This document shows positions 1-64,000 of a DNA stretch of 64,000 nt, one piece after another. A model generated the notes under the pieces. That model did not search any database. It saw only the letters and a program-made list of their open reading frames with translations, and was not told where the DNA came from. The translations under genes were made by a program, and so were the position numbers. Origin of the DNA: a virus; the UHGV virus genome UHGV-1353844; one strand, given 5' to 3'. How positions within the stretch are numbered: position 1 is the first letter of the stretch; the number at the start of each line of letters is the position of its first letter.

Positions 1-43
1 ATACGGTTTCCGTGACTACGACCAGTGGTCTTCTGAAGACGGT

Positions 44-2731
44 ATGAAAGCCCGTTATTTAGAAGACGCTTTGAAACCTTACGTCTCGTATACCGAAGGG
101 GGTGAAGCACAATTACGTGGCTTGTCTTCCGAGGACGTGAAGAAACTCGCAGAAGGGTTTGGTGTAAACTTAGAAGAACGTGGTGAGATGTTAGCATTTA
201 CTGCGTTTATGCTACAACGTTTCGCACCGATTTATCTCCGCTGGATTTCAGCACTGAAGTCGATGGACAACGATATCGCTTTAGCAGATGTCGGTGATCC
301 GAAGAAAGTGTCGAAAGCGGATATGATTACCCTCTACAACAAAATGAAGATGGGTAAAGATTCTGCGGAATTCCGTTCGTTGACTGACCCGCGTAAAGTT
401 AACCAGGGTTGGTTCTCTAAAGCGTGGGATTTCGTTACCTTTACTCCGGCAGAGTTCTTGTCAGGGGAAGAGGTTGTCGAAGCACAGGAACGTGCGTGGC
501 GGTCAATCAACATGCGTACTGACGACAAACGGAAACAACGTTCGGGTATGCGTGATGCCGTCGAAGGCCACAAGGTTGCGTCTGTTGCTGAAACCAGTCA
601 GGTACTGGCGAATGCAGACGCTGAACGTAACGAGAAAGTTGCAAAAGTTGAAGGTTGGGAAGACGGAACTGAACAGGTTCAAATCCAAGTTGACTGGCAT
701 TCGTTACCGAAGAAAAGCGATTTGGAAGACCTGGAATCGGTCAGGTGGAAAACCTACGGTGCGGTTACTATCAACCAAACAACGCGTAATCTTTTCACGC
801 TGTTAGAGAAGAACGTGTTGAAAGACATTGATGTGAAGAACTGTACCTATAAAGGCAACTGGAAAGAAGCCATTGCGGTTATCTCGCCTGACCTGATAGG
901 TGGCCCTAAAGAGGAGCGTTGTAAGAACTGGTTCTATAACCGTTTCTTACCGGCGTATATGACCTACGTCGTTGGTCTGAAACGTTACATTCCGCAAGCA
1001 GACCCTACCGAATTGAAAGTATCCGGTGGGTTCATGTACGAATTAGCGTTGATGATTCGTGGCGCTTACAACATGAAGGGCGGTATTCGTCAGTCCGTGT
1101 GGGAGATTCCATTCAACCCGCTGGGCGAGGAAGCAAACACCGACGCAGGTTCTGTTGCTACTGAACTTGCCAACCTGAAAGAACTGTCCAAAGAACCTGA
1201 CCTGGCTGTTCGTGATACCCTGCGGTCTACACCCGCAGCGGGTAAACGCGCGAAGTGGCAGAAAGCCGATCGTGCGACGAGAATGTATCAAACCGACGAA
1301 GACGCCAAAGATCGCTTTAAAGGTGTCGTTGATTGGGGTACGGCGTCTAACGATGGGTACTTGCCAAACGGTGGGTCGTCTTACGGTACACCGGGTGATC
1401 TGTCTCAAGTTGTCGGTGAGATGGGTATTAGCAATTACGCGAAGTTCTCTACGGGCCAATCCGGGATTAAACTCGGGGACGTCAAAGAAGGTGATTACAA
1501 AACCTTGGCTGAGAAGTATCCAATCAGCAAACTGGGTGATGGTAAATCACCTAACGTAGAAGGCGTTAAAGCGATGATTGCGGATGTCGCAAATACCTTA
1601 GGTGTTCCGCCTGCGGTCGCGATTGCGATGGCGAAAGCCGAATCTGATTTCAAATACGGTGTCAAGAACCCAGGTGCATCAGCAGCAGGGTTGTTCCAGT
1701 TCATTGACAAAACGTGGTCTGGAATGATGAAAGGGTATTCTCGTCGGTACGGTATACCGCAAGTAAACCAGTATGACCCGTGGGCAAATACCATCCTCGG
1801 GGTACAGTTTATTCGTGACAATATCATGCAGGCGCAGAAAGACCTGGGTGGTGTAGAACCGCCTCCGGCTGTTGCGTATCTGTATCACTTCTTGGGTCCA
1901 GGCGGTGGTAAGAAGTTCCTTAAAGCGTGGCGTCAGAATCCGAACATGCCAGCCGACAAAGCGGAAGGGATTACTCCTCAAATCCTTAGAGGTAATAAGG
2001 GAGTCTTCTACGAAATGCGAGGCAAACAGATTGTTCGTATTCGTACTGTTGGCGAAGTTATTAATGAACTGAACCGCCGTATGGGTGCTGTGGCGACAAA
2101 CGAAATTGCGGCTAATCCGGCTTCAACGAAAGACATGGTGAAAGGGCTAACGCCTGCGGTTGCCTCCTCTCCGGCGGTAGCAGCAGGGGCAGCTAACGAT
2201 CCATCAATTTCTGGAGCGACGGATAACTTACCCGCATCGAATGCTGCGCGTCGTGATGAAGCGTTAGCAGAGAAAGGTGCAATGGGTGCAGACAACGTCA
2301 AAGCCGCAACCAGTGGTGGCCCAGCAGTACCGTCACCTGGCGGTAGTAGTGCAGGCGGTGACGCCTCTACGATTGCAGAGACTGTTGCAACTGGAGCCAG
2401 AAATGAAGGGTTGCCTGAAGAAGATGTCGAGAAGGTGAAAGAAGGTGCTGTGCAGCGCGCAGCAGCGACGAGTAAACCGGCACCTGCGGTTACTTCTGAT
2501 GCACAAAACGGACCTACACTTAGCAGTGGCGATCCGATTAGTGTTCAGCAGTTGGCTGTTGCAAAAGAATCGGCGGGCTATCTCAAAGAGATTGTCACGA
2601 TCCTTAAACAACGACCACAGCCGGTACAAAGCACCGCATCGACTCAACCTATGGCACCAGCAGGTTCAGCATCACGACAAATGTCCGTTGAACAGCCAGC
2701 ACGACAGCTTAACGTTAGACGTGTAGGTTAA
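44..2731 (+). CDS. Large protein (895 aa in track) with internal lytic transglycosylase (SLT-like) domain and Ala/Pro/Ser/Gly-rich C-terminus; candidate virion-associated peptidoglycan hydrolase. Frame is open to the window edge, so the 5' end may be truncated
   Basis: SLT-type motifs in order: AESDF (catalytic Glu-Ser), AAGLFQF (GLMQ-like), AYLYHFLGPGGG (AYNxG-like). No in-frame stop between position 2 and the ATG at 44. Confidence 0.6.
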   Translation: MKARYLEDALKPYVSYTEGGEAQLRGLSSEDVKKLAEGFGVNLEERGEMLAFTAFMLQRFAPIYLRWISALKSMDNDIALADVGDPKKVSKADMITLYNKMKMGKDSAEFRSLTDPRKVNQGWFSKAWDFVTFTPAEFLSGEEVVEAQERAWRSINMRTDDKRKQRSGMRDAVEGHKVASVAETSQVLANADAERNEKVAKVEGWEDGTEQVQIQVDWHSLPKKSDLEDLESVRWKTYGAVTINQTTRNLFTLLEKNVLKDIDVKNCTYKGNWKEAIAVISPDLIGGPKEERCKNWFYNRFLPAYMTYVVGLKRYIPQADPTELKVSGGFMYELALMIRGAYNMKGGIRQSVWEIPFNPLGEEANTDAGSVATELANLKELSKEPDLAVRDTLRSTPAAGKRAKWQKADRATRMYQTDEDAKDRFKGVVDWGTASNDGYLPNGGSSYGTPGDLSQVVGEMGISNYAKFSTGQSGIKLGDVKEGDYKTLAEKYPISKLGDGKSPNVEGVKAMIADVANTLGVPPAVAIAMAKAESDFKYGVKNPGASAAGLFQFIDKTWSGMMKGYSRRYGIPQVNQYDPWANTILGVQFIRDNIMQAQKDLGGVEPPPAVAYLYHFLGPGGGKKFLKAWRQNPNMPADKAEGITPQILRGNKGVFYEMRGKQIVRIRTVGEVINELNRRMGAVATNEIAANPASTKDMVKGLTPAVASSPAVAAGAANDPSISGATDNLPASNAARRDEALAEKGAMGADNVKAATSGGPAVPSPGGSSAGGDASTIAETVATGARNEGLPEEDVEKVKEGAVQRAAATSKPAPAVTSDAQNGPTLSSGDPISVQQLAVAKESAGYLKEIVTILKQRPQPVQSTASTQPMAPAGSASRQMSVEQPARQLNVRRVG

Positions 2732-2738
2732 TAAACAC

Positions 2739-2758
2739 GGGGGTGGGAAACCACCCCC
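2739..2758 (+). terminator. GC-rich hairpin (GGGGGTGG-AAA-CCACCCCC) between two + genes; weak T-tract, possible attenuator
   Basis: Inverted repeat directly after the stop of the 895-aa gene; coordinates approximate. Confidence 0.3.
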
Positions 2759-2776
2759 ATCTTAAAGAGGTAGAAA

Positions 2777-4978
2777 GTGGACGCTAGAACAGTTAACGAC
2801 TCAAGCTGGGTCAAAAACCTATTTAATGGCGCAGTCGATGGCCGAGATGAACGTTTCCTGGCCTTGCGCCGCTATTCCGGTGGTATGATGTCGTTTGAAG
2901 ACACCACAGTTGGTGGCAGTAAAGCGATTAACACACCGCCCCAGTTTACACTTTTTGCAGACCCTTCCTCAACAGGCGCGTTTGCACAACCCGACGCGAC
3001 TAAGAGCGGTACCGAGTCCCTTTATAACTCCTCAGCCGCAGGGTCTTATCGCTTAGGGACGTATTACTACGAAAGTATCAGCCAGAACTCATTTTACGTT
3101 CATTGTCGTTTCGGTAAACCGAAGTATCTGGGTATGGCTTCGTTCTTTGCGAACATGTACGACTCTAACCTGGCGTATCTTGCACGTACAGGTGACTATC
3201 CAGGAATTATTCGAACAGCGGCATCGTATATCGGTGCGGCTGCTATTTGGGCGACGGTGGGTACTGTGGCATTCGCGGTGATTCTGATTACACCGAGGAT
3301 TCTTTCGGCAGCGCTGAATAAAGAAACGTCAAGATACTATTACGTTAAGCCCACAATGCATCTGTATTTGCGCGCGGTGCAAAACATCCTGAACACCCAG
3401 TTAATTTACCGTCGTTTGGTACCTACAGGGGTGTTAGGGACTTTTGCGTTGGGTTACGATACCGAAAGCAAAGAAAATAGTTACCATAAAGATCGTGAAG
3501 AGTGGTATAAATCCTTACCCGAAGTCTGGAAAGCGAACGGTGAGTTTGACATTTACCGAATGATTAACCGTTACCAGACCTTGGCGAACTATCAGGCTAA
3601 AACTATCGACGCGATTCGTGTAGAATCCGGTGACGATGAAGAATTGTTTGCCAGTCGCTTACGTGCGTTTTACTATAATGCTACTTACAGCGATAACGTA
3701 CGTCTAAAAGCAGAACAGTTCGAAGTCTCGCTATACGACTTGGAAAAAGTTGCCAGAAGTGAAAAGGGTGGTTATGCTTCTCCGATACAGGATATTGACA
3801 GTCAGGAAGACGAACTCATCGGACAGATGAGTAATAGCCTGGTGGTGGGTGGCACCGCTAATGAACTACAAGAGCAGGCTGCACAAATCCAATCTGAGCA
3901 GGAAAAAACCCGTCAGACCATGGAGAAACGTGCGGCAGCAGCTAAGCAGTTGAACTCTACGTTAGATGAAAAGAACCCAGAAGACCTTACCGAAGGAGAC
4001 ATCGTTCAAGTCCAAGATTGGATGAACAAAGGTAAAGATGAATCCAAAGTAGGAACGTTCTTTAAAGAGTTTACCGACATGGTTGCTGATGTTGGTGATA
4101 ACGTCTTGTCGGAGATTAAGAACGGTTCACAATGGGTTACTTGGCGTATTGACGGTAAAGACACCGTTTCGCGTTCGTTCTCTAACTCCACGAAAGAACC
4201 TGAGATTTCCGGGATGGTAAACTCCGCAACAGCAAAAGCGCGTTCGTTGGAGGTTAACCTGTCGGGTGGACAAACCGGTTTTAGTGCGGTCGATGCTTTA
4301 GTTTCCGGTATTAAGTCAGCGATGCGAGGCGTTGCAGACACCCTACATTTGACAGGGATAATGTCGTTGTACAACTCCTCGGTGATAGACTTCCCAGAAG
4401 TCTGGGATAGTTCTGACGCATCAGGAGACGACATTACTTTAACCATTCCTTTACGTTGTTGGTCGGGTAACGACCTGGATATTTTCCAGGATTTGTTAGT
4501 TCCGCTTTCGTTTTGGATTGCAGCAGTGTGTCCGCTCGCAACCGGTAAACAATCCTTTACCCACCCGTTCTACTTAGAGTGTTACTCTCAAGGACGTTTC
4601 TCGTTCCGTAATGCGATGGTAACGTCGATGTCGTTACAGTTCGGTGTGGGTGGTTTAGGTTGGCGGCCAGGCGATTCCGTCCCACTGTCTTGCGACATCT
4701 CTGTTACTATTCGTGATTTGACTCGCGTTATGTACATGCCCATTGTTACTGACACAGGTGTGTGGGATGATGATAACAAATTCAGTGAATTTATGGCGTG
4801 TCTAGGTGGTGCTACGTTGTACGAACGTACTAACGGTATTGCGCGTGCCAAGATTAATGCGAGCATCTGGGCACAAAACTGGGCGTCTGCATGGTCACAG
4901 GGTAGTTTTATTAACTCGGCACTGGATGTTATCCCAGCACGCCAGATCGCGAACATCTTCCTGCCGCAAGCACGTTAA
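2777..4978 (+). CDS. Hypothetical large protein (733 aa) with one hydrophobic segment (AAIWATVGTVAFAVILITP); possibly structural
   Basis: Long ORF, GTG start preceded by AAGAGG; co-oriented with the SLT-domain gene. Confidence 0.5.
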   Translation: MDARTVNDSSWVKNLFNGAVDGRDERFLALRRYSGGMMSFEDTTVGGSKAINTPPQFTLFADPSSTGAFAQPDATKSGTESLYNSSAAGSYRLGTYYYESISQNSFYVHCRFGKPKYLGMASFFANMYDSNLAYLARTGDYPGIIRTAASYIGAAAIWATVGTVAFAVILITPRILSAALNKETSRYYYVKPTMHLYLRAVQNILNTQLIYRRLVPTGVLGTFALGYDTESKENSYHKDREEWYKSLPEVWKANGEFDIYRMINRYQTLANYQAKTIDAIRVESGDDEELFASRLRAFYYNATYSDNVRLKAEQFEVSLYDLEKVARSEKGGYASPIQDIDSQEDELIGQMSNSLVVGGTANELQEQAAQIQSEQEKTRQTMEKRAAAAKQLNSTLDEKNPEDLTEGDIVQVQDWMNKGKDESKVGTFFKEFTDMVADVGDNVLSEIKNGSQWVTWRIDGKDTVSRSFSNSTKEPEISGMVNSATAKARSLEVNLSGGQTGFSAVDALVSGIKSAMRGVADTLHLTGIMSLYNSSVIDFPEVWDSSDASGDDITLTIPLRCWSGNDLDIFQDLLVPLSFWIAAVCPLATGKQSFTHPFYLECYSQGRFSFRNAMVTSMSLQFGVGGLGWRPGDSVPLSCDISVTIRDLTRVMYMPIVTDTGVWDDDNKFSEFMACLGGATLYERTNGIARAKINASIWAQNWASAWSQGSFINSALDVIPARQIANIFLPQAR

Positions 4979-4994
4979 TGTTTGAGAGGAAATA

Positions 4995-5558
4995 ATGGCT
5001 AATACGCTATTAGGTAAATCAGGAAAACAACTGGTTTATGAGTTATTAGTAAAAAAGAATCCAGGTTTGGTAGAGAAAGGTATTACAATCGATAAGTTGA
5101 GTTTTGGAACACCGTCACATATTGCTGCGGTGGAAACACCGGAAACTCAATACACACGATTAAATACCCAACTTACCGTTCAGGGAATTATCGAGCAGAA
5201 AACGTTTGGTAATATCGACGTGATTTATCGTCGGTTGGATTTGGAACATCTGTTAGGTGATTTCGTTGTCTCTGTCGCAGGTGTGAACGCTACTACCGTT
5301 TCTGAAGTATTGGAACTGTTCCGTACGAAGTATAACTTGCAGATTACGGACGACGAAGTTGAGAACCCAACGGCTGCACCAGACAGCAGAGATAAAACCA
5401 TTATTATCATGAACGGGAGATCTTTGGCCTGGACAGGTCAGTTGGAAGTGTACTTAACTGAACTGCCGTCTGACGGTAAGGATATTTCGAAACTGATTAA
5501 AGTCACCGAACTTGACGGTTTGACGTATATCTCTTCTGGGATTGTTCCTGGCGCTTAA
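4995..5558 (+). CDS. Hypothetical protein (187 aa)
   Basis: ORF with GAGAGGAAATA-ATG RBS; followed by bidirectional terminator. Confidence 0.5.
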   Translation: MANTLLGKSGKQLVYELLVKKNPGLVEKGITIDKLSFGTPSHIAAVETPETQYTRLNTQLTVQGIIEQKTFGNIDVIYRRLDLEHLLGDFVVSVAGVNATTVSEVLELFRTKYNLQITDDEVENPTAAPDSRDKTIIIMNGRSLAWTGQLEVYLTELPSDGKDISKLIKVTELDGLTYISSGIVPGA

Positions 5559-5577
5559 AAAAAGAAAAAATAAGAAA

Positions 5578-5612
5578 GTTTACCTACCTCCTTTCGGAGG
5601 TAGGTACTTTTA
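5578..5612. terminator. Bidirectional rho-independent terminator (TACCTACCTCC-TTTC-GGAGGTAGGTA) with A-tract upstream and T-tract downstream
   Basis: Perfect 11-bp stem between convergent genes (5558 + end, 5614 - end); coordinates approximate. Confidence 0.6.
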
Positions 5613-5613
5613 T

Positions 5614-6444
5614 TTATTTCGCCAGGTCTGCTTCTTTTACAAAGATGCCGTCGGCGTTCAGGTAACCTTTACGGTCTTTGATTTCGTGCCAGGCTAGAGA
5701 GAAACAATGACGAATGTCAAGACGATAGTAGAGAGCCAGTTTTGCAAGGCGGTACAAAGCCCAGTTAAGCTGGTCGAACCCAGCATCGGAGCGAATAAAT
5801 GCGGTAGCGAAGATTTCGGTAGCGTGGAGATACAAATGATGTGGATACCCGTTGTCATCAAAATGTTCTTCAACGTCAGCGACATCATCTACCTGCAATT
5901 GTAAACCGTGCTCGATGATTTCAGCGGTTGTCATTTCTCCAGACAGTTTGTCTTTACCCAGTTCCAGGATGTTTACCAGAACCACTAACGCATCACCGAT
6001 CCCATCCATGATCAGTTCAGGTTTGTTTTTACTGATACCTGTTGCGATTTCACCAAACTCTTCAAAGAATTTCGTGATTTGAGTTTCCAGTTTACCGTTA
6101 TCGAGGATGCCGCGTTCTTTAGACCAGCCTTTAACATGTTCTGCACAGTTCGCAATAGAATAGACCGGAACCGACACGGTGTGCATCACAGTACCGTTAT
6201 AAACGGCGTCGGTAAGTTTAATCGGTGCTTCAATCGTTTCGATGTCCAGTTCTTGAGTGCCGGTATGACGTTTACCTTCTACACGAATACGGTTGGTGCC
6301 AGGGTTTACACCGATTGTGTAAATGGCGTCGAACTGAATTGCCTTCTCATTCAGAGCACGCAGTTGTGCGTTAACTTCTTCCAGGTGCTGACCAGGATTA
6401 ACTACGATGTTGTAAATAGCGTTGATGTCAAAACGTTCGCCCAT
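5614..6444 (-). CDS. MazG-like nucleoside triphosphate pyrophosphohydrolase (276 aa) with N-terminal extension containing a short internal repeat (IYNIVVNPG / IYTIGVNPG)
   Basis: MazG-type motifs FFEEFGEIA (EExxE-like) and ELIMDGIGDALVVLVNILELG; C-terminal LAWHEIKDRKG. Motif-level call only. Confidence 0.45.
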   Translation of the reverse strand: MGERFDINAIYNIVVNPGQHLEEVNAQLRALNEKAIQFDAIYTIGVNPGTNRIRVEGKRHTGTQELDIETIEAPIKLTDAVYNGTVMHTVSVPVYSIANCAEHVKGWSKERGILDNGKLETQITKFFEEFGEIATGISKNKPELIMDGIGDALVVLVNILELGKDKLSGEMTTAEIIEHGLQLQVDDVADVEEHFDDNGYPHHLYLHATEIFATAFIRSDAGFDQLNWALYRLAKLALYYRLDIRHCFSLAWHEIKDRKGYLNADGIFVKEADLAK

Positions 6445-6485
6445 TCTAAAACTCCATTAGATTAACAAAAAAAGAATAAGGATTA

Positions 6486-6506
6486 GGGGTGCTACATAAG
6501 CACCCC
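6486..6506 (-). terminator. Hairpin (GGGGTGCT-ACATAA-GCACCCC) with adjacent A-tract on + strand; terminator for minus-strand small-gene unit
   Basis: Inverted repeat between 6515 and 6444; coordinates approximate. Confidence 0.4.
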
Positions 6507-6514
6507 GTGAACTG

Positions 6515-6658
6515 TTAAATTTTGCAAGCCCCGCCTGAGCAGTTATCGTCTTCCGTGGTTGGGTCAGCACCCTTTTCTACGGTCGCTTCCGGGTCTAAGC
6601 CAGGGATTGCAAATTCGTCAGTTTCTTTAACGGTTTCTACTTTAACTTCTTCAGTCAT
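6515..6658 (-). CDS. Small acidic protein (47 aa, MTEEVKVETVKETDEFAIPGLDPEATVEKGADPTTEDDNCSGGACKI), not in ORF track
   Basis: Hand translation; its ATG overlaps the TGA of the upstream 74-aa ORF (ATGA coupling). Weak own RBS. Confidence 0.25.
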   Translation of the reverse strand: MTEEVKVETVKETDEFAIPGLDPEATVEKGADPTTEDDNCSGGACKI

Positions 6659-6879
6659 TTTTTAGTTTCCAAATTTCTTACAAAGGGGTTAACAGTTTTG
6701 ATTTTAAGGTTAGCGAACGGCGACAGAAGTTTCGCCATCGGTGCTAGACCTGGTGGCGTCTCTTTATATCGCACGATGCGCATCTTCGATTTACCTGGAC
6801 CCTTACGTACACGGTTGTAGCCAATAAAATATAGAGTACCTGTAAAGAATCTAAGACTGTGAAAACGTGGTTTTTTCAT
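6655..6879 (-). CDS. Small basic protein (74 aa), hypothetical
   Basis: ORF with ATG start and GGGGA upstream; coupled to downstream 47-aa ORF. Could be non-coding. Confidence 0.25.
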   Translation of the reverse strand: MKKPRFHSLRFFTGTLYFIGYNRVRKGPGKSKMRIVRYKETPPGLAPMAKLLSPFANLKIKTVNPFVRNLETKK

Positions 6880-7049
6880 CAGACATCCCCAAAAGCCAGA
6901 AAGCGTTTACGACCCTTCTGTGGTCCTTTACGCCAGCGACTAGCGATAGTTTTACGATTTACTTTGCAACGGATTCTCTTATTCAGATTGATATACTTTA
7001 TAGTAACTTTAATGACATCATTCGTCATAAAGAATTCCCTCATCATTAA

Positions 7050-7496
7050 TTAACCCATTAAATGGATTACAACGTCTTTAGTTACTGAGTTTGCAAGTAA
7101 GCGGAAGAACTTCATGTAACGGAACATGCTAAAGAAAACCCCAGCGTCGTCTACAATAACAAGGCTGTATTTTTCCTTTTCTGTACCCATTTGGTAACCG
7201 CTGATTTGTGTGATATTCTCCGGTAATTCTTCGAGACCCAAACGGAATAGCACATCGTCCTCTAAGAACCCTTTTGGGTTAACGAACAACACTTTCCCTT
7301 TATGGTTCTTAGCTAACTCGACACCAAAGTCTGTAAGCCCCATCTGCCTACCTGTACCGTAGCGGATAGTACGAAATTCAGATAAAGCGTTGGGACCATA
7401 GCGTTCGGTAAACGGATTATCTTTAGAATCCAGATCGGTTAAACCTTTTGATAATTCTTCTACTACGATGTTATAGTTAACATGAGTTTTAGACAT
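7050..7496 (-). CDS. Hypothetical protein (148 aa)
   Basis: ORF immediately downstream of thymidylate synthase gene on same strand. Confidence 0.5.
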   Translation of the reverse strand: MSKTHVNYNIVVEELSKGLTDLDSKDNPFTERYGPNALSEFRTIRYGTGRQMGLTDFGVELAKNHKGKVLFVNPKGFLEDDVLFRLGLEELPENITQISGYQMGTEKEKYSLVIVDDAGVFFSMFRYMKFFRLLANSVTKDVVIHLMG

Positions 7497-7526
7497 TTTA
7501 TCATACCTTTTTAATTAGACGGTAAT

Positions 7527-8561
7527 TTATACTGCGACGGGGGCCGCAATATGTGGATGTGCTTGATAGCCGACTAATTCGAAGTCTTCGTATTTGTAAT
7601 CGAAGATAGAATCAGGTTTACGTTTGATAACCAGTTTAGGTAACGGGTATGGTTCGCGTGTAAGCTGAAGTTTTGCTTGCTCCAGATGGTTAGAGTACAG
7701 ATGAACGTCCACGCCACTGTAAACTAACTCGTCTGGAACCATATTCAATTGCTGTGCAATCATGTGGGTTAACAACGCGTAAGAAGCGACGTTAAATGGC
7801 GCGCCGAGTAGGTAATCGTTGCTCCGCATCATGTAAAAACATGAAAGCTTACGGCGTGGAATGCCCTCACGATCTAAAGTTTCATGAAGCCGCTCTTCAT
7901 CATCAATATCTTCGTGATTAATAAGCGGTGCGCTCGCAAATTTTTCCGGCTCGTTTACTTCGTACCAATCCAGTCGTTCAAGCAGTGTCATTTCTGTAGT
8001 GTAGAATTGGAAATAGTTGTGGCACGGGTTAAGTGCCATATCGTCCAGGTCGGCTACGTTCCAGGCACTAACGATAATGCGTCGGGAGTCAGGGTCTTCA
8101 CGAAGTTGTTGGATGACCTTACTGATCTGGTCATGTGGTTTTTCATAGACCAAATACGTCGTACCGTCTTCCTTTATGTTCCCAATATACTTGTAACCGC
8201 GCTGCATTAGTTGTTGTGTACGTCCTACATCGTGACATTCCACAACTTTACAGTCGCGCCATTCGCGCCATTGTTTACCATATACTGGCCCTAAGTTCCC
8301 CTCTTCATTCGCCCACTCGTTCCAAATTTTTACCCCATTCTCTTGCAGGTACTTCACGTTAGTGTCACCATTTAAGAACCACAGCAGTTCGTGAATGATA
8401 CTTTTCAGGTGAACCTTTTTCGTAGTAACTAATGGGAAACCTTCTTTCAGGTCAAAACGTAGTTGACGACCAAATACAGAAAGTGTCCCTACACCTGTAC
8501 GGTCTTTCTTGACAACACCGTTATCCAGAATGTCTTGCATTAACGCTAAATACTGTTTCAT
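7527..8561 (-). CDS. thyA: Thymidylate synthase family enzyme (344 aa) with two insertions relative to E. coli ThyA; canonical ThyA or dUMP hydroxymethylase cannot be distinguished by eye
   Basis: Near-identity to recalled E. coli ThyA blocks: MKQYLxLMQ, DRTGxGTLSxFG, [44 protein letters not shown] (catalytic Cys), PFNxASYALL, HLYSNH, PLPKLxIKRKP, DFExxGY. Confidence 0.85.
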
Positions 8562-8869
8562 CAGATTTTGTCCTTTTCTAGTTCAGTTAAAATTTCAAAC
8601 AGGTCTGCGTTGGATTGGAGAACGATTTCACTGCCTTCTGCTACAACGGTAATTGAAGGCTTCTTACCACGTAGCAAGAACTCCCAACGCATTGTTCTTA
8701 CGTGGTTGTCGAGTAACTGCTTTAATTTGTGGTTAACTTCGACTTCCAATTTGCCCAGTAACTGCGGTGTAATAGCTTCGCCTGAATTTTTGTTATAAAG
8801 TGTACGCACTAAAGAACGTAAAGAATAGCCAATGCACTGCGAAATTGCCCAACCCGAATAGTTTTCCAT
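8561..8869 (-). CDS. Hypothetical protein (102 aa)
   Basis: ORF overlapping by 1 nt with downstream ThyA-family gene. Confidence 0.45.
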
Positions 8870-8870
8870 G

Positions 8871-9416
8871 TTAATCCTTCAAAATGTCTTTAAGTTTTAG
8901 TTTTGTATAGAACGGAGAACTACTTAGTTCTTCTGTCCAACTTATACGTCCGTTCTGTAGAACCCGGTCGAAGATTAGGCCGTTCATCTTTACAATTCTG
9001 GTCAATTGATAAAAGAGCGTCGTGTGATGTAATCGACGCTCCATTTGTGCGCGAGCGGTACAACTGCGTACCGCTTTGATAGCAAGTACCGCTTCTGGCA
9101 TCAACGTAACCGCGATTGACTCAGGATGTTCATTTTTCCATTTCTTAATGGCCAGTAGTCTGTGTAATGATTTTTCAAGGGGACGTAAATCCCCGTTATT
9201 CATCACGTAAACTAATGCAGCAATATCCCACAAAGCAATACCTACTGCTTTAGCAACAAACAACCCGTCCTGTGTTGTCGTGGATTCACAGACTTTGCCG
9301 ATACTTCCGTAAACACGTGCAGTCCATGCGTCTGTCTGTTCGCCAGGTTTTATACCCGCGTTATCCAGAAAGTGTTTAAACGCATTAACGTGATCAGTTA
9401 ACTGTATTTGTTTCAT
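8871..9416 (-). CDS. Hypothetical protein (181 aa)
   Basis: ORF tightly packed in the same operon. Confidence 0.45.
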   Translation of the reverse strand: MKQIQLTDHVNAFKHFLDNAGIKPGEQTDAWTARVYGSIGKVCESTTTQDGLFVAKAVGIALWDIAALVYVMNNGDLRPLEKSLHRLLAIKKWKNEHPESIAVTLMPEAVLAIKAVRSCTARAQMERRLHHTTLFYQLTRIVKMNGLIFDRVLQNGRISWTEELSSSPFYTKLKLKDILKD

Positions 9417-9430
9417 TTCCGATACCCGAT

Positions 9431-9895
9431 TTAGTCACGAGACTTTATTTTAAGGTACGCAACCGCAGCTCCCACGATTGCAATCCCGGCACCCCAACCT
9501 ATCTTTTCTATTACACTCATATCGTCCCATCTTTTCTCTTCGTTACGTCGTTCGGCCTCTTCTGCCCGTTCTCTCCACATCGCTTCGCGTTCCAGACAGC
9601 TGGGATTTATTTCCTCTTCACAACGACGTTTCAGTTCTTCTTCCCCAATCAGTTCTTCTAAATAGAGCCTCGTTTCTTCCACAGCTTGTTCATAGACGTC
9701 TATGCGATCGGGAAGAACTCTCCTGTGAGCGGCTTTGTTGCGAACGGAAGCAATCATGTGGAGTTTCCGTTCGTATTTTGGTTCGAGAAGATGAGCTATG
9801 CTTTTGGTCTTCCCATGAAGCCCATGACCGGTACCGCCGAGTTTTTCCACAAGTTCTTCTACAGAAATTGCAAGATCGAGAATATATCCACGCAT
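9431..9895 (-). CDS. Hypothetical coiled-coil protein with C-terminal membrane anchor (154 aa from internal ATG; track starts at TTG 9946)
   Basis: Internal ATG (MRGYILDL) preceded by GGAG; C-terminus IGWGAGIAIVGAAVAYL hydrophobic. Confidence 0.45.
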   Translation of the reverse strand: MRGYILDLAISVEELVEKLGGTGHGLHGKTKSIAHLLEPKYERKLHMIASVRNKAAHRRVLPDRIDVYEQAVEETRLYLEELIGEEELKRRCEEEINPSCLEREAMWRERAEEAERRNEEKRWDDMSVIEKIGWGAGIAIVGAAVAYLKIKSRD

Positions 9896-9955
9896 AATTG
9901 TTTCTCCGCTTAAACGCAGTCTTGGGAGACATAAGTTTGTTCCCAACTGTAAAAA

Positions 9956-10324
9956 TCATTTCAACAAAACAAGATGAATTTGGTATTCGTCATCCGCAGG
10001 AGAAGAATAATCGCCGGTTTCAGGAAACGATAAATCCCCTAGTAGAGTGTGGAAGGATAATCCGTGTACAGCTTCAACTTTTCGTACAAGCGGAAAACCT
10101 GTTCTTTTAATCCAATTGTAATCGACAAACAAAACACCACCAGGACTTCCCGAACCTGACCACACGCGAATGTCCACAGTCTTTCCCGAAAAGTTGGCCA
10201 GTACGGTGCGTAGTTTTAATAGCACACCACGTGTGAGTGGTACTTCAATAACTTGTTTTGGTAAAACAAATTCGGGGAATCTAAAACCGAACCCGTTGGG
10301 GGTATTAAAAAACTGAGCTTGCAT
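9956..10324 (-). CDS. Hypothetical protein (122 aa)
   Basis: ORF with TAAAGGAG-type RBS. Confidence 0.45.
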   Translation of the reverse strand: MQAQFFNTPNGFGFRFPEFVLPKQVIEVPLTRGVLLKLRTVLANFSGKTVDIRVWSGSGSPGGVLFVDYNWIKRTGFPLVRKVEAVHGLSFHTLLGDLSFPETGDYSSPADDEYQIHLVLLK

Positions 10325-10357
10325 GGTAAATTCTCCTTTAGGGTAAAAAAATGAAAA

Positions 10358-10385
10358 TACCCTACTCCCAGACAGGAGTAGGGTA
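10358..10385 (-). terminator. Rho-independent terminator (TACCCTACTCC-loop-GGAGTAGGGTA) for the minus-strand gene ending at 10390
   Basis: 11-bp stem with A-tract on + strand at lower coordinates; coordinates approximate. Confidence 0.55.
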
Positions 10386-10389
10386 GGTG

Positions 10390-11049
10390 TTACATACGGG
10401 TAACTGAATCCCAGTAATCACGAAGATATTCTTGGTCTTCAGGATCTTTTGGCGTAGCCGGAATATGGCCGTCAAACTCAAACGGAATTACAGATAGCAC
10501 ATCCGCAATCTCGTAACGCTCGACTTCCAGTTCAACTTTCACCCAGTCACCAACGCTGGTGCTACTACGCATCTCAGTGATGAGATCGTTGAAGTCACCT
10601 GAAACTTCAATTGCAGGGTGTCCGGTGGTGATACTGAAAATATCAATATCCCAATGCTTAGCCCCTTTATCGGCTAATTCACCCGGCTCTAAGTGAATAC
10701 GTTTCACCAGGTGAGCCAAATAACCGTCTTTGTAAAAAGAGAGTGCGGAACTAATCCCGATATCCGAATTCTCTTCAACCTTTCCGTCTTGGAACTTACG
10801 CTTAAGCGTTAGCTGTGCCGTACCGTCTTCTTTAATACGGATACGACGACGTCCACCTTCTATCGGCATGAGAATGTCCATGAACATTTTGGCTTCTTGT
10901 GCGTGGAGCCAGTCCCATCCCGCTTGCGTCGGTTTTACCCAAACGCAGTATTCCTTTTCGACTTCGTGTTTAATGGACTCACCAGCAACACGAATGATTT
11001 CTTCTTCCTGCGCTTTATCCAGCCGCGCTAGGGTATCGAACAATCCCAT
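10390..11049 (-). CDS. Hypothetical protein (219 aa)
   Basis: ORF followed by terminator. Confidence 0.5.
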   Translation of the reverse strand: MGLFDTLARLDKAQEEEIIRVAGESIKHEVEKEYCVWVKPTQAGWDWLHAQEAKMFMDILMPIEGGRRRIRIKEDGTAQLTLKRKFQDGKVEENSDIGISSALSFYKDGYLAHLVKRIHLEPGELADKGAKHWDIDIFSITTGHPAIEVSGDFNDLITEMRSSTSVGDWVKVELEVERYEIADVLSVIPFEFDGHIPATPKDPEDQEYLRDYWDSVTRM

Positions 11050-11870
11050 TAGATTAATCCCATACGTTCACTGACGTCCGTAATATCGAACGTCGAGTCG
11101 TTATAGTCGATGTTTTCTACGATAGAAACCACCAGATTAGGAAGCCATTCAGAATGTGGTGGTGTAATCACCCGACCGTTCATGACGTAATAATGCAAGA
11201 ACGGAAGATTCATCGAATGGCAGTAAGACAGGGTATTACCTAAACAAGACCCGTCGTATTGCAACAGGTGCAACTTACGCAGCACTGCATTCTTAAATGC
11301 GCCAGTCGCGTAGCTACTAAACTCACCGGGACGGTAATCCGTTTTCCCGTAAATTGCCGCTTTTAATCGACGACCTAACTGAATACATTCCGTACCCGTT
11401 AACGTACGTAAACGAAGAATATCAGGAAATTCAGTCTCCAGACGTCCCATCGTTTTAATCGAGTAACCCATGTGTAACATGTAGTCAACGATACGCAAGT
11501 AGTGATAGTAACCTTCTAACGTCAGGAACTGACCGTGTATCGTGTCAAATTTTGACCCGTCGGGTTTCGCGTAGAAGTTGCTGATCATCTTACCCACGGT
11601 AGTACGACCGTTGGAGTAAAAGTTGATGTGGTTCACCCCATCGGTAAACGGGAGTTGTTCAGGTAAAGCACAAACATAGCCTAACCGTCTCAGGTATAGG
11701 ACATAAGCAAGGCGCTCATCGGGCGTGAGTACAATGCTTGACGCGTTCACGTAGGATTTAGAACGTAAATCGCCCGGCGCATAACCGAGCGTTAAAGCCA
11801 ATGATTGAATGTCTTCATGTTGACTTTTGATTTTCATTAATACGGAGCGCAGTAATTGTGGTTCGGACAT
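11049..11870 (-). CDS. Hypothetical protein (273 aa from internal ATG; track start 11912)
   Basis: Internal ATG (MSEPQLL) preceded by AAGAGG at 6 nt, which removes the overlap with the upstream gene. Confidence 0.5.
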   Translation of the reverse strand: MSEPQLLRSVLMKIKSQHEDIQSLALTLGYAPGDLRSKSYVNASSIVLTPDERLAYVLYLRRLGYVCALPEQLPFTDGVNHINFYSNGRTTVGKMISNFYAKPDGSKFDTIHGQFLTLEGYYHYLRIVDYMLHMGYSIKTMGRLETEFPDILRLRTLTGTECIQLGRRLKAAIYGKTDYRPGEFSSYATGAFKNAVLRKLHLLQYDGSCLGNTLSYCHSMNLPFLHYYVMNGRVITPPHSEWLPNLVVSIVENIDYNDSTFDITDVSERMGLI

Positions 11871-11880
11871 ATCCGGCCTC

Positions 11881-13155
11881 TTAGATTGCAAAGTAGTCTT
11901 CCACGATTTCATCGGTAGACTGATAACTTACACTACCTGCCGCTAAAACGTAGTTACGTTTTTCGGTGGTCATTAGCGCTTGTATCGCGTTAGCGCCTGC
12001 GTAAGTATAAAGTTTCAGTTCAGTGGTTTCAGGAGTAACGTTTTTCGTTTTATCCCATTTGGCATCCAGTGCTTTAAACAACGCTAACATTCGTGTACCG
12101 TACGTACTAAAACTCGTACCGGTTTCCACACGCAAGTTAGCCATGATGTTTTGAATCACGGTTTCCGCAATCTGTTTGCCCTGACCTTCCTGAAGTTTGC
12201 CCAGGTAATACTCTGTTGAGTCCAAGTTACCGGTAGCGGCAGCTTGAATCATCAACTCCCCGTAAAGTGCCTCTTTCGCTTGATCGTCAGTAATAGCCTG
12301 TATCATCGGGTCGATTTTTGCAGGCAGTCCGTAGCTGTTAAGTTTCGTAGACAAACCGTAGATCAGTGCAGACGATGTGTTAATGTCTAACGCTGAAAAA
12401 CTGTCGCTGCCTTTGAAACTGTTAATCAAGTTGTCGATGGCTAAGAAATCGTCAAGGTCTTTATAGCTGTCAAACGTGTGTTGTACGTCATCAATAACTG
12501 AGGTTATCTGGTAACGCATACTGTTGACTTCAGACATAAAGTTGTTGACTTCATGACTGATTTCTGAAGGAAGCTTAGCCAGTTGACCTGCGATATTCAG
12601 CGTTCCTTCGAGACGCTTCTTCACGGAGGAGAAGTCAGTACCGATTCCTGACAGAAGAGAATCACTAAGCGACGACAGACTGTTCCAACCTTTACCCAGT
12701 AAACTTCCTGAGTCACCGGGCGACAAATACCCCAGTGCTTTAAGCCCTTCCTCATTAACCTTTTTGAAAGGTTCTGAAACATCACGCTTCTGCGGATCGA
12801 GAACAGGTAGTGTCTCTTTAGTGTTAGAAGCAAACCCAGGAACTTTTTGTCCTGGGGAAACACCGGAGGTGGAGCTGCCTGCTGTTTTGGTACCTCCTAC
12901 GCTGGCAATGTCACTACCGCCGAATAGGTTACCGATTTTTGAGGTCAGTTCACTTCCACCGCTGATGAGTTTGTTAAAGGTTTCACCGGCACGATCGGAA
13001 AGCTGACTGACTTTATCTACGGTATTCTGGATGCCACGTTCGGCGTTCTCTACCGTAGACTGTACTCGGTTAACCGCATTCTTCGCGGTATTAACCGAGT
13101 TGTCGATAGCCGATTGACCTTTGTTAATCTGGCTGGTTATCTGATCGAGTTTCAT
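11881..13155 (-). CDS. Hypothetical protein (424 aa), Ser/Gly-rich with predicted coiled coil
   Basis: Long ORF; 4-nt overlap with upstream gene. Confidence 0.5.
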   Translation of the reverse strand: MKLDQITSQINKGQSAIDNSVNTAKNAVNRVQSTVENAERGIQNTVDKVSQLSDRAGETFNKLISGGSELTSKIGNLFGGSDIASVGGTKTAGSSTSGVSPGQKVPGFASNTKETLPVLDPQKRDVSEPFKKVNEEGLKALGYLSPGDSGSLLGKGWNSLSSLSDSLLSGIGTDFSSVKKRLEGTLNIAGQLAKLPSEISHEVNNFMSEVNSMRYQITSVIDDVQHTFDSYKDLDDFLAIDNLINSFKGSDSFSALDINTSSALIYGLSTKLNSYGLPAKIDPMIQAITDDQAKEALYGELMIQAAATGNLDSTEYYLGKLQEGQGKQIAETVIQNIMANLRVETGTSFSTYGTRMLALFKALDAKWDKTKNVTPETTELKLYTYAGANAIQALMTTEKRNYVLAAGSVSYQSTDEIVEDYFAI

Positions 13156-13967
13156 TCTGTACTCCGAAATTGATAAGCCTCGAGGTCAACCGTGTGAACG
13201 ACTTCGTAAATCTTGTTGTCGTTTTTGCGTTTTAACGTCAACAGAATATCGAATTTCTTCACATCAATCGCCTTGAGTATCCTCATAAACCATTTCCAAG
13301 ACAGCTTCTTTTTCAGTCGCATGTTGTGCTGCATATTGTGCCGCATGTCATTGCGTTTAGAAGCGATAGGAAGACAGTTCTCTGGATTATTAACATAGTT
13401 CGTTGAAAGTCGATGCCACCAATCCGAAGTCATTTTGATATTCGCAAAGATTGTCCACAGGAGTCTCGAAAGCGGGTGCTCCATCGTCTTTGCTGTCCCC
13501 GCACAATCTCGGAAGAAACGATTTAATTCCGTACTGGCACTGGCCGTCGGTTTCTCGTTACAGTCTTCAAAATCGTAACGGATAAGATCGTCACGCACTC
13601 GTGTGGTGACTTCAGAAATGGTTTTTGTCTGGAAACGTCCACGGTAAGTCGTTATACAGATTCTTAACGATTCTACCCCGGTAATCACTAACCCTTCCGT
13701 GAACCCTCGCCACGTAAGGTCAACCGGTAAGTCACGGTTGTTACCTGAGGTAAGTTTCGTTGAGATGCGTTGTACTCGATCTTCGAGAACGGCCTTCGAA
13801 CGTGTGCGGAAATCAGGGGACAGGATGTGTCTTGCAACTGCAAGCTTATAATCTTTAGGTTCCCACCCAATCTGAGTTTTATATTCCCAGTAAAGTTTTT
13901 GCAACGGTTTACCCGCACGTTCTTCTTCGTCTCGTTGCAGTTTTGCTTTTGCTTCGTTATCCATCAC
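13152..13967 (-). CDS. Hypothetical protein (271 aa)
   Basis: ORF in operon context. Confidence 0.5.
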   Translation of the reverse strand: MMDNEAKAKLQRDEEERAGKPLQKLYWEYKTQIGWEPKDYKLAVARHILSPDFRTRSKAVLEDRVQRISTKLTSGNNRDLPVDLTWRGFTEGLVITGVESLRICITTYRGRFQTKTISEVTTRVRDDLIRYDFEDCNEKPTASASTELNRFFRDCAGTAKTMEHPLSRLLWTIFANIKMTSDWWHRLSTNYVNNPENCLPIASKRNDMRHNMQHNMRLKKKLSWKWFMRILKAIDVKKFDILLTLKRKNDNKIYEVVHTVDLEAYQFRSTE

Positions 13968-13997
13968 TTCACCTTGTTACAAGGGGTTAACTGATTA

Positions 13998-14546
13998 TTA
14001 AACAGGTCGGTTTAAAAGGTAATGTTCGATGAGTACCTCCATTTCACGAAACAAATGTGCACAGTGATTTACCAATGCCCGATCTTCATCGGTCTTGGGC
14101 TTTAAGAAAATATCTTCGTAAGGTTCGATAAGCTCGAGTAACTGCGTTAGCTTATAATAGGCAACCGCCGGATTGGACGTCCCAAAATAAGTGTCTAACC
14201 AGCGGTTTTCTGATGAGTCTTTTTGTTTACTTAACGACTCTGGCAGCGATAACCACTCGATAGAGGTGCCGTTAATCGTGCGTTGGTATTCGTTGATATA
14301 AAAAGCAAGACGTTGGTAAAGAATATCGAGATTAGCGATGCGTAACTCGAGATTACCACGTAAGCTGGGGTGGTAGGGTTCAGTATCTACGTTTATAGGC
14401 AACGTAAGCAGCCGTAAGCCGCTAAACGTTCTCACGTAGGGGTTATGGATGTTCTTATGAAACTCCTGCCTTAGAGACTCTCTGAGAGCCTGTAAACGCT
14501 TTTGCTGTAGACGTTTCTTAAAACGTGTTATTAATCCCGTAAACAT
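13998..14546 (-). CDS. Hypothetical protein (182 aa)
   Basis: ORF. Confidence 0.5.
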   Translation of the reverse strand: MFTGLITRFKKRLQQKRLQALRESLRQEFHKNIHNPYVRTFSGLRLLTLPINVDTEPYHPSLRGNLELRIANLDILYQRLAFYINEYQRTINGTSIEWLSLPESLSKQKDSSENRWLDTYFGTSNPAVAYYKLTQLLELIEPYEDIFLKPKTDEDRALVNHCAHLFREMEVLIEHYLLNRPV

Positions 14547-14618
14547 AATTCACTCCGAAAGAATGTCTCACGTAAATAATATCTGTCTGACTTCTTTTTG
14601 AAAATGAGGTGGTTTTAA

Positions 14619-15083
14619 ATGGCTGAAGAAGAAGTGAAATACCAGGCGTTAGATGGTGAAGTAGACGACGAAGAATCGCTTCTCCGCCAAACGCAACAAG
14701 CCCGTGTCAGAATTGTCAATCTAATCTTAGACGATCCTAATGCTCACAAAGACTTAAAGACCGTGGATCGTATCGGGACGTTATTAAACGACCTAGATAA
14801 GCAAATCATTTCCAAACGTCGTGTCGCTGCTGCTCAGAAAAACAGTGAAGCGAACCAAGACTTGGCTAACGCGCTGAATACAATTCTGATGCAGCGTGGT
14901 AACGTGAAAATAAAACGTCACGACGAAGAACCTGATGAAAATAATGGTTACCAACCCACCCTTCCAGACATTCCTAACGTAGAAATCTCGGAAGGGGAGT
15001 TGGCTCCGGTTGGCGAACAAATTGACGTGAAGTCCATTATGACTGCGGCGTTTGCGCGTCCTTCTTCGGACGAGCCAGACTAA
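14619..15083 (+). CDS. Hypothetical acidic protein (154 aa) on the opposite strand within a minus-strand block; 3' end overlaps the convergent gene 15037-15759 by about 47 nt
   Basis: GAGGTGG RBS then ATG; fills an otherwise non-coding 490-bp gap. Confidence 0.4.
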   Translation: MAEEEVKYQALDGEVDDEESLLRQTQQARVRIVNLILDDPNAHKDLKTVDRIGTLLNDLDKQIISKRRVAAAQKNSEANQDLANALNTILMQRGNVKIKRHDEEPDENNGYQPTLPDIPNVEISEGELAPVGEQIDVKSIMTAAFARPSSDEPD

Positions 15084-15759
15084 ATAGCGCAGAATCACGT
15101 GGGTCGACACCGACCCACTCTGCCATAAACCGGATGTGTTCCTTGAACGGATTCACACCATCGCGTTTAAGCTGCTCTACCGTCTCTTTTGTAAGTTCCG
15201 GCGTTAGCAGGGCAGGGTGCGTAATGGTAAAGCTAGGGATAGGCTTTTTCAGATGTTTCGCATTGAGTTCAATCCAAGCGAACCAATCGTACATTATCCA
15301 ACAATCCCAAGCTGTCGCTAAACGACCCGGCGTAAGTTCCGAATGCGGCCACGACACTAACTCAACCTGCACCATATCGTAATAGATACGGAACATCTGC
15401 AAGAACATTTGCATTTCTTGGTCAGTAAGATCAGTATACGGCCAGGTGTTAATTGTCAGCGTCGGTTTTTCGATAGGCGAATGCATCTCGATTTCGAGTA
15501 ACATACATTCGAACTCGTTCTTCATCGTCAACAACAGTTCGGTGGGTTCCGCATTCATTAACGCGCGTTTATCGCGTTTCTGATATTCCTCTTTCCAATT
15601 CTCAAACCCCAAGACAGTCGCCCATTCCTCCGTAAAACGACGACGATAAACGTCGTAATCCATAATTTCCAATCTTTCAGGTTTGATGGCTTTGACCCAA
15701 CCGATTCGGGTGTCAAACAACGCATCGATATCAATCAAAAAACGTCGAGAAAATCTCAT
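15037..15759 (-). CDS. Hypothetical protein (240 aa)
   Basis: ORF; 4-nt overlap with upstream gene. Confidence 0.5.
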   Translation of the reverse strand: MRFSRRFLIDIDALFDTRIGWVKAIKPERLEIMDYDVYRRRFTEEWATVLGFENWKEEYQKRDKRALMNAEPTELLLTMKNEFECMLLEIEMHSPIEKPTLTINTWPYTDLTDQEMQMFLQMFRIYYDMVQVELVSWPHSELTPGRLATAWDCWIMYDWFAWIELNAKHLKKPIPSFTITHPALLTPELTKETVEQLKRDGVNPFKEHIRFMAEWVGVDPRDSALFSLARPKKDAQTPQS

Positions 15760-16424
15760 GACGGATGGCCTATGTTGTTACCAATGTGCATCGCTTTCAG
15801 ATACGCAGACCAGGTACGCGTTGCTTTCGAACTGGTACGTTCTGCTCCCGGCAGGTCAATACGTCCCTTACCGGTTTGACGTAACGATTGATAGAACGCA
15901 CGTTGTAAAGCTTCGTTACCTCCACGCGCCCACAGAAACTCTTTCAGTGTCCAGTCGTGACCATCGGAGTACATGATGTACGCTTCTGGGAAAGATACAC
16001 CAGATGCTTTAGAAGGACCAACAACTTGACCGGAGAGTTTATCACGAACTTTATCGTTCTTCGCTACTGCCATTTTCTTTTCTTGCATCTGCGTTTGACG
16101 ACGTGCAGGCAAGCGCAATACCAGATGTGGGTAGCGGGTACGATGGAAAACACCCGTTTTCGGCTCAGTTAACCACAACCGCTGTTCCAGGTTCAAACCT
16201 AAAACACGACAAAGCTCAACGTTTCGCATGTGGTCTATTTTAACTTTACTGCCGACCGGGTTGTAAATCGGTAAGCCTTCACGAAGACGATTAAACTGTT
16301 CGTCCGTCATTCGAGCAAAGGCTTTCTTTGCTGCCTCTGCGTTAATCCCAGAGGGGTCAACCAGGTTTAAGATTTGTAAGGCGTAAGCTTCTGCTTTTTT
16401 ACGCCGCGCTGGATCGAGTTTCAT
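15756..16424 (-). CDS. Hypothetical protein (222 aa)
   Basis: ORF. Confidence 0.5.
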   Translation of the reverse strand: MKLDPARRKKAEAYALQILNLVDPSGINAEAAKKAFARMTDEQFNRLREGLPIYNPVGSKVKIDHMRNVELCRVLGLNLEQRLWLTEPKTGVFHRTRYPHLVLRLPARRQTQMQEKKMAVAKNDKVRDKLSGQVVGPSKASGVSFPEAYIMYSDGHDWTLKEFLWARGGNEALQRAFYQSLRQTGKGRIDLPGAERTSSKATRTWSAYLKAMHIGNNIGHPS

Positions 16425-16698
16425 TTTCTACCGCCTTACGCAAGTTGGAAAGTGTCCCTGCTTCGAGGGTTTCAATCCAATAACTGATGTCGTCGGTGTT
16501 TTCAGGTACGTCGAATTTCACCGGCGGATAACCGTAGTGTTCGAGTAACTTGGAATAATATTCACCGACCTTTAAACAAAAAGATTCACGATCGGGAAAG
16601 AAAGTAGCGAAAGTCTCACGAAATGCCGCTGCTGTTTCCAGACTGACGCTGGCTAAACCTTCGCTTAAGCGTTCCACAATCTCCGTTTGATAACGCAT
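16399..16698 (-). CDS. Hypothetical protein (99 aa)
   Basis: ORF. Confidence 0.45.
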   Translation of the reverse strand: MRYQTEIVERLSEGLASVSLETAAAFRETFATFFPDRESFCLKVGEYYSKLLEHYGYPPVKFDVPENTDDISYWIETLEAGTLSNLRKAVENETRSSAA

Positions 16699-16713
16699 AA
16701 CGACTCCTTAGCT

Positions 16714-16736
16714 AGGGTAGGGGATTACCCTACCCT
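16714..16736. other. Perfect inverted repeat (AGGGTAGGG-GATTA-CCCTACCCT) between two minus-strand genes; T-tract is on the + side, so orientation and function are ambiguous
   Basis: 9-bp stem; same CCCTAC-based motif family as other hairpins in the window. Confidence 0.35.
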
Positions 16737-16743
16737 AACGCTT

Positions 16744-18240
16744 TTATTTCTTTTTGGTGAGGAACTTCGGTTCCAGGCCGTCCACGGCCATACCCAGAAT
16801 CGTACGGGCAGTTAACGTGCGTTTACCACCTTTCGTTTCTTGGTCTTTAAACATCCAATATTCTACGGTGTTCTCCAGAATCTCATTCCAATCCCATTTT
16901 TCATCAATGAGTTTGTAGATTTCTTCCATCGTGAGGTGGTATTTAACCTCTAAACGATGGTAGTTGTTCTGCATGTACGCAATCGCGGCCGTGATTTCTA
17001 ATGCCCGACGCAGTTTCGGGTTATCGTCGATCATGTCGCGAATCGTCGTACGCTGGAATTTAACACCAGGCAGAATCTGGAGTTCTTTAATGGAACCGCC
17101 GCTACCGCTGGACGTAAATCCAAATTCGGATTTTTTCAGGGTATCACTCAGGTAGTGCCACAGGCTCAGGTGGTACAGTAGACCCATCTCTTGCGAGAAG
17201 ATCATCTGGAACTTCACGCCCGTGTGACCGCCTTTAGCACGGTACTGCGTAAAGGTGATAACTTTCAGGTCGTTAACCGACGCGTTCATGGCTTTTGAAC
17301 GTGCGGTTGGGTAAAGTTCTTCGTTAACACCGGTCTGGGCGTTATAACTCTGGTCTTTTTTCAGCTCGCCTGATTTTGTCGCAACAATAAACGAGTTAGT
17401 CAAGAAGCTTAATTGACGACGAGGAATCCCTGCGAATTTGAGATCGTCGTTCGCATCGTCCAGCAGTTTCGCGTTTGCTTTCTGTCCTTGACGACCGCCC
17501 GCCATCGCCTTACCGGAGTCATCGGCCATCTGTGCAACAAAGCCCATGTAGAAACCACCACGGGCAAACGCAGACGGCCAACGGCTCATCATGTTCGATT
17601 TCTGTAAGGCATCGTGGGCGTTGAGGATGTTCTGATCGGAATCACCGATATCCGTTTTAGCGTGCTTGTCTTCCAGAGAAGACGAGTGCCACTCCGACAG
17701 GGAGTCGATAGAATACAGCCACGGGTCAAGGATTTCTTTTTGCTTACGACGAACCGGGTCAAGGAACGGCGTTACACGCGTTTTACCAGACATATACTGC
17801 TTGAAGCGTTTTTCCACTTCATCACGAATATAGTCACTGTAATATTGTTCCCCTGGCATCACGTCAGAACCAACGAGGTTATAACGACCTTCATGAATAA
17901 GTTCCAGTACCGAAGTTCCATCGTCAATACCGTTGGCGTGCATGGCAGAAATATAACCAGTCTCTAAGCGATCGAGGGCAGCAGACACCTCGGTATCGTA
18001 TTTCGAACCCCACTCCGCTTTATAGCGTTGCAGGATTTGGAAGATACAGAAATCCAACAGTGTGGATTTGAAGGTGTTACCACGACCCGCGAAACCCATG
18101 ATGTGGGCAAAACCACCGTTAAGGTAGTATAAACCATCTTCGCCTCTTTCGTAGTTGCCTAAGGCGTGGTCCATGATGGTATAAACGTTAAAACGAGGAC
18201 GAATTACTTCACCGATAACTTGCTTAGTTGGGCCTGCCAT
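16744..18240 (-). CDS. RecA-superfamily ATPase, possibly UvsX-like recombinase (498 aa)
   Basis: Deviant Walker A GRGNTFKST resembling recalled T4 UvsX GPSKSFKS; Walker B-like LYSIDSLSEW. Low-confidence motif match. Confidence 0.4.
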   Translation of the reverse strand: MAGPTKQVIGEVIRPRFNVYTIMDHALGNYERGEDGLYYLNGGFAHIMGFAGRGNTFKSTLLDFCIFQILQRYKAEWGSKYDTEVSAALDRLETGYISAMHANGIDDGTSVLELIHEGRYNLVGSDVMPGEQYYSDYIRDEVEKRFKQYMSGKTRVTPFLDPVRRKQKEILDPWLYSIDSLSEWHSSSLEDKHAKTDIGDSDQNILNAHDALQKSNMMSRWPSAFARGGFYMGFVAQMADDSGKAMAGGRQGQKANAKLLDDANDDLKFAGIPRRQLSFLTNSFIVATKSGELKKDQSYNAQTGVNEELYPTARSKAMNASVNDLKVITFTQYRAKGGHTGVKFQMIFSQEMGLLYHLSLWHYLSDTLKKSEFGFTSSGSGGSIKELQILPGVKFQRTTIRDMIDDNPKLRRALEITAAIAYMQNNYHRLEVKYHLTMEEIYKLIDEKWDWNEILENTVEYWMFKDQETKGGKRTLTARTILGMAVDGLEPKFLTKKK

Positions 18241-18255
18241 TTAGCGCTCCAATAA

Positions 18256-18555
18256 TTAACGATTCTTGGTCGGAAGAAGAAGACGGCGTTTGTGCCAGAA
18301 TTCAAAGTAGGTCTCTACCCACTCGGTGACTTCTTCCGATTTTTCAGGATAGGGGTTCTCAATAGACTCGAAACGACGTTTGTTGCGCTCGTCGATTTCT
18401 AATTCCATCACGCGCTTACCGTTAGGTAAAGAAGTCACGCTAAGAATCTTACCTACTTGAATAGGCTTACCTTCTTTGTCTTTTTTCACCGGGGTAAGAT
18501 AGATTTCCGGTTCCAGACGAGGCGTGGTGTTTCGAGTCAGTAATTTGATTTTCAT
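18256..18555 (-). CDS. Hypothetical protein (99 aa)
   Basis: ORF directly upstream of RecA-like gene. Confidence 0.45.
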   Translation of the reverse strand: MKIKLLTRNTTPRLEPEIYLTPVKKDKEGKPIQVGKILSVTSLPNGKRVMELEIDERNKRRFESIENPYPEKSEEVTEWVETYFEFWHKRRLLLPTKNR

Positions 18556-18652
18556 CGAGCTTTACCTTTATGAGATAATCTCGGTCATAAGTTCAGGATG
18601 AACTGTAAAAAGACTTTACTATGTAACCCTGACTTATAATCCGAGGTTTTAA

Positions 18653-19408
18653 ATGAACGTAAATCCACTTGCAGCGTTAACTAGCTTTGCCGCTAAAGCG
18701 TCTGCAATCTTACCCAAAGGGTTCAGTGGCCCTCAACAAGAGATTGCATTAACCACTTACGACGACATGTCAGACGTTTCCAAGTGGATGCAACAGGAAA
18801 AATTCTTACACTTTGCAGGCATGTTGGTCATTGTACCGCCAGGCTTCAATACCTACGTAATGGATCACATTAACCGCTTAGAATCGGTGTGGAGTTCATT
18901 ACAGAAGATCTACGACGGTGTCCTTTTACCTGTTGAGTTGCAACTTTCCGCCCTTACACATGATGTGGGCGTACTGTCATTACCTATCGGTTTCCGTTAT
19001 AAAAACGTTAACATTCCGTTACGTAACGTGAATCCGAAAGACCTGGTTAATCAGTTGGCTAAGTCCTACACCAACAACGTTATTGACCAGCGTCCGATTG
19101 AGAAAACGTACCACAGCGCGACGGAAATCGATATTGCGTTTAACCGTGCAAAAGCACTGAACGTTGAGATCACGAAGAAACTTCGTACGAACATTGACAA
19201 ATCCATCGAGTCTATTAAAGCCTCTGCAACGATTCTGTCTGAACAAAACATCCATCCTAACGTAGCAAAAGAACTGACAGCGATGTTAGACTTTGCATCC
19301 GATTGGGTTGAACTGTTTGGTTTGTTCATGAAACAAGTGAACGAATTGATTGAATGTCTGAACGTGACGGCTGAACGCCTGAAAGCGCTGAAGGCAAACA
19401 AAAAATAA
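18653..19408 (+). CDS. Hypothetical protein (251 aa)
   Basis: ORF with GAGG RBS; followed by terminator. Confidence 0.5.
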   Translation: MNVNPLAALTSFAAKASAILPKGFSGPQQEIALTTYDDMSDVSKWMQQEKFLHFAGMLVIVPPGFNTYVMDHINRLESVWSSLQKIYDGVLLPVELQLSALTHDVGVLSLPIGFRYKNVNIPLRNVNPKDLVNQLAKSYTNNVIDQRPIEKTYHSATEIDIAFNRAKALNVEITKKLRTNIDKSIESIKASATILSEQNIHPNVAKELTAMLDFASDWVELFGLFMKQVNELIECLNVTAERLKALKANKK

Positions 19409-19420
19409 AAAGTAAAAGCT

Positions 19421-19446
19421 ACCCCTAGACCACAAGGTCTAGGGGT
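19421..19446. terminator. Bidirectional terminator (ACCCCTAGACC-ACAA-GGTCTAGGGGT) flanked by A-tract and T-tract
   Basis: 11-bp stem between convergent genes; coordinates approximate. Confidence 0.6.
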
Positions 19447-19462
19447 AATCTTTATTTTCACG

Positions 19463-20347
19463 CTAAAAACCAGATATAAAGGTGGGTGCAATCCATCGCC
19501 ACTCCTGCCAGCGTGATCCTGTCATTGGTCCACACCAGACACGTTTCCAATGCGCCCTGCGTATGTGTGCTGCGCGATGTGGCGTTAAACAGATTCTCCT
19601 GCCTTCCCTGCGTTGTTTTTCTAAGTCTTCGCGTTGTACTGGACTTACGTCAACAACGACAGGTTCTCTGCGTGGGAGAATTTCTGTATCAGGTACGTAA
19701 CGTGTCGTTCTACCACGGTATTCCCGTCTCTCGCGTTCCGATTTCTTCACCCGCGAGGAAAGATATAAACCGATATGTACCTCATCCAGAAGTTCCTCGT
19801 CCTTTGACTCGTTAGCAAAGTAAGGCTCTAAACTAACAAAGTCATCTGCCTTTCTGTTGAACCGATAAATCTTGGTTGACCAACAGTGCCGCTGATTTAT
19901 CTCCACCCATCGTAAAACGAACAATACTTCCTCACCTTCGAATTTACGACGACCGATAAAGAGCGTAGCAGGAAGTTCGTTAATCTTGACAGTCACGGAA
20001 AAGGTGAATGAAGGGATGGCTTCAATCCACGCGTACGGAATGTCCGTTAAACGTTCTGTGTCTGCAAGTAACGCCATCAACTCGTTATCGGAGATAATTT
20101 CAATACCTGCGTATTGCCAACCCAAACCTAACGACTGGCGAATAGAATACGGCACCTGTTTGGTGGTGCCGAACTCACGGTACGTTGGGTCGTTAACGGG
20201 CAGAAAGGTTACGGGGAGTTGTCTCTTGTGTTCCCTGACAAACGTTAGAAACCGATCTTCTTTCAGACCAAACAAGTCTTTGTGTGCAGTCTCTATAGCT
20301 TCACTAATACGTCGAAGCGTGTCTCCATAAATTCTGCGTCTTAACAT
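19463..20347 (-). CDS. Hypothetical protein, paralogue A of a tandem pair (294 aa from internal ATG; track start is GTG at 20470)
   Basis: ATG (MLRRRIYGDTL) preceded by AGGAG at 7 nt. Shares LGxGWxYxG and C-terminal HIRRAHW motifs with 20358-21290. Confidence 0.5.
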   Translation of the reverse strand: MLRRRIYGDTLRRISEAIETAHKDLFGLKEDRFLTFVREHKRQLPVTFLPVNDPTYREFGTTKQVPYSIRQSLGLGWQYAGIEIISDNELMALLADTERLTDIPYAWIEAIPSFTFSVTVKINELPATLFIGRRKFEGEEVLFVLRWVEINQRHCWSTKIYRFNRKADDFVSLEPYFANESKDEELLDEVHIGLYLSSRVKKSERERREYRGRTTRYVPDTEILPRREPVVVDVSPVQREDLEKQRREGRRICLTPHRAAHIRRAHWKRVWCGPMTGSRWQEWRWIAPTFISGF

Positions 20348-20357
20348 TATAATTCTC

Positions 20358-21290
20358 CTAGTCTTGCGTGTGGGGTACGTAGCCTCGGACAAATGTCGGT
20401 GGAATCCAGCAAAGTTTTCTCTTCCTTTCCCCATCTCTTGGACCGACCCAATATCTACGCCAGTGCGCACGACGAATGTGCGCAGCTTTGGCGTGTTTGA
20501 TACCCTGCATGGCTTTCAAGTCGGTGTTAAATCCTTTTAGATATTTTACTTGTCCTGGTGTGATATCAACCTTAACATCACGTTCTCGCGGTTTAACGTC
20601 GTAACTAATACTACCGTTCTTTTTGATTTCCCTGAACTTAATATCATTAAAAGACTCCCTGTAATTAGGCGGGATTAGCGTGCACAGAAATATCATCGAA
20701 GTGGCGGCTTTGGCCAGAGATAACCATAACATCTTCTCTTCTTCGGTCTGTACGCCAGTTGTATAATCAATTTCAACAAGCCCGTTTCCTACACTACGAA
20801 GCTCTAACGAACAAGTGGCAATTGTGGTAACTCCTTCTGTTAACCCGTAATCAGTATTTGTAGCGATTATAATAAACCTTCTCTTCCCATTTTTTCGATA
20901 GCCGAGAAAGAAAGTCTCATCCTCTTTACCTACGTCGATTGCCACAGTCCATGCGGGTATAAAGTCCAACCATTCTTCAGGGAATTTACTGGGCATCTCA
21001 GTCTCGAAAACAAGTTCTCTAAGTGCTTGGTTGGATATTAAGGAAACCCCGCCATATAGCCACCCGATTGCCAACGTTTGTGCGTGAAGGGAACGTGGAT
21101 CTTTGAGACCTAACTCAGTGTCGTAGGGTATAAAGGAATTGGTTAAATGGTTACGATTCTTTTTTATCCATTTCGAGACAGGATTTTCTTTTGTTTGGTT
21201 TTCTTCCATGACATTTTCTAGATGCTGACTCCCCATTTGTCTAAGACAGTCTTTAATACCTTTTACTTTTTTACTTTTGTACAAATACAT
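20358..21290 (-). CDS. Hypothetical protein, paralogue B of a tandem pair (310 aa)
   Basis: C-terminal AAHIRRAHWRRYWVGP...WIPPTF matches AAHIRRAHWKRVWCGP...WIAPTF of neighbour. Confidence 0.5.
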   Translation of the reverse strand: MYLYKSKKVKGIKDCLRQMGSQHLENVMEENQTKENPVSKWIKKNRNHLTNSFIPYDTELGLKDPRSLHAQTLAIGWLYGGVSLISNQALRELVFETEMPSKFPEEWLDFIPAWTVAIDVGKEDETFFLGYRKNGKRRFIIIATNTDYGLTEGVTTIATCSLELRSVGNGLVEIDYTTGVQTEEEKMLWLSLAKAATSMIFLCTLIPPNYRESFNDIKFREIKKNGSISYDVKPRERDVKVDITPGQVKYLKGFNTDLKAMQGIKHAKAAHIRRAHWRRYWVGPRDGERKRKLCWIPPTFVRGYVPHTQD

Positions 21291-21323
21291 GGTATATACT
21301 CCTAAAATGGTTAAAATAAAGTA

Positions 21324-21343
21324 ACCCTAGCCGAGGCTAGGGT
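21324..21343 (-). terminator. Terminator hairpin (ACCCTAGCC-GAG-GCTAGGGT) with A-tract on + strand
   Basis: Follows end of minus-strand gene at 21349; coordinates approximate. Confidence 0.5.
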
Positions 21344-21348
21344 GTATA

Positions 21349-21837
21349 TTAGTCGATCTTGACGTAATTTGGATAGTTAGCTTTTAGCCATTCCCACAGG
21401 TGTAGTGCGAGCATACCTTGATCGTAGCTAATGATTTCCACAATACCGTGTGAGTGTGCTTCATTGCCCCAAATTTGACTATAGAAACGACGCCACTCAC
21501 CTTCTGCATAAGGCGGTACAATTGCTGGGATAAAACCATTATGGTATTCGTTAATTAGCGATTGTAATGTTTCAATACGGATTCCGTATAACCGTCTATC
21601 GATAAATGATTTTGTGATTCCGCCAAAGAAACCAACAAAGAAATCATCCAGATTCGTTATAAGTCGGGCTCTGTAACTATTTTCGATGTAGTCGGCGGCA
21701 ACGCCAGCCATCCAAGGAGTATCGACGACCATTGGTGCGAGTTTATTTCTGATCGTGGCATGTACACGGTCGGTATGGTTGAGGAATTCATGAATGATGT
21801 CTGAGTTTTTCAAAGCGATAATTTGATTTAAATTCAT
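21349..21837 (-). CDS. Hypothetical protein (162 aa)
   Basis: ORF, last gene of operon. Confidence 0.5.
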   Translation of the reverse strand: MNLNQIIALKNSDIIHEFLNHTDRVHATIRNKLAPMVVDTPWMAGVAADYIENSYRARLITNLDDFFVGFFGGITKSFIDRRLYGIRIETLQSLINEYHNGFIPAIVPPYAEGEWRRFYSQIWGNEAHSHGIVEIISYDQGMLALHLWEWLKANYPNYVKID

Positions 21838-21854
21838 GTTTTAATTTCCTTAAG

Positions 21855-22403
21855 TTAAACGGTGCTTGTCTTAGCGGGTTGAAGTTTTGATGACAAGTAA
21901 ATAATCTCAGAACTGCACACCCTTTTCACTAATGCCAGATTTTCAATAAAGATATCTCGAATACGAGACATGGTTTCATTAGTAAGGATATCACTCCAGC
22001 ACACAGTATCGACTATGTTGGTTTCAGCATTCTGTTGCTGTATAACACCAACGTAAATCGTTTCGAAATCGTCTGGGGAATGATTTTGTAAATAGTGTGC
22101 TGCGTCAACGAATGCTTTTTCCAGTATCGAATCTACCGTAGTGTCTGGGTCAGTTACACGAACCAGATAAGGTCGTTCTATCACTGCGTGAATCCGCCTT
22201 TCTAATACGTCTACCAGAAAATCCACCATCGCCTTAGCGTCTAAGATCACCACGGTTTCCCCGTTGTTCTCTTTTGTCAGCTTTCTCTCGTACACTGCTA
22301 TTGCGTCGTGCAGTTCTAACGTCACTTTACTTCGCATTTCAGTAAGTATTTTATTTAGCCTGTCGCGTGACGAACTCAGAGAAAAATCGATAAGTAATTT
22401 CAT
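21855..22403 (-). CDS. Hypothetical protein (182 aa)
   Basis: ORF. Confidence 0.5.
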   Translation of the reverse strand: MKLLIDFSLSSSRDRLNKILTEMRSKVTLELHDAIAVYERKLTKENNGETVVILDAKAMVDFLVDVLERRIHAVIERPYLVRVTDPDTTVDSILEKAFVDAAHYLQNHSPDDFETIYVGVIQQQNAETNIVDTVCWSDILTNETMSRIRDIFIENLALVKRVCSSEIIYLSSKLQPAKTSTV

Positions 22404-22404
22404 G

Positions 22405-23142
22405 TTAATAATCCTGATAAATGACGTCAGCCCGGTCTTTACGTAACTGGCAGTATGTTACATCAGCACCGTTAGGGATTCGCACACCGGTGTCTTCTAG
22501 ATAAATAACACCAGTCTGATTACAGAAATAAAAAGACCACAAATACGGATCGCCATGACACCCATTTTCGTAATGATTGAACGGCCAATAACCACGATGT
22601 AATTCATCAAAATCATCGCGCTCGATACCGTAAGCAATCATTTCTTTTTCCCACAACTTACATTCAGCATCATAAGTCGAATACCAGAAACCAACGAGAT
22701 TCTTTGTTCGTTTGACGTTCATTAAGTCGTTATAAATGGGAAAGAGTGCTTTATTGTAATTTTCTAACATGTTCGGGGAAAGTAGAAAATTCACGTAGTA
22801 TTCTAGCCATTGATAAACGGCCTCCCAGACATCTTCAGAGGAGAAATGTTCGAATACGGCGTCATCACAATCGTAGTTATCGAAGATCGCTGAGAGATCT
22901 ATTATGATGTCGCGAAGGTCAAAGTTTCGGTTGGTGTTAATAGCGTCAATAACCTCAGAGATGAGGTGAGTAAAGACATTTGTACAGGCTGTTTGTGCGG
23001 TGTAAAAGAATTCTCCTTGGACAGTTGACCATTTTGGGTCTTTCAGGCGTTCATTGAAGTATTGTGGCCAAATTTTATAAAATAATCCCTCGAACAACGA
23101 GGGATTGATACGTTGTAATTGAGGGACATAAACTTTCAACAT
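22405..23142 (-). CDS. Hypothetical protein (245 aa)
   Basis: ORF. Confidence 0.5.
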   Translation of the reverse strand: MLKVYVPQLQRINPSLFEGLFYKIWPQYFNERLKDPKWSTVQGEFFYTAQTACTNVFTHLISEVIDAINTNRNFDLRDIIIDLSAIFDNYDCDDAVFEHFSSEDVWEAVYQWLEYYVNFLLSPNMLENYNKALFPIYNDLMNVKRTKNLVGFWYSTYDAECKLWEKEMIAYGIERDDFDELHRGYWPFNHYENGCHGDPYLWSFYFCNQTGVIYLEDTGVRIPNGADVTYCQLRKDRADVIYQDY

Positions 23143-23179
23143 GGTGATTAACTCCGAGGGTTCTACACCTGAATAATAT

Positions 23180-23851
23180 CTATCTAAGAAAGTTTTTAGC
23201 GAAATAAGGTTCGATGTGAAACTCTTTTACGAGAGAATCATAGCCGGAGTGAATCTGATCGGAGTTGAGTAGGAAACGGCCTAGATCGTGTGGAAGTATC
23301 CAGGCGTCACCTTGTTTGAAAATAGTGTGACCTACAGTTTCTGGAGAAAGTCGAATTTCTTCCGGGAAGGGATACGTTTGTTTCAAATCAAGGTCGGTGG
23401 GTTTTAAGGTAACTAAACGAACGGGTCGTTTACTGGCCACCTCCTTAACGAACTGGTTACGATCAAACCAGATAATCTTTTCAGGGTAGCTTTCCAGCTC
23501 ACTCCAGACTTTGTTAATCACCAGATTAAAGTTGTGTTGCAGTTCCCCAGACTGGTTAGCGTAGCCTAAGCACTCTTCTACCAAAACAGGATTACCGTAA
23601 GTGTTCGTAGTACCCTGTGCAATCACACGTTGTGGGAAACAATCTTTCGGTATATCACAACCTGCATTGTACAATGCAATGATTTCCCACAATGAGCGTA
23701 AGGCAAGTTCAAGTGCTACTTCCCCGAGTGTATAGTGGTCGTCAGAATAGGGGGCTTTAAAGCCCCACTGCTGACGCGCAATTGCTGAAAAGCGTACCTG
23801 GATATAACTCGGTGCCATCGATAACGCTTGACTAAAAACAATCAGCATCAA
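23180..23851 (-). CDS. Hypothetical protein (223 aa)
   Basis: ORF; ATGA overlap with upstream RNase H gene. Confidence 0.5.
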   Translation of the reverse strand: MMLIVFSQALSMAPSYIQVRFSAIARQQWGFKAPYSDDHYTLGEVALELALRSLWEIIALYNAGCDIPKDCFPQRVIAQGTTNTYGNPVLVEECLGYANQSGELQHNFNLVINKVWSELESYPEKIIWFDRNQFVKEVASKRPVRLVTLKPTDLDLKQTYPFPEEIRLSPETVGHTIFKQGDAWILPHDLGRFLLNSDQIHSGYDSLVKEFHIEPYFAKNFLR

Positions 23852-25359
23852 AGTTCCTTATCGGTCAATATTCGTTTGTTTGAATAATAACCACACCACA
23901 GACCGTGATACTTCTCACCGATATACACTAACGCGTATTCAACGTACTGACGTTCTGGACGACGTACAGCGACGTAGAATCGTCCATTCGGTTCTTTGAT
24001 ACGGTTGATTTCCGTACGCGTCGGTAGGTCGATAGCGCGTGTCAAAATAGTTTTAACGCCAACCTTCCCGTTAGGGATTTTAATGGAAACGTCAAACCCT
24101 TTATCCACGTTTCGGTAAAAGTCTTTGGTGGGTTTACCTTTTTCGTCATAAAGCAAATCGGTAATGTCATTTAAGACAACGTTCGATTTGCCTTCCAAAC
24201 AGTCACGCAGCCACTCTGCCAGTTCATCACGAATGGTTACGCAGCGGTATGACAATAACGCGGGACGCAGAATACGACTGATAGACAAGTCTTCGTACAT
24301 CCACAGGTTTTTGTCTTCGCTAAAGTGCATTTTGTCAACTGGGATACCGTTAGCCGCTGCTTCCGCAAACTTCTTACGTTTTACGAACAGGTTGAACACA
24401 ACAGCGATAGGGTCAAACTGACGCAAACGTGGTACGCCCTCCCAGGCTTTAGCAGCGTGAGCGTTAACCAAATCGTAAACGTTCGTCCACGGCTCACGTG
24501 TAAACATCACACAAAACTGCGCATCAGGAATGTATTTTCCGACGAAGACAATATCGTCCTTCTGTTTTGCGTGGTTACCCCCGAACATGTAATAGAGATT
24601 TTCACCGTTTACTTTAACTGTAGGGTGCTGCTCATTTACCATCGGGTAACAGAACTTAGTTACGCAAATATCAGGAAACGCGGCAACGTTAACGCCTTCA
24701 CTGACGATTTCTTCCTGCTGTTCTTCCGGAATTTCGTCTGCCGACCAGTACGCCTGATAATCTAAGCCTTCTCCGTGTGCAGAGATGGACGATCCTTTTC
24801 GTGCCAGCCCGTCAGCCCGTTCGTTACCGTAGTGACCAGAGTGTCCTTTGATTTTAAGAACACGAATCCCTTTTCCTTCTTTCTTCAGACGTTTCTTAAT
24901 TTCCCACATCCGTTGAACCAGCTCAAGGTTTGCGATAGGGGTTCCATCAGCCCGTCGCCAGTCCCGCTTAGCCCAACCGTCAATCCAATCGTTAAACGTA
25001 TTCACAACGTAAGACGCATCGATATAGATAATGTAGTTCTTTGCAACGAACGGTGCTTTTTCGAAAACGGTTAAAAAAGCAACAATCTCTGCAACATCGG
25101 AGTGGTGGTGTTTCGGTACCGGAATAACACAGTCTACGAACTCAACAGAGTCTGGTAACGCAGGAAGTTTTTCCTCTTTGTTAATCTGGCGATAACCAGA
25201 GGTCGTAATCCCTTCGGGAATGGTAGGGTGGCGATAAACGCCACCGTCAACAATCTCTTCCTTGTTAAACAGGTAGCCGTGAATCCCACCGCCTGTTCCC
25301 ATCGGTGAGGTTAAATGGCTACCGTCGGTATAAAGTACAGCAACATCAACGTTCTTCAT
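23848..25359 (-). CDS. RNase HI-domain protein (503 aa): N-terminal type-1 RNase H domain fused to an uncharacterised C-terminal region of about 300 aa
   Basis: YTDGS at N-terminus; IDASYVVNTFNDWIDGWAKRDWRRADGTP...KIKGHSGHYGNERADGLARKG aligns with recalled E. coli RNase HI (TDSQYV...WKKRGWKTADKKP...[20 protein letters not shown]). Confidence 0.8.
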   Translation of the reverse strand: MKNVDVAVLYTDGSHLTSPMGTGGGIHGYLFNKEEIVDGGVYRHPTIPEGITTSGYRQINKEEKLPALPDSVEFVDCVIPVPKHHHSDVAEIVAFLTVFEKAPFVAKNYIIYIDASYVVNTFNDWIDGWAKRDWRRADGTPIANLELVQRMWEIKKRLKKEGKGIRVLKIKGHSGHYGNERADGLARKGSSISAHGEGLDYQAYWSADEIPEEQQEEIVSEGVNVAAFPDICVTKFCYPMVNEQHPTVKVNGENLYYMFGGNHAKQKDDIVFVGKYIPDAQFCVMFTREPWTNVYDLVNAHAAKAWEGVPRLRQFDPIAVVFNLFVKRKKFAEAAANGIPVDKMHFSEDKNLWMYEDLSISRILRPALLSYRCVTIRDELAEWLRDCLEGKSNVVLNDITDLLYDEKGKPTKDFYRNVDKGFDVSIKIPNGKVGVKTILTRAIDLPTRTEINRIKEPNGRFYVAVRRPERQYVEYALVYIGEKYHGLWCGYYSNKRILTDKEL

Positions 25360-25361
25360 TC

Positions 25362-26096
25362 TTAATCCCTGGTTAACTGATCACGAATCTGTGGTGGAAT
25401 ATACTCACCGGTTTTCAGTTCTTCGTGACAGGCTTTAGCACGTTCGTACCCGTACTCGCGGGTAATCAGTGCAAGGTGATAAATACGTGCGGTGGTGTAA
25501 GCTTCTTTCGCGGCATCCCACAAAGCATGGTGTTCAAATGCCGGTTTACCCCGCGTCCAGTAAACTTGCTCAACGGTCAAGTCAGGCTCAAAACCAAACG
25601 CCAGCGCTAAACGTTCTGCGGTGCGGTCACTGTCTAACGCGCTGAACTTACGGAATTTACCTGGAGGGACGTCACATTGTGCGAATGCGTTCATGAAAAT
25701 CGGAGAATCGAAATCTGGCCCACGCATGGTAATAACGAAATTGTGTTTGCCGGTGATTTCGTCTAACCACTTACGCATTGCCCACAGCGCTTCCGGCATA
25801 GGAGTTGTACCACCCCATGCTTCCGTGTAGGCTTCACGAGACGGTGCGTATTCAGGTTCTCCTTTACCTTCCCACCACCCCACGGTTTGCGGGTCTTCGT
25901 GGAACACAGCTTTTGCTTTAGGGTCGTTAGGATCAATACGCATATACGACGACCCTACCATTTTTAAAGTCGGTACGTCAAAGGCAACTAAGCCTGTGGT
26001 TAACAAATACGCATCAGGACGCAGTGATTTGGTTTCTGCGTCAGCACCAATTACCAGCGTCGGTAAGGTGGGTTGAATCGTTTTCGGGTATGTCAT
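25362..26096 (-). CDS. DEDDh-type 3'-5' exonuclease (244 aa), DnaQ/DexA-like
   Basis: Exo I-like motif VIGADAETK and C-terminal HHALWDA (H-x4-D); motif-level call. Confidence 0.5.
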   Translation of the reverse strand: MTYPKTIQPTLPTLVIGADAETKSLRPDAYLLTTGLVAFDVPTLKMVGSSYMRIDPNDPKAKAVFHEDPQTVGWWEGKGEPEYAPSREAYTEAWGGTTPMPEALWAMRKWLDEITGKHNFVITMRGPDFDSPIFMNAFAQCDVPPGKFRKFSALDSDRTAERLALAFGFEPDLTVEQVYWTRGKPAFEHHALWDAAKEAYTTARIYHLALITREYGYERAKACHEELKTGEYIPPQIRDQLTRD

Positions 26097-26183
26097 GTTA
26101 AGCTCCTTTCTCTATACATTAGAAGGGGGTTAAACGTTAAAAAGAAAATACCTCCTGTACCCCGAAGGATACAGGAGGCGTTG

Positions 26184-26639
26184 TCAGTTCAAACACGTTG
26201 TCAGATACTGATCGTAGGCGTCTAACAAAGCTTGCCGGTCAGAGCGATAATTCCACAGCAACGAATTCAGTTTACGTGACAAATCCAGACTGATTTCTTG
26301 TGGCGTTAACGCTTTATCGTCTAAAAACATCTTTTCTGGAACGGAATGTAATTTAGGAATTTCAAACCGTTCGCAGATAGGTGCTAACATCGGTGGATTC
26401 CACCCGCGTTTGACTGCTTGCTGATTTAAGTTTCGTGTGTAGAGATAAACGTAATAAGCGTATGTATTCACATCCGCAACATATTCCCGCATCGCGTCTT
26501 TATCAATTTTCCAATTTAGCATGATAGGCGGCGCTGGCGGAGGTTGTAATGCAGTATAGGATGACCGTTTACCGGGTTCTCCATAGCCATTACTCACCAA
26601 ACCCACGCACAAAATCATGATGAATAACAGCGATTTCAT
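26184..26639 (-). CDS. Secreted hypothetical protein (151 aa) with signal peptide and Pro-rich segment
   Basis: N-terminus MKSLLFIMILCVGLVSNGYG; QPPPAPP. Confidence 0.45.
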   Translation of the reverse strand: MKSLLFIMILCVGLVSNGYGEPGKRSSYTALQPPPAPPIMLNWKIDKDAMREYVADVNTYAYYVYLYTRNLNQQAVKRGWNPPMLAPICERFEIPKLHSVPEKMFLDDKALTPQEISLDLSRKLNSLLWNYRSDRQALLDAYDQYLTTCLN

Positions 26640-26642
26640 CAG

Positions 26643-27146
26643 TTACTCCTTAGGTGAGGATAACGTCTTTATGATCTCCTGACGGAAACTGTTAGCGTTC
26701 TGACTACCAACAGGTCGCGCCGAAGCTTCTTTGCGTTGTTCTGGTGTTGAAGCTGGGCTAACAGGAGTTTCTGGTTTCTTAGGTGTTAAATCTTTGGTAG
26801 AGTTGTCTTCTTTTACCGTGCTGTACCCGCTTTCATATGGCGGTTTCTGGCCGAGGCAAATAAAGAGCTTGTCGTATAATCTACCATTATCATCTTTCAG
26901 TTTGTCACGATCTTGCTTCATCTCTTGGTAAGATTGCGACATGTATTGATCATGAGATTGTACTGTAACGAGCTTGTGAAACTGCACTACGTACGCATAG
27001 GAGACGAAAGCCGAGTAGGATAACAAGACCGTGATGATTAAAGTCATTATCTTGTTTGCTCTTGATACGTTTTCTCCTTCTCCTGGTTTAAATGCTTCCA
27101 TCAACATCTGAATGAAGAACGGAAGCACTTTAAGAAATGAACCCAT
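26643..27146 (-). CDS. Membrane protein (167 aa): one TM helix then charged coiled-coil and Pro/Ser/Thr-rich tail
   Basis: Hydrophobic IMTLIITVLLSYSAFVSYAYVV; KQDRDKLKDDNGRLYDKL. Confidence 0.45.
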   Translation of the reverse strand: MGSFLKVLPFFIQMLMEAFKPGEGENVSRANKIMTLIITVLLSYSAFVSYAYVVQFHKLVTVQSHDQYMSQSYQEMKQDRDKLKDDNGRLYDKLFICLGQKPPYESGYSTVKEDNSTKDLTPKKPETPVSPASTPEQRKEASARPVGSQNANSFRQEIIKTLSSPKE

Positions 27147-27171
27147 TGCTCACCTCGGAGTATTTTTAATT

Positions 27172-28545
27172 ATGTTAGACTTACAAGGTTTTATTCAGAT
27201 ACCGGCTCTGTTTGACAATCAGGACGGCGTCACCGCTCCGGTAGGTGAGCTGTCTGATATGACCCTCTCGTACGCGAAGAGTAAACAGACGTTTACTAAA
27301 TCCAATCTGCAAGTGCAGTTGGTGACATTTACGTCTAAACGAGAAAAACAGACGGTTGTTGTTCCAGCCGAGTTTTCTGATCATATTCTAACCGTTTCTC
27401 AATGGATTTACCAGCAAGCCATCTTGGGGAATCTGAGAAATGACGAACTTGAATTCCAGCGCCTATTATTAGGTCAATTCCAAACAACCATTTCCGGTGT
27501 TCAGTCCGGTGCGATGATCCAGACGAACAGTAACTGGTTCCCACGTTGGGTGAGCTGGAAATATGAAGCAACAGCAGATCAAGTACAAGATGACACTGAT
27601 GTAGATAACCAAATCATAGTTTGGTTCTCGGATGAAGACTTCGACCAGGACTACACGGGTTTTGAAATCGAAGTACAGATGCCGATTGAGCCAATCGACA
27701 CATTCTTGGCCACAAAGTCAGTCGTTGAAAAAGCGATGGAAGGGTTTAACCTTACCGAACACCATAAGAAAATCAACGAGTTAATGGCAGGGTTCCCGTA
27801 TACTGCCATCCAAACTAACTACTACACCTGGCATGACCAAGAAAACTACGAGTCAACACTGGTTATTCCAATGTCGGTTATCATTTACGGACGTGCAGGA
27901 AAAAACCCAACGAAAATAAAGCAAGCGTTGCGTGAACATATTCTTGCAAACTCCAGCTTTACGGTTCCGATTGGGGTGAAGGTATTCCCTGAGATCTTTA
28001 CCACTACGAAATTCACAATGGTTCCGGGGTGGAAAATCCGTGGTATACCGAATGAGGAAGACGTGGCGGCTCTCTATTCCCCCATCCTTCCATATGATTT
28101 CTGGGTCAAAGCCATTACAAAGTTTGGGGAATGGTCTGATCAGTCTGTTGCAGAAAGAAATAGTAATACGGTAAGCAAACCGACGACGGATGTTACCGAT
28201 TTACCGACCGTGTATAAATCACTGAACATGGTGGTTATCAGTGGTCCTGAGAACGACACTCGTAAGAATACCTTACACGAAACGTTACCAGACTACGCAC
28301 TGATTGCAACAACAAACCCAGACATTGCACGAATGTCGAAATCCACCACCGAGTGGTTAGCGTTGTTCTTCCAGGCGCTAATAGCAGCGGAAGAATACCA
28401 TCCGTATCAGACCAGTCTGGATGTCGTGAAACTCGTTGATGAAGCCGATCCAGATAACTATTTCTGGGTGTTCGAATACGATAACGTCGAATATCGCATA
28501 CTGTCTCGTAAATCGAAATGGTACACTGAAATCGACGAGGAGTAA
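27172..28545 (+). CDS. Hypothetical protein (457 aa from ATG at 27172; track start 27112 overlaps the divergent gene)
   Basis: ATG (MLDLQGF) preceded by GGAG. Confidence 0.5.
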   Translation: MLDLQGFIQIPALFDNQDGVTAPVGELSDMTLSYAKSKQTFTKSNLQVQLVTFTSKREKQTVVVPAEFSDHILTVSQWIYQQAILGNLRNDELEFQRLLLGQFQTTISGVQSGAMIQTNSNWFPRWVSWKYEATADQVQDDTDVDNQIIVWFSDEDFDQDYTGFEIEVQMPIEPIDTFLATKSVVEKAMEGFNLTEHHKKINELMAGFPYTAIQTNYYTWHDQENYESTLVIPMSVIIYGRAGKNPTKIKQALREHILANSSFTVPIGVKVFPEIFTTTKFTMVPGWKIRGIPNEEDVAALYSPILPYDFWVKAITKFGEWSDQSVAERNSNTVSKPTTDVTDLPTVYKSLNMVVISGPENDTRKNTLHETLPDYALIATTNPDIARMSKSTTEWLALFFQALIAAEEYHPYQTSLDVVKLVDEADPDNYFWVFEYDNVEYRILSRKSKWYTEIDEE

Positions 28546-28548
28546 TGA

Positions 28549-29172
28549 ATGGCTACGCGTTTACCTCTTTTGGTTCCCGTTAACACAACGGGTTTATTTA
28601 AGGTAAAAACACCGTTTACGTTAGCCGAAACGGTTATCTTCACGGTGGAGGCATCACGTACCTTCCCAGATTTAGTACGTCAGAATATTGATGTTTACAA
28701 CGAGTATTACAAGCCCGTCGGGTTGGAGCGAGAAGAATATCTTGCTGATGCTACCGTTAACGCGTCAATACTTACGTTTAAATCACGCGATGGCCAAGTC
28801 GTTTATATCCCTGACACTTACGTAGAATCGTGTCCAGGTTTATCAGGAATCGCGTACCAGCGCAATGTGATGGTGGTGGACTTATCGTTTGTACCGGATT
28901 ATGTCGATGTGTCGGTGATGACTAAAGACGTTTCGGATATTCTTACCCGTACGTTGGGCATCGACCCGAAAGTCGAAATCACGACCATGGAGTATGAAGG
29001 GAAAGTGACGGAGGAGCAACACCTGCAAATGGAAGCAGCTCGGAAAAGGAAAATTCGGGAGGCTATTCCGTTGTCAGAACAGGTTACTTCGTTGACAAAC
29101 GAAAACAAAAAATTAAAAGAGTTAAACAACCAGATGTTAGAGATTCTTAAAGCTAACGGGTTAGTTAACTAA
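28549..29172 (+). CDS. Hypothetical protein (207 aa)
   Basis: ORF 4 nt after previous gene; followed by bidirectional terminator. Confidence 0.5.
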   Translation: MATRLPLLVPVNTTGLFKVKTPFTLAETVIFTVEASRTFPDLVRQNIDVYNEYYKPVGLEREEYLADATVNASILTFKSRDGQVVYIPDTYVESCPGLSGIAYQRNVMVVDLSFVPDYVDVSVMTKDVSDILTRTLGIDPKVEITTMEYEGKVTEEQHLQMEAARKRKIREAIPLSEQVTSLTNENKKLKELNNQMLEILKANGLVN

Positions 29173-29180
29173 AAGAAATT

Positions 29181-29206
29181 ACCCTACTCCTTTTCGGGAG
29201 TAGGGT
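29181..29206. terminator. Bidirectional terminator (ACCCTACTCC-TTTTCG-GGAGTAGGGT)
   Basis: 10-bp stem with A-tract before and T-tract after; coordinates approximate. Confidence 0.6.
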
Positions 29207-29216
29207 AGCTTTTATT

Positions 29217-29765
29217 TTAAATGTCGACTTCTAGTTTACGGTAATCGATGACGCCTTGAGCAATCATACCAGCAACATCGTTCCAGGTACGAAAAATGAA
29301 GTAAACGGTATTCCCGTTTAAAAAGATATTGGATTCTTTATCCGGGAATTCATCTTCGTTGAGGTAATAGTAGGGTTTGTCGAATGGGAAGTCACGTTCA
29401 TCAGAGGAACCAAGTACCGCATAACGATTGCCACAGTCGAACAGAATCTTCCAACCTGATACTTCGCTATTAATGTCAACGCGATCGACGATTTCAACGG
29501 TAATCGGAGAATGATCAAGAAAACTGATTGTAATTTCCTCGCAATACCGTTTGAATCGCCAAATATCTGTGGGTACAATTTCGGACGCTGCTATAAGGGA
29601 ATAAAGTTGTGTTGTGGTGATCTTTTTGTAAACGCTATTGCCGTCACCCAAACGGTCGAATAAGAAATTAGCCAGGAAATTTATATCCTTTAAACGTGTA
29701 CGGAAAACAGAACCACGGCGAATACCGTAAGCCAGGTGGGTTAAATATTCGGATGATGGAAACAT
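29217..29765 (-). CDS. Hypothetical protein (182 aa); N-terminal domain paralogous to 29826-30770
   Basis: Shared pattern MFPSSEYLTHLAYGIRRGSVFRTRLKDINFLANFLFDRLG vs MTFPSEVIYTLANIFRRGHNFPQFRKSADVTADFLFNYLIG. Confidence 0.5.
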   Translation of the reverse strand: MFPSSEYLTHLAYGIRRGSVFRTRLKDINFLANFLFDRLGDGNSVYKKITTTQLYSLIAASEIVPTDIWRFKRYCEEITISFLDHSPITVEIVDRVDINSEVSGWKILFDCGNRYAVLGSSDERDFPFDKPYYYLNEDEFPDKESNIFLNGNTVYFIFRTWNDVAGMIAQGVIDYRKLEVDI

Positions 29766-29795
29766 TTAATACTCCTAAGATGGAAAAAAGAATAA

Positions 29796-29817
29796 CCCTA
29801 CTCCCGGAGGAGTAGGG
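29796..29817 (-). terminator. Terminator hairpin (CCCTACTCC-CGGA-GGAGTAGGG) with A-tract on + strand
   Basis: Between the two paralogous genes; coordinates approximate. Confidence 0.55.
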
Positions 29818-29825
29818 GACTTATA

Positions 29826-30770
29826 TTACTTTTTGGCTTGACCCAGATTTTTAAGAACCAGTTCACGAATGTACTTTTGAGTGCGTTTCTTCGCTGGTAA
29901 AGCCATAAGGGTGTCAACGATTTCCTGTCCGCCGATAACCTTGCTGACGAGTTGTTGAACTTGGAAGAGTTCCGCTTCTTCGTCACTGATCTCATTAGCT
30001 TGGTCTTTCTGACACAATGCTTCTACCAGGTCAGCTACGGATATTTCTTTTTCGTCACCAGGGAAATCCAGGTTTAACGATTCGAAAACATCACGTTTAA
30101 CGAGCACAGATTTCAGATCATCGTAGTTTTCACAGACAGCGACTTCTGTACCAGGGACTGGTAGTTCGTCGTCGGCAGCAAACAAATCACCCAGCACTTT
30201 ATGACTGTGCTCTATTTTTAAAGTGTGGAATGTTTTGGAGGCGTTGGTTAAGACGTAACCAATATGCGGCCAGCTGCTTAGAATGAAACAAACCGTACTT
30301 CCAGTTACACCGATATTGCCCTGACGTGCATTAAAAAAGATTTCTTCAGTACGAGAAATCTGACCCAGGTCGAAATAGGTTTCTTCTTTAGCCGCGACGA
30401 CTTCATACTGATTCTTACCCTGCTCTACAACAACTAACCAGTTACCGTGAGCTTCGTGATTGTAGTTTGCTACTGGAAGGGATTCGTTACTCGTGCGTGG
30501 CTTAATGTCAATGGAAGCTCGACGCATACCCATTGCAAAGTTGAACTTAGCACCGTCTTGATACCCAGAGGCGTAGTCGATCGGGATGATTTCTGAGACA
30601 CGTTCAATATCCATAATTGTTTCCTGCGTAACGCTTGCAGGATCGGTACCAATTAGATAATTAAACAGAAAGTCGGCTGTAACATCTGCCGATTTCCGGA
30701 ACTGTGGGAAATTATGGCCACGGCGAAAAATATTAGCCAGTGTGTAGATTACTTCAGATGGAAAAGTCAT
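29826..30770 (-). CDS. Hypothetical protein (314 aa), N-terminal domain paralogous to 29217-29765, acidic C-terminal extension
   Basis: See paralogue alignment above. Confidence 0.5.
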   Translation of the reverse strand: MTFPSEVIYTLANIFRRGHNFPQFRKSADVTADFLFNYLIGTDPASVTQETIMDIERVSEIIPIDYASGYQDGAKFNFAMGMRRASIDIKPRTSNESLPVANYNHEAHGNWLVVVEQGKNQYEVVAAKEETYFDLGQISRTEEIFFNARQGNIGVTGSTVCFILSSWPHIGYVLTNASKTFHTLKIEHSHKVLGDLFAADDELPVPGTEVAVCENYDDLKSVLVKRDVFESLNLDFPGDEKEISVADLVEALCQKDQANEISDEEAELFQVQQLVSKVIGGQEIVDTLMALPAKKRTQKYIRELVLKNLGQAKK

Positions 30771-30822
30771 TTTAATAGTCCTCTTTAGGTTTGTTCAAAT
30801 CAACTAAGGGTTTTGTAAAAAG

Positions 30823-31302
30823 TTAGAAAAGTGGGAGGTTACGCCATTGACCTACGGAATAGAAAGCTTTCGGGTGCTTACGAATATAGTCTTTCGCTTC
30901 TTCCGGTAACCAGCGCTCACCCGCACGTTTCTGCTGAGCAACAATAACAGCCAGCAACAAATAAGGATTCTTTGACCCAGGGAATTTTGCATTCGTTTCT
31001 AGCGCAATATCCAACATCGATTCCCAGCCCAGTGTTTTAGACTGAGCGGGTAAACGGTCTTCGATATACATCAGCCAATTCATGATTTCTCTGGGTTTAA
31101 ATGGACAGGTGTAGTTCGCCCAGCTTATCATGCAAAACTTAATAATCTTTGCAAACACCCACAGCGGTATAGCCACGAATACGCAGAAAATCACCATTTG
31201 TTTCGTAGGGACGTTTACGAACGTCACTAACAGTAGAACGGTGACTACCTCTAATACCACGAACCAAAAGCGGGTTGGGTAACGCCAGATAAACTTCAAC
31301 AT
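30823..31302 (-). CDS. Membrane protein (159 aa) with about 2-3 N-terminal TM helices; possible holin-like or other membrane function
   Basis: FWFVVLEVVTVLLLVTFV and IFCVFVAIPLWVFAKII hydrophobic segments. Confidence 0.45.
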   Translation of the reverse strand: MLKFIWRYPTRFWFVVLEVVTVLLLVTFVNVPTKQMVIFCVFVAIPLWVFAKIIKFCMISWANYTCPFKPREIMNWLMYIEDRLPAQSKTLGWESMLDIALETNAKFPGSKNPYLLLAVIVAQQKRAGERWLPEEAKDYIRKHPKAFYSVGQWRNLPLF

Positions 31303-31335
31303 ACCTTTGCTCCTTTAGGGGAATAAATAAAAGTA

Positions 31336-31359
31336 CCCCTAATCCAATCGGATTAGGGG
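31336..31359 (-). terminator. Terminator hairpin (CCCCTAATCC-AATC-GGATTAGGGG) with A-tract on + strand
   Basis: 10-bp stem after end of gene at 31366; coordinates approximate. Confidence 0.5.
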
Positions 31360-31365
31360 CAAGTA

Positions 31366-31875
31366 TTAAAAGAACGGCTGGTTTGGAATCACGGCAAATT
31401 CCAGAACGAAGATGTGTTCAGGGGCATCTGCCTGACGCCAGATTTTGTGCGTAGTCGCCAGTTTCTCCAGAATCGTCAGGAAGCTACGCTGGCAGTAGGT
31501 GTTCTCACCCAACAGCAGATTCTGTAACTCTACAGTGGCTTCCATATACGCTTCTTTAAAGACCTGGTTTGGATTGTATTTACCGGTGTAGTGCCACAAC
31601 AGAACTTTCCCTTGCTCCGTGTCTTTCACACTCGGACGTAATCCGCAAATCCACAACAAGGCAAGGTTGACGTTCCAGTCAAACTCTAAACCTTCTTCTT
31701 CGTCATCACCGAAAGCCGTTTTAAGGGCATCGTAAAACTCATGACGCGTTGCAAAGTCTTCGTCGGACTTTATCTGGTCTTCGCTACTGCTACGAACGAT
31801 GCTATATACGTCCTGGGCAGTAAGTTGGGTAGCCTTAGTGATACCTTTATACCAATCGGTTACAACGATGCTCAA
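31366..31875 (-). CDS. Hypothetical protein (169 aa)
   Basis: ORF; ATGA overlap with upstream gene. Confidence 0.5.
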   Translation of the reverse strand: MSIVVTDWYKGITKATQLTAQDVYSIVRSSSEDQIKSDEDFATRHEFYDALKTAFGDDEEEGLEFDWNVNLALLWICGLRPSVKDTEQGKVLLWHYTGKYNPNQVFKEAYMEATVELQNLLLGENTYCQRSFLTILEKLATTHKIWRQADAPEHIFVLEFAVIPNQPFF

Positions 31876-32585
31876 AGGGTGACTCCTTGTTTAAATGGAA
31901 AACTGGTGTTTATCGTATCCCAAATTCGGTTAACTTCCGCTAACTGAATCTGGCGTTCTGGTTTCTTCGCAAACGCAAGCTGACGAGATGCTACAGGCTT
32001 GTCGATTTTCGCACTGTAGAACGTTGCATCTTTCATAAAGCTCGCCATTTCTCGTTGTGCTGCCCGAGACTTGCTTTTAATCCTGGCGTGTGCACCACTT
32101 TCACCCCAGTGATAAGCCAATGCAATTTCTGCAATAGTGGGCTTGCGTTTGAGTCGTTTAGTCAACCCCTTTTCTAAATGTTTAACGTAGACGGAAGCCA
32201 ATAGCACCGCATTACGAGGATTGTACAAATCCGCATTGCGACTAAGTCCGATTTCGGCACCGTAGAGTTTTAGCAAATTGCGCTTTGTGCTCGGTAGCAT
32301 CTGAACCAGACTGTGCGCTTTAGACGTTCGATTATACGCCTTCGGATTAAACCGTGACTCTCGATAGATTAGCGTGGTCATCAAATTAGGATCGACACCC
32401 TGCTTTCGAGAGATTTCCACAATCAACGGTTTTACCCGTTCGAAACGGTCTTGAATCATTTCGAATTCACGATGGTGTTTGGCATTGGGCGCGGATTTGG
32501 ATGCGTATGCGTTAAACGCGAAAAGTGTTACCAGTAAAAGAAAGAAAATACGAAACATACTAGTTCTCCAGTTGGATTTATACAT
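31872..32585 (-). CDS. Secreted lytic transglycosylase (SLT domain) with N-terminal signal peptide (237 aa); candidate endolysin or periplasmic muralytic enzyme
   Basis: Signal peptide MFRIFFLLLVTLFAFNAYA; SLT motifs YRESRFNPKA (ES motif), SLVQML (GLMQ-like), AYHWGESG (AYNxG-like). Confidence 0.6.
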   Translation of the reverse strand: MYKSNWRTSMFRIFFLLLVTLFAFNAYASKSAPNAKHHREFEMIQDRFERVKPLIVEISRKQGVDPNLMTTLIYRESRFNPKAYNRTSKAHSLVQMLPSTKRNLLKLYGAEIGLSRNADLYNPRNAVLLASVYVKHLEKGLTKRLKRKPTIAEIALAYHWGESGAHARIKSKSRAAQREMASFMKDATFYSAKIDKPVASRQLAFAKKPERQIQLAEVNRIWDTINTSFPFKQGVTL

Positions 32586-32658
32586 TTCCGTGTTCCGTAG
32601 AACGAAATCACGGCGCGGACAGCTGGAACTCCTTTGTTGTGTGCCCTAATGATAATAT

Positions 32659-33183
32659 CTATTTAAAAAGGTTTGGAATTAAAGGTTTTGCTTCTTGGTA
32701 AAGCGTATCGGGTAAATAGAAACAGTATTGTTGTCTCCTTGGTACGAGTTTCTTTTCGATAAACAAAAAGATTTGTTGACGTTCAGCTTTTGTCAACCAA
32801 CCGTTAGCCATCCCTAACGGCGGTAAAGCCACCCCACCCTCTAAGTTTTCTGCGGCATCTGCCAACGCGGTGATACCCGCGATAACATAAGAAACCTGGG
32901 ATTTCAGTTTCCAATGTGTTTTTGTTGGTAAGAGAATGCAGTTTTCCTCGGGATAAACGTACACATTCCCTATTCGTATTTCGTTAGCGAAGCAACGTTC
33001 TCGGTAGTCCTGATAAAGCTCAGGATAGCGTTCTCTGCACGCTAAAGCGATACCCCGACCCATTGCCCCTACGCAATTTATCGTAACGACCTTGAAGCGC
33101 TCAGGGGCGTTAAACAGGTCGTTGTCAATAACCGATTCTGGAAGTATCGTTAGCATAACGGTCTTACCGAGTGAGGTAAGCAT
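32659..33183 (-). CDS. Stand-alone macrodomain protein of the DarG/TARG1-type ADP-ribosyl hydrolase clade (174 aa)
   Basis: Motifs VVTINCVGAMGRGIALACRERYPELY, LPTKTHWKLKS and GVALPPLGMANGWL match recalled DarG macrodomain blocks ([50 protein letters not shown]). From memory, not a search. Confidence 0.55.
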   Translation of the reverse strand: MLTSLGKTVMLTILPESVIDNDLFNAPERFKVVTINCVGAMGRGIALACRERYPELYQDYRERCFANEIRIGNVYVYPEENCILLPTKTHWKLKSQVSYVIAGITALADAAENLEGGVALPPLGMANGWLTKAERQQIFLFIEKKLVPRRQQYCFYLPDTLYQEAKPLIPNLFK

Positions 33184-33256
33184 AATTGATGCACAGGGAT
33201 AAACCGCGTTCCGCCAATCGCTAACTCAACCAAAATCGCTATATACGTTTTAGACA

Positions 33257-33631
33257 TTAACGATTCCTTTTCACCCATTGACTGATAACGGACTCTAGCC
33301 CTTCATGCTCGAGACCGAGGCGTTTCATGGCAAGGTGCAATTCCAGCGTGTGCGTAATCTGTTCTCGGGTTTGGGCGTCGTTCATCTTCTCCCAGACCTT
33401 CTCCAGATTAATGTTAAATCTTGACAGCATATACGCTTCACGACACGCACCACGACGCCACAAACTCGGTTTAACGAACGGTAATTCGATTTCTGGAATC
33501 AGCCACAGTAGTTTATTAACCCGCGTAAGTTCACTGCCACCGATTTCGTGACACTGATAACAGATTTGTAAGATGTCGCTGTTATCCAGTGGTTCACTAA
33601 ATAGGTACGGGGTTTGGGTTCCTGGTAACAT
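33257..33631 (-). CDS. Hypothetical protein (124 aa)
   Basis: ORF downstream of macrodomain gene region. Confidence 0.45.
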   Translation of the reverse strand: MLPGTQTPYLFSEPLDNSDILQICYQCHEIGGSELTRVNKLLWLIPEIELPFVKPSLWRRGACREAYMLSRFNINLEKVWEKMNDAQTREQITHTLELHLAMKRLGLEHEGLESVISQWVKRNR

Positions 33632-33833
33632 CTGGATTCTCCTTAGGCTCGAAAGGTGATTCAGGTGGCAGCGTTCCTAACGCGCCTTGAATACAGGCCG
33701 TCAGTTCAGGTTTACCAAAACACACCTGACCGATCTTGCCCACGTTGGGATGCTGGAGAAATGCTTTTGCGCGTTCGTATTCTTTCCAGCAAATGCTTGT
33801 ATCCATTCCACCTACACCGAAACTGTTTAACAT
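33597..33833 (-). CDS. Possible small protein (78 aa); overlaps start of 33257-33631 by 35 nt
   Basis: ORF only; no strong RBS seen. Confidence 0.25.
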   Translation of the reverse strand: MLNSFGVGGMDTSICWKEYERAKAFLQHPNVGKIGQVCFGKPELTACIQGALGTLPPESPFEPKENPDVTRNPNPVPI

Positions 33834-33899
33834 AAGTAGCTCTCCTGACGTAAAAATCTCACACTCATAGTGAGGAACGTCAAGAGAGCCTTTATTGTT

Positions 33900-34343
33900 T
33901 TAGAAAGTTTTGCTGAAATCCACCCATTCTTTATCGTGAGAATAGGTTGCTTTGTAGCCACGACGAATGAAATACTCTTTCGCTTCTTTGCACTTCGTGT
34001 ACATCCCAATGGCAATTTCACCGAATGCTTCATCAGCGGCTATCGCTTTGAAGATTTCTTTCATTACCCCGCGCTGACGGTAATCAGGCAGCACGTATAA
34101 CGAACGAATTTTGAGTACCCCGTTGCGATTACGGTAACTGCAATAACCTACCGCAACATCGTCGATATAAATCAGAACAACACAGTTGCCTTCGATCAGT
34201 TGACGCACGTTTAATTTCGGTACAGCGGTTTTGATTTTCAGCATCGTTGCTTGGTGATCTAAGTAACGGTAATGGAGTGCGAGTAAATCTTTCGCTTGTT
34301 CTTCACCGATTTTAGAAAGTGCGTTCAACAAATAAATTTCCAT
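33900..34343 (-). CDS. GNAT-family N-acetyltransferase (147 aa)
   Basis: GNAT motif A region LYVLPDYRQRGVMKEIFKAI. Confidence 0.55.
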   Translation of the reverse strand: MEIYLLNALSKIGEEQAKDLLALHYRYLDHQATMLKIKTAVPKLNVRQLIEGNCVVLIYIDDVAVGYCSYRNRNGVLKIRSLYVLPDYRQRGVMKEIFKAIAADEAFGEIAIGMYTKCKEAKEYFIRRGYKATYSHDKEWVDFSKTF

Positions 34344-34375
34344 TTATCAGACCTTACAGACGCAAAAAGATGAAA

Positions 34376-34504
34376 TTAAAACCAACGTCCAATGATAAAA
34401 GCGGCTGCGGCGAGAAGCAGTACGGTAATAAAACCCGCACCCCATGTTAGTTCCGCGTTATATAAAGCGCCGATTGCAGCATTGGTAGTATTGACAACAG
34501 TCAT
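34376..34504 (-). CDS. Small hydrophobic peptide (42 aa, MTVVNTTNAAIGALYNAELTWGAGFITVLLLAAAAFIIGRWF), not in ORF track
   Basis: Hand translation; GAGGG RBS 6 nt upstream of ATG; one predicted TM helix. Confidence 0.3.
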   Translation of the reverse strand: MTVVNTTNAAIGALYNAELTWGAGFITVLLLAAAAFIIGRWF

Positions 34505-34554
34505 GGTTTTCCCTCGTAAAACGCCCTCCCAGTTACCCAGGAGGGGGTTCTAAC

Positions 34555-34665
34555 TTAACTGTGCGTAGAGCCTTTGAAAGCCCATCCGTACTTATTAATC
34601 AGCCAGTTGAGAGATTTCCCAATAACCCACAACGACCCAAGTGTTAACAGAATACCCTCAATCAT
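34555..34665 (-). CDS. Small membrane-associated peptide (36 aa, MIEGILLTLGSLWVIGKSLNWLINKYGWAFKGSTHS), not in ORF track
   Basis: Hand translation; ATG overlaps TGA of the upstream 66-aa ORF (ATGA coupling); GGAGGG upstream. Confidence 0.3.
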   Translation of the reverse strand: MIEGILLTLGSLWVIGKSLNWLINKYGWAFKGSTHS

Positions 34666-34862
34666 GACTTCCCTCCAACACACCGCCACTCACATTCGCG
34701 TTGGTGCCAAATTGAACCCCAGGCGAGTCTAATCGCGTACGCTAAGACCACCCATAAAATCGCCGTTATACAAAATAGCACGTACAGAATGGCAACCAGC
34801 ACCATGACGCTAAACCCTAAAACGCTTAGTAACTGACGCCACCAATCAGTTTGCGTAGACAA
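34662..34862 (-). CDS. Small membrane protein (66 aa) with two hydrophobic segments; overlaps 3' end of the SbcC-like gene
   Basis: LLSVLGFSVMVLVAILYVLFCITAILWVVLAYAI; 17-nt overlap with upstream gene. Confidence 0.4.
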   Translation of the reverse strand: MSTQTDWWRQLLSVLGFSVMVLVAILYVLFCITAILWVVLAYAIRLAWGSIWHQRECEWRCVGGKS

Positions 34863-37350
34863 TTTTTACTCCTTCGTTGTAAACCGCAGGCAGTGTTACG
34901 CCTTCAGGTTCAATAACACAGTATGCGGCTTCGTTAAGTTTTGAATGAATTTCTGCTTCGTGAGATACCACCAGTAACTGAGAGAACTCACCGGAATTCG
35001 CCAGGGTTTTAATAAACCCGACAAGATTATTTCGGTGTTCCTCATCCATCCCTTCTGACGGTTCATCCAACAGTAGCGGATACTGATGAAGTTTCAGGGC
35101 TTTGTAAGCGGTTAAACGAAACATCAAATTAAAGATGGCCCGCTGCGCTTTCGACCCTTTCCGCACGTCAGGTACCGGTTCAGGATGAGTTTTCAACTGC
35201 ACTGGGAACGTGTAGTCTAAGTCACCGTCGGTTAAGTCACACGGCATGACCCGCATAGGGTAGGTCCAGACTTGTTCGATATATCGCGTCATTAATTCTG
35301 TGATTCTCACGATAGCGTTGTAGAAGTATTTGCGTAATACCCCTTTCTCGGGCGAGAACGCTTGAATCATCAGCTTGTTATTAAATTGCTGCGCTTGTAA
35401 ATCCGATAACTCCTTTTCTAACGCAGTAAGTTGGTTGAGTTCGTTTTCCATCTGACGGTACCTTTCCCGTGCTGTGGTGAACGCATCCAACTTGTTTTCT
35501 CGGGCGTTTAATAACGTTTCGACCACCGTGTTGGTTAATGTTACCTTAACGTCGTTCTCTAAACGCTCAAAAACCGCATTAAAATTGTCTACAGTGACTT
35601 TAAGTTCGTTTAGATAACAAAAGGTATCATTAGCAACTGCGTGCTCTCTACGGCGCTCTGAGAGCGTTTCTGTTGCCTTACCCAAACGTTCCTGCTGGAA
35701 GGCAATTTTCTGCTGTAGTGCACCGTCAACGTTACCTACCGCTGCAACCGCATTTTCCCACTCTTTTTCCGCTTTAGCAAAACGCTGTTTCGTTTCGTGG
35801 TACTCAATTGCGGAATAAAGTTCACGATCGAACTCTGCGCACAGACTGCCAAACTGACTGCGGTTATCCGTAAAGACATTCCGCTCCTGGAGACGTTTAA
35901 AGAACAAACTCAATACCGGGTCTTTCGAGTATGTTAAAACGATTTCCCGTACTTGACGCATGTAATTAACGTCCGACTCTAATTCCGTACGGTCTCGCAA
36001 TACGGAATCAAGTTGAGTCTGTAACGTATTACGTTGCTCCATTTGTCCACGAATGGCTTCTTCCAATTCAGGCAAAGAACGACGGACACCCGGACGGAAT
36101 TTAAATTGACACTGCGGACAATCAACCTCGGCGGTTTCCAAATAGTGATTCCGTTCGTGGTTGAGATTCTGCAATACATTTTCAACACGCTGTAACCTGT
36201 CACGCAACCCAGATGAGTTTTGGTCTAAGGTCAACAGTTTCTCTTCCAGTACGTTCAACCGCTCCGTTGACTTAATAGCATCCAGTGTTGTTCCTAAACG
36301 TTGTCCCCAGACACGCGCATCGGTTGCTGCTTTAAGCTGGTCGATGTTAACGGTCTCTGCAAACAGTTCAGGGAAAAGGTGCTCAGTGTCCCACTGCTTT
36401 ATTAACTCGCGTAGTTTCGCAACCGTGTTTTTTAACCCCTCGTGATTCCGCATCAGGTAATCTTGGCGAGTGGACTCGTCCATCAACAAAGACAAATCTT
36501 TGTTTAGCATGGATAGTTCTGTTTCAGCAGAGACCACCGCTTCACGGGCAGTGGCTTCAATCCGTCGTGCTTCCTCTACTTGTTCTTCCGTAGGTAATCC
36601 GCCACGGTGTTCCAAGATAGCATTAATCGGTGCTTCGATTTTAAGCAATAGCGATTGAATCGTTGCCACCGTAACGTCACGATTCAGACCAGGCAGTTGT
36701 TCAATCTGTTTGTTGAGTTCACGTAAATCCGCTTCTAACGCTTTTAACCGCGTTGCTAATTGCTGACGTTCCTCTTCGTTATCAATTACGCGGGTACGCA
36801 ACTCTGCAATCTTGCGGCTGGTGATTTCAATACCACCGTTTAGCATCGTCAGGTTTTTTCGTAAACGTTGATAAAAACCTAACGCGTAAGTTAAGTCTGA
36901 CGTACTTAAACGGTAGAACCACTTACGGCGCAGTTCCGTTCCTGCATCCGTTAAAAGCACTTCCCCGTTCAGTAACTCTTTAATCTCTTTTGTAATGCCC
37001 GTGATTTCTTCTACGCGAGAGTTATACACTTTCGCATTACCTTGCTCGACGATTTTGGTACCCGTCGTCAGGTTCTCGATATCGCAAACCAATGAGTTGC
37101 CTTTACGTGCAACCTTAAATTTGTAACGATGGTCGTTAACCAAACAGATATTGGTGTAAGAACCCCCGTCACGGAATTCGGATTTCGAAGGTGCGATAGG
37201 TAGAAACACGGACAGTAAGCTGGTCTTACCGCAGCCGTTACCACCGAGGATAATGGTGGTTGGGGAATGGATAGTAAAATCGAAGGTTTCGATTTCGTGT
37301 AACCCCATTCCGGTAAATCCTTTAAGTACAATACGTTCAACTTTTAACAT
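34846..37350 (-). CDS. SbcC/Rad50-like SMC-family ABC ATPase with long coiled coil and CxxC zinc hook (about 834 aa from ATG at 37350; track start GTG 37368)
   Basis: Walker A GGNGCGKTS; central CPQC hook; C-terminal LLLDEPSEGMD (Walker B/D-loop) and VVSHEAE (H-loop); GGAGG RBS before ATG at 37350. Confidence 0.7.
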   Translation of the reverse strand: MLKVERIVLKGFTGMGLHEIETFDFTIHSPTTIILGGNGCGKTSLLSVFLPIAPSKSEFRDGGSYTNICLVNDHRYKFKVARKGNSLVCDIENLTTGTKIVEQGNAKVYNSRVEEITGITKEIKELLNGEVLLTDAGTELRRKWFYRLSTSDLTYALGFYQRLRKNLTMLNGGIEITSRKIAELRTRVIDNEEERQQLATRLKALEADLRELNKQIEQLPGLNRDVTVATIQSLLLKIEAPINAILEHRGGLPTEEQVEEARRIEATAREAVVSAETELSMLNKDLSLLMDESTRQDYLMRNHEGLKNTVAKLRELIKQWDTEHLFPELFAETVNIDQLKAATDARVWGQRLGTTLDAIKSTERLNVLEEKLLTLDQNSSGLRDRLQRVENVLQNLNHERNHYLETAEVDCPQCQFKFRPGVRRSLPELEEAIRGQMEQRNTLQTQLDSVLRDRTELESDVNYMRQVREIVLTYSKDPVLSLFFKRLQERNVFTDNRSQFGSLCAEFDRELYSAIEYHETKQRFAKAEKEWENAVAAVGNVDGALQQKIAFQQERLGKATETLSERRREHAVANDTFCYLNELKVTVDNFNAVFERLENDVKVTLTNTVVETLLNARENKLDAFTTARERYRQMENELNQLTALEKELSDLQAQQFNNKLMIQAFSPEKGVLRKYFYNAIVRITELMTRYIEQVWTYPMRVMPCDLTDGDLDYTFPVQLKTHPEPVPDVRKGSKAQRAIFNLMFRLTAYKALKLHQYPLLLDEPSEGMDEEHRNNLVGFIKTLANSGEFSQLLVVSHEAEIHSKLNEAAYCVIEPEGVTLPAVYNEGVKIVYAN

Positions 37351-37406
37351 GTCCACCTCCATATTCACGGAGCGTGGTGTAAAAAGAAAAAAAATAAAAG
37401 AGAAGG

Positions 37407-37428
37407 GAGAGAACCCGAAGGTTCTCTC
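37407..37428 (-). terminator. Terminator hairpin (GAGAGAACC-CGAA-GGTTCTCTC) preceded on + strand by a long A-tract
   Basis: After end of gene at 37435; coordinates approximate. Confidence 0.55.
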
Positions 37429-37434
37429 GCGGTA

Positions 37435-38043
37435 TTACGGCTGGTAGAGTTTGTAACCCATCTCCTGCCAGTTTTGGATATTTTTCGATTGCTCAACCCA
37501 AGCCTGGCCTGCATCTGACGCAACAACTTCCATCGTCAGTAAACAAATCAGATTGGTAACGGGAACACATTTCCCTGGTGTAACGTCATCCAAATACACC
37601 GGATACAGATATGGCGATTTGATGCTTTGGTACGGATAGGAATAATGTGTTCCTGCAACCCAACCTTCTTCCACTGGGCAGAGGTTAAAGGTACGCGTTT
37701 CTGGGATTTCCCCTTCAGAGATCCAATTTACAACGTCGGCCTTAATACGCCCGTTGTCGATGTAGTAGAACACAACACGTTGTGGGATACCTGCACCCCC
37801 GGTAGGGTCTATTGCTTCCAGCGCTTTAAACGGTGTGGTGTTCAACGTAGTACGGTTATCTAACGCGTACATTAGCTTTTCGTAAGCGGTTGGTGTTTTA
37901 CGTTCAAAATATGCTTTCAAACGCGGGTACGCTAAGAACCCTTCTACTTCTTCTTCCATCAAATCAATAAATAACGGAGAGTGTGGATTAGCTTCGTTTT
38001 GACGCATCGCTTCAATAAAACGAACCAAAGTAATTTCGTTCAT
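37435..38043 (-). CDS. Hypothetical protein (202 aa), monocistronic unit between two terminators
   Basis: ORF. Confidence 0.5.
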   Translation of the reverse strand: MNEITLVRFIEAMRQNEANPHSPLFIDLMEEEVEGFLAYPRLKAYFERKTPTAYEKLMYALDNRTTLNTTPFKALEAIDPTGGAGIPQRVVFYYIDNGRIKADVVNWISEGEIPETRTFNLCPVEEGWVAGTHYSYPYQSIKSPYLYPVYLDDVTPGKCVPVTNLICLLTMEVVASDAGQAWVEQSKNIQNWQEMGYKLYQP

Positions 38044-38070
38044 GTTTCAGTTTCCTTGGGCAAAAAAGAA

Positions 38071-38089
38071 GCCCCGTACACAGCGGGGC
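38071..38089 (-). terminator. Terminator hairpin (GCCCCG-loop-CGGGGC) with A-tract
   Basis: After end of gene at 38098; coordinates approximate. Confidence 0.5.
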
Positions 38090-38097
38090 CGGGCTAA

Positions 38098-38574
38098 TCA
38101 CAGCCCTAAGTGCGTGAGTGATAAGATAGGCTGTGAGACACCCTGGATAGTAGCGTGGGAACGATACATTTCAGCGTTGGTTGAGAATACCTCGTTAGCG
38201 ATAATGCATTCACCCGTCTCTAAAGATAGGAGATAAATGTAATCGCTCCATACGCTTTGTACCAAGACCCACTCTAAGGATGGACCACAGTCTGATGTTG
38301 CTTGCAAATAGTGGAAATAAGGACGTATCGCATCCACCGCCGCATTAAAGCGACGATGATAAATTCGAGTTAAGTCAAACGACCAAATTGTTTCCAGATC
38401 AATAGGGCGTAAAGTACGCACGGTTTTGATAATAGTTTCCTGGTCGTTGTGTCGTGCTGCATCAGCAATCAATAACAGTTTCCAAGCCACCGTTAAGTTG
38501 TGGCGAATATACTCAGGCTTAGCCGTCAGTTCGTGATGGAATTGGGCCGCTTGATAAACATTAGATAAACGCAT
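38098..38574 (-). CDS. Hypothetical protein (158 aa), monocistronic unit between two terminators
   Basis: ORF with TAAAGGAG RBS. Confidence 0.5.
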   Translation of the reverse strand: MRLSNVYQAAQFHHELTAKPEYIRHNLTVAWKLLLIADAARHNDQETIIKTVRTLRPIDLETIWSFDLTRIYHRRFNAAVDAIRPYFHYLQATSDCGPSLEWVLVQSVWSDYIYLLSLETGECIIANEVFSTNAEMYRSHATIQGVSQPILSLTHLGL

Positions 38575-38611
38575 TTTTAATTCTCCTTTAGGTAAAACAG
38601 GTCGTAAAAAG

Positions 38612-38642
38612 GACCCCGGACGAATCGGAACGAACCGGGGTC
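38612..38642 (-). terminator. Terminator hairpin (GACCCCGG-loop-CCGGGGTC) with A-tract
   Basis: After end of gene at 38654; coordinates approximate. Confidence 0.5.
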
Positions 38643-38653
38643 AAGACTACACA

Positions 38654-39043
38654 TCAGTAATCTAATTCGATAGCGCCTAGCATCTCACCGCGTTCTTCGA
38701 TGACGATAAGATGACGGTCACGTGATTTGCTTTTCGCAAGCGTTAGTACAACTGTGGGGTCACACGTTTTGGTCGTTACAGGAAGCACCTCTTTTGCTAC
38801 AGCGTCAAGTACGAAATAATAACCCGCAGGGCAGGTTGTTCCGCCGTCTGCTTTTACGAGTATATAGCGTCCATCTGCGCCAACTTCTTGGCACTCGCCT
38901 GCATCGCCTTCGCAGACTTCAAAACCCGGTGGGTTGTAGTGATAGTCTGTGTTCGTTGCCGGGGTAAGTAATAAATCGTCGATGTGTGTAGAAGCCATAA
39001 CTCCGATTGAGAAAAACGCCAACAAAGCGCAGATAAGACGCAT
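38654..39043 (-). CDS. Secreted small protein (129 aa) with signal peptide and several Cys
   Basis: MRLICALLAFFSIGVMAS signal-like N-terminus; CEGDAGECQ, CPAGYY, KTCDP. Confidence 0.5.
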   Translation of the reverse strand: MRLICALLAFFSIGVMASTHIDDLLLTPATNTDYHYNPPGFEVCEGDAGECQEVGADGRYILVKADGGTTCPAGYYFVLDAVAKEVLPVTTKTCDPTVVLTLAKSKSRDRHLIVIEERGEMLGAIELDY

Positions 39044-39053
39044 GGTTTACTCC

Positions 39054-39464
39054 TTAGATTTTAAGTTTGTCCTGAGCGACAACGATGGGTGCTCCAGAGG
39101 TGTCGATAACACCTACAGTCGGCACACCATTTTTGATTTTGAAGAACGGTTTGTTTTCGCCTGAACACAGTTGGTTGTCTTTGTATTCAATTTTCTGTGC
39201 TTTCCAAGTTTCCAGATTGAGCACCGACATAGGGCTGTCGTAGCACCAGGCACCGCCTTGCTCAACAACGAAAACATACCTGTTACCTTTGTATTCAAAC
39301 AAATTCTTTGTCTGGCAATACAGACCGTCAATTTCTGTGCAGTAGAATTCGTCGGTACTGTTGACGTATTTGATACCCGCCGGTAGTTTTACTGTTTTTG
39401 CTGCTACGTTAAGAGAGAACAGAACAGTTACAGCAACGAGTAAAGTTTTGATAAACGTTTTCAT
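39054..39464 (-). CDS. Secreted small protein (136 aa) with signal peptide and 4 Cys
   Basis: MKTFIKTLLVAVTVLFSLNVAA. Confidence 0.5.
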   Translation of the reverse strand: MKTFIKTLLVAVTVLFSLNVAAKTVKLPAGIKYVNSTDEFYCTEIDGLYCQTKNLFEYKGNRYVFVVEQGGAWCYDSPMSVLNLETWKAQKIEYKDNQLCSGENKPFFKIKNGVPTVGVIDTSGAPIVVAQDKLKI

Positions 39465-39479
39465 GACAGACTCCTTAAA

Positions 39480-39962
39480 TTAGTTAACCGCAGCTACGTA
39501 TTTCTTAACCAGATAGGCGAATTCATTAACGCCGATATCGCCAAACCAAACCAGATAACCTGGGTCGACGTTGTAATAGTAACCTACTACGACATGGGTC
39601 TGAGGGTTATAAAGCGTCGTGATGTATTCCCAACCACAAGCATTGCTTTTGCAAGCGGTAGACTCAAGCCAGACTTTGCCGTTGATTTGCACGGGAATAA
39701 CATCGCCGCCAGGACCATTCATTACACCATCTTTACCGAATAATCCGTCTAGTCCGACCGGTTTCAACGCTTTATCGATTGCGGCTTTATAAGTCGCATC
39801 GTCAGTATAGAGTGTGTTGATATCAGGACACGCTCCAGGTTGTTCAGCCCAGGCTTCCGGGTTACAGCTAAGTGCTTGTTTTACGGTAGCCGCTTCTGCG
39901 TTAAAGGTAAAGCCTGTGAACAGAATAGCCACGAAGAACATCAGGGTATGTAAACGTTTCAT
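39480..39962 (-). CDS. Secreted small protein (160 aa) with signal peptide and 4 Cys
   Basis: MKRLHTLMFFVAILFTGFTFNAEA. Confidence 0.5.
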   Translation of the reverse strand: MKRLHTLMFFVAILFTGFTFNAEAATVKQALSCNPEAWAEQPGACPDINTLYTDDATYKAAIDKALKPVGLDGLFGKDGVMNGPGGDVIPVQINGKVWLESTACKSNACGWEYITTLYNPQTHVVVGYYYNVDPGYLVWFGDIGVNEFAYLVKKYVAAVN

Positions 39963-39980
39963 TGTAAATTCTCCATTAAA

Positions 39981-40373
39981 TTATTCAGCGCTACGATTTA
40001 AAGTAATACGGCCAATCAGTTCTGCATTATGGAAGAAGTCCACAGCAGTATAGTTTCCGACCTCTAACGGATGAATACTGACCGACATGACTTTTGGTTG
40101 TTCGCAGGCGATATCCGTCAGACGTTGGTAGACTTGTGCACGGGTGTCGGCAATGAGTAATCCGGTACACGTTTCACCGCGTACTAAGCGATAAACTTGC
40201 AGTTTACCGAAACTGCGCATTAACGTAGGTGACTCGTCCGGGTTGATAATGGGTGAGTCAGGAGCCGGTTCGTAATGGCGGACGTCCGAATCGCCGAAAG
40301 CATAAGTGCCAGTAATACCGATTGCACAGAAAATAATGATGGTATAAAGTATAGTTCTGATATTCATTTTCAC
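39981..40373 (-). CDS. Secreted small protein (130 aa) with signal peptide
   Basis: MKMNIRTILYTIIIFCAIGITGTYA. Confidence 0.5.
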   Translation of the reverse strand: MKMNIRTILYTIIIFCAIGITGTYAFGDSDVRHYEPAPDSPIINPDESPTLMRSFGKLQVYRLVRGETCTGLLIADTRAQVYQRLTDIACEQPKVMSVSIHPLEVGNYTAVDFFHNAELIGRITLNRSAE

Positions 40374-40395
40374 GCACTCTAAAAAAGATTATTAG

Positions 40396-40857
40396 TTATT
40401 TGTTAGGACGGGTGTGTCCACAGTTCTGGAAGAAAGTTTCAGATAAACGATCGCCTTCTACGGTAAAGTTAGCGGCATCGTTACCATTGATACTCACACT
40501 GAAAGTTTTGGCATTACCGATAGCATTAACGAAAGCAACCCAAGCGAGTTCTGCTTTGTCACTACCGTCCACGGTAGGGATGTTATAGGTTTTGCCGTTT
40601 ACGACAATATCCATCGTGTTATCTTCAGCGTTAGTTGCACCTACGGGTTCCCCGTAATACCAAACCATCCGACCGTAAAATTTGCGATTCGCAGTTTCAG
40701 TGTCACAGTTGATAGACAGTCCGTTTCCGGCGGTGTCTTCGATTTCGTAAACTACCTGGCCAGGGTTTTGTATTTGTTCCCAGCTATTGATAGCGGCGTG
40801 TGCGCTATTGAGGCCGAAAGTTAAAATGGTTATTAAGAATGTGGTAAAGGTTTTCAT
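40396..40857 (-). CDS. Secreted small protein (153 aa from ATG at 40857; track start 40899)
   Basis: MKTFTTFLITILTFGLNSAHA signal-like N-terminus; AGGAG RBS 7 nt upstream. Confidence 0.5.
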   Translation of the reverse strand: MKTFTTFLITILTFGLNSAHAAINSWEQIQNPGQVVYEIEDTAGNGLSINCDTETANRKFYGRMVWYYGEPVGATNAEDNTMDIVVNGKTYNIPTVDGSDKAELAWVAFVNAIGNAKTFSVSINGNDAANFTVEGDRLSETFFQNCGHTRPNK

Positions 40858-40903
40858 TGAAATGCTCCTTCGGGTTATGGGGAAGTTCCCACAAAACATG
40901 AAA

Positions 40904-41275
40904 TTAAATAACTGTGTTGGGGAATGCTTTAATCTGCGTATAGCTATCTCCGATACCTCTTATCATCTCCAGACGTTCTTCTGTAGAAAGGCTTTGGTTA
41001 ATGTCTTTGTCAAGATTGAACAGTGTCAAGAGTTTTGCAATTGCAACCGTCAGGTTGTCGGACAGCTGGTTGTTTTTACGCCATTCTTCGTTACGGAAAA
41101 TAGAGATAAGGTCTTTCACCTGGCCTTCAGCGTGTGGTTTGGCTAACTGCGCGTCACGCTGTTCGATAAGGTATGCTTCGTTGGCAAGTAAACGTTTCAG
41201 GTCTTCTGGGTTAGTGGCAGCGCGAGTAACGATCAGTAATACAACAAACGGGTCTTTGAACAATTCGCTTTTCAT
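40904..41275 (-). CDS. Hypothetical cytoplasmic protein (123 aa), first gene of the secreted-protein operon
   Basis: ORF with TTTTAGGAG RBS. Confidence 0.5.
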   Translation of the reverse strand: MKSELFKDPFVVLLIVTRAATNPEDLKRLLANEAYLIEQRDAQLAKPHAEGQVKDLISIFRNEEWRKNNQLSDNLTVAIAKLLTLFNLDKDINQSLSTEERLEMIRGIGDSYTQIKAFPNTVI

Positions 41276-41377
41276 CGTTAATACTCCTAAAATGGTTTTA
41301 GTTAAGTGAGAGCTTTTGTACTCTCACCTAAGTAATATATATCTGAGATTATTTTTAATGTTAGAGAACAAAAAAAA

Positions 41378-41397
41378 GGTGGGGTTTACACCCCACC
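41378..41397 (-). terminator. Terminator hairpin (GGTGGGGT-TTACA-CCCCACC) after an A8 tract
   Basis: After end of gene at 41402; coordinates approximate. Confidence 0.55.
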
Positions 41398-41401
41398 GTT
41401 G

Positions 41402-41980
41402 TTAAACGTCGAATCGATACTGACGAGAATTGATTAAGAATTCTGTATTCAGTTCGATCCATTCGAGCAGGTCACCCAATTGTAAACGGCTTGGGTTTTC
41501 TATCTCGATAGTGGCAACCGGATAAGAGTTTACTAATTCCGTAATTGCCTCGATACCTTCTTGCGTTCCATCGTCTTCTAAGGTAATTATAAACGGCATA
41601 TCGGTACGCTCTGCGTTCGGGTTATACAGACTGACTTTCGTTGCCTGTACAAACGCCGAGTAATCGTCACGTATGATCCTAACGTCAGGCGATAACGTTA
41701 CCCAGAGGTGTTGTCCCGGTTGGAGTTTACGTTTTGCGTAGTTTAAGAACGGATTAGCCGGTAAGTTTTCCAAACCACTGCAAATGTTCCGTAAATGAAT
41801 TCCTCGCGGATCTTTATAGTCCACAGTGAAAATTCCTACCGGCTCACGGTCTGCCTGTTTTACCAGAAAGGCCAATACCGTGTCCGCTCTCTCTGGTAAG
41901 GAAAGCTCTATTCCCTCAAGCTCCCCATCGACGAGGTTTTCCAACCAAACGTCTTTTCTCATTTCTATTAATCGGTACAC
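41402..41980 (-). CDS. Hypothetical protein (192 aa)
   Basis: ORF. Confidence 0.5.
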   Translation of the reverse strand: MYRLIEMRKDVWLENLVDGELEGIELSLPERADTVLAFLVKQADREPVGIFTVDYKDPRGIHLRNICSGLENLPANPFLNYAKRKLQPGQHLWVTLSPDVRIIRDDYSAFVQATKVSLYNPNAERTDMPFIITLEDDGTQEGIEAITELVNSYPVATIEIENPSRLQLGDLLEWIELNTEFLINSRQYRFDV

Positions 41981-41992
41981 GGTACCACCTCT

Positions 41993-42766
41993 TTAGTTAT
42001 TGAGATTTACATCTGCGATAAACAGCAATTGTTTGCCGTGCTGCTGTACTTCTTTCCAACCTAACTTCATAGCAGTATCAACAACATCAACCATGCTGTA
42101 ACGGGACATCAAAGATTCTGATTTTGTTCCTGACATTAAGTAAAGTGGCTCATTAGGGCTACGGTCACGTGCGTCAGGAAGTTCACGTACGACTGCCGAG
42201 CCTTCGGGTGCGGTAACAACATGAATCACGGTAAATGGCCTCTTGTGCGTTAAATAGATACGAAATCCAACGTGTTCAGATTCATGAAAGATTTTCTTCA
42301 CAATCACATCTTTCAGTGTTGTTTGAACATCAGCCCCAGGCGATATCATAGACTTGCTGGAAACGAAGCAACGACTATTTTCAATCGTGGAGAAATAATT
42401 ACGTATCGGCAAACTGGCGTTATGATCGCGCAGTTTTTTGCTCAGTAGATCGAAGTTCAGTTCTTTAACTTTTTCTAACCACTCTTTGGCCTGTTGAATG
42501 TAATAACTACCAACAGCGCGATAAGTTAATACTTTACCTGTGCTCACTTTCCAAAGCTTGATGGTTAGTGAGTTTGGCTTATAGCGACGATACTCACCCC
42601 GCGTATGGTTGATGCGCTCGTAGCGCTCTACATCGTTAATCGGTGCAGATTCGACCGATTGTAATTGCAACGTTCGATCTAGTCTATCGGCAAATAGTAG
42701 CGACGTTAGCGGGCCTTCGATCATATACGGTTCGGTTTTAAAGATATCGTCTAAATGGACTTTCAT
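41993..42766 (-). CDS. Hypothetical protein (257 aa); member of a family with conserved C-terminal GWKxV...GxQLLFxAD motif
   Basis: C-terminus KLGWKEVQQHGKQLLFIADVNLNN. Confidence 0.5.
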   Translation of the reverse strand: MKVHLDDIFKTEPYMIEGPLTSLLFADRLDRTLQLQSVESAPINDVERYERINHTRGEYRRYKPNSLTIKLWKVSTGKVLTYRAVGSYYIQQAKEWLEKVKELNFDLLSKKLRDHNASLPIRNYFSTIENSRCFVSSKSMISPGADVQTTLKDVIVKKIFHESEHVGFRIYLTHKRPFTVIHVVTAPEGSAVVRELPDARDRSPNEPLYLMSGTKSESLMSRYSMVDVVDTAMKLGWKEVQQHGKQLLFIADVNLNN

Positions 42767-42788
42767 TTCTATTTCCTTCTTAACAAAA

Positions 42789-42807
42789 GCCGCGACTAAA
42801 GCGCGGC
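42789..42807 (-). terminator. Terminator hairpin (GCCGCG-ACTAAA-GCGCGGC)
   Basis: After end of gene at 42834; coordinates approximate. Confidence 0.45.
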
Positions 42808-42833
42808 AGTTAGAGAAAGTGTATTTTCACTTA

Positions 42834-43985
42834 TTAAAGGTCAGCAACAAACAGCAGCTGACTGCCGTACGGTTCGACAGATTTCCAACCGTAATCTTTA
42901 CCGATCGTCGTTAAATGGCCGGTATTTAACTTTTTGTCAACCATCCGCAGACGCATCATTAGCGTATTGGATTCTGCCGCATCGAGTAACAACGCAGGTT
43001 CTTTTTCAGTGCGGTCATCCGCTTTCGGGAAGAAACTGTAATATTGACTTTTGGGCAGATCGATTGACAACGTATAATTTTTCTTTGTAACGAATAACGC
43101 CATCCCTTCGAAATTGCAATCGAAACGATATTCCCAACCCGCTTCTGCTAAAACGTCTTTTAGCATTTCCATGACTTTAAGCTGGTTAACGCTGGGCAGT
43201 CGGTAGATTGCAAGACCACTTGGGAAAATGCGTATACCGTCGACGACACTATCGGTGGTCTCGTCAATAAGTTCAGGATAGCGTTGTGAGAAAATGTGTT
43301 CGCTCTTGCTTTTCTCTTCGACGTCACGAATGAATTGGGCTAATTCGTCTCTTAAGGCAGACATTTGATTTTCTCCTTTGTCTTCAATAATCAGGTGGGG
43401 TTCGCCGCTAATTAAAATGTGGTAAACGAGATCGTCGGTAGAACGGTAAGTGAGCTTGATAGCTTTATCACTTAACATTTCGTAGCGGAAGAAACTTTCG
43501 TACCAGGTCGAGCCGAAATCGTTTCGTGTGAGTTCCTGCTCAACTTTGATGGTTTTTGCTTCAAAACCAATTAACCCACTTAATAACGCGAGTTCTGGTT
43601 TAGTTAAAATAGCTGCACCGTGAAAGGACACTTGCTCAAGCTGAAAACATAAACTACTGACTTTACCGCTTGGGAAGACCTTAAACATAATCTTCCGGCC
43701 GCTACTCTTTTCTCTAACAACGAGTTTACGGTAATTTAGTCCAGAATTTGTGTAAACCTCGAACTGGTAACCTTCAATTTCTTCATCGTAAGTACAGACA
43801 TCGACAGGCGCGATAATCTCATCGTATTCACTCAGTACACAGCAGCCCAAGTTATAACCAAACAACTCGCGTTGTAATGAAGACTCGATGGTTAAGCTTG
43901 GCAGAGGCCAAGTCTGATTATAGCATCTGTCCATCAGTTCTTTTAGGATCTTGACATGTCCTGGTTTAGAAATAATATTTCGCAT
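42834..43985 (-). CDS. Hypothetical protein (383 aa); same C-terminal motif family
   Basis: C-terminus KDYGWKSVEPYGSQLLFVADL. Confidence 0.5.
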   Translation of the reverse strand: MRNIISKPGHVKILKELMDRCYNQTWPLPSLTIESSLQRELFGYNLGCCVLSEYDEIIAPVDVCTYDEEIEGYQFEVYTNSGLNYRKLVVREKSSGRKIMFKVFPSGKVSSLCFQLEQVSFHGAAILTKPELALLSGLIGFEAKTIKVEQELTRNDFGSTWYESFFRYEMLSDKAIKLTYRSTDDLVYHILISGEPHLIIEDKGENQMSALRDELAQFIRDVEEKSKSEHIFSQRYPELIDETTDSVVDGIRIFPSGLAIYRLPSVNQLKVMEMLKDVLAEAGWEYRFDCNFEGMALFVTKKNYTLSIDLPKSQYYSFFPKADDRTEKEPALLLDAAESNTLMMRLRMVDKKLNTGHLTTIGKDYGWKSVEPYGSQLLFVADL

Positions 43986-44014
43986 TTTTACTCTCCTTTA
44001 GGGTTGTTCGTTAC

Positions 44015-44572
44015 TTAAACGTTATAAGCTAAGAACAACAGTTGCTGACCGAGTTTGCGCACTGTATGCCAACCGTGTGCTTTTGCTGTCCCTACCAATG
44101 TTTCCCAGTCATCAATATCACAACCGTCCTTTTTCAGTTCTGTAAGTAGTGCCTCTGCTTCTTTATCTGTTAGTAGTATTCCTGGGTTACTTAACGTACA
44201 CGTAAGTGGGTTAGGGAAATATGCGTAGCGTCTTGCGAAAGTAAAGTTCACGAGATAACGTGCATCTCCTCTGTCTAGAAGGGTAATAACATTGCCACCG
44301 TAGAACGCACTCGTTACTTTCCATCCGGTACCGGAAAACAGATGACGGAATATTTCGGTAAAACTATCTCCGACACTATGATAATTAAGTCGTGAGAAAC
44401 GGCGTTCCCAAACCACAGCATCTCCATCAAATTCTTCAACTTGAAGACCGGTAATCATTGTACCTGGCCGGATAACGTTAGACTGTATAACGCAAGGATA
44501 ATCAAGTTGGTGTTTACCTGCACCCAGCTTAACAAACTCAATAGCTTGTTGTTTCATTTCGATAGTAATCAT
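44015..44572 (-). CDS. Hypothetical protein (185 aa); same C-terminal motif family
   Basis: C-terminus KAHGWHTVRKLGQQLLFLAYNV. Confidence 0.5.
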   Translation of the reverse strand: MITIEMKQQAIEFVKLGAGKHQLDYPCVIQSNVIRPGTMITGLQVEEFDGDAVVWERRFSRLNYHSVGDSFTEIFRHLFSGTGWKVTSAFYGGNVITLLDRGDARYLVNFTFARRYAYFPNPLTCTLSNPGILLTDKEAEALLTELKKDGCDIDDWETLVGTAKAHGWHTVRKLGQQLLFLAYNV

Positions 44573-44748
44573 GATATATTCTCCTAAAATGGAATAAGGG
44601 AGTCACTACGTTCCTCTGGGAAGAGTATGTCGGTATACTACGTATACCTCCGCTATTTATATCCGTATACATATTGCCCCCTACCCCCTACCGGTATCCC
44701 GAGTAGCAGAATAAAGGGACAATCTGTAAATTTTAAGTAATACTATGA

Positions 44749-44826
44749 TTACCGAGGAATAGCCGGGTTGTAGCGTTTGAACAGTACGATGACTTCGTCC
44801 AATCCGCTTTTCTTCTCAGTAGACAT
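44749..44826 (-). CDS. Possible tiny ORF (25 aa, MSTEKKSGLDEVIVLFKRYNPAIPR) in a long intergenic region
   Basis: AGGAG RBS 8 nt upstream of ATG; otherwise unsupported. Confidence 0.15.
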   Translation of the reverse strand: MSTEKKSGLDEVIVLFKRYNPAIPR

Positions 44827-44878
44827 TGGTCTGTCTCCTAATCACATGGTAACTCCGTTTCGAAAGAAACGTGCCCAT

Positions 44879-44905
44879 AGGGGCTGAAGTGCGAGTTCAG
44901 CCCCT
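44879..44905. other. Perfect 10-bp inverted repeat (AGGGGCTGAA-GTGCGAG-TTCAGCCCCT) in divergent intergenic region
   Basis: Seen directly; function unknown (terminator or regulatory stem-loop); coordinates approximate. Confidence 0.4.
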
Positions 44906-44958
44906 ATTCACTTAAGTAAAATATATCTGAATTCATTTCCGATCTAAGGAACGACCTA

Positions 44959-45924
44959 ATGGAGAAATCCAGCGTTGACTTTTTCTCGATTGGTATCGTC
45001 GCGGAAGACAAACCCCGTGGTACAGATCGGGTAAAAGTGATACCAATTGAAACCAACTTTGCGAACCCTACCGTTGTACAATCAGTTTCCTCAACCGCTG
45101 AAAAGGTACACGATACTGGGGGTGCTATCGACAACCTAACGATTAAAACCGGTAACACGATTACTGCAAAGTGGTGGAAATTTAATTCCAACCGAATTAA
45201 TTCCCCAGACGTTAAGCGAGAAGATTACGTTATCTTGCTACGTCTAGGGCAAACTGATATTTATTTTTGGATTGATTTGAATTTCGCTAACGTTAAGCGA
45301 TTAGAGGATGCGGTTTACGCGTGGTCGGCTGACCCGGAAAACCAGATGGCGGATGACTTGTCGAACGCGTATGTGTTAAACGTCTCAACGATTGACAAAC
45401 ACGTTACCCTAAGAACAAGTATGGTGAATGGGGAGAAAGCGGCGTGGTTATTCCAATTCGATAACGCTAACGGGTCGTGGCAGTGCGTTGACCATAAAGG
45501 GAATAAGTATTACATTAACTCGGTGGAAGACGATTTAGGTTTTGAGAACGCGATGCTCTCGAAAGTGAACATCAACAAAGAAGATGCGTTCATTTACGCA
45601 AAACGTTCGATTAACCTGGAAACGAAAACGATTAATGAGAAATGCGAAGTTCGGAATACCGAAGCGTCGAAATCGGTTACCTTTAAAACAGAAACCTGGC
45701 TAACTGAAGCTTCTGGTTCAACAACGTATAAAACGCCGAACTTTAAGCAAGAAGGTAACGAAGCGATGTTCACCGGTAATTTGGAAGTTGCTAAGAACTT
45801 CAAATACGGTGGTACGGGCGAAGGCGTGGGTATCTTTACGGTTAAGGATGCGGTGATTTCCGGTATTACCTTCAGCGTACACATCCACGACGGCGTCCAT
45901 GGCCCAACTTCAGGCCCACGCTGA
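44959..45924 (+). CDS. Hypothetical protein (321 aa) with C-terminal His-rich SVHIHDGVHGP segment; possibly a tail or spike-associated protein
   Basis: ORF with AAGGA RBS, first gene of the + strand block. Confidence 0.5.
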   Translation: MEKSSVDFFSIGIVAEDKPRGTDRVKVIPIETNFANPTVVQSVSSTAEKVHDTGGAIDNLTIKTGNTITAKWWKFNSNRINSPDVKREDYVILLRLGQTDIYFWIDLNFANVKRLEDAVYAWSADPENQMADDLSNAYVLNVSTIDKHVTLRTSMVNGEKAAWLFQFDNANGSWQCVDHKGNKYYINSVEDDLGFENAMLSKVNINKEDAFIYAKRSINLETKTINEKCEVRNTEASKSVTFKTETWLTEASGSTTYKTPNFKQEGNEAMFTGNLEVAKNFKYGGTGEGVGIFTVKDAVISGITFSVHIHDGVHGPTSGPR

Positions 45925-46043
45925 TTTCCCCTTTTTCTTACGCTGGTATTATATATTGTGACCTGACGTTGGTAAGCTTCTTATCAACACTTTTCTTAAA
46001 CCTCATCGTTTAGTTAAGCAGGCCACTTTTTTCGCGCACTCAC

Positions 46044-46063
46044 TCCTCCCTTCGGGGAGGAGC
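46044..46063 (+). terminator. Hairpin (CTCCTCCC-TTCG-GGGAGGAG) about 120 nt downstream of the 321-aa gene
   Basis: GNRA-like TTCG loop; weak T-tract; coordinates approximate. Confidence 0.35.
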
Positions 46064-46123
46064 TATCTTATGCTTTGGTTGTAACACGATACAGTCCTTC
46101 CTTTCTTTAACTGGAGAGTAGCT

Positions 46124-46333
46124 ATGGCTATTAAAGAATTCTCTTCTGCTGAACACATTCCTGAAGAGTTCAAGAAAATTGGTAACGTAAGCGCTTTCGG
46201 TGATACCGTAGACGACGTTACTGCTAAGCTGGCTGTCGAAGCTGAAAAGATCGGCGGTGAAGCGTTTAAAGTTATCGGTATTTCCGGTAACAACAAACTG
46301 CACGGTAACGCGATTGTCTACAAAAAAGACTAA
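46124..46333 (+). CDS. BhsA/YcfR-like DUF1471 domain protein (69 aa) lacking a signal peptide
   Basis: GNVSAFGDTVDDVTAKLAVEAEKIGGEAFKVIGISGNNKLHGNAIVYK aligns with recalled mature BhsA (GTISANAGTNLGSLEEQLAQKADEMGAKSFRITSVTGPNTLHGTAVIYK). GGAGA RBS; no upstream in-frame start. Confidence 0.6.
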   Translation: MAIKEFSSAEHIPEEFKKIGNVSAFGDTVDDVTAKLAVEAEKIGGEAFKVIGISGNNKLHGNAIVYKKD

Positions 46334-46350
46334 GTGAAAAAAACGTGCTA

Positions 46351-46375
46351 CTCCTACCCTCTTAGAGGGTAGGAG
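46351..46375. terminator. Bidirectional terminator (CTCCTACCCTC-TTAG-AGGGTAGGAG) flanked by A-tract and T7 tract
   Basis: Between convergent genes 46333 (+) and 46381 (-); coordinates approximate. Confidence 0.6.
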
Positions 46376-46380
46376 GTTAC

Positions 46381-47859
46381 TTATTTTTTTCTTGCACGGA
46401 AACGATGCATTTCCAAATAGACTTTTTCCCAGGGACCGAAAGGTCCTACGATTGCCTGTGCATCGTTAATTTTCTTCTGGTTATACCAACGGGCCTCACG
46501 GAACACGTAGTTTTGACTGTCGAATTCCGTGGTGTTAAATACCCATTCCCCTTCTTCCCACGTCGGCCAATAAGCAACGGTTTTACCGAAGCGGTTTAAC
46601 AGATAGCCCAGCTGTTTTTCCCCATCAGGGTCATTAGGATCTTTAAGGTATAAACGTCCCCAGATAGCGTTGTGAGAAACCCCCACAACTTCTTCTTCCA
46701 GATACGGATTATCCACCGTAAAGATAAACGACGACTCGTGGGTTAAAAGCGCCTTTAATGTTTCTGGGTTGCGGATACGCTGTACGCTGGTCGGGGATGA
46801 CAGATCGCCAACACCGATGCTATCCCAGTCGTAATAACGTCGGGTTTCTAACACAGTACGCGCAACGTCAAAGTTCGGTAACGAGACCATAATGGCTTTG
46901 TCGGAGAAGTACCCAGTAACCGGTAACCAGTGTATCAGACCCCCGATAACAAACCCCACGGTTTTACCCGTAATAGATTCCGGTAAAGAAATCATTAACG
47001 TGGAATAATAGTCACGGGTGGTGTCGAGTTTGTTTAGGGTCAAGTTAGCAATGGGGTACGTTTTAACATTCCCCAATTTACTAAAGACCATGCAGCCGAT
47101 ATCCGGTGTCCCTGCACGACGTACTATCTTACCCGCGCCCGGTAAACGTACACCAACTGTATCCGACTGATGTGGTACCCATTGACCGTTGATGTTGTAC
47201 AACACCCCGTTACGGTATTTGTCTTTCCATTTATCTTCGCAAACAATCACAACGTCGTCAGCATCGTCTATACTGAAATCTTGACTGTAATGGTAACCGG
47301 GAGGACACAGGTAGGTTTCTACTGGAACATCGGCATTAATCGATTGGTAGTGTGCCCAATCAAACTCTAACGTCGGTAAACCGTCTTTCAACGCAGAGAT
47401 AACCACACCGGCTTTTTCATTCAGCCAGTCTTGTAACGTATCGGTACGGTTTTGTAAGTCAGCGAGGTGATATTGGCTAATTAACGTATAGTCTTTACCA
47501 AGCGCACTCAGACCGACTTCGAAAATATGGTAATCAGAACACAAGGTTTCTAAGGGTTGCGTGACGTCGATGGCTCCCCAGGTACGGGTCTCTCGAGAGA
47601 AGCCAAAAGCGCTGTCAGGCCGCACTTGATAAGCAGTAGTCACAGCTCTTTTCCTCAATAGATTCAAGTCATAGTATGAACTCGACGCCCACGGACTATA
47701 GGAGTAGATAATGGCTGTCGTCCTAGACCCACACTTCAAAGAACCGGGGAATAAAATAACCGGTGAAGCGGTCGCCGTCATTGGTACGAAGTACCGAATG
47801 TTGGTACCTGCCCACGCCCCTTTTTTCACCACATCCCTGGTGGTCAAGAGCGGCGGCAA
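46381..47859 (-). CDS. Hypothetical protein (up to 492 aa) on the minus strand at the head of the tail-fibre block; start uncertain (track start is TTG; first ATG at 47781 has no clear RBS)
   Basis: Long ORF filling 46381-47710 where no + strand ORF exists; 5' end overlaps the divergent start of the 1440-aa gene. Confidence 0.45.
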   Translation of the reverse strand: MPPLLTTRDVVKKGAWAGTNIRYFVPMTATASPVILFPGSLKCGSRTTAIIYSYSPWASSSYYDLNLLRKRAVTTAYQVRPDSAFGFSRETRTWGAIDVTQPLETLCSDYHIFEVGLSALGKDYTLISQYHLADLQNRTDTLQDWLNEKAGVVISALKDGLPTLEFDWAHYQSINADVPVETYLCPPGYHYSQDFSIDDADDVVIVCEDKWKDKYRNGVLYNINGQWVPHQSDTVGVRLPGAGKIVRRAGTPDIGCMVFSKLGNVKTYPIANLTLNKLDTTRDYYSTLMISLPESITGKTVGFVIGGLIHWLPVTGYFSDKAIMVSLPNFDVARTVLETRRYYDWDSIGVGDLSSPTSVQRIRNPETLKALLTHESSFIFTVDNPYLEEEVVGVSHNAIWGRLYLKDPNDPDGEKQLGYLLNRFGKTVAYWPTWEEGEWVFNTTEFDSQNYVFREARWYNQKKINDAQAIVGPFGPWEKVYLEMHRFRARKK

Positions 47860-50800
47860 AATACTGACCTTAGGCGACGATTACGTTATTACACACCCGT
47901 ACGAGACCGGTATGTTGCGCACAGCCTATCTCGTGCACGGGATGATTTGGATTGTTAATGACAAATACAAATCGAATTTCACGGTAGATTACCACGCCGT
48001 AGGTTGTGGTGAAGCGACCCAAGAACAGATTACCGCAGAACGCGAACTCAATAAAGATAAATACCCGTCTGCGTGTCAATGGGATACCGTTATCGGCGAA
48101 GTTTACTTTCCACCGGTCGATATTCAGTTCGACTGGGAAAACTGGAAAGGTGAACTGGAATTAATGCAGGCCATTGCAGGCTTAGGTGATTCGTTAGGTA
48201 ACGTGGTGAATCGGGTAGACCCGATTGCACGTAACACGTTAGATATCGAGCATCGTGCTAATGGTACGGTTATCACGTCTGAACAGTACGCAACGTACGA
48301 CAACAAAGGTGGGTATACTTACAATACCGCTAAACGCCGTTTCTCCGTTACGTACAAAACCACCACGTTAAATGAATATTCCCTGTCGATGAAATACCGT
48401 ATTCCGGCTATTTTTCCGAATATGGGGAGTATTAATCCGAACGAACAAATCGATTGGATGTTGTGCTACGCGAACGGTGGCGCAAGTATCCTTCGTCTCC
48501 AATTAAAACAACGTAAAATCAGCCTACGACTGACAGTTGCGTTAGGCAGTGGTTCGACCGATTATGATTATACGTTAATCAACGGTTTGACCGACGATGA
48601 ATTAAAAGGCGAATTAACGTTTAGCGTTGTTCGTCAACCGGGTAACGGTGTATACGTTATCGAGGTGACGACTAACAAACAGTCCATGGACTACACCTTT
48701 AACGTTGACACACCGCCAGACGAATTCTCAGCAGGTTACACCAAAACGGATGTTGCGAAGTGGCTGAAGTACAAAACCAACGTTAACTTAAACTGGTGGG
48801 CGGCTGAGAACGATTATGCTCAATTCCTTGCGTTACCTGGTGCGCCAGAAGCAGACGTAAGTAACGACGTTTATCAGTTAATCGTTAAGTACCATCAGTT
48901 AGTAGAACAGCTCTATCGCAACGCGCCTGCGCACGAACACGTCACCCGTAAGGATAACCCACACGCTGACACCTGGGGTCCGATTCGTGCGTTAGAATTA
49001 AACGGCATTGCATCCGACGCAGCATTAGCCTACGGGAAAACTAAGGAGCAATTAACCGATTACGTAAACGCTAAGTACCCAACGCAGGCAACGTTAACCG
49101 CCCAGAAAAAACTGCTTCGTGAATCAGCGAGCAAGAACGTTAACGGCACGATTACAACGCTCCCCGGCTTTACGTCATTTACTACTGAAGTCGACCCAGT
49201 GTCGATGTCGAAGTACGTGAGTCCTTATTTTAGTGAAAGCTATGTTAGTAGTGGCCACAGATATCACGGTGCGCTTCGTTATACAGGAACGAAAAGCGGT
49301 TTCAGTGCTAACTTTAATGCGGTACCTGCCAACCTGCAAGATATTGACTTTATTGTTACCGGACGTAAAACAGCGTCTGGTAATGAAGCGGTCGGTAGGG
49401 TTGGTTTTCGTTTCTACGAAAATCCCGGTAGTAACTCCGGTAAGTACGTAGAGATTACCGGTGAAGTCTGGTCCGGTACTCTTACTATCGAACTGGCGTT
49501 GCACGGTTACGGTAGTCCTGTACCGGCAGTTCGGTATATTTCGCAAGCTCCTAATCCGGCAATACCGGATGGGGATTTTACGCTACGTTTTCAACTGAAG
49601 CGTACAGGGAATGTGTTTGACGTCGTTATTACCGTAAACAGTAAAACGTATAGCGGTCGGATTAACTTCAATAACATGGACGCTGCGTTAGAAGCATTAG
49701 AGAATCAGCACCACTTTAAATCGCTGATCAATAATGTTGCTGACGGCGTCAATATTAGTTCGCAAAACAAAGGTAACACGGTTACCATTAAGAAAGCACC
49801 TGGCGTTGTTGACGAGAGACGTTTAGGTGCTCAGTTTGTCGTTGATCCGAAATCCATTAAGTTCATCGGTCAAGGTTCTACTGACGTTAACGTGGGTAAC
49901 AACCCGGTAACGTTGCAAGCGGGAGATAACCAGCTTGTGCTATATCCTGATGACCGTGGATTACTGTGGCGCGGTAAGAAACTCTTAGACCCCACTACGG
50001 TAGCGCCGTATTTGCCGGGCAATACCGCAGGCGGTACGGGATTATTCTACGGTGCAACTACAGCTACAGTGGAACTTACGGGTAGCGGGATTAAAGCGTC
50101 GCCGTTTGTCGCAACGTTTATTCTTCCGGTTGCCGAAGACGTTACTACGTTAGCGTGTTGGCAGTTAACGGACGAATTCGGTACGGCTGAAAACCTCGCA
50201 GCAACCCCTGCGTTAATTGAAAAACTGGACGCAGAGTTTACCGGTAAGTTAGTTGCCGCCAAGTCGTACATCAACGACATGCAGCTTACCAGTTCGGTTA
50301 CTATCGACAAAATTACCTTTGGTTTAGGTAACGTTGCGAATACCCCGGACGTTGACTTACCGATTTCTGTTGCACAGCAGACCGAGCTGGACAAATACTC
50401 ACCGAAGGTTCACCAACACCCGTCTTCCGTATTCGGTGTTGCGAACGCAGACACCACGAAACGGGGCCTGATTAAATTCGGTCTGGAAGTGGATGATGCC
50501 ACTTTAGCGCTCGACGGTAGTGTGGTGATGGCGCAGACTTCCCAGATTGAAGATTTGGAGAATACCGTCGGCGGGGTTGACTCGGGTGCGCGCGTTGACA
50601 TTATTCGCTTTGGTAAGTCCGGTAACGACCTAATTGACGTTACGGTTAAAGACAAAATCCTAGTGACACTTCCTGCTTCCACGTATTTCGTTGGCGGCGA
50701 AACGTACGACGTGCCGTTGATGTCGGTTAACGTCACTGAACGTTTCCCGAATCTGAATAAGGAAATTTACGCAGGGATTTTTGTTGACATTGTCGATAAC

Positions 50801-52033
50801 AAAGCGAAGTACATTATTCACGACAGCTACAGTCAGGCTGAAACGGATACCATGACGCGCGTGGGTCTAATCGGTATTAACGACCTTTCTGAAGTGTTCG
50901 TTACTGAACTACGTAACGTGACACGGTTAGGCGATTTCCGTGAGCTGAAAGACCACGTCGCCAATGATAACGCACACATTCAGCGTTCTGCTTCACGTGC
51001 AGTGCTGGGGTTAAGCAATTTAACAGTAGGTGCGCCCTGCTGGGCTTCTGGACTTCAAGCGGTTGTGCGTGGCGAAGCAGACTGGCGTTATGTGGTTGGC
51101 GGTGGATATAAAGCACTCGATGGTGTGAAATACGACCAGCTTGCGTCGAAGTGGGTGTTTGATGCAAAAGGGGTAAGTGATAACGTTCACGGGTTTATCC
51201 ACAACCTGTTCCCGGTATTTAACAATGCGGGGATGCGAGTCAGTTGGGAAACCGAAAGCAACGCAAAAACCGGAACGGTGCTAGAAACCATCCTGGCTTG
51301 CTGGAAAAATACCGAAGACGAGTTTATGCGGTTGTCGTTACTTATCACCCGTGGTTATCGTTTAACCGACAGTAACGGTGAGTATTGTTACGCCGGGTTT
51401 GGTTTAAACTTCGGTAACGGGAAATCCGTGGTGTTAGGTTTCACGCCGACCAAACGCGTTACCCCAGCACCGTGGAGTACGTTACATCCTGACGTATCAT
51501 TTACCCACACGCGTGGTGCGAATAACGAATTAACGTTTAACGCAACGCTGACCTTAGCAGGTACTGTTTACACTATTGTGGTGTATTTGTCTGCGGCAGA
51601 TAAATACGTAAGCTGTACGGCGGCAGGTGGTACTACGCAGAAAATCTCGCTGACCGACCGTTTAACTGGGTTCAACCTCGCGCCTATCGTTAACGATCCG
51701 TACACCCCTATTTACTACGGTTTAGGGGGACTTTATGAGGACGAAGTGCGTGCTAATATCCGTTCTACGACAGACAGCATAACCGGGAACAAACTCTACG
51801 GTACGCTGTTGGATTATATCAGCAACTACTCCTCGTTAAATCGTGTACGCGTCATGGAATTGGCCGGGACAAGCTCAGACCCTGAAACGCTTAATGCGCT
51901 AGTGGCAACCGAGTTTAATAACAGCCTGGCGGATTACGCTGCGTTACCGATACCTCCTTATCTTAACAAGGAGCGCGTAATGTCGTTTATCGACACCAAC
52001 AATAAAGTGCAGGCGGTAATCATTCGCGATTAA
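47711..52033 (+). CDS. Tail fibre protein (1440 aa) with T7 gp17-like N-terminal attachment domain
   Basis: N-terminal pattern RMLVPAHAPFFTTSLVV...LGDDYVI shared with the three following genes and resembling recalled T7 gp17 (NIPFEYLARKFVVVTL...TDYRF); AGGAG RBS. Confidence 0.6.
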   Translation: MAVVLDPHFKEPGNKITGEAVAVIGTKYRMLVPAHAPFFTTSLVVKSGGKILTLGDDYVITHPYETGMLRTAYLVHGMIWIVNDKYKSNFTVDYHAVGCGEATQEQITAERELNKDKYPSACQWDTVIGEVYFPPVDIQFDWENWKGELELMQAIAGLGDSLGNVVNRVDPIARNTLDIEHRANGTVITSEQYATYDNKGGYTYNTAKRRFSVTYKTTTLNEYSLSMKYRIPAIFPNMGSINPNEQIDWMLCYANGGASILRLQLKQRKISLRLTVALGSGSTDYDYTLINGLTDDELKGELTFSVVRQPGNGVYVIEVTTNKQSMDYTFNVDTPPDEFSAGYTKTDVAKWLKYKTNVNLNWWAAENDYAQFLALPGAPEADVSNDVYQLIVKYHQLVEQLYRNAPAHEHVTRKDNPHADTWGPIRALELNGIASDAALAYGKTKEQLTDYVNAKYPTQATLTAQKKLLRESASKNVNGTITTLPGFTSFTTEVDPVSMSKYVSPYFSESYVSSGHRYHGALRYTGTKSGFSANFNAVPANLQDIDFIVTGRKTASGNEAVGRVGFRFYENPGSNSGKYVEITGEVWSGTLTIELALHGYGSPVPAVRYISQAPNPAIPDGDFTLRFQLKRTGNVFDVVITVNSKTYSGRINFNNMDAALEALENQHHFKSLINNVADGVNISSQNKGNTVTIKKAPGVVDERRLGAQFVVDPKSIKFIGQGSTDVNVGNNPVTLQAGDNQLVLYPDDRGLLWRGKKLLDPTTVAPYLPGNTAGGTGLFYGATTATVELTGSGIKASPFVATFILPVAEDVTTLACWQLTDEFGTAENLAATPALIEKLDAEFTGKLVAAKSYINDMQLTSSVTIDKITFGLGNVANTPDVDLPISVAQQTELDKYSPKVHQHPSSVFGVANADTTKRGLIKFGLEVDDATLALDGSVVMAQTSQIEDLENTVGGVDSGARVDIIRFGKSGNDLIDVTVKDKILVTLPASTYFVGGETYDVPLMSVNVTERFPNLNKEIYAGIFVDIVDNKAKYIIHDSYSQAETDTMTRVGLIGINDLSEVFVTELRNVTRLGDFRELKDHVANDNAHIQRSASRAVLGLSNLTVGAPCWASGLQAVVRGEADWRYVVGGGYKALDGVKYDQLASKWVFDAKGVSDNVHGFIHNLFPVFNNAGMRVSWETESNAKTGTVLETILACWKNTEDEFMRLSLLITRGYRLTDSNGEYCYAGFGLNFGNGKSVVLGFTPTKRVTPAPWSTLHPDVSFTHTRGANNELTFNATLTLAGTVYTIVVYLSAADKYVSCTAAGGTTQKISLTDRLTGFNLAPIVNDPYTPIYYGLGGLYEDEVRANIRSTTDSITGNKLYGTLLDYISNYSSLNRVRVMELAGTSSDPETLNALVATEFNNSLADYAALPIPPYLNKERVMSFIDTNNKVQAVIIRD

Positions 52034-52043
52034 GGAGAATTTT

Positions 52044-55000
52044 TTGATGAAAGCGTATCCTTACGATCCTCGGGGGACGAAAACCGAGAATCACTTCTTA
52101 GAGGAGCGTATCATCGGGTCAGAAAACAACAACGACCGGGTGGTGATTTTAGACCATCGCCCGTTCTTTGAAGACTTAGTCGTCAGACAACCAGGTTCAA
52201 CCACCCCACTGAGCCGTGGGGTGGATTACGAACTGCAATATCAGCTGACGGAACTGGATGACTCGGTAGCAGCCAACGTGTATTGTGGGGTACACCTTAT
52301 CAACCCATCCATCAAAGGCATTGTAACCTTTGAAGGGCAAATGCTCGGCGGTACGTTCTACGACCCGTTCGTTGACATGCTCGACGAGCTGGTGAAATAT
52401 TTGAATAACCCGGTCAGTGCAGACTGGCTGTTGTTAGACGGTAGACCGTCGTTATACCCGGCTACGCCAGCGGCAACGTCCTGGGCGGACTTGCTGAACA
52501 AAAAATATTTAGCGTCAGCGATTCACGATATCGAGCTGAAAACCGATGATGCTAACCAGCTAATTAAAGATAAATTAGCCGAAGTTAAAGCGCTAGTGGC
52601 TGCGTTGGGGAAAGAAATCGAAGCGTTTAACTACCCAGCACATATCGCCGCGACGAACCCGCACGAAACCACGAGCGCACAAATTAATGCCCATCCCGTT
52701 AACCTGAAAACACCTGACACCTTTATGGCGTACGGGTTAAAATTAAAAGCGTTAACGGAAGAACTGAAAGCGTTTCGTTTACCACAGTCAGTTATTGACA
52801 CGTATATCTCCCACTGGATTTCTTCGGAAGTACGGGGCGTGTTTAACTGTACGGTGTCTGGAAACCGCGCACAGTTCCGTTCGAAAAATGGTGAGTCCGA
52901 AATCATTTTTGCGAATGATGGCTTTACGTTAAAATCCAACGGTTCTGTGGTATTGGCGGTAGGGCATCTGGAAGGCACAGGTGCGGGACGTTACATTAAC
53001 TGGCGTGCGGGTAAAAACACCTTACGTATCGAGTCAACCGGTGACGCTTTAGGGATGAACAAACTCACTCTGAACGGTAACCCGTTGTTGACCACCACAG
53101 CGCTGATGGAGTATCAGCAAGACCCTGATGCTGGCGGGAGTGGCGGTAGCGATCCTGATGACTCCAAAGTGTATATCGAAGGCCGTAACGGGATTAGTTT
53201 TACCGGTAAAGGTTCTCGTGCCGATCCTATCGTGGGGACTATCGACCCGACGAAAGCGACCACCGCTGAAAAAGGTGTTGTTAAACTTAAAACCGGTAAA
53301 GGCACAGAAACGGTTGGGGTTGCTGCAACCCCTGCGTCATTAACGCCGTATTCAACCGACTTATCAGGGTACGTGACTAAAACGACCATGATTAACGGTA
53401 AACCGATGAACGACGGTTCCAGGACAATCACAAAAGCTGACCTGGGATTAGGGCAAGCGGATAACACCGCAGACCTCGACAAACCGTTGTCAACCGCACT
53501 GAATGCTTCGGTTAGTGGTTTAGCAGACGTCGGACACCATCACGACTGGTCAGAGTTAGGCATTTATAAAGCCTCGCAGTCGATTTACGGCATCGGTCGT
53601 TACGCAACTAACCAGAACGGCTTAGTTGAAAACCGTGCGGTGGTACCGAACATCTTAAAAGAGCTTTCAGCCCGTTTAGATGTGGTGGCTGCTGCAATTG
53701 CAAACGCGAAAGAAGGCACGGTAACTGATTTTGCTGCTGTGAAAGGTGCAGACTGGCGCTTTAATAGCCAGGGTACGTCAATCTCCGTTCAGGATTTGAA
53801 ATATTTCTATTTGCTGGACGGGACGAAAGGCGACAGCACCGTTACTGGTGCGATTGACCTGCAAACCACCCCGATGTTTAACTGGTTCTCACCGAATAAC
53901 CAGCTTGAACTGACCTGGCCTACGGGTAAGGTGAGTAACGGTACGGGAATCAACTGGACGGGTATTGAAGAACCGCCGTTGATGGGGTTCCAGTCTGTCC
54001 CGGTAGGTAAAACTGCTACACAGATGGGTGACCAGTCAGTCGTTACGGTTCTGGCAAAAACGCGTGTAAGGGCGTACCAATCGAAGCTCTGGGTTTATGC
54101 CGCAGGGGGCGGACCGGTAACCGTTTATATCAACGGTAACCTAGCAGCTTCAGGCGAATCTCCACTCGTTGCAGTGTATGAAACGTCAGCAGACGTTGAA
54201 AACTACACGATTGCGGTTAAAGCTGAATGTAGTGACACGGCTAAGTCCGCAGCGGTACAGTTTGAAGTTTACGATGGGGATTACCCTGTTTACTTCAGTG
54301 GCCCTGAAACGCGCGTAGAGCTTCTCCAGGAGTTTGTTACCACGCACGTAGGGATTCGTCACTATCTGTACGTTAACATGCTCACAGGCTCTCTGTATTC
54401 GCGTGCTGAACCGATTCAGAGCATCGCAGTTGATCCTGAACGTGGTTATATCGGTTACGTTGATATTGTTGCTGGTGAGAATTACGCGAATAAAACGGTA
54501 GGGTTCGAAACCACGTTTGATTTCGGGAAAAGTGCCGAGGTTAGTGAACACATCGACACGCGTAAAGCACACGGACTCAGTTCTGTGGACTGGGCGTTAA
54601 CGGATAACCCACGTTTGCCGTTATTAAACCGTGCTATTGCCGAACCAAGAGCGTGTATCTTTAGGAAAGCGTTAACAGCCGGAACAGGTGATGTTTTCCA
54701 TCTTGTCAGTCGCGGTCTTTATACTTACGCACACAACCAAAACGTGAAGTCCAGTCTTCAGTACGTTGTGATGCCTGAAGGTGCTACACCGTATTGCTGG
54801 TTTACACCGTTTAACCCGAAAGAAAACAACGCACCGACGTTCGAAGGTTCGTTTGCATTCGATGTTGACGACGTCGGTGGAACACAAGCACTTACTGCCG
54901 CACCAGATTTGGTGCTATGTACGTCAACGCAAGGGGCGAGTGTTAAACGTCGTTATGTACGTATTGACCTGACGGACAAAGCGTGTAAGTTGGGGATTGG

Positions 55001-56228
55001 TTCCCGTTCAGTTTCAGACGTTACTGACATTCCGTTGGTAATGGAAGAGTCTGGGGAAACAGCGGTGAATGCAACGTTTAAGGACGTGTTGTTCAACGGT
55101 GAAGAAACCAACCCCGCGATTCTCGATTTGATTGGCTGGGGTGCCACCCGAGATAAAATCTCTGCAAACCATGCACCTCGTGGGATGATTCGTTACCGTT
55201 ATAACGTAAGTACGCGTGTGTTACGTTTAGCGTTGTCGTTCTCGCAGTTTGGGACGACGACAGTTAAACAACGTCAATTGGAGATTCAATTCCCGTTTGA
55301 CTTGGTGGATTATTTCACCGGTGACGGAATAGGGTTGTCGTTTAAAGAACTGAGCGCGAAATGCCGAGTAACAATTAGCCACGCACTGATTGATCCGGTT
55401 ACGAACAACATCGACATTGATAAGTATCATTACTTACGTTCGTTGTTTGAGTCGTATTTGGATTCATCCGTTGGGTATTTGGCTGATAACAAAGACGCTG
55501 ATTATAGTCAGTCTGTGATTGACCCTGCGACTTATGAGATTAGTCAAAAATACCGTGCCACGGAGAGCATTGCCTTGCCAACTGGTCAGGGAAACGTTGC
55601 GGTTTCTCACGATGGGCAGTTACCTGCGCAGTTCTTTGATCGTAAGCTGTCTCGCGGTGCGCTGATGGCGAAGAAAAACGAACTGCATACTTCCTGGAAC
55701 AACGAGTGGAGTACGACTAAGGCTGCTGCAAGTCGTTATCGTCACAAACTCATTCTCCGTTTTGCACAAGGTGCCGATAAACAACAGTACCGAATTGCAA
55801 AAGTGTCAGGAACGATAAAAAGTAACTGGCCAGGTAAGGTGATTATCGGCGACGCAGGGAAAGACCCATTCTTAGCGTCTACTGATAGCGCAGAGTTTGC
55901 TCTGTCAACCAGTGCTGACGTAGGTAAAGCGATTAGTATCACGGCCACCGACTTACGTGTAGGTCAGGACATCTATATTGTCTTAGACCCGCCGGGTGAT
56001 AATCCCGAAGGTTACGAGCTTAACTTTACCTGTTCGTTAGACGTGACTGATGAGCAAAGCACTCGTCAGGATCAGCTTAATGCGCAGAGCTTCGAACTGC
56101 GTAGCGGTGAAAAGCAGTTCTTAATGGAGAAACGCAATCCGTACCATATCACGAGTAAAGCGTGGAAATGGATACTTTCTGTACTGAAACGTGAACTTAA
56201 CGGGAAGCAGTTAGGGGATCGTACTTAG
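52044..56228 (+). CDS. Tail fibre protein (1394 aa; probable ATG start at 52047) with T7 gp17-like N-terminal domain
   Basis: RVVILDHRPFFEDLVV...RGVDYEL; TAAGGAG RBS; fibre-like TKATTAEKGVVKLKTG and HHH motifs. Confidence 0.6.
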   Translation: MMKAYPYDPRGTKTENHFLEERIIGSENNNDRVVILDHRPFFEDLVVRQPGSTTPLSRGVDYELQYQLTELDDSVAANVYCGVHLINPSIKGIVTFEGQMLGGTFYDPFVDMLDELVKYLNNPVSADWLLLDGRPSLYPATPAATSWADLLNKKYLASAIHDIELKTDDANQLIKDKLAEVKALVAALGKEIEAFNYPAHIAATNPHETTSAQINAHPVNLKTPDTFMAYGLKLKALTEELKAFRLPQSVIDTYISHWISSEVRGVFNCTVSGNRAQFRSKNGESEIIFANDGFTLKSNGSVVLAVGHLEGTGAGRYINWRAGKNTLRIESTGDALGMNKLTLNGNPLLTTTALMEYQQDPDAGGSGGSDPDDSKVYIEGRNGISFTGKGSRADPIVGTIDPTKATTAEKGVVKLKTGKGTETVGVAATPASLTPYSTDLSGYVTKTTMINGKPMNDGSRTITKADLGLGQADNTADLDKPLSTALNASVSGLADVGHHHDWSELGIYKASQSIYGIGRYATNQNGLVENRAVVPNILKELSARLDVVAAAIANAKEGTVTDFAAVKGADWRFNSQGTSISVQDLKYFYLLDGTKGDSTVTGAIDLQTTPMFNWFSPNNQLELTWPTGKVSNGTGINWTGIEEPPLMGFQSVPVGKTATQMGDQSVVTVLAKTRVRAYQSKLWVYAAGGGPVTVYINGNLAASGESPLVAVYETSADVENYTIAVKAECSDTAKSAAVQFEVYDGDYPVYFSGPETRVELLQEFVTTHVGIRHYLYVNMLTGSLYSRAEPIQSIAVDPERGYIGYVDIVAGENYANKTVGFETTFDFGKSAEVSEHIDTRKAHGLSSVDWALTDNPRLPLLNRAIAEPRACIFRKALTAGTGDVFHLVSRGLYTYAHNQNVKSSLQYVVMPEGATPYCWFTPFNPKENNAPTFEGSFAFDVDDVGGTQALTAAPDLVLCTSTQGASVKRRYVRIDLTDKACKLGIGSRSVSDVTDIPLVMEESGETAVNATFKDVLFNGEETNPAILDLIGWGATRDKISANHAPRGMIRYRYNVSTRVLRLALSFSQFGTTTVKQRQLEIQFPFDLVDYFTGDGIGLSFKELSAKCRVTISHALIDPVTNNIDIDKYHYLRSLFESYLDSSVGYLADNKDADYSQSVIDPATYEISQKYRATESIALPTGQGNVAVSHDGQLPAQFFDRKLSRGALMAKKNELHTSWNNEWSTTKAAASRYRHKLILRFAQGADKQQYRIAKVSGTIKSNWPGKVIIGDAGKDPFLASTDSAEFALSTSADVGKAISITATDLRVGQDIYIVLDPPGDNPEGYELNFTCSLDVTDEQSTRQDQLNAQSFELRSGEKQFLMEKRNPYHITSKAWKWILSVLKRELNGKQLGDRT

Positions 56229-56267
56229 GACAGGCTGCCTGCGGGCAGTTGTGTGTCCGTAGGTAAC

Positions 56268-56290
56268 CCCTCCCTGTAATGGGGAGGGGT
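56268..56290 (+). terminator. Terminator hairpin (CCCCTCCC-loop-GGGGAGGGG) followed by T-rich tract
   Basis: After stop of 1394-aa gene; coordinates approximate. Confidence 0.5.
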
Positions 56291-56322
56291 ATCCATTTTA
56301 TTTAAAAGTAGGAGTCTTTACG

Positions 56323-59300
56323 ATGCCGAGAGAAGACGCGGCGCAGTTTAACGGTACGCTAAGCACAGCGACGTACCCTAACCGATTTAACGTGGTCATT
56401 CCGCCTGAAGGACCTTTTTATCGTATCGGATTAAAACTCACAGTAGCCGACGATACCGCGCCTAACGGACGTCGTACTCTGATTGAGGGGTTGGACTACT
56501 ATTTAGGCTATTACTTTAAAGAACTCGCAGAAGCTGAACAAGATCAGATTTACGGCGGGTTTATGTTGCTTACTGCAACAGAAATCGAATATGAGATTTT
56601 AGGGGTAGCACGTCAATACCGTGTACCGCAATCTGAAATCGGGAAGTTCTTAGTTCGTACTGACCTGAAAGACCCACGTAACGTGGACTGGTCTGAACTA
56701 ATGGCGTATGCGCCGGTTATTCAGCCTATCGACCCGCCTGCTAACTTAGAAGAAGCGATTCTGAGGGATGAGGTTGTTAAGGCGTTAGAAGACATTCGCA
56801 AGAAAATCATCAAACGTTCTACGGAATTAGATGCTGCGTTCAGTGAAGTCACTAACTTGATTTACGAGAACGGTAAAAAGGTTTTCGACGAAGAGTTATA
56901 CCAGCATCACCGTAACCCTAACGCGCATCATTATACCACTGATGACATTGCTGCTCTCCCGGTATTAGGTCGTGCTGTTGACGCTACAAAAGCGTTTGGG
57001 TTGACGATTGACGAGTTGGCTACGCTGATGGGTTCAGCGGGTATTGAGCAATCGGACGTTGACCAGTTAATGGGTGAAGCCCTCGGCACCGTTTACGGTC
57101 GATGGGGTACCACGAACGGTAATGAATTAACGTTTAAAACGTCAGGTGGCCACATCATCAGTATTCGTGGTGATAAGTGGTTAATTACCTCGCCACAACC
57201 GTTGGTGATTAAAGCAGACCAGGACAACAACGAATCGGGTTTAGCGGTTGAATTCAGTGCGGGTCTGAATACGCTTTGGGTTCACTCGGGGTCGGAACAG
57301 GACGTATTAGCGCCAGTTTATAACTCCGTGTACCTGGTTACACCAGAAATGGTGAACATGTATCTGACGTCAGTAACGTTGCTTGAAGCAAACGCGTATT
57401 TCAAAGCGTCAGACACTGTAAAACCGTACGGTACCGCAAAACAGACTAACCCGGTTACGTTAAACGCGAATATTCCCACGGCGTCCGAATCAGTTTATGG
57501 GTTGTTCTCGATTACGAATATCTCTACGTCTGCGGCGTTAGGTACTGCTATCTCCCAGAAAGCTGTAACAGAATTAAAAGACCGCTTGGACTTGTACGTT
57601 GACGATGACTATACCGTTAACGGTAAAGGGTTTGTTAAAACAGGCGACAATATGGTGTTAACCTTAACGAAAACCGATTTCGGTATCGATAAGATGGATA
57701 ACACCATACCGAGTGATAAGCCTGTGACAAAAGCGTTAACGAACGTGTTGAAAAACAAGAGTTTGAAAACGCACACCCACACCACTGCTGACTTGGATAA
57801 CGTCCCGATTGGTAGTGCAACGGTTGACGGTATCTTACAGCTCTGGGATGCAATTGACACCACTAACGATAAAGCTGTCACGTCGCGTCAAGGCTGGTTG
57901 TTCGCAAAAGAGATTAAGAAGGTCTCTGATAAACTGAATACCATCTTACCGGCGTGGACGGTAGGTGGAGCGAAATTCGGTAACAAGAACTTCTTACCTA
58001 TCCCAGCGTTAGGTAACTACGCAGGCTATACCAAAAACCAGTCCTACCAGAAAGGGGTTGTTGGGTATCAGCAGGGTAAGGTTTATTCGCTCCGTAACGG
58101 TTCTAACGGCGTGCCGGGTACGGAAGCTATTTATTACGGCTATGCTGACATTGACACGTCAAACGCGTTTGTAAATCCGCAGCAGACCTCAGTGAAATAT
58201 CACCCTGCCGGGATGAGTAAATATCCTGGGGTGACCCTAATAGCGATATTGATCGGTGGCCAGGAAGCGATTATTTGCCTGGGTTCTGACAATAACCGTT
58301 ATTTGGTGCTGTTTAATGGCTCGATGGACCACACTAAGCACACGGTGGTATGTCGCGTTACGATGCCCGTGTACCGTAACGGCAACCCCAGTGGTACTGT
58401 GGAACAAACCTGGAACCCGTGGCCGGAAGCTGACGATGTCGTGTTGGTTGAGGACTACGTTTATCTTCTCCGTTCAACGGTAAATAACTCCGCTTACGCC
58501 GTAGCAGCTTGGCGTCTACGTAAGGCCGATTTGTCTACTAACACTACGTTAGAATTTGAACGTGTAACTCTAACCGGCGAGATGGGACAATTCGGAGATA
58601 ACCTCTGCTTGCGTATTGGTCAGAAAACCGAAGAGTCGCAAACGGGTCAATTCTTTACATATCTCACACCGGAGGGTCGTGCTAAATGGACGATCGGGCG
58701 TAACTTTGTTCACGGTCCAGAATGTAACCACGCGTGTGCTGTGCGCGATAGCGTGATTCGTGTGAACCATATGCCTACCGTGTGGTTTGCAGCGGCCGAC
58801 GGTACGACGATTAATTTCCTTCAATGGGCAACAAGTTTTACAATCGATACGTTGACGGGCAAGGTTACGTTAGAAGGCCGCGAACGCTTCCCCATCAAGG
58901 CTGATGCTACTACTACACTCTCGTTCGCAGATGGTTCAACTGTAGGAACCAATCGTAAGTGGGGTGGTGGCCAGGCAAACAACCGTTGTTTCGCGACGTA
59001 TGCTAAACCCAACGGTACAGGAATGATGCTTTCCTGTTGGCAAATTGCCGATGCGGACCAAATGCCTAATGTTTCTATTAAGAGTACACAAGGCAGAGAG
59101 CTTTTCGATTATCTGCGTTACGATAACCCAAACAACACCTCGGGCGAAGGAACGTTTACCTGGGATAAAGGCCGTGGCTCCATTTACACCATCGGTTTGT
59201 CTTATCCAGTAGGGATTGGTGGTTCGAATAAGGTCTGGTTATCGAACCCTCGTAACCGTTACACGATCGAAGTGGAAGTTGATCCGAACAAACCTTACGA

Positions 59301-61509
59301 TGTTTCTGGGTATAGTGGGTACGGTCCGAACAACAACCGTCGTGAAGTCGATCCAACGCTTTACGAGCAGCTTAGCTGTATGGCTGCGTGCATGATCCCT
59401 GAGGAGCGTCATGGACAGTTGAACGGCTGGTATTTGACCAAAGCAGAAACGTTCCCGTATCGTAACATCTACGGTAACTTCGCATTGTCTTCCGAACGCT
59501 TAACGCTAGAAGAAGCCGATCGGCAGAAAATGATTCGGATGATCGTTGACGGTGCGCCATCTGGTCAAGCAAATGGTTACGCGAACGAACGTATTAGTGC
59601 TGCACATCAAACCGGTAATGCATTGTTTGCTCTTTGGATGTTGGGTATCAACACCGTGTGCGAATTTGACTTGTTGCAAGTTTCGTGCATGAAAACCTCA
59701 AGTAACGGACGTCGAATTCTTGACATCTATTACTTCATGGTGAGCCCATCTAAAGAGAACGGCTACTTACGTTTCAACTCAGCCACCTTTAAGTTGGTGG
59801 ACTGGTTCTTAGACCTCGATTATGGTTTAAGTTATCAGTCACTAAATGGGGGAGCGGGAGGTAAAACGAGGCGCGTGGGGCAGCCTATTTTTGCATCTGC
59901 GGATGGAACTAACTTCGGTATCTGGTTACCTTATACGTTAACTACCCGAAATATCGGGGACTTAAACGCCCTGGGCTACGCTGCTAAATATACCTTCGAC
60001 CCTGGTTCAGGTTGGACACGCGTTGCAGGTAAATCACAGTTACGGCAGATGGCCCCTGAACATAGACCAGAATCTGGGTGCTATATGGGTGCCGGTGATT
60101 GGGACAAGATGGCGTTGATTTACTCTAAAGCTGACCGTGTTTTCTGTTCAGGTAACGCGTATACAGCCGCAGAGTTCGTTAACGACACGACGTTCTCAAC
60201 CGGAGGTCAGGCGGTTATTATTGCCGGTGTGGAAACAGCGGAAGGTTGGATTCTGTATTTGACAGAAGAAGTCAAATTAGATTTCGGTAGCAGCAGTTAC
60301 ACACTCCCAACGTGGTCTGTGGATTTAAGCAGTGAGTTCCCATCCAATCACGCTAACCAGACGTTCTACGTGCACGCTGAGGTGTCGGGTTCTACCGCGC
60401 AATACCGCATCGGTTTGGAGCAGTTAGCCGATACCTCAACAAGACTGTTCGTTGGGACAGTAACCACCGATTCCAGCCGTATTACTGGTATCAGTATCGA
60501 CAAAGTAAAACGTTTGGGTCGTGTGAAAGAACTGGAAGACCACGCAGCAATTATCGACCAACACGATGTAGCAGCAGCGTTTGACAGAAAGACGGGTCCT
60601 CTATTAACACTGGTTAACAAGCCCGTTAAAGCACCTACGGCGTCTGCGTCGAAAGGTGAAGGGTATGTTGACGGTCAGAAATGGGGTTCACTGTCCGGCA
60701 TTACGACGCGTCCTAAGTTACCAATTCAGGAAACGTATTCGGGTTATAAGAGCGTGGCCAGGGTAGCGTATGAGAACTGCGCTGACCAATTCTGGCAGAA
60801 AGCGGTAGCTGCTAACATTGCGACAGCCACTGCTTCTGAGAACATGCAGGCAGCGTCTGCGAACATGAAATGGATTGGTGCGTATACGAAACCGACTACC
60901 GGAACGAATGCTTACTTAGCATTGAGTTTGCGTGTTCAGGTGCCAGGTAATCCAGGAACGGCGAATCGTGCTCTGAAACTACGACTTGCTGCACCAACCG
61001 GTATTGTTGAAGCTCGGTATGCATTAAACCAGGCCGGTGGTACGATGACTGAACAAACGGTAACGTTAACCGCCAACCAGTACCTGGAAAAAGAGCACAG
61101 TGGGTTTAAACCTGCCGAGGAGGTTCGTGTTCATGTCACGTTCGTTATTCCGAAGAACGAGTATGAAAGTTATCGTACGAAGTTTGGGGCGGTACAGTTG
61201 ATTGACGTTGAATCGAACACCATCGTCAAGCAGGCTGATATCGACACACCGTTCTTTGTCTTTACGGACACTGAACTGGCTGCGCAATCTGGTTTGGTGT
61301 ATAAAGCGGTCAAGGGTCAGTTTGACAATCTCCCGAGTGAACCTACGCTCATTGTCCGAGATGGTCAGACCGGAACTAACCCACCGGTGAAATCGTCTTA
61401 CGCTAACGGTACGCTAACCGTTTACGTAGCGACCGCGTACGATGCCGTGAATCCGGCGGAAACTCGCGATATCGACAAACTCCAGTTCAATCTTATGTTT
61501 ACATCTTAA
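56323..61509 (+). CDS. Tail fibre protein (1728 aa) with T7 gp17-like N-terminal domain
   Basis: NRFNVVIPPEGPFYRIGLKLTV...EGLDYYL; AGGAG RBS. Confidence 0.6.
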   Translation: MPREDAAQFNGTLSTATYPNRFNVVIPPEGPFYRIGLKLTVADDTAPNGRRTLIEGLDYYLGYYFKELAEAEQDQIYGGFMLLTATEIEYEILGVARQYRVPQSEIGKFLVRTDLKDPRNVDWSELMAYAPVIQPIDPPANLEEAILRDEVVKALEDIRKKIIKRSTELDAAFSEVTNLIYENGKKVFDEELYQHHRNPNAHHYTTDDIAALPVLGRAVDATKAFGLTIDELATLMGSAGIEQSDVDQLMGEALGTVYGRWGTTNGNELTFKTSGGHIISIRGDKWLITSPQPLVIKADQDNNESGLAVEFSAGLNTLWVHSGSEQDVLAPVYNSVYLVTPEMVNMYLTSVTLLEANAYFKASDTVKPYGTAKQTNPVTLNANIPTASESVYGLFSITNISTSAALGTAISQKAVTELKDRLDLYVDDDYTVNGKGFVKTGDNMVLTLTKTDFGIDKMDNTIPSDKPVTKALTNVLKNKSLKTHTHTTADLDNVPIGSATVDGILQLWDAIDTTNDKAVTSRQGWLFAKEIKKVSDKLNTILPAWTVGGAKFGNKNFLPIPALGNYAGYTKNQSYQKGVVGYQQGKVYSLRNGSNGVPGTEAIYYGYADIDTSNAFVNPQQTSVKYHPAGMSKYPGVTLIAILIGGQEAIICLGSDNNRYLVLFNGSMDHTKHTVVCRVTMPVYRNGNPSGTVEQTWNPWPEADDVVLVEDYVYLLRSTVNNSAYAVAAWRLRKADLSTNTTLEFERVTLTGEMGQFGDNLCLRIGQKTEESQTGQFFTYLTPEGRAKWTIGRNFVHGPECNHACAVRDSVIRVNHMPTVWFAAADGTTINFLQWATSFTIDTLTGKVTLEGRERFPIKADATTTLSFADGSTVGTNRKWGGGQANNRCFATYAKPNGTGMMLSCWQIADADQMPNVSIKSTQGRELFDYLRYDNPNNTSGEGTFTWDKGRGSIYTIGLSYPVGIGGSNKVWLSNPRNRYTIEVEVDPNKPYDVSGYSGYGPNNNRREVDPTLYEQLSCMAACMIPEERHGQLNGWYLTKAETFPYRNIYGNFALSSERLTLEEADRQKMIRMIVDGAPSGQANGYANERISAAHQTGNALFALWMLGINTVCEFDLLQVSCMKTSSNGRRILDIYYFMVSPSKENGYLRFNSATFKLVDWFLDLDYGLSYQSLNGGAGGKTRRVGQPIFASADGTNFGIWLPYTLTTRNIGDLNALGYAAKYTFDPGSGWTRVAGKSQLRQMAPEHRPESGCYMGAGDWDKMALIYSKADRVFCSGNAYTAAEFVNDTTFSTGGQAVIIAGVETAEGWILYLTEEVKLDFGSSSYTLPTWSVDLSSEFPSNHANQTFYVHAEVSGSTAQYRIGLEQLADTSTRLFVGTVTTDSSRITGISIDKVKRLGRVKELEDHAAIIDQHDVAAAFDRKTGPLLTLVNKPVKAPTASASKGEGYVDGQKWGSLSGITTRPKLPIQETYSGYKSVARVAYENCADQFWQKAVAANIATATASENMQAASANMKWIGAYTKPTTGTNAYLALSLRVQVPGNPGTANRALKLRLAAPTGIVEARYALNQAGGTMTEQTVTLTANQYLEKEHSGFKPAEEVRVHVTFVIPKNEYESYRTKFGAVQLIDVESNTIVKQADIDTPFFVFTDTELAAQSGLVYKAVKGQFDNLPSEPTLIVRDGQTGTNPPVKSSYANGTLTVYVATAYDAVNPAETRDIDKLQFNLMFTS

Positions 61510-61549
61510 TGACTCGAGACAAGGACGTCTCGAATAAAGGAGAGTGGCC

Positions 61550-62749
61550 ATGGCCTCCATTGTTTATCAATATCCTTTAGATTTAACGGGCTCGCTAACG
61601 TCTAACGCTGTAGAGCGTCAGATTACGTTAGGTACAGGTAAAGTAAACCGTGCTTTTGCTTTTCCTGACGGCCCGTTCTTTGCGGACACGTTCCGTTTAC
61701 GTGTTGCTAACCGACCGGATGCAACCTACGAACGTGGTACCGATTATGAGTTGATTTTTGCACACCCGACTTATGAAAAGCTGACTAAAAACCGCGAGAT
61801 TGTTATGGCGGTGGTGGTCACTAACACAGCGATTCCAACAGATATTACGGTATCTGCGCAGGTCGTTGGTGGTCCACAGTCTGCGAACATTGTGGCTATC
61901 GAACAGGCGATTGCTGAATTAAACCTCGATAACCGTACGATTGCGTTTAAAGACCTGCGTAACGTACCGGATACATTCCCATCTGCACCGACGTATAAAG
62001 ACGTGGGTGACATCTACGGTTTTGAATATATCATTACCGTATTGGCGGGTATTAAAGATGCGATCAGTTCCGGTGACGCGGTACAGTTAGAGAACATTAA
62101 AGCGATTTTAGAAAGCCTGAAAAATGACTTCTTAGACGCTTTAAATGCACACATCAACGCAACCGGTAACGTTCACCATCTTGATATTCATCAGGTTAAC
62201 GGGTTAACAGAAACTGAAATCCGTGCGCTTATTCGTGACGTCCAGTCTGCCATCGACGCAACGATTACGGAAATCAATGCACTGAAGAAAGCGGACGAAG
62301 CTTTAGGTAAGCGTATTGACGCTGTTGTCAACTCTCTGGAAGCGTGGAACGACCAACTTAACGTGGTTGCTCAAAACTACCAGAAAATGGCCTTAGCGTT
62401 AGCGAACCTGAACTCGTTAGTGTTACAACTGCAAAAGAGCATCAACGATTTAAACACAAAACTGAATCAGGTTATTCAGCGTGTTGCCGCGTTAGAGCAA
62501 CAGGGTCAAGAAACCGATCAGAAAATCGATCAGGTACAACAGAACCTGGATGCGCTTAAACAGCAAGTTAACAATAACACGAACGCAATCAGTCAAGCGA
62601 ACCAGAACCTACAAAACCACATCGCGGCAGATAACCCGCACACCGGTTATCTCCACAAGAGATACGGTGGTGTGGTTCAGGCCCCAGTACACGTTAACGC
62701 TAACCTGACGTCTCGTGATGACGTACAGGCGGAAGCGGGTACGAAATAA
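61550..62749 (+). CDS. Short tail fibre-like protein (399 aa from ATG at 61550; track start GTG 61544) with T7 gp17-like N-terminal domain and Gln/Asn-rich coiled coil
   Basis: NRAFAFPDGPFFADTFRLRV...RGTDYELI; heptad-like LNQVIQRVAALEQQGQETDQKIDQVQQNLDALKQQV. Confidence 0.55.
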   Translation: MASIVYQYPLDLTGSLTSNAVERQITLGTGKVNRAFAFPDGPFFADTFRLRVANRPDATYERGTDYELIFAHPTYEKLTKNREIVMAVVVTNTAIPTDITVSAQVVGGPQSANIVAIEQAIAELNLDNRTIAFKDLRNVPDTFPSAPTYKDVGDIYGFEYIITVLAGIKDAISSGDAVQLENIKAILESLKNDFLDALNAHINATGNVHHLDIHQVNGLTETEIRALIRDVQSAIDATITEINALKKADEALGKRIDAVVNSLEAWNDQLNVVAQNYQKMALALANLNSLVLQLQKSINDLNTKLNQVIQRVAALEQQGQETDQKIDQVQQNLDALKQQVNNNTNAISQANQNLQNHIAADNPHTGYLHKRYGGVVQAPVHVNANLTSRDDVQAEAGTK

Positions 62750-62758
62750 TTTAATTAC

Positions 62759-62790
62759 AGGAGGAACTATGCTTATGGCTGGTTCCTCCT
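62759..62790 (+). terminator. Terminator hairpin (AGGAGGAAC-loop-GTTCCTCCT) followed by T-rich tract
   Basis: Immediately after stop of the 399-aa fibre gene; coordinates approximate. Confidence 0.55.
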
Positions 62791-62814
62791 CTATTTTAAT
62801 TTTAAGGAAGCGTA

Positions 62815-63207
62815 ATGGCGATTAGTGTTAAACAAATGCGCGATCGGTTAACCACAGTAGAAAATACAGTCGCTACCGGCCCTCGTGTCAATGCGCAGGT
62901 CGCATCGAAAGCGCATAACGCGGCAGATTCGTTTTCCGGTTGGACGCCTTCGCGTTTAGACTGCGGAGGAGCGTGTTCGTGGACATGTTCTAACGGATGT
63001 ACTCACGGTTGCTCGAGCTGTTCAGGAAACTGTTCAGCGTCGTGCGTGGGTAGCTGCTCTTCGTCCTGTGGGGGCAACTGTTCGGGATGCTCTGGCTGCT
63101 CGGGGGCTTGTTCTAGCAGTTGTACAAGTACCTGTACTGGAAGTTGTACTGGGCGTTGTTCGCATAACTGTTCGGGTGCTTGCTCCGGCGGTTGCTCTGG
63201 TCGATAG
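62815..63207 (+). CDS. Cys/Ser/Gly/Thr-rich repeat protein 1 (130 aa): about 49-aa conserved N-terminal region then about 80 aa with about 21 Cys mostly spaced C-x3-C
   Basis: MAISVKQMRDRLTTVENTV...LDCGGACSWTCSNGCTHGCSSCSGNC...CSGGCSGR; AAGGAAG RBS. Confidence 0.6.
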   Translation: MAISVKQMRDRLTTVENTVATGPRVNAQVASKAHNAADSFSGWTPSRLDCGGACSWTCSNGCTHGCSSCSGNCSASCVGSCSSSCGGNCSGCSGCSGACSSSCTSTCTGSCTGRCSHNCSGACSGGCSGR

Positions 63208-63609
63208 GGGGAAGAAATGGCGGTTGGATTAGCTGAATTAGTAAGACGTCTTAATAACGTCGATAGTATCGCGCTGAAAAACACCACAGGTGTACAGAAC
63301 TACATCCGCAATAAGGCCACGAATAACGCGGACCTGTTCGGTGGTCGGAATCGTGCGCATTATGACTGTGCGGGCACGTGTTCCTTTACCTGCTCGAGTT
63401 GCTCTGGTGGCTGTACAGGGAACGCGTCTGGTGGTTGCGGTTCTTCATGCTCTGCAAACTGTACGTCAGGGTGTTCAAGTAGCTGTTCAGGGTGTTCGGG
63501 GAGTTGTTCGGGTGGGTGCGCTAATGCGTGCTCGGGCACTTGTACGGGCGGCTGTACAGCATCGTGCTCCAGTAGCTGTACCGGTGGCTGCTCGTCGTGC
63601 ACAGGACGA
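62962..63609 (+). repeat. Degenerate 12-bp-period coding repeat (TGY-TCN-GGN-NNN type) underlying the Cys-rich proteins
   Basis: Seen directly in the nucleotide sequence; it also generates long antisense ORFs rich in PEQ. Confidence 0.5.
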
Positions 63610-63612
63610 TAG
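63217..63612 (+). CDS. Cys/Ser/Gly/Thr-rich repeat protein 2 (131 aa), paralogue of protein 1
   Basis: MAVGLAELVRRLNNVDSI...YDCAGTCSFTCSSCSGGC...CSSCTGR; GGGGAAGAA RBS 9 nt after stop of protein 1. Confidence 0.6.
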   Translation: MAVGLAELVRRLNNVDSIALKNTTGVQNYIRNKATNNADLFGGRNRAHYDCAGTCSFTCSSCSGGCTGNASGGCGSSCSANCTSGCSSSCSGCSGSCSGGCANACSGTCTGGCTASCSSSCTGGCSSCTGR

Positions 63613-63622
63613 GAGGTGAGAA

Positions 63623-63832
63623 GTGATTTCCCTCAAAAATATTCGAGACAGAATCGGTCAGGTTGAAGGCTACATTAAAACCACAGATGCGAATAACTAT
63701 ATTGCTAATCAGGGTACGGTGTCCTCAACGAATAACTTGGCAGGATTACCGTTAACTCACTATAACTGTAATGGGAGTTGTAGCTGGGCGTGCAGTGGTA
63801 GCTGTAGTAAAGGTGCAGGGGGAGGCAGGTAA
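63623..63832 (+). CDS. Cys-rich repeat protein 3 (69 aa), short paralogue with only 4 Cys; GTG start
   Basis: MISLKNIRDRIGQVEGYIKT...YNCNGSCSWACSGSCSKGAGGGR; AGGAGG RBS 6 nt before GTG. Confidence 0.55.
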   Translation: MISLKNIRDRIGQVEGYIKTTDANNYIANQGTVSSTNNLAGLPLTHYNCNGSCSWACSGSCSKGAGGGR

Positions 63833-63953
63833 GTCTTCTGGTGGTGGTTCCATACCAAGCCCTTCGAAACCATCCTTGATAACAAAGCTGCTGTTTATGT
63901 TGGGTCTGAGCTAGACGCTAAAGATACTACCCGTGAAATAATTGGAGTAATCA

Positions 63954-64000
63954 ATGAAGAACGATCTACATCTTGCATATACGACAACGTTCAATCATCC
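63954..64000 (+). CDS. 5' end of a further + strand gene (MKNDLHLAYTTTFNH...), truncated by window end
   Basis: GGAG RBS 6 nt upstream of ATG; approximate start. Confidence 0.3.
   Translation, partial: MKNDLHLAYTTTFNH

Follow-up and report, generated by a model that had tools for sequence, protein, structure and literature searches.

In bacteriophage T4, the early periplasmic protein Spackle acts as an inhibitor of the tail lysozyme and excludes superinfecting phages (PMC7677548), and proteins of the Ivy family inhibit C-type lysozyme and, in vitro, also lytic transglycosylases (LTs) (PMC10139938; PMC10746161). Ivy of E. coli is only a weak LT inhibitor in vitro and had no effect on LT overexpression in vivo (PMC10139938). 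Here, we describe an operon that combines features reminiscent of both systems, located in a 64,000 nt stretch of DNA, hereafter called the window, from UHGV-1353844, an undescribed E. coli jumbo phage that belongs to the SPN3US/phiEaH2/Asesino clade. The phage origin of these genes, assumed in a first-pass annotation made from the nucleotide sequence, is confirmed. Our preferred reading, held tentatively and at somewhat less than even probability, is that the operon is an early-transcribed jumbo-phage array of five disulfide-bonded exported proteins with a role in periplasmic cell-wall protection or superinfection exclusion.

As originally annotated, six close-packed minus-strand ORFs, denoted P6 to P1 in the order of transcription, lie between two hairpins in the ORF list of the window (Table 1), with intergenic gaps, from P6 to P1, of 46, 22, 18, 15 and 10 nt. 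Both hairpins are real, as read from the sequence and from a terminator scan. The upstream one is the top terminator-like site of the scan and is kept in a sister phage; it ends the upstream gene for a 192-aa protein (41402-41980) and sets the 5' boundary of the operon. The downstream hairpin is weaker because its loop is large, and the scan picked up a shorter version of it at 38631-38613.

Table 1. Coordinates of the operon, its boundaries and regulatory elements, and other features discussed in the text.
Feature	Position	Strand	Description
Upstream intrinsic terminator	41378-41397	-	GGTGGGGT-GTAA-ACCCCACC, then T8
phiKZ-type early-promoter motif	41325-41356	-	AAAAATAATCTCAGATATATATTACTTAGGTG
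Leader hairpin	41306-41327	-	GTGAGAG-TACAAAAG-CTCTCAC, read from the sequence; overlaps the 3' end of the promoter motif
P6	40904-41275	-	123 aa
P5	40396-40857	-	153 aa
P4	39981-40373	-	130 aa from GTG, or 128 aa from ATG at 40367
P3	39480-39962	-	160 aa
P2	39054-39464	-	136 aa
P1	38654-39043	-	129 aa
P3-P2 cassette	39021-39969	-	949 bp: P3, P2 and the first ~20 nt of P1; DNA homology to CP4-type islands
Downstream terminator-like hairpin (3' operon boundary)	38612-38642	-	GACCCCGG, 15-nt loop, CCGGGGTC, then CTTTTT
SLT-domain endolysin candidate	31872-32585	-	237 aa; PF01464 SLT, E 3.3e-14; signal-peptide-like N-terminus
895-aa SLT-domain protein	44-2731	+	PF01464, E 2e-8, residues 515-600

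The motif upstream of the operon matches the published consensus sequences of phiKZ-type early promoters, namely, TATATTAC in phiKZ, BTATATTACDWHDGTG in 201phi2-1 and TTTCARRYAKATATTATYWAAGTG in OBP/N1M2 (PMC7058600, Table 2), with TATATTACTTAGGTG in the operon motif being an exact match to the TATATTACDWHDGTG core of the 201phi2-1 consensus. The extended motif is also present in the intergenic gaps 5' of the minus-strand genes starting at 14546, 23142 and 44572. The three sites in the window that match ATATTAYNNNNGTG exactly each precede a minus-strand gene, and one further site has a single mismatch; the short pattern alone is modestly enriched (12 occurrences versus 6.8 expected, with one mismatch allowed). 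Furthermore, the motif is kept directly upstream of the homologous arrays of SPN3US and Asesino. Given the consensus match, the recurrence and the intergenic position upstream of operons, we assign it to the phiKZ-type early-promoter motifs and, because of its presence, infer that the operon is transcribed early, probably from the very start of infection. In the leader region, where a hairpin overlaps the motif, the sequence of the sister phage departs after GGTGAGAGT.

Signal peptides were called with a heuristic that combines a positively charged n-region, a hydrophobic core and small residues at positions -3/-1. Only 7 of the 69 non-overlapping ORFs in the window are signal-peptide-like, and five of these are the consecutive P1-P5, the permutation probability of a run of at least five such ORFs being ~1.7e-4. 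The predicted mature parts of P1, P2, P3, P4 and P5 contain 4, 4, 4, 2 and 2 Cys, respectively; all counts are even, and this holds only for the predicted mature parts. The proposal that five consecutive exported, Cys-containing proteins are encoded here is therefore upheld, with export predicted and the Cys present in pairs. P6 is negative by the same heuristic and contains no Cys. Alternatively, the hydrophobic N-termini could be chance features or anchors of cytoplasmic-facing or virion proteins, clustered without any envelope function. The signals were, after all, called by a heuristic, and the hydrophobic stretch of P4 (~19 residues) is long enough for a transmembrane segment and could act as an uncleaved membrane anchor; its SPN3US ortholog has a lipobox, LAAC. 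However, the run of five, the confinement of even Cys counts to the mature parts, the conservation of the N-terminal signals in clade orthologs and in E. coli island copies, and the placement of P3 in a family of known periplasmic proteins (see below) all argue against this alternative, which appears highly improbable.

Sequence comparison identifies P4, P2 and P1 as the conserved core of the clade, kept in lytic jumbo phages whose hosts are plant-associated or enteric, and P3, P5 and P6 as lineage-specific additions. P4 is orthologous to SPN3US gp180 (50% identity, E 2e-45) and Asesino gp201 (45%) and matches phrog_9424 (E 6e-42), P2 is orthologous to SPN3US gp182 and Asesino gp203 (34-36% identity, E 1e-16) and matches phrog_8968 (E 1e-37), and P1 matches phrog_5248 (E 1e-30). 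The five proteins had been described as not obviously similar to each other, which holds for direct pairwise comparisons within the window (z <= 2.6 versus shuffles), but P1 and P2 are linked through proteins of the relatives: Asesino gp203 matches P1 (E 5e-5), gp202 matches gp203 (E 4e-9) and SPN3US gp181 matches gp183 (E 4e-4). Four Cys align across these proteins, three of them in invariant columns, and the family matches (PHROG 5248/8968), the Cys pattern and the synteny identify P1 and P2 as distant paralogs within a clade-wide family of predicted exported, beta-rich 4-Cys proteins. Rather than five dissimilar proteins, the array is a mosaic of these paralogs, the rest of the core and the additions. 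The relation of P4 to the P1/P2 family appears weak: it has a weak match to phrog_5248 (E 0.0035), and a visual alignment can pair its two Cys with Cys3 and Cys4 of P1, but in hhalign comparison with the family, the probability is at most 7% and the signal region alone is aligned, which leaves the link unsupported.

Among the additions, P5 belongs, by sequence similarity, to the YfjT family and is a predicted exported protein (heuristic signal peptide MKTFTTFLITILTFGLNSAHA↓A). Its start was set at the ATG at 40857, although the ORF reaches 40899, because of a GAAGGAG ribosome-binding site. In a BLASTP comparison, P5 is 23% identical to the founding member of the family, YfjT of E. coli K-12, over 133 aa (E 2e-14), and its homologs with 74-96% identity have precomputed matches to PF27224 (YfjT); P5 itself has no match in the local copy of Pfam, which may not contain PF27224. 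At the matching position in SPN3US, Asesino and phiEaH2, P5 is absent. P6 (phrog_27024) is a cytoplasmic insertion specific to the source phage, missing from all close relatives examined (the sister phage and L003, L009 and L010), with homologs of 27-34% identity found elsewhere in SPN3US-type genomes. Thus, the six-gene operon of the first-pass annotation encodes five predicted exported proteins and an insertion that probably lies outside the exported set.

A search for lysozyme-inhibitor folds had been suggested as a check, and profile searches identify P3 as a divergent Ivy-family protein and a candidate periplasmic inhibitor of lysozyme or LTs. P3 itself scores below the curated thresholds, with 15.2 bits (E 0.025) against a gathering cut-off of 21 for Pfam Ivy (PF08816) and 19.8 bits (E 5.4e-4) against a threshold of 180 for NCBIfam PRK09993, and the same is true of the 8 of 11 P3-family members that match Pfam Ivy at E <= 1 (best 0.0077). 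Nevertheless, a P3-family profile run against 1.84 billion proteins retrieved 58 proteins at E <= 1e-3, and Pfam Ivy is matched by 27 of the 32 aligned sequences from this search; the ten strongest remote matches (E 9e-22 to 3e-9) reach 22-38 bits, all above the Pfam Ivy gathering score, which establishes homology of P3 to recognised Ivy members at the profile level. When the P3 family was compared to E. coli Ivy with hhalign (E 4.6e-4, probability 33%, 81 columns), the Cys loops were in register, and Ivy accounts for two of the three matches of P3 to PDB chains, again aligned in register (E 1.2). The AlphaFold2 model of P3, built from 11 closely related sequences, has a pLDDT of 44, too poor for a fold search; with this low confidence, the predicted order of elements is helices, two strands, loop, two strands and helix. 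The heuristic signal peptide is MKRLHTLMFFVAILFTGFTFNAEA↓A; its n-region carries a charge of +2, and its cleavage site is of the AxA type. P3 has no homolog among 50,697 phage records, and a homolog of E. coli Ivy is detectable in just 1 of the 50,697 catalogued phage genomes.

In the disulfide loop of P3, C104-K-S-N-A-C109, the Lys and both Cys are conserved, as is the Cys spacing. The loop His of canonical Ivy and most aligned relatives, which we take to contact the active site of lysozyme, is replaced by Asn in P3 and in the related protein P0011. This substitution could mean that P3 has lost Ivy-type inhibition and that all five proteins are receptor-masking, DNA-entry-blocking or chaperone-like factors, and indeed, E. 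coli Ivy is annotated as a periplasmic chaperone too. In line with such a possibility, P1, P2, P4 and P5 are unlike any known inhibitor: they have no Pfam or NCBIfam matches at E <= 1, no family match to PliC/MliC, PliI or PliG lysozyme inhibitors by sequence or fold, and no solved-structure relative was found, the model of P1 producing only weak, generic matches to beta-propeller blades, which are typical protein-binding modules. Against a non-inhibitor role, members of the P3 family strictly conserve the Cys loop, the loop length and the adjoining strands, which argues that selection still acts on the loop, and the His is retained in close paralogs from E. coli islands (CKAHAC), as it is in remote relatives (CE(A/P)HNC). 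We regard this explanation as unlikely. The absence of recognisable functions or informative folds in P1, P2, P4 and P5 also leaves the envelope-remodelling module of the first-pass annotation without support, whereas the early-promoter motif fits superinfection exclusion, one of the roles named there, or envelope protection, so that the earlier interpretation is, overall, partly supported.

Under the preferred reading of cell-wall protection or superinfection exclusion, the disulfide-constrained loop of P3 would bind the active-site cleft of a lysozyme or an SLT-type LT in an Ivy-like manner. Made at the start of infection, P3 would shield the peptidoglycan of the infected cell from the tail-borne LTs of later phages, which would exclude superinfecting phages and make the cell resistant to lysis from without, similar to the block of gp5 lysozyme by T4 Spackle. 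P1, P2, P4 and P5 are assumed to share the compartment of P3 and to have other targets, belonging to the envelope or to incoming phages. Counting against this reading are the sub-threshold Ivy scores of P3, the Asn in its loop and its poor structure model, the weak LT inhibition by E. coli Ivy, and the fact that PADLOC defence models have zero matches in P1-P5. Because P3 is missing from the Salmonella and Erwinia relatives, the function of the array across the clade cannot rest on this protein. The phage itself encodes a possible target of P3 and a representative of a possible target class (Table 1), respectively: the endolysin candidate, at a position homologous to that of the 'putative endolysin' of Asesino and SPN3US, and the 895-aa SLT-domain protein, probably tail-associated, as its homologs (~59% identity) in SPN3US-type phages are annotated as tail fibre protein or lytic transglycosylase.

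The endolysin candidate, which combines an SLT domain with an N-terminal export signal, suggests another role, in lysis timing, whereby the array, and P3 above all, would brake the Sec-exported endolysin or host LTs until the programmed time. Ivy-type proteins are able to inhibit LTs (PMC10139938; PMC10746161), periplasmic control of an LT by an inhibitor and an anti-inhibitor is known in bacteria (PMC10746161), and P3 is accompanied by a partner gene, P2. Yet, an early-promoter motif sits oddly with a late requirement, stockpiling aside; similar endolysins occur in the Salmonella and Erwinia relatives, which do not have P3; and E. coli islands retain P3-P2 without any phage endolysin. Lysis timing is an improbable, albeit not negligible, explanation.

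The island copies of P3 and P2 show that the module is not purely a phage feature. By blastn, the P3-P2 cassette is matched in 2461 of 5426 complete E. coli genomes (~45%), and nearly all matches, among those listed, share one 3' boundary. Nucleotide identity between the phage and island L006 is 94.2% in P3, 93% in the P3-P2 spacer, 79% in P2 and 10/10 positions in the P2-P1 spacer, and falls to background inside P1; the island counterparts are 96% identical to P3 and 76% identical to P2 (WP_000846713) at the protein level. The cassette is embedded in the context GTPase, dynamin, patatin, cassette, DUF932, antirestriction, RadC and CbtA/YeeU, and its retention in islands with abundant defence-type cargo speaks for the protection reading. 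At the cassette boundary in E. coli, a stub of the phage gene P1 is kept, and the GC3 of the cassette equals that of the neighbouring phage genes; both features point to a phage-type array as the source of the cassette rather than to a bacterial trait borrowed by the phage.

The same features weigh against the converse scenario, in which the proteins are inhibitors or immunity-like factors directed at non-phage enzymes, such as animal lysozymes or peptidoglycan-degrading toxins of rivals, an island trait taken over by the phage to preserve its host cell during infection. Ivy owes its discovery to the inhibition of vertebrate lysozyme, members of the P3 family are widely distributed among E. 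coli of animal and human origin, and the island setting together with the tandem of small exported proteins recalls orphan immunity gene arrays. However, P1, P2 and P4 are retained by lytic jumbo phages with both plant and enteric hosts, and there are zero family matches to known immunity proteins and PliC/MliC-type inhibitors; this scenario seems quite unlikely. If the cell-wall protection reading holds, P3-P2 in CP4-type islands would perform the same protective role for the bacterium. In a bolder version, which we consider speculative and unlikely, P3-P2 would be an unrecognised two-gene periplasmic anti-phage or exclusion cassette from a jumbo-phage early operon, captured by CP4-type islands and neutralising tail-borne LTs, and P1, P2 and P4 would add to a new class of periplasmic proteins that inhibit the machinery of incoming phages. 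Were this the case, about 45% of E. coli genomes would carry a phage-derived exclusion cassette aimed at the tail-borne LTs that phages need for crossing the cell wall.

Among the known systems, T4 Spackle (gp61.3) resembles P3 in being a small phage-encoded protein with a signal peptide, a predicted one in P3, and is an early product, matched here by the early-promoter motif; its target is a tail-associated enzyme that cleaves peptidoglycan, and we propose such an inhibitory role for P3. The candidate target here is, however, an SLT-type LT rather than a T4-type lysozyme, and five proteins, in an array known from sequence alone, stand against one in the Spackle system; as P1-P6 have no Pfam or PHROG match to the Spackle family, the likeness is an analogy only. 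Ivy (E. coli b0220, PDB 1GPQ/1XS0) is, like P3, small and Sec-exported, with export of P3 being predicted, and the two share a six-residue disulfide loop, C-K-x-x-x-C, between two beta-strands, with conserved flanking residues. They differ in the loop sequence (CKPHDC in E. coli Ivy versus CKSNAC in P3), in the extra N-terminal Cys pair of P3 (C33, C45), absent from E. coli Ivy, and in their genomic setting, Ivy being a chromosomal Rcs-regulated gene, whereas P3 is encoded both by a lytic jumbo phage, downstream of an early-promoter motif, and by genomic islands.

The E. coli islands CP4-57 and CP4-6 carry yfjS-yfjT (and ykfB/yafY), to which the array is connected through the YfjT homology of P5; P2 has no similarity to YfjS. 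The yfjS-yfjT-type genes and P3, P2 and P5 alike encode small, predicted exported proteins in the variable part of the islands, but in the phage, the genes form one operon with an early-promoter motif and are joined with the clade-specific P4 and P1. Finally, the arrays of SPN3US (gp180-gp183), Asesino (gp201-gp204) and phiEaH2 (PHROGs 9424, 8968 and 5248) have the same gene order and promoter motif as the one described here and occupy the same position, between the gene for the 192-aa protein and the genes adjoining an SMC-like gene. P4, P2 and P1 all have their orthologs in these arrays, relative to which P5 and P6 are additions, and the third gene, which encodes a 4-Cys paralog in SPN3US-type relatives, is replaced here by the unrelated Ivy-like P3, next to a P2 with higher identity to its E. 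coli island allele (76%) than to its phage orthologs (~35%).

The six minus-strand genes of the operon, named P6 to P1 in operon order, were found where the first-pass annotation had placed them, closely spaced and flanked by a hairpin on either side. P5 starts at the ATG at 40857, which is served by a GAAGGAG ribosome-binding site, and for P4 the ATG at 40367 is a possible start. A simple signal-peptide rule (n-region, h-region and the residues at -3 and -1), applied to the 69 non-overlapping ORFs of the window, was passed by seven ORFs, five of which are P1-P5, consecutively (permutation probability of such a five-gene run ~1.7e-4). By this rule, the proposal that the last five genes encode signal peptides is borne out, their N-termini being signal-peptide-like. 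The predicted mature forms of these five contain 4, 4, 4, 2 and 2 cysteines; P6 has neither a signal nor cysteines. A long hydrophobic segment in P4 might serve as an anchor, and the SPN3US ortholog of P4 carries a lipobox.

Features of the window and of the related arrays
Feature	Position	Strand	Remarks
P1	38654-39043	minus	counterpart of Asesino gp204 / SPN3US gp183
P2	39054-39464	minus	counterpart of Asesino gp203 / SPN3US gp182
P3	39480-39962	minus	
P4	39981-40373	minus	counterpart of Asesino gp201 / SPN3US gp180
P5	40396-40857	minus	
P6	40904-41275	minus	~440-nt insertion
Flanking hairpins	38612-38642; 41378-41397		
Cassette shared with E. coli islands	39021-39969		949 bp; P3, P2 and first ~20 nt of P1
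phiKZ-type early-promoter motif AAAAATAATCTCAGATATATATTACTTAGGTG	41356-41325	minus	directly after upstream terminator
Recurring early-promoter-like motif AAAAA...TCAGATAKATATTAYTTAnGTG	14569-14582, 23166-23179, 41325-41338, 44909-44922	minus	
Same motif, SPN3US	gp179/gp180 gap (locus L002, 5803-5816)		directly 5' of homologous array
Same motif, Asesino	5' of gp200-204 (locus L001, 4143-4156)		directly 5' of homologous array
Hairpin GTGAGAG-TACAAAAG-CTCTCAC	41306-41327	minus	overlaps 3' end of motif and start of leader
SLT-domain (PF01464) endolysin candidate, 237 aa	31872-32585	minus	hydrophobic N-terminal export signal (signal peptide or signal-anchor-release type)
SLT lytic-transglycosylase-domain protein, 895 aa	44-2731	plus	domain at residues 515-600; SPN3US-type homologs annotated as tail fibre protein or lytic transglycosylase
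Macro-domain-like protein	32659-33183	minus	below threshold (E 6e-4); between SMC-like gene and endolysin
GNAT acetyltransferase	33900-34343	minus	between SMC-like gene and endolysin
Further protein with signal-peptide-like N-terminus	26184-26639	minus	151 aa, 2 Cys, no family match

The 840-aa SMC-like protein adjoining the operon is 69% identical to gp207 of Erwinia phage Asesino / phiEaH2 and 58% identical to gp186 of Salmonella phage SPN3US, and these identities place the window in a jumbo phage of the phiKZ-related Asesino/phiEaH2/SPN3US clade. The window has a GC content of ~45% and no tRNA genes, and no close megablast match to it was found among 50,697 catalogued phage genomes. Close relatives, at ~96% nucleotide identity, are the 221,873-bp circular record NZ_CP173450.1 and contigs of 107-225 kb in public assemblies; given that these relatives include a record from an E. 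coli urine isolate, the host is likely E. coli. NZ_CP173450.1, which is filed in RefSeq as 'plasmid p98232-contig_4', matches window positions 38001-42000 at ~96% identity with the phage gene order kept, and looks like a jumbo phage genome labelled as a plasmid, possibly reflecting a carrier state or contamination.

The synteny survey of the array was small, a single-protein scan having yielded four loci. Gene order and flanks in Asesino and SPN3US are the same as in the window, and the third gene of both arrays (gp202 and gp181, respectively) is paralogous to the genes of the P2 and P1 types (E 4e-9 to 4e-4). A match at E 5e-5 connects P1 with Asesino gp203, and four cysteines align among P1, P2 and gp181/202. 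By these links, P1, P2 and gp181/202 constitute a single 4-Cys family. The earlier remark that the five proteins are not obviously similar to each other holds for pairwise comparisons within the window, none of which was significant, but not for P1 and P2, which are connected via the proteins of the relatives. It is possible that P4 also belongs to this family, to which it is tied by a weak phrog_5248 match (E 0.0035); clear membership was unsupported by hhalign and shuffle statistics. In the E. coli-lineage array, the third slot is occupied by P3, which is unrelated to gp181/gp202, and P5 is added at the front. The idea that P3 is a strongly diverged copy of gp181/gp202 was rejected, as hhalign aligns the signal peptides only.

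P5 is similar to YfjT of E. coli K-12 (E 2e-14), and its close homologs bear the Pfam YfjT match; P2 has no similarity to K-12 YfjS. Searches for solved-structure relatives of P1, P2, P4 and P5 found none, PADLOC defence models gave no match to P1-P5, and the literature searched for YfjT, SPN3US gp180-183 and periplasmic exclusion in jumbo phages contained nothing on these genes. P6, which lies between the conserved promoter leader and P5, is present in the phage of the window only, compared to all close relatives examined; its homologs are found ~50 kb away in SPN3US-type genomes. A PADLOC match of P6 to AbiA was weak and partial and was disregarded.

P3 is, by homology, a divergent member of the Ivy family (inhibitor of vertebrate lysozyme; PF08816). 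Its direct matches to the Pfam model (15.2 bits, E 0.025) and to the NCBIfam model, which is independent of that of Pfam (E 5.4e-4), both fall below threshold. An exhaustive search of 1.84 billion proteins with the P3-family profile yielded 58 matches at E <= 1e-3. In an alignment of 32 sequences, comprising P3, two close homologs and 29 remote matches, 27 are recognized by Pfam Ivy, and all ten of the strongest remote matches score above the Pfam gathering score. Comparison of the P3 family with E. coli Ivy using hhalign covered 81 columns (E 4.6e-4), and in a PDB profile search two of the three sequences returned were Ivy chains, aligned in the same register. The loop cysteines are invariant throughout the bridging alignment (CKSNAC in P3, CKAHAC in the island paralogs, CE(A/P)HNC in remote relatives and CKPHDC in Ivy), with P3 carrying an asparagine where nearly all other aligned sequences have a histidine; the N-terminal cysteine pair of P3 is extra. 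Because the curated threshold is not reached and the loop histidine is replaced, we refrain from listing P3 as a verified Ivy-type inhibitor. Modelled with AlphaFold2 from 11 close homologs, P3 reached a pLDDT of 44, too low to confirm the fold. A PDB match of P3 to a beta-1,4-mannanase (E 0.002-0.018) was judged to be local and compositional.

Ivy genes are rare on phages: P3 had no match in the phage collection, and E. coli Ivy had a single match in the 50,697 catalogued phage genomes, in phage PHB10. The product of this PHB10 gene (Escherichia phage PHB10, MK524177.1, 14591-14950; 38% identity to E. coli Ivy, E 8e-23) is annotated as a hypothetical protein.

Beyond the phage lineage, the nearest relatives of P3 are chromosomal. 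When the region was compared by blastn with 5,426 complete E. coli genomes, 2,461 of them (~45%) gave a match; full-length matches are restricted to the cassette, and nearly all matches listed share its 3' end. In NZ_CP031833, the P3-P2 pair is located between a GTPase / dynamin / RdcB / patatin block and a segment encoding DUF932, antirestriction, RadC, DUF987 and YeeU-CbtA, which is the backbone of a CP4-type element adjoining tRNA-Ser. Island and phage proteins are 96% (P3) and 76% (P2) identical, and the 15-nt spacer length is kept. At the DNA level, P3 is 94% identical, P2 is mosaic (62-95% per 60-nt window) and the P2-P1 spacer is identical at 10/10 positions, after which the identity fades within ~25 nt of the P1 start codon. 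Given that the island retains a stub of P1, a core gene of the phage clade, together with the ribosome-binding site, and that P3 and P2 have the same GC3 as the adjacent phage genes, we infer that the island cassette is a piece of a phage-type P3-P2-P1 array which was later diversified and recombined; the latest exchange between phage and island may have run in either direction. In the island of NZ_CP031833, P3 is annotated as a 225-aa ORF (locus L006, 8806-9483) with a 65-aa N-terminal extension that has its own signal-like peptide (MKLPVKLLMSLISLVSVIARA...) and continues in frame into the P3-type signal peptide; the extension could be the remains of another small exported gene, now fused, or could result from a wrongly called start.

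Phages of the phiKZ type use the RNA polymerase carried in the virion to transcribe their early genes. The motif AAAAATAATCTCAGATATATATTACTTAGGTG agrees with the published early-promoter consensus sequences of phiKZ (TATATTAC), 201phi2-1 (...BTATATTACDWHDGTG) and OBP/N1M2 (TTTCARRYAKATATTATYWAAGTG) (PMC7058600 Table 2). Its extended form recurs in three other intergenic gaps of the window, each upstream of minus-strand genes. The consensus match, this recurrence and the presence of the motif upstream of the SPN3US and Asesino arrays suggest that the operon probably belongs to the early class. A scan of the region for sigma-70 promoters revealed no enrichment (10 observed versus 12.9 expected). 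The sequence of the sister phage departs directly after GGTGAGAGT in the promoter leader.

The best-supported reading is that the operon would be a module for early protection in the periplasm, with P3 as a putative inhibitor of enzymes cleaving glycan strands. Ivy proteins inhibit C-type lysozyme and, in vitro, also lytic transglycosylases, the latter weakly in the case of E. coli Ivy (PMC10139938; PMC10746161). A precedent for exclusion by this route is Spackle of T4, which is made early, resides in the periplasm and blocks gp5, the tail lysozyme (PMC7677548). By analogy, the most plausible role of the module would be exclusion of later-arriving phages together with resistance to lysis from without. 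The main rival explanation is control of the phage's own exported endolysin, for which the window offers the 237-aa SLT-domain candidate; the small ORFs following this gene (31366-31875 and 30823-31302) have no family match. The second SLT-domain protein of the window, of 895 aa, has homologs annotated, among other things, as tail fibre proteins. Both SLT-domain proteins are possible targets of the module. Even under early periplasmic protection, P3 does not settle the role of the array across the clade, because the clade as a whole shares P1, P2 and P4 instead of P3.

If the operon is an early envelope-protection module, it would open superinfection exclusion and 'lysis from without' to genetic study in therapy-bound jumbo phages, and would give a testable function to two genes that occur together in nearly half of the sequenced E. 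coli genomes, as well as to the YfjT family. It would also represent a phage-borne Ivy branch, possibly directed against lytic transglycosylases, a point of interest for the disputed natural role of Ivy. With its sharp boundaries, the cassette found both in a lytic jumbo phage and in chromosomal islands clearly exemplifies recent gene flow between these two types of element.

Very few phage proteins acting in the periplasm are understood, examples being T4 Imm, T4 Spackle and T5 Llp, and the literature searched described none from jumbo phages related to phiKZ. The PHROG, Pfam or island families of the genes considered here, with function unassigned, are already known, as is the concept of periplasmic exclusion and hydrolase inhibition. 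What the present comparison appears to add to these systems is a phage-borne Ivy relative located behind an early-promoter motif, the mosaic array in which it resides and the sharply bounded cassette found in ~45% of E. coli genomes.

Follow-up and report, generated by a model that had tools for sequence, protein, structure and literature searches.

Three genes that share a C-terminal module lie side by side on the minus strand of the window, the 64,000-nucleotide stretch of UHGV virus genome UHGV-1353844 that was analysed here, and encode proteins of 185, 383 and 257 aa according to the open reading frame list (Table 1). The first-pass annotation had described three neighbouring proteins with a common C-terminus, and both the reading frames and the C-terminal strings it quoted were found. 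A six-frame HMM scan gave exactly three copies of the module in the 64-kb window, and all three proteins carry the conserved P...P-x-x-L...G-W-x-x-V-x-x-x-G-x-Q-L-L-F of the module HMM. The copy in the 185-aa protein is a degenerate variant without the D-R-T polar motif (FPNPLTCTLSNPGILL...GWHTVRKLGQQLLFLA). A 192-aa gene, whose homologue in phage SPN3US sits two genes downstream of the module-bearing gp175, follows directly 3′ of the array and is probably co-transcribed with it, since it stands immediately after the array and ahead of a terminator-like hairpin.

Table 1. Features of the three-gene array and its flanks (positions in the window; L003 is a 95%-identical phage contig).
Feature	Position	Strand	Details and basis
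Promoter-like 23-nt motif TCAGATATATTTTACTTAAGTGA	44908..44930	-	335 nt upstream of gene 1; candidate early (virion RNA polymerase) promoter
Conserved non-coding element	44625..44692	-	Just upstream of gene 1; G5-TA-G5 box 44677-44688; 7-bp hairpin 44632-44648
Gene 1 of array	44015..44572	-	185 aa, pI 6.2; ORF list; AGGAG ribosome-binding site 8 nt upstream
Module of 185-aa protein	44018..44230	-	Residues ~115-185; HMM E 5e-20, alignments
Gene 2 of array	42834..43985	-	383 aa, pI 5.2; ORF list; GGAGAG ribosome-binding site
Module of 383-aa protein	42837..43037	-	Residues ~317-383; HMM E 1e-18
Terminator-like hairpin (GCCGCGC...CGCGGC then TTTTG)	42789..42807	-	Between genes 2 and 3; consensus scan
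Gene 3 of array	41993..42766	-	257 aa, pI 9.2; ORF list; GAAGGA ribosome-binding site
Module of 257-aa protein	41996..42190	-	Residues ~193-257; HMM E 4e-21; copy used for AF2
192-aa gene, phrog_20879 (no assigned function)	41402..41980	-	ORF list; PHROG match E 8e-32
Strong terminator-like hairpin (GGTGGGGT gtaa ACCCCACC then T8)	41378..41397	-	Closes putative operon; consensus scan
Second copy of 23-nt promoter-like motif	41324..41346	-	Motif scan; abuts indel boundary relative to L003

The 185-aa gene is the first long gene downstream of the promoter-like motif, which occurs exactly twice in the window and was absent from shuffled sequences. The motif is AT-rich, with the core TATATTAC, and in an extended form it is conserved upstream of or inside module arrays in six phages of three genera. 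[quoted passage not shown] We infer from these sequence features that the motif is an early-type promoter of the array. Its second copy directly follows the strong terminator-like hairpin and is putatively where the next transcription unit begins. The hairpin between genes 2 and 3 is weak evidence of termination, because terminator-like sites in the region did not exceed the shuffled expectation. Promoter motif, the genes of 185, 383, 257 and 192 aa and the strong terminator would together make up an early-type operon. The non-coding element just upstream of gene 1 was also conserved in SPN3US, pEa_SNUABM_29 and Huxley and gave no Rfam match; in the alignment of its 7-bp hairpin 96% of the cells were paired and 2 pairs showed compensatory changes, a score that was reached by 7 of 500 shuffles.

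The similarity of the three C-termini was confirmed by BLASTP at levels far above chance (257 vs 383 aa, E 1e-11; 383 vs 185 aa, E 2e-8; 257 vs 185 aa, E 3e-5), but it is not confined to the 25 residues originally reported: the common region spans about 65 residues (60-70) and begins at a conserved P-D-x-x-D-R-S/T-x-N-E/D-P-x-Y-L-M, and between the 383-aa and 185-aa proteins similarity reaches about 110 residues. The consensus of the module is h-P-D-x-x-D-R-[ST]-x-N-[DE]-P-x-Y-L-M-S…A-x-x-x-G-W-x-x-V-x-x-x-G-x-Q-L-L-F-x-A. The N-terminal regions had been described as dissimilar, and no similarity among the three was detectable by BLASTP. The module of the 257-aa protein was modelled by AF2 with a pLDDT of 94.5 and a pTM of 0.81 and consists of a strand (19-22), two helices (24-33 and 36-45) and two further strands (48-54 and 57-62), an S-H-H-S-S topology that follows an extended loop holding the conserved P-D-x-x-D-R-S/T-x-N-D/E-P. 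In the full-length model of the 185-aa protein (pLDDT 82.6) the module is preceded by two H-b-b-b units. Internal repeats in the form of diverged 'helix-G-W-hairpin' units were considered for the part ahead of the module in the 185-aa and 383-aa proteins and rejected (hhalign probability 3.9%, P 0.011), as were internal repeats in the N-termini of the Derbicus-type subfamily (hhalign 0.35%). The idea of a short tag or peptide was not borne out, the unit being a confidently modelled folded domain of about 65 residues that also occurs as a stand-alone protein and occasionally at an N-terminus.

The strand-helix-helix-hairpin order corresponds to a winged helix minus its first helix, and the module could on these grounds be a winged-helix-like nucleic-acid-binding domain that would make the proteins phage regulators or DNA-associated factors. 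In Pfam, one stand-alone member of the family matches the TBPIP/Hop2 winged helix below threshold (E 0.0087), and weak BFVD matches to RepL and replisome-organiser proteins were obtained. All of these similarities are weak, however, and about one chance match such as the Pfam match, which lies below the cut-off, is expected among the roughly 47 proteins scanned. The modelled topology departs from the canonical H1-S1-H2-H3-S2-W1-S3, and since neither its sequence nor its fold significantly matches any known winged-helix family, the module cannot be filed as a member. Its copies are neutral to acidic (median net charge 0, range -7 to +3; pI 6.2) and the second helix, the equivalent of the recognition helix, is poorly conserved, which argues against membership, and the module is probably not a typical nucleic-acid binder. 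We consider the winged-helix reading improbable. Assignment to the SAM-dependent methyltransferases was rejected, since neither the seven-stranded Rossmann-like fold nor the glycine-rich SAM-binding motif was found and the model of the 185-aa protein contains no Rossmann fold.

Searching other phage genomes with a profile of the motif had been suggested in the first-pass annotation, and relatives were found with E values down to 3e-28: the exhaustive profile search, made in a library of 1.8 billion proteins, yielded 67 representatives of which about 65 are genuine protein clusters. With a word-indexed homologue search each query gave 4-7 proteins, some of which were partial. The partial protein P0002 from an E. 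coli assembly aligns with the module of the 383-aa protein across all its 79 residues. The module usually forms the C-terminus of proteins of 185-534 aa; often it makes up a small protein by itself (72-130 aa), and an N-terminal position, as in PhiEaH1 gp105, is rare. All matches in sequenced phages are from jumbo phages of 218-270 kb (SPN3US-like, Derbicus-like, Machina-like, PhiEaH1 and Shewanella SXP01), whose hosts are Erwinia, Salmonella, Cronobacter and Shewanella. The module is conserved in homologues of related phages, namely SPN3US gp175, Phobos gp176, CR5_165 and Huxley gp185-187, and the full-length 383-aa and 185-aa proteins are essentially without tblastn matches in sequenced phages.

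The motif had not been recognised when it was first noticed, and indeed it belongs to no known domain in Pfam, NCBIfam, PADLOC or PDB sequence searches. Pfam, NCBIfam and PADLOC gave no significant match for the module or the proteins, the only PADLOC similarity being one to DpdF in the N-terminal part of the 383-aa protein (E 9e-4, 15.8 bits), and PDB sequence searches with profiles and full-length proteins returned nothing significant (best E 0.2, protein 'N5'). The N-terminal regions of the array proteins, called effector-like in the first-pass annotation, matched nothing known in Pfam, PHROG, PDB, PADLOC or NCBIfam. Four PHROG families, 26772, 33648, 24489 and 18480, which include SPN3US gp175, Phobos gp176, CR5_165 and Huxley gp185, end in the same module, but they differ from the window proteins in that the N-terminal 130-300 residues of the latter do not align. 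Their profiles (positions ~290-371 or 340-412) align only with the last ~60-85 residues of the 257-aa and 383-aa proteins, the matches of the 257-aa protein being restricted to its last ~60 residues. Full-length homology to any one PHROG family was not found, and the 185-aa protein had no PHROG match. The four families are unannotated and therefore provide no functional information. Since the module recurs in related giant phages on fast-changing proteins, it represents a real new domain family: an autonomously folding, previously undescribed domain of about 65 residues.

Divergence was measured against L003, which served as reference for dN/dS and gene content. The 383-aa gene had a dN/dS of 0.26, with all 29.5 non-synonymous changes falling outside the module and a value of 0.29 for the N-terminal part, and the 257-aa gene had a dN/dS of 0.06. 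The modules of these two genes showed 0 non-synonymous and 4-5 synonymous changes, as against a dN/dS of 0.08-0.29 in the N-terminal regions. These estimates rest on the 257-aa and 383-aa genes; the 185-aa gene was left out because a 2-residue indel invalidates its gapless dN/dS, and its orthologue in L003 is broken by a stop codon. In the Derbicus-type subfamily median identity was 83% in the module and 25% in the remaining protein. Strong purifying selection acts on the module, whose conservation far exceeds that of the remaining parts of each protein.

Such a pattern could also arise if the C-terminus had no common function and were merely the structural core that has changed most slowly within a single old family of rapidly diverging proteins. 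The conserved residues are mostly hydrophobic or structural, and the Derbicus-type N-termini are still detectably homologous to one another, with partial and mosaic BLAST relations, so that at least part of the N-terminal variability reflects divergence and not domain swapping. Yet the module is also found by itself and, in another protein, N-terminally, and it is fused to N-termini of 70 to 470 residues between which no similarity is detectable across subfamilies, which points to a mobile, self-sufficient unit. A mere structural core is therefore quite improbable.

The number of module copies at the syntenic locus varies from one in SPN3US, pEa29, Phobos and CR5 through two in ChrisDB to three in Huxley and in the window. 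SPN3US gp175, Phobos gp176, CR5_165 and Huxley gp185 share one syntenic location, where they diverge from a baseplate assembly gene, and comparison of the window with L003 showed gene gains and losses at the array locus. The three genes are best explained as tandem paralogues of a family found only in jumbo phages. A fourth paralogue was considered and rejected: an extra 245-aa gene of L003 ends in '...MRGWGCAEITKDYLLLIKTA', which resembles a degenerate module, but it is not detected by the HMM. Stand-alone copies of the module lie in accessory gene blocks on jumbo-size contigs, with Tad2-like, NADAR, dUTPase and glutaredoxin genes as neighbours. Beyond lineage-level synteny no conserved partner gene was found near the module, and no gene co-occurs with it across all lineages.

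Loading into virions was among the roles first suggested for the shared C-terminus, which would then act as a targeting tag comparable to the capsid-targeting sequences of phage internal proteins. The array genes do adjoin baseplate and structural genes, and SPN3US-like heads package many proteins, including large paralogue families (PMC5105663). However, the virion mass-spectrometry table of SPN3US lists gp171, gp173 and then gp193, without gp175 (PMC5105663 supplement), which argues against such a tag and contradicts it for the only orthologue with data, as judged from this one supplementary table. The array is moreover on the strand opposite the structural genes, behind an early-type motif and away from the late structural genes, and its shared unit is a folded domain at the C-terminus, where a tag of this kind would be a short peptide cleaved from the N-terminus. 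The module is found stand-alone and in non-structural gene blocks as well. A virion tag is accordingly hardly tenable, and the array genes probably encode non-virion accessory proteins, virion absence being documented for the SPN3US orthologue only.

Our preferred though tentative reading is that the module serves a set of variable, non-structural accessory proteins as a common domain for protein docking or oligomerisation. The conserved module would provide a common protein-protein interface that docks onto one conserved phage or host partner or mediates homo- or hetero-oligomerisation, and the variable N-terminal regions would supply changing specificities, an adaptor-like arrangement of the kind typically seen in proteins of host takeover or counter-defence. 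Most of the conserved residues (P, L, G-W and G-x-Q-L-L-F) look structural, so conservation alone is no proof of an interface. If the polar D-R-T-x-N-D were the binding site, the 185-aa lineage, which lacks it, would not bind the same partner.

The module might instead be the active part itself, a small binding protein that either inhibits or hijacks a single, highly conserved protein of the host in counter-defence or host takeover, with the N-terminal regions as accessories. The many family members that consist of the module alone speak for this, as do the location of stand-alone copies beside Tad2-like and NADAR genes and the conservation across phages of all four host genera. Against it, no match to anti-defence or defence models was obtained, neighbour synteny is limited to one phage lineage, and the purifying selection on the long N-terminal regions shows that they are not mere appendages. 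We regard an active module as unlikely, if less so than the other alternatives to a docking domain.

A more specific proposal is that the module licenses localisation or import, so that variable cargo would reach the shell of the phage nucleus or pass through the import machinery in nucleus-forming jumbo phages. SPN3US encodes a chimallin homologue (PMC9365700), and import in PhiKZ uses folded surfaces recognised by Imp1, not linear signals (bioRxiv 10.1101/2024.03.27.586873); a common folded domain on diverse proteins of a family found in jumbo phages only would fit such a mechanism. Stand-alone modules would carry no cargo, however, and none of the searches made detected the module in phages of the PhiKZ or Goslar type, which makes this proposal very unlikely. 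In a wider form, which is a long shot, the module would be a folded 'address' domain of nucleus-forming jumbo phages, dedicated to docking or licensing, that brings a changing N-terminal repertoire to one conserved machine, be it the phage-nucleus shell, its import apparatus or a conserved host complex, and the arrays would represent a family of adaptors shaped by an evolutionary arms race.

Most jumbo-phage genes are without known function, and a compact, confidently modelled domain common to fast-evolving, probably early, non-virion proteins offers a concrete experimental handle. The 65-residue module used as bait could reveal the attachment partner, and the variable regions could reveal targets. 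Should the partner belong to the phage nucleus or to a pathway of host defence, the family would amount to a collection of natural adaptors; otherwise it is still a clean new domain family for databases. The conserved promoter-like motif and the covarying upstream hairpin are testable regulatory elements for SPN3US-like phages.

Several known systems were compared with the array proteins. Capsid-targeting sequences, such as those of the T4 IP family, are short N-terminal stretches that the prohead protease removes, and the proteins that carry them are present in virions. They represent the same concept of a common sequence on otherwise different proteins, whereas the unit described here is a C-terminal folded domain of about 65 residues whose SPN3US orthologue is missing from the virion table. 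Compared with the winged-helix domains of Hop2/TBPIP, RepE and Stn1, the module is without the first helix and without a basic recognition helix, and is neutral to acidic. It also matches the C-terminal beta5-alphaE-beta6-beta7 substructure of class I SAM-dependent methyltransferases, there a fragment of a seven-stranded Rossmann fold, but differs in being free-standing and in lacking SAM-binding motifs. Adaptor families such as the F-box proteins likewise combine a small conserved domain with a hypervariable remainder, have several paralogues in each genome and gain and lose genes rapidly; this is an analogy only, with no homology, and the likeness is purely architectural.

Both the positions of the three open reading frames and the C-terminal strings that the first-pass annotation had given for the array proteins were found as stated, and its description of the N-terminal parts as dissimilar holds as well, no mutual similarity being detectable among those of the 185-, 383- and 257-aa proteins. 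Pairwise BLASTP gave 38% identity across 65 residues for the 257- and 383-aa proteins (E 1e-11), an alignment of 110 residues for the 383- and 185-aa proteins (E 2e-8) and E 3e-5 for the 257- and 185-aa proteins, and by these E-values the C-terminal similarity is beyond chance. The common C-terminus is thus real, but the 25 residues ascribed to it were too few, since the alignment lengths put the common region at approximately 60-70 residues. Nor is it limited to the end motif, as an earlier conserved block, …L-P-D-A-R-D-R-S-P-N-E-P-L-Y-L-M-S…, had been overlooked and starts the module. Exactly three module copies, all in the array genes, were found by a six-frame profile scan of the 64-kb window.

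Coordinates of features in the window and in related loci (L-numbers)
Feature	Position	Strand	Remark
185-aa gene	44015-44572	minus	ORF, Shine-Dalgarno-like sequence upstream
383-aa gene	42834-43985	minus	ORF, Shine-Dalgarno-like sequence upstream
257-aa gene	41993-42766	minus	ORF, Shine-Dalgarno-like sequence upstream
192-aa gene	41402-41980	minus	directly downstream of array
23-nt motif, copy 1	44908-44930	minus	intergenic, gene strand, 335 nt upstream of 185-aa gene
23-nt motif, copy 2	41324-41346	minus	intergenic, gene strand, right after terminator-like hairpin
Hairpin after copy 1	44880-44904
Hairpin after copy 2	near 41300-41325		GTGAGAG...CTCTCAC
Motif sites in relatives	L001 9640; L015 7698; L002 6144; L013 3990; L008 5237 and 8304; L014 5241
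Conserved non-coding element	44625-44692	minus	between baseplate gene and array
GGGGG-TA-GGGGG box in element	44677-44688	minus
7-bp hairpin in element	44632-44648	minus	stem covaries between four phages
Putative 25-codon ORF	44749-44826	minus	GGAG ribosome-binding site
123-aa gene	40904-41275		phrog_27024
Small protein	40396-40899	minus	downstream of array
Small protein	39981-40373	minus	downstream of array
Large virion-protein gene, 1440 aa	47711-52033	plus	PHROG match
Large virion-protein gene, 1394 aa	52044-56228	plus	PHROG match
Large virion-protein gene, 1728 aa	56323-61509	plus	PHROG match
Large virion-protein gene, 401 aa	61544-62749	plus	PHROG match
Stand-alone module gene and its conserved block, SXP01-like lineage	L007 943-1203; L010 3146-3418; L012 8637-9209

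A search of 1.84 billion representative proteins with a profile made from the copies in the window plus a few relatives gave 67 matches at E ≤ 1e-3 and 24 at E ≤ 1e-10; two long repeat proteins among the 67 are evident false positives. The consensus opens with h-P-D-x-x-D-R-[ST]-x-N-[DE]-P-x-Y-L-M-S-x-x-x-V-x-x-L, passes through a variable middle, 10 to >50 residues longer in some members, and closes with a helix ending A-x-x-x-G-W-x-x-V-x-x-x-G-x-Q-L-L-F-x-A. The module is C-terminal in proteins of 185-534 aa, stands alone in proteins of 72-130 aa, on contigs up to 230 kb, and is rarely N-terminal (PhiEaH1 gp105 and protein P0056). tblastn with three different members matched only jumbo phages of 218-270 kb, namely Seoulvirus, Derbicusvirus, Machinavirus, Cronobacter CR5, Iapetusvirus PhiEaH1 and Shewanella SXP01, and with the profile search shows that the conserved C-terminal motif recurs in related jumbo phages. 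A viral-model structure search returned 17 uncharacterised jumbo-phage proteins, several from the same phage to judge by accession prefixes. The stand-alone gene of the Shewanella SXP01-like lineage belongs to a conserved block that also holds genes for a Tad2-like (anti-Thoeris family) protein, an unknown protein of ~190 aa and a glutaredoxin; another stand-alone copy (L005) is near NADAR and dUTPase genes.

No close relative of the window was found among 50,697 phage records, the sole megablast match being 42 bases in Escherichia phage EC001. In which genes it carries and how they are ordered, the window matches SPN3US-group jumbo phages; it encodes RNase H, thymidylate synthase, a UvsX-like recombinase and an SbcC/SMC-like protein alongside a baseplate assembly protein and huge virion proteins that are paralogous. 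Four large virion-protein genes in a row have overlapping PHROG matches (phrog_2163, 7557, 8078, 7449) and make up a tandem family of paralogous baseplate or fibre-type proteins, resembling the SPN3US gp168-170 family. The position of the array is conserved, module genes opening a block divergent from the baseplate assembly gene, with equivalents in SPN3US gp175, Phobos gp176, CR5_165, pEa_SNUABM_29 gene 258, Huxley gp185-187 and ChrisDB gp196-197. Of the partial proteins on tiny contigs, one (from an E. coli assembly) matches the 383-aa protein exactly over all of its 79 residues and the other (Enterobacter quasiroggenkampii) is 91% identical to the 257-aa protein, which suggests phage DNA carried over into bacterial assemblies and hints at host range.

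A relative, metagenomic contig L003, is ~95% identical across the array region, and dN/dS against it was 0.06 for the 257-aa and 0.26 for the 383-aa gene, indicating purifying selection. The modules carry 0 non-synonymous and 4-5 synonymous changes, every non-synonymous change lying elsewhere. Among 11 representatives of the Derbicus-type subfamily, median identity is 83% in modules and 25% in the remainder, where BLAST relations are partial and mosaic. At the syntenic locus SPN3US, pEa29, Phobos and CR5 have one copy, ChrisDB has two, and Huxley and the window have three. Only L003 has a further 245-aa gene and only the window the 123-aa gene, and in L003 the counterpart of the 185-aa gene has had its N-terminus replaced and is interrupted by an in-frame stop; the differing segments are 40870-41319 and 44373-44576 in the window and 8999-9945 and 13008-13039 in L003, and the indel boundary at 41319/41320 adjoins the promoter-like motif. 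This is the pattern of a fast-turnover accessory locus whose constrained part is the small domain. That the module is simply a slowly evolving core with no function in common is improbable.

The AlphaFold2 model of the module, from a 44-sequence alignment, has mean pLDDT 94.5 and pTM 0.81, with an ordered N-terminal loop, a strand (19-22), helices 24-33 and 36-45 and hairpin strands 48-54 and 57-62. This topology is that of a winged helix minus the first helix, and one stand-alone member has a sub-threshold match to the Pfam Hop2/TBPIP winged helix (E 0.0087), both of which would suit a nucleic-acid binder. Against this stand the neutral to acidic character of the module (median net charge 0, pI 6.2) and the variability of the helix equivalent to a recognition helix, so the likeness is taken as topological only and nucleic-acid binding is doubtful.

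The window holds exactly two copies of the 23-nt motif TCAGATATAT[A/T]TTACTTA[A/G]GTGA, and shuffled versions hold none; the second copy comes directly after a strong hairpin that resembles a terminator and lies downstream of the 192-aa gene. An extended motif is almost invariant upstream of or inside module arrays of SPN3US-, Derbicus- and Machina-group phages. In intergenic regions of these groups the 23-nt motif varies hardly at all and always has the orientation of the genes that follow. It agrees with the early promoter of jumbo phages as a review of their RNA polymerases describes it, with ~10 AT-rich, highly conserved nucleotides around position -10 (PMC7598289), and is probably an early (virion RNA polymerase) promoter; on these grounds we infer a putative early transcription unit of the 185-, 383-, 257- and 192-aa genes. 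Between motif and 185-aa gene lies the putative 25-codon ORF MSTEKKSGLDEVIVLFKRYNPAIPR, where SPN3US has a 105-aa gene, gp174. The hairpin of the non-coding element, which had no match in Rfam, has stems GGTATAC/GTATACC, GGTATCC/GGATACC, GGTACCC/GGGTACC and GGTAGC/GCTACC in the four phages, with 96% of cells paired and 2 pairs with compensatory changes; 7/500 shuffles reached the observed score. The two small proteins downstream open with hydrophobic, signal-peptide-like segments and may be secreted or membrane proteins from a shared block of small unknown genes; for the larger of the two, the orthologue in L003 matches Pfam YfjT.

Loading into virions, as proposed in the first-pass annotation, is the least probable role, at least judging from SPN3US, whose virion mass-spectrometry table lists gp171, gp173 and next gp193, the orthologue gp175 being missing (PMC5105663); the array proteins are probably early and non-virion. 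SPN3US encodes a chimallin homologue, and its group is therefore regarded as nucleus-forming (PMC9365700), yet a phage-nucleus localisation or import domain is hardly more probable. The structural and evolutionary description of the module is well supported. As to function, we tentatively favour a common protein-protein interface, by which the conserved module would tie variable domains to one conserved partner or to one another. It is the most economical reading of a small conserved domain, found also alone, that is joined to hypervariable mosaic regions in several paralogues per genome, whose genes are probably early and non-virion. That the module is itself an effector against a conserved host protein is unlikely, though the foremost of the alternatives.

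Family members matched no model in Pfam, NCBIfam or PADLOC and no PDB sequence. The module is a domain family absent from every curated resource, and nothing of known structure or function is recognisably homologous to it; PHROGs already contains the proteins bearing it, in families of unknown function. As a domain shared by variable accessory proteins of phages it is familiar in kind; as a domain in its own right it is new.

Follow-up and report, generated by a model that had tools for sequence, protein, structure and literature searches.

A leaderless DUF1471 gene beside the central tail-spike gene of a phiKZ-like jumbo phage: a candidate accessory virion protein of host origin

What use might a lytic jumbo phage have for a domain that enterobacteria typically place in their envelope, when the phage version has no signal that would export it? 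The question is raised by a short gene in the window, by which we mean the whole 64,000-nucleotide stretch of the virus genome UHGV-1353844 that was analysed. The gene (46124..46333, + strand) codes for a 69-aa product of 7.4 kDa with a pI of 5.6 (MAIKEFSSAEHIPEEFKKIGNVSAFGDTVDDVTAKLAVEAEKIGGEAFKVIGISGNNKLHGNAIVYKKD), identical to the RefSeq protein WP_079772428.1. An earlier note on this DNA had described it as a monocistronic gene for a cytoplasmic copy of the BhsA-type stress-protein domain, and took the missing leader as a hint that the protein works inside the cell, for instance by mimicking or sequestering a host factor. Below we present the evidence for the domain, its setting and its expression signals, and then ask where the protein is likely to act.

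The domain itself is readily recognized. The Pfam profile PF07338 matches residues 17-67 along positions 2-55 of its 55 with an E-value of 3.4e-10, its 40.3 bits exceeding the gathering cut-off of 27 bits and thereby removing the possibility that a profile search would find no significant similarity to DUF1471 (YdgH/BhsA/McbA-like) proteins. The nearest solved chain by sequence, mature Salmonella YahO (2ma4/2noc), aligns to residues 9-68; hence, the earlier description of a DUF1471 domain of about the size of the mature host protein holds. An AlphaFold model made from this one sequence only (pLDDT 80), and thus giving moderate confidence in the fold, has a strand at 16-26, a helix at 29-43 and strands at 46-53 and 59-68; its top fold matches in the PDB are SrfN (2ma8), STM0082 (2jna) and YdgH (4evu, YdgH-III), with probabilities of 0.91-0.99 and TM-scores of 0.6-0.67. 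The protein is accordingly modeled, at that moderate level of confidence, with the alpha+beta fold of the solved DUF1471 domains. At the level of the subfamily, the BhsA equivalog model NF047859 is the best of five NCBIfam DUF1471 models at 47.4 bits, below its cut-off of 90 bits; no NCBIfam equivalog cut-off is reached, and the orthologue from phage SPN3US, gp172, scores best with the McbA model rather than that of BhsA. Judged by these models, the window protein is a member of the DUF1471 family, not BhsA, and to name it “multiple stress resistance protein BhsA” is too specific, the score lying well below the equivalog cut-off.

That label, or the family name, is already attached to the gene in public records: SPAsTU (MH221129) has “bhsA, multiple stress resistance protein”; Stratton (KX397373), Kwan (KX397369) and Wellington (MH426724) have “putative multiple stress resistance protein BhsA”; and the SPN3US RefSeq entry, pEa_SNUABM_43 and WP_079772428.1 have “DUF1471 domain-containing protein”. 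The four BhsA-named orthologues are 55-78% identical to the window protein and are all leaderless. The novelty implied in the earlier description thus falls away, the gene being known as DUF1471 or BhsA in both GenBank and RefSeq; in the literature searched, we found no paper that links DUF1471 or BhsA with jumbo phages. Hence, the identity of the domain, the family of phage proteins and the detection in virions discussed below are on record, whereas the following are new here: the uniform lack of leaders across the family; its status as a discrete BhsA-derived subfamily; the purifying selection; the lack of justification for the name “BhsA”; and the organization of the locus as a clade-specific cassette after the central spike, framed by two covarying hairpins, in the slot of the phiKZ PAAR tip.

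The absence of a signal peptide, which the earlier note had claimed, is upheld. An in-frame TAA (46082-46084) lies 14 codons 5' of the start with no ATG, GTG or TTG in between; hence, a missed upstream start cannot supply a leader. In ten syntenic orthologues, the only alternative upstream starts would add 2-12 codons, too few for a signal peptide. Further, the phage N-terminus is hydrophilic, with a maximal 10-residue Kyte-Doolittle hydropathy of 0.84 over the first 40 residues as against 2.0-2.9 in the leader-bearing bacterial homologues, and every bacterial homologue retrieved has a typical leader. Two sets of candidates were rejected: apparent leaders in 92-aa and 115-aa database variants trace to an over-extended gene call and stop-codon read-through, and putative leaderless copies on plasmids of E. 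coli and E. albertii proved to be normal, leader-bearing proteins of 80-84 aa. A Sec signal and a periplasmic or outer-membrane location are described for “most” DUF1471 members, and the fold forms without a leader, as in the SssB-I construct (PMC4092069). No Sec signal was found in the window protein; such a leader is typical of the family but not defining for PF07338.

The phage proteins stand apart from their bacterial counterparts. The full-length match to phrog_8068 (residues 1-69 along profile positions 1-70 of 70; E 1.1e-31, 110 bits), together with pairwise dN/dS values of 0.01-0.2 among orthologues where dS is unsaturated, makes the gene more than a chance ORF, and it is under purifying selection. 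By tblastn, the protein is found in 60 phage records in GenBank (best 78% identical), which are jumbo phages of about 200-250 kb with hosts, namely Erwinia, Salmonella, Escherichia, Cronobacter and Proteus, that all belong to the Enterobacterales; the gene is also carried by Derbicusvirus. The nearest catalogued orthologues, at 71-78% identity, are those of SPAsTU, pEa_SNUABM_4, ChrisDB and phiEaH2. A profile search of 5.8 billion proteins recovered about 30 phage-type clusters at 96-121 bits (66-92 aa, on contigs of up to 250 kb) and, below a clear gap, bacterial BhsA-type proteins of 84-86 aa with leaders at no more than 72 bits; the same two groups emerged from an exhaustive HMMER scan of 1.84 billion representatives. 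Among bacterial sequences, BhsA proteins of Yersinia and Serratia come closest, and a neighbor-joining tree over 55 columns unites the leaderless sequences in one group with weak support (49%). By these comparisons, the leaderless phage proteins are a discrete BhsA-derived subfamily.

The members of this subfamily are uniformly acidic, with pI values of 4.4-5.7 versus 5.4-9.8 for the nearest bacterial mature domains. Hence, binding of polyanions or LPS in the manner of SrfN, which we considered as a function, is not favored. Domain fusions that might serve as a functional clue were not found in the profile search of 5.8 billion proteins, which returned only single-domain proteins with short acidic tails. 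The one longer product comes from the Erwinia phage Wellington, which has a second, tandem leaderless DUF1471 gene (gp189), with a Pfam match over residues 22-66 (E 6.5e-7) that is followed by about 120 acidic low-complexity residues, probably disordered. Several other phage members bear short acidic C-terminal tails.

The setting of the gene gives the next line of evidence. Its upstream neighbor, outside the cassette proper, is a 321-aa central tail-spike (cell-puncturing) gene (44959..45924, + strand), matching phrog_3216, “baseplate assembly protein”, at E 5e-112. Its identity follows from two matches: residues 4-259 with phiKZ gp164 (PDB 6orj, E 2e-23), and residues 266-320 with the Mu gp45 apex domain (3vtn/3vto/9ki1, E 8e-4), including an H-I-H motif. 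The spike is, thus, a mosaic of a phiKZ gp164-like body and a Mu gp45-type H-x-H apex, which phiKZ gp164 is without. On the other side lies a convergent 421-aa gene (46381..47646, - strand; phrog_3337), homologous to SPN3US gp171; it is labelled “virion structural protein” in relatives, and gp171 itself was detected in SPN3US virions. Beyond it come genes for very large proteins, the positional counterparts of SPN3US gp170 and its neighbors, all of which were detected in SPN3US virions. As a minor point of annotation, a 492-aa ORF with a TTG start (46381-47859, - strand) runs over the beginning of the divergent 1440-aa gene; the circular 222,441-bp sequence NZ_CP134650.1 and all relatives have instead a protein of about 420 aa (1263 nt, to 47646), and the longer ORF is probably over-extended, with the true start being the ATG at 47646.

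The window shares one gene order, namely spike, DUF1471, convergent virion gene and large virion protein, with all 10 of the GenBank genomes inspected, which represent Seoulvirus, Erskinevirus, Machinavirus, Wellingtonvirus and Derbicusvirus. In RAY and N1M2, whose spikes are of this type, the slot is empty and the spike gene abuts the convergent gene; in phiKZ, it is filled by the 88-aa PAAR spike-tip protein gp163.1, matching PF05488, whose homologues were found only in Pseudomonas-type relatives. Thus, the DUF1471 cassette is a clade-specific insertion at the convergent junction. Like the window gene, that for gp163.1 codes for a small protein immediately 3' of the homologous central-spike gene (gp164 in phiKZ). 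However, the likeness is positional only: fold and sequence are unrelated (PF05488 as against PF07338), the window protein matching the latter and not the former; and in phiKZ the two genes adjoin directly, while in the window the spike and DUF1471 genes are set apart by 200 nt of regulatory sequence. Further, a separate tip protein is not expected in the window phage, as its spike carries its own Mu gp45-type apex.

The intervening sequence has features of its own. The 199-nt spacer from spike to DUF1471 is only about 50% identical between phages, yet it has a conserved plan. Directly 3' of the spike stop codon lies a promoter-like motif, TTAC-N15-TGTG (P1; 45938..45960, + strand), with TTAC-N15-T[AG]T[GA] at this position in 9 of 9 aligned phages and ATAC in Wellington. 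In phiKZ, middle promoters have AAanTTACc centered near -24, whereas in late promoters TATG is necessary, its G being +1 (PMC4666361); P1 resembles these middle and late elements and, by analogy, is a putative promoter. Further downstream is the 12-mer GCCACTTTTTTC (46022..46033, + strand), which in the form G[C/T]CACTTTTTTC is unchanged in 9 phages of 4-5 genera except for a single C/T difference, and occurs once in the window; a few nucleotides 5' of it we noticed TCG(C/T)TTG. Around 46022-46033 neither a conserved RNA structure nor a match to Rfam was found. Then comes a hairpin, CTCCTCCC-TTCG-GGGAGGAG (T1; 46043..46062, + strand; found by a terminator scan, -16.6 kcal/mol), which is present in 8 of 9 relatives, absent in SPN3US, and has compensatory changes at 5 of its 7 pairs. 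T1 is probably a terminator or insulator after the spike gene. We also considered a more extensive structured RNA across the upstream region of about 200 nt; only T1 was supported and no Rfam family matched. The succession of P1 and, about 100 nt downstream, the conserved T1 (45938-46075, + strand) is kept in 9 phages, and could give rise either to a short non-coding transcript of about 115 nt or to an extended, structured leader on the mRNA for DUF1471.

In eight relatives, the interval between T1 and the gene contains TTTTTTAC-N16-TATGC, of which the window has only TTATGC after an apparent deletion. The TATG therein (46069..46072, + strand) is a candidate start site for the non-virion RNA polymerase, and the G at 46072 as +1 would give a 52-nt 5' UTR. 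TTTTTAC-N16-TATG also occurs 5' of the gene starting at 18555 (- strand) in the window; across the window, TTAC-N14-17-TATG is not enriched (10 observed versus 10.4 expected from shuffling). We infer, by analogy, that a dedicated phage-polymerase promoter, set between two hairpins, serves the DUF1471 gene, a call drawn from cross-phage conservation and the phiKZ analogy only.

The signals closer to the coding region had been correctly recognized beforehand. The good ribosome-binding site is the GGAG at 46113..46116 (+ strand), 7 nt before the ATG as read from the sequence, and (T)GGAGA or GAGG stands at this position in all orthologues. The bidirectional terminator directly 3' of the gene (T2; 46337..46390) consists of A7 (46337-46343), a GC-rich 11-bp stem with a 3-nt loop (46351-46375; -21.6 kcal/mol, z -5.2) and T7 (46384-46390); the hairpin lies within the 47 nt that separate the convergent stop codons, and the terminator is common to both genes. 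Ten phages have this hairpin, 8 of its 11 pairs showing compensatory changes, and by this covariation T2 is a genuine bidirectional terminator. The supposed monocistronic unit, too, looks transcriptionally insulated, with T1 upstream and T2 downstream, its promoter being assigned by analogy.

The sole experimental data within phrog_8068 concern SPN3US gp172 (SPN3US_0172, YP_009153466), the syntenic orthologue, and come from one study. It resembles the window protein in being a leaderless DUF1471 protein of the same size class (68-70 aa), coded for in the same slot with the same downstream hairpin, but differs in being only 42-43% identical and in lacking T1. In CsCl-purified SPN3US virions, gp172 was identified by 4 unique peptides and 6 spectra, with 81% coverage and 100% identification probability, and was called “the smallest SPN3US virion protein” (PMC5694885). 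Its spectral count per kDa was 0.86, comparable to that of the portal (0.93) and those of gp168-171 (0.74-1.41) and above that of the spike gp173 (0.23); it was placed neither among the proteins flagged “Head” nor among the processed ones (PMC5694885). It was also the only wild-type virion protein that went undetected in 47(am1) mutant particles, for which the authors suspect a technical cause, the low-mass gel region having been left out; they note that the status of gp172 needs more work (PMC5694885).

Taken with the fixed position in the tail module, this detection makes a low-copy accessory virion protein the best-supported reading. We propose that a host-derived DUF1471 domain was captured as a self-contained cassette and is used as an accessory virion protein, probably of the tail or baseplate, and we give this proposal roughly an even chance of being right. 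Briefly, we advance the following mechanism. A single capture would have taken place in the ancestor of the phiKZ-like group comprising SPN3US, Erskinevirus, Machinavirus, Wellingtonvirus and Derbicusvirus, the captured domain being closest to BhsA-type proteins. It would have entered at the convergent junction after the spike gene as a cassette of upstream hairpin, phage-type promoter, ribosome-binding site, gene and bidirectional terminator, and may be expressed late. The signal peptide would have been lost as the protein no longer reached the envelope through Sec; since virions assemble in the cytoplasm, no leader would be needed. The protein would, then, be made in the cytoplasm alongside the other virion proteins and be incorporated at low copy number, most likely in the tail or baseplate. 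Its action may still take place outside the cytoplasm, on the virion or on the host envelope during adsorption and penetration.

Several observations weigh against this proposal. The detection comes down to 6 spectra for an orthologue of 42% identity in a single study, and that orthologue was missing from the 47(am1) particles. Many related jumbo phages have this spike but not the gene; hence, it cannot be a core structural part. A promoter and terminator of one's own are typical of non-structural accessory genes too, and, in this case, the promoter is assigned by analogy while its generic motif is not enriched in the window. Further, the uniform acidity argues against a polyanion-binding face like that of SrfN and leaves no concrete envelope ligand.

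These points lend some weight to the earlier idea that the protein is a non-structural cytoplasmic accessory, binding or titrating a host factor for instance, with its trace in virions being adventitious; we consider this rather unlikely, a rival and not the lead. Its proponents could cite the absent signal peptide, the moron-like or accessory-like cassette with its own transcription signals, and the dispensability of the gene in related phages. They could add that gp172 gave a weak signal in virions, and none in one mutant preparation, in a paper that itself deems some low-count proteins non-specific (PMC5694885), and that a second leaderless copy with a 120-aa acidic tail, as in Wellington, would be unusual for a fixed structural part. 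However, the first of these does not discriminate: to our knowledge, tailed phages make every virion protein without a leader, and thus a missing signal peptide is compatible with a place in the virion as much as in the cytoplasm. As to the trace being adventitious, gp172 was identified with 81% coverage at 100% probability, and its mass-normalized count equals those of the adjoining bona fide tail proteins. The characterized DUF1471 proteins, moreover, are all periplasmic or outer-membrane proteins with no known cytoplasmic partner (PMC4092069), and at least 5 genera have the gene at this place in the tail module. Hence, the step from a leaderless protein to intracellular mimicry or sequestration is unsupported, with gp172 having been detected in virions and the gene sitting within the tail/baseplate module.

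Alternatively, the protein could be internal to the head, packaged there and leaving with the DNA and the ejection proteins into the host envelope or cytoplasm, which we regard as improbable. The 47(am1) result would fit, as gp172 is the sole wild-type virion protein undetected in those particles and gp47 is a processed head protein; so would the S-A-E at residues 8-10 of the window protein, which is a motif of the phiKZ-type protease. However, the authors suspect that the miss is technical, gp172 is listed neither as a head protein nor as processed, and the gene lies in the tail module rather than among the head genes. SPN3US cleaves at A-X-E and the N-terminus of gp172 has no such motif; hence, it is not conserved. 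A prohead-protease propeptide was rejected on the same grounds, S-A-E not being conserved and gp172 being neither motif-bearing nor processed.

A bolder variant is that the DUF1471 domain sits on or near the spike and is delivered mechanically into the host periplasm at infection, bypassing Sec, much like cargo riding on a type VI secretion spike. We offer this as a long shot. Were it true, the domain would imitate or antagonize host DUF1471 or RcsF-fold envelope-stress proteins, and could blunt or trigger envelope-stress signaling, capsule induction or superinfection in the first minutes of infection. Finally, a soluble factor released at lysis, which would replace Sec export, and acting on neighboring cells or the biofilm matrix would agree with the influence of host DUF1471 proteins on surface properties, biofilm and attachment (PMC4092069), but it leaves the fixed position beside the spike gene and the virion detection unexplained, has to contend with an acidic surface unlike that of the polysaccharide-binding SrfN, and is very hard to credit.

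Returning to the accessory virion protein that we favor, it is instructive to set it beside known systems. With the enterobacterial BhsA/YcfR, YbiJ, McbA, YahO, YhcN and SrfN, the window protein shares the Pfam domain, the predicted alpha+beta fold, the Enterobacterales range and a conserved C-terminal segment, G-N-N-x-x-H-G-x-A-x-x-Y-K. It differs from them in having no Sec signal, falling below the NCBIfam cut-offs, being acidic and belonging to the tail module of a lytic jumbo phage; and while the host proteins are in the periplasm, its orthologue was detected in virions. The cassette likewise recalls phage morons, being a single host-derived gene with its own terminator hairpins and putative promoter, set at a tail-gene junction and absent in relatives. 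However, classical morons belong to temperate phages, are expressed from the prophage by the host RNA polymerase and benefit the lysogen, whereas this cassette is found in a lytic phiKZ-like phage and its promoter-like motif is of the phage-polymerase type.

The locus, thus, presents a clean case of a lytic jumbo phage that captured a host envelope-protein domain and stripped it of its export signal, the domain being kept under selection across several genera beside the cell-puncturing device. If it is indeed a tail or baseplate accessory, it would offer a handle both on what DUF1471 domains bind, a question open for 25 years, and on how enterobacterial phiKZ-like phages deal with the envelope. 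There is also a practical side: “BhsA” labels on phage genes should give way to the weaker “DUF1471 domain protein, virion-associated in SPN3US”, as the over-annotation could mislead safety screens of therapeutic phages, and the gene should not count as stress-resistance or virulence cargo in therapy assessment.

Lastly, the wider provenance of the window deserves mention. No near-identical phage DNA was found in the phage collection searched, the nearest catalogued relatives being Erskinevirus (Asesino, phiEaH2, Stratton) and Seoulvirus (SPN3US), with about 74-76% nucleotide identity over conserved genes. The neighborhood instead matches “plasmid unnamed1” of Enterobacter ludwigii 51A:C, namely NZ_CP134650.1, in which the DUF1471 protein is 100% identical and the surrounding genes are equal in size, spacing and orientation; in gene content, this sequence is a phiKZ-like jumbo phage rather than a plasmid. 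The isolate came from a gull cloaca. The exact 69-aa protein also occurs in at least 1000 contigs, of up to 249 kb, from assemblies of Salmonella and E. coli isolates. This suggests that the phage travels widely with enterobacterial cultures while being filed as a plasmid, perhaps reflecting a carrier state or pseudolysogeny of the jumbo phage in those cultures.
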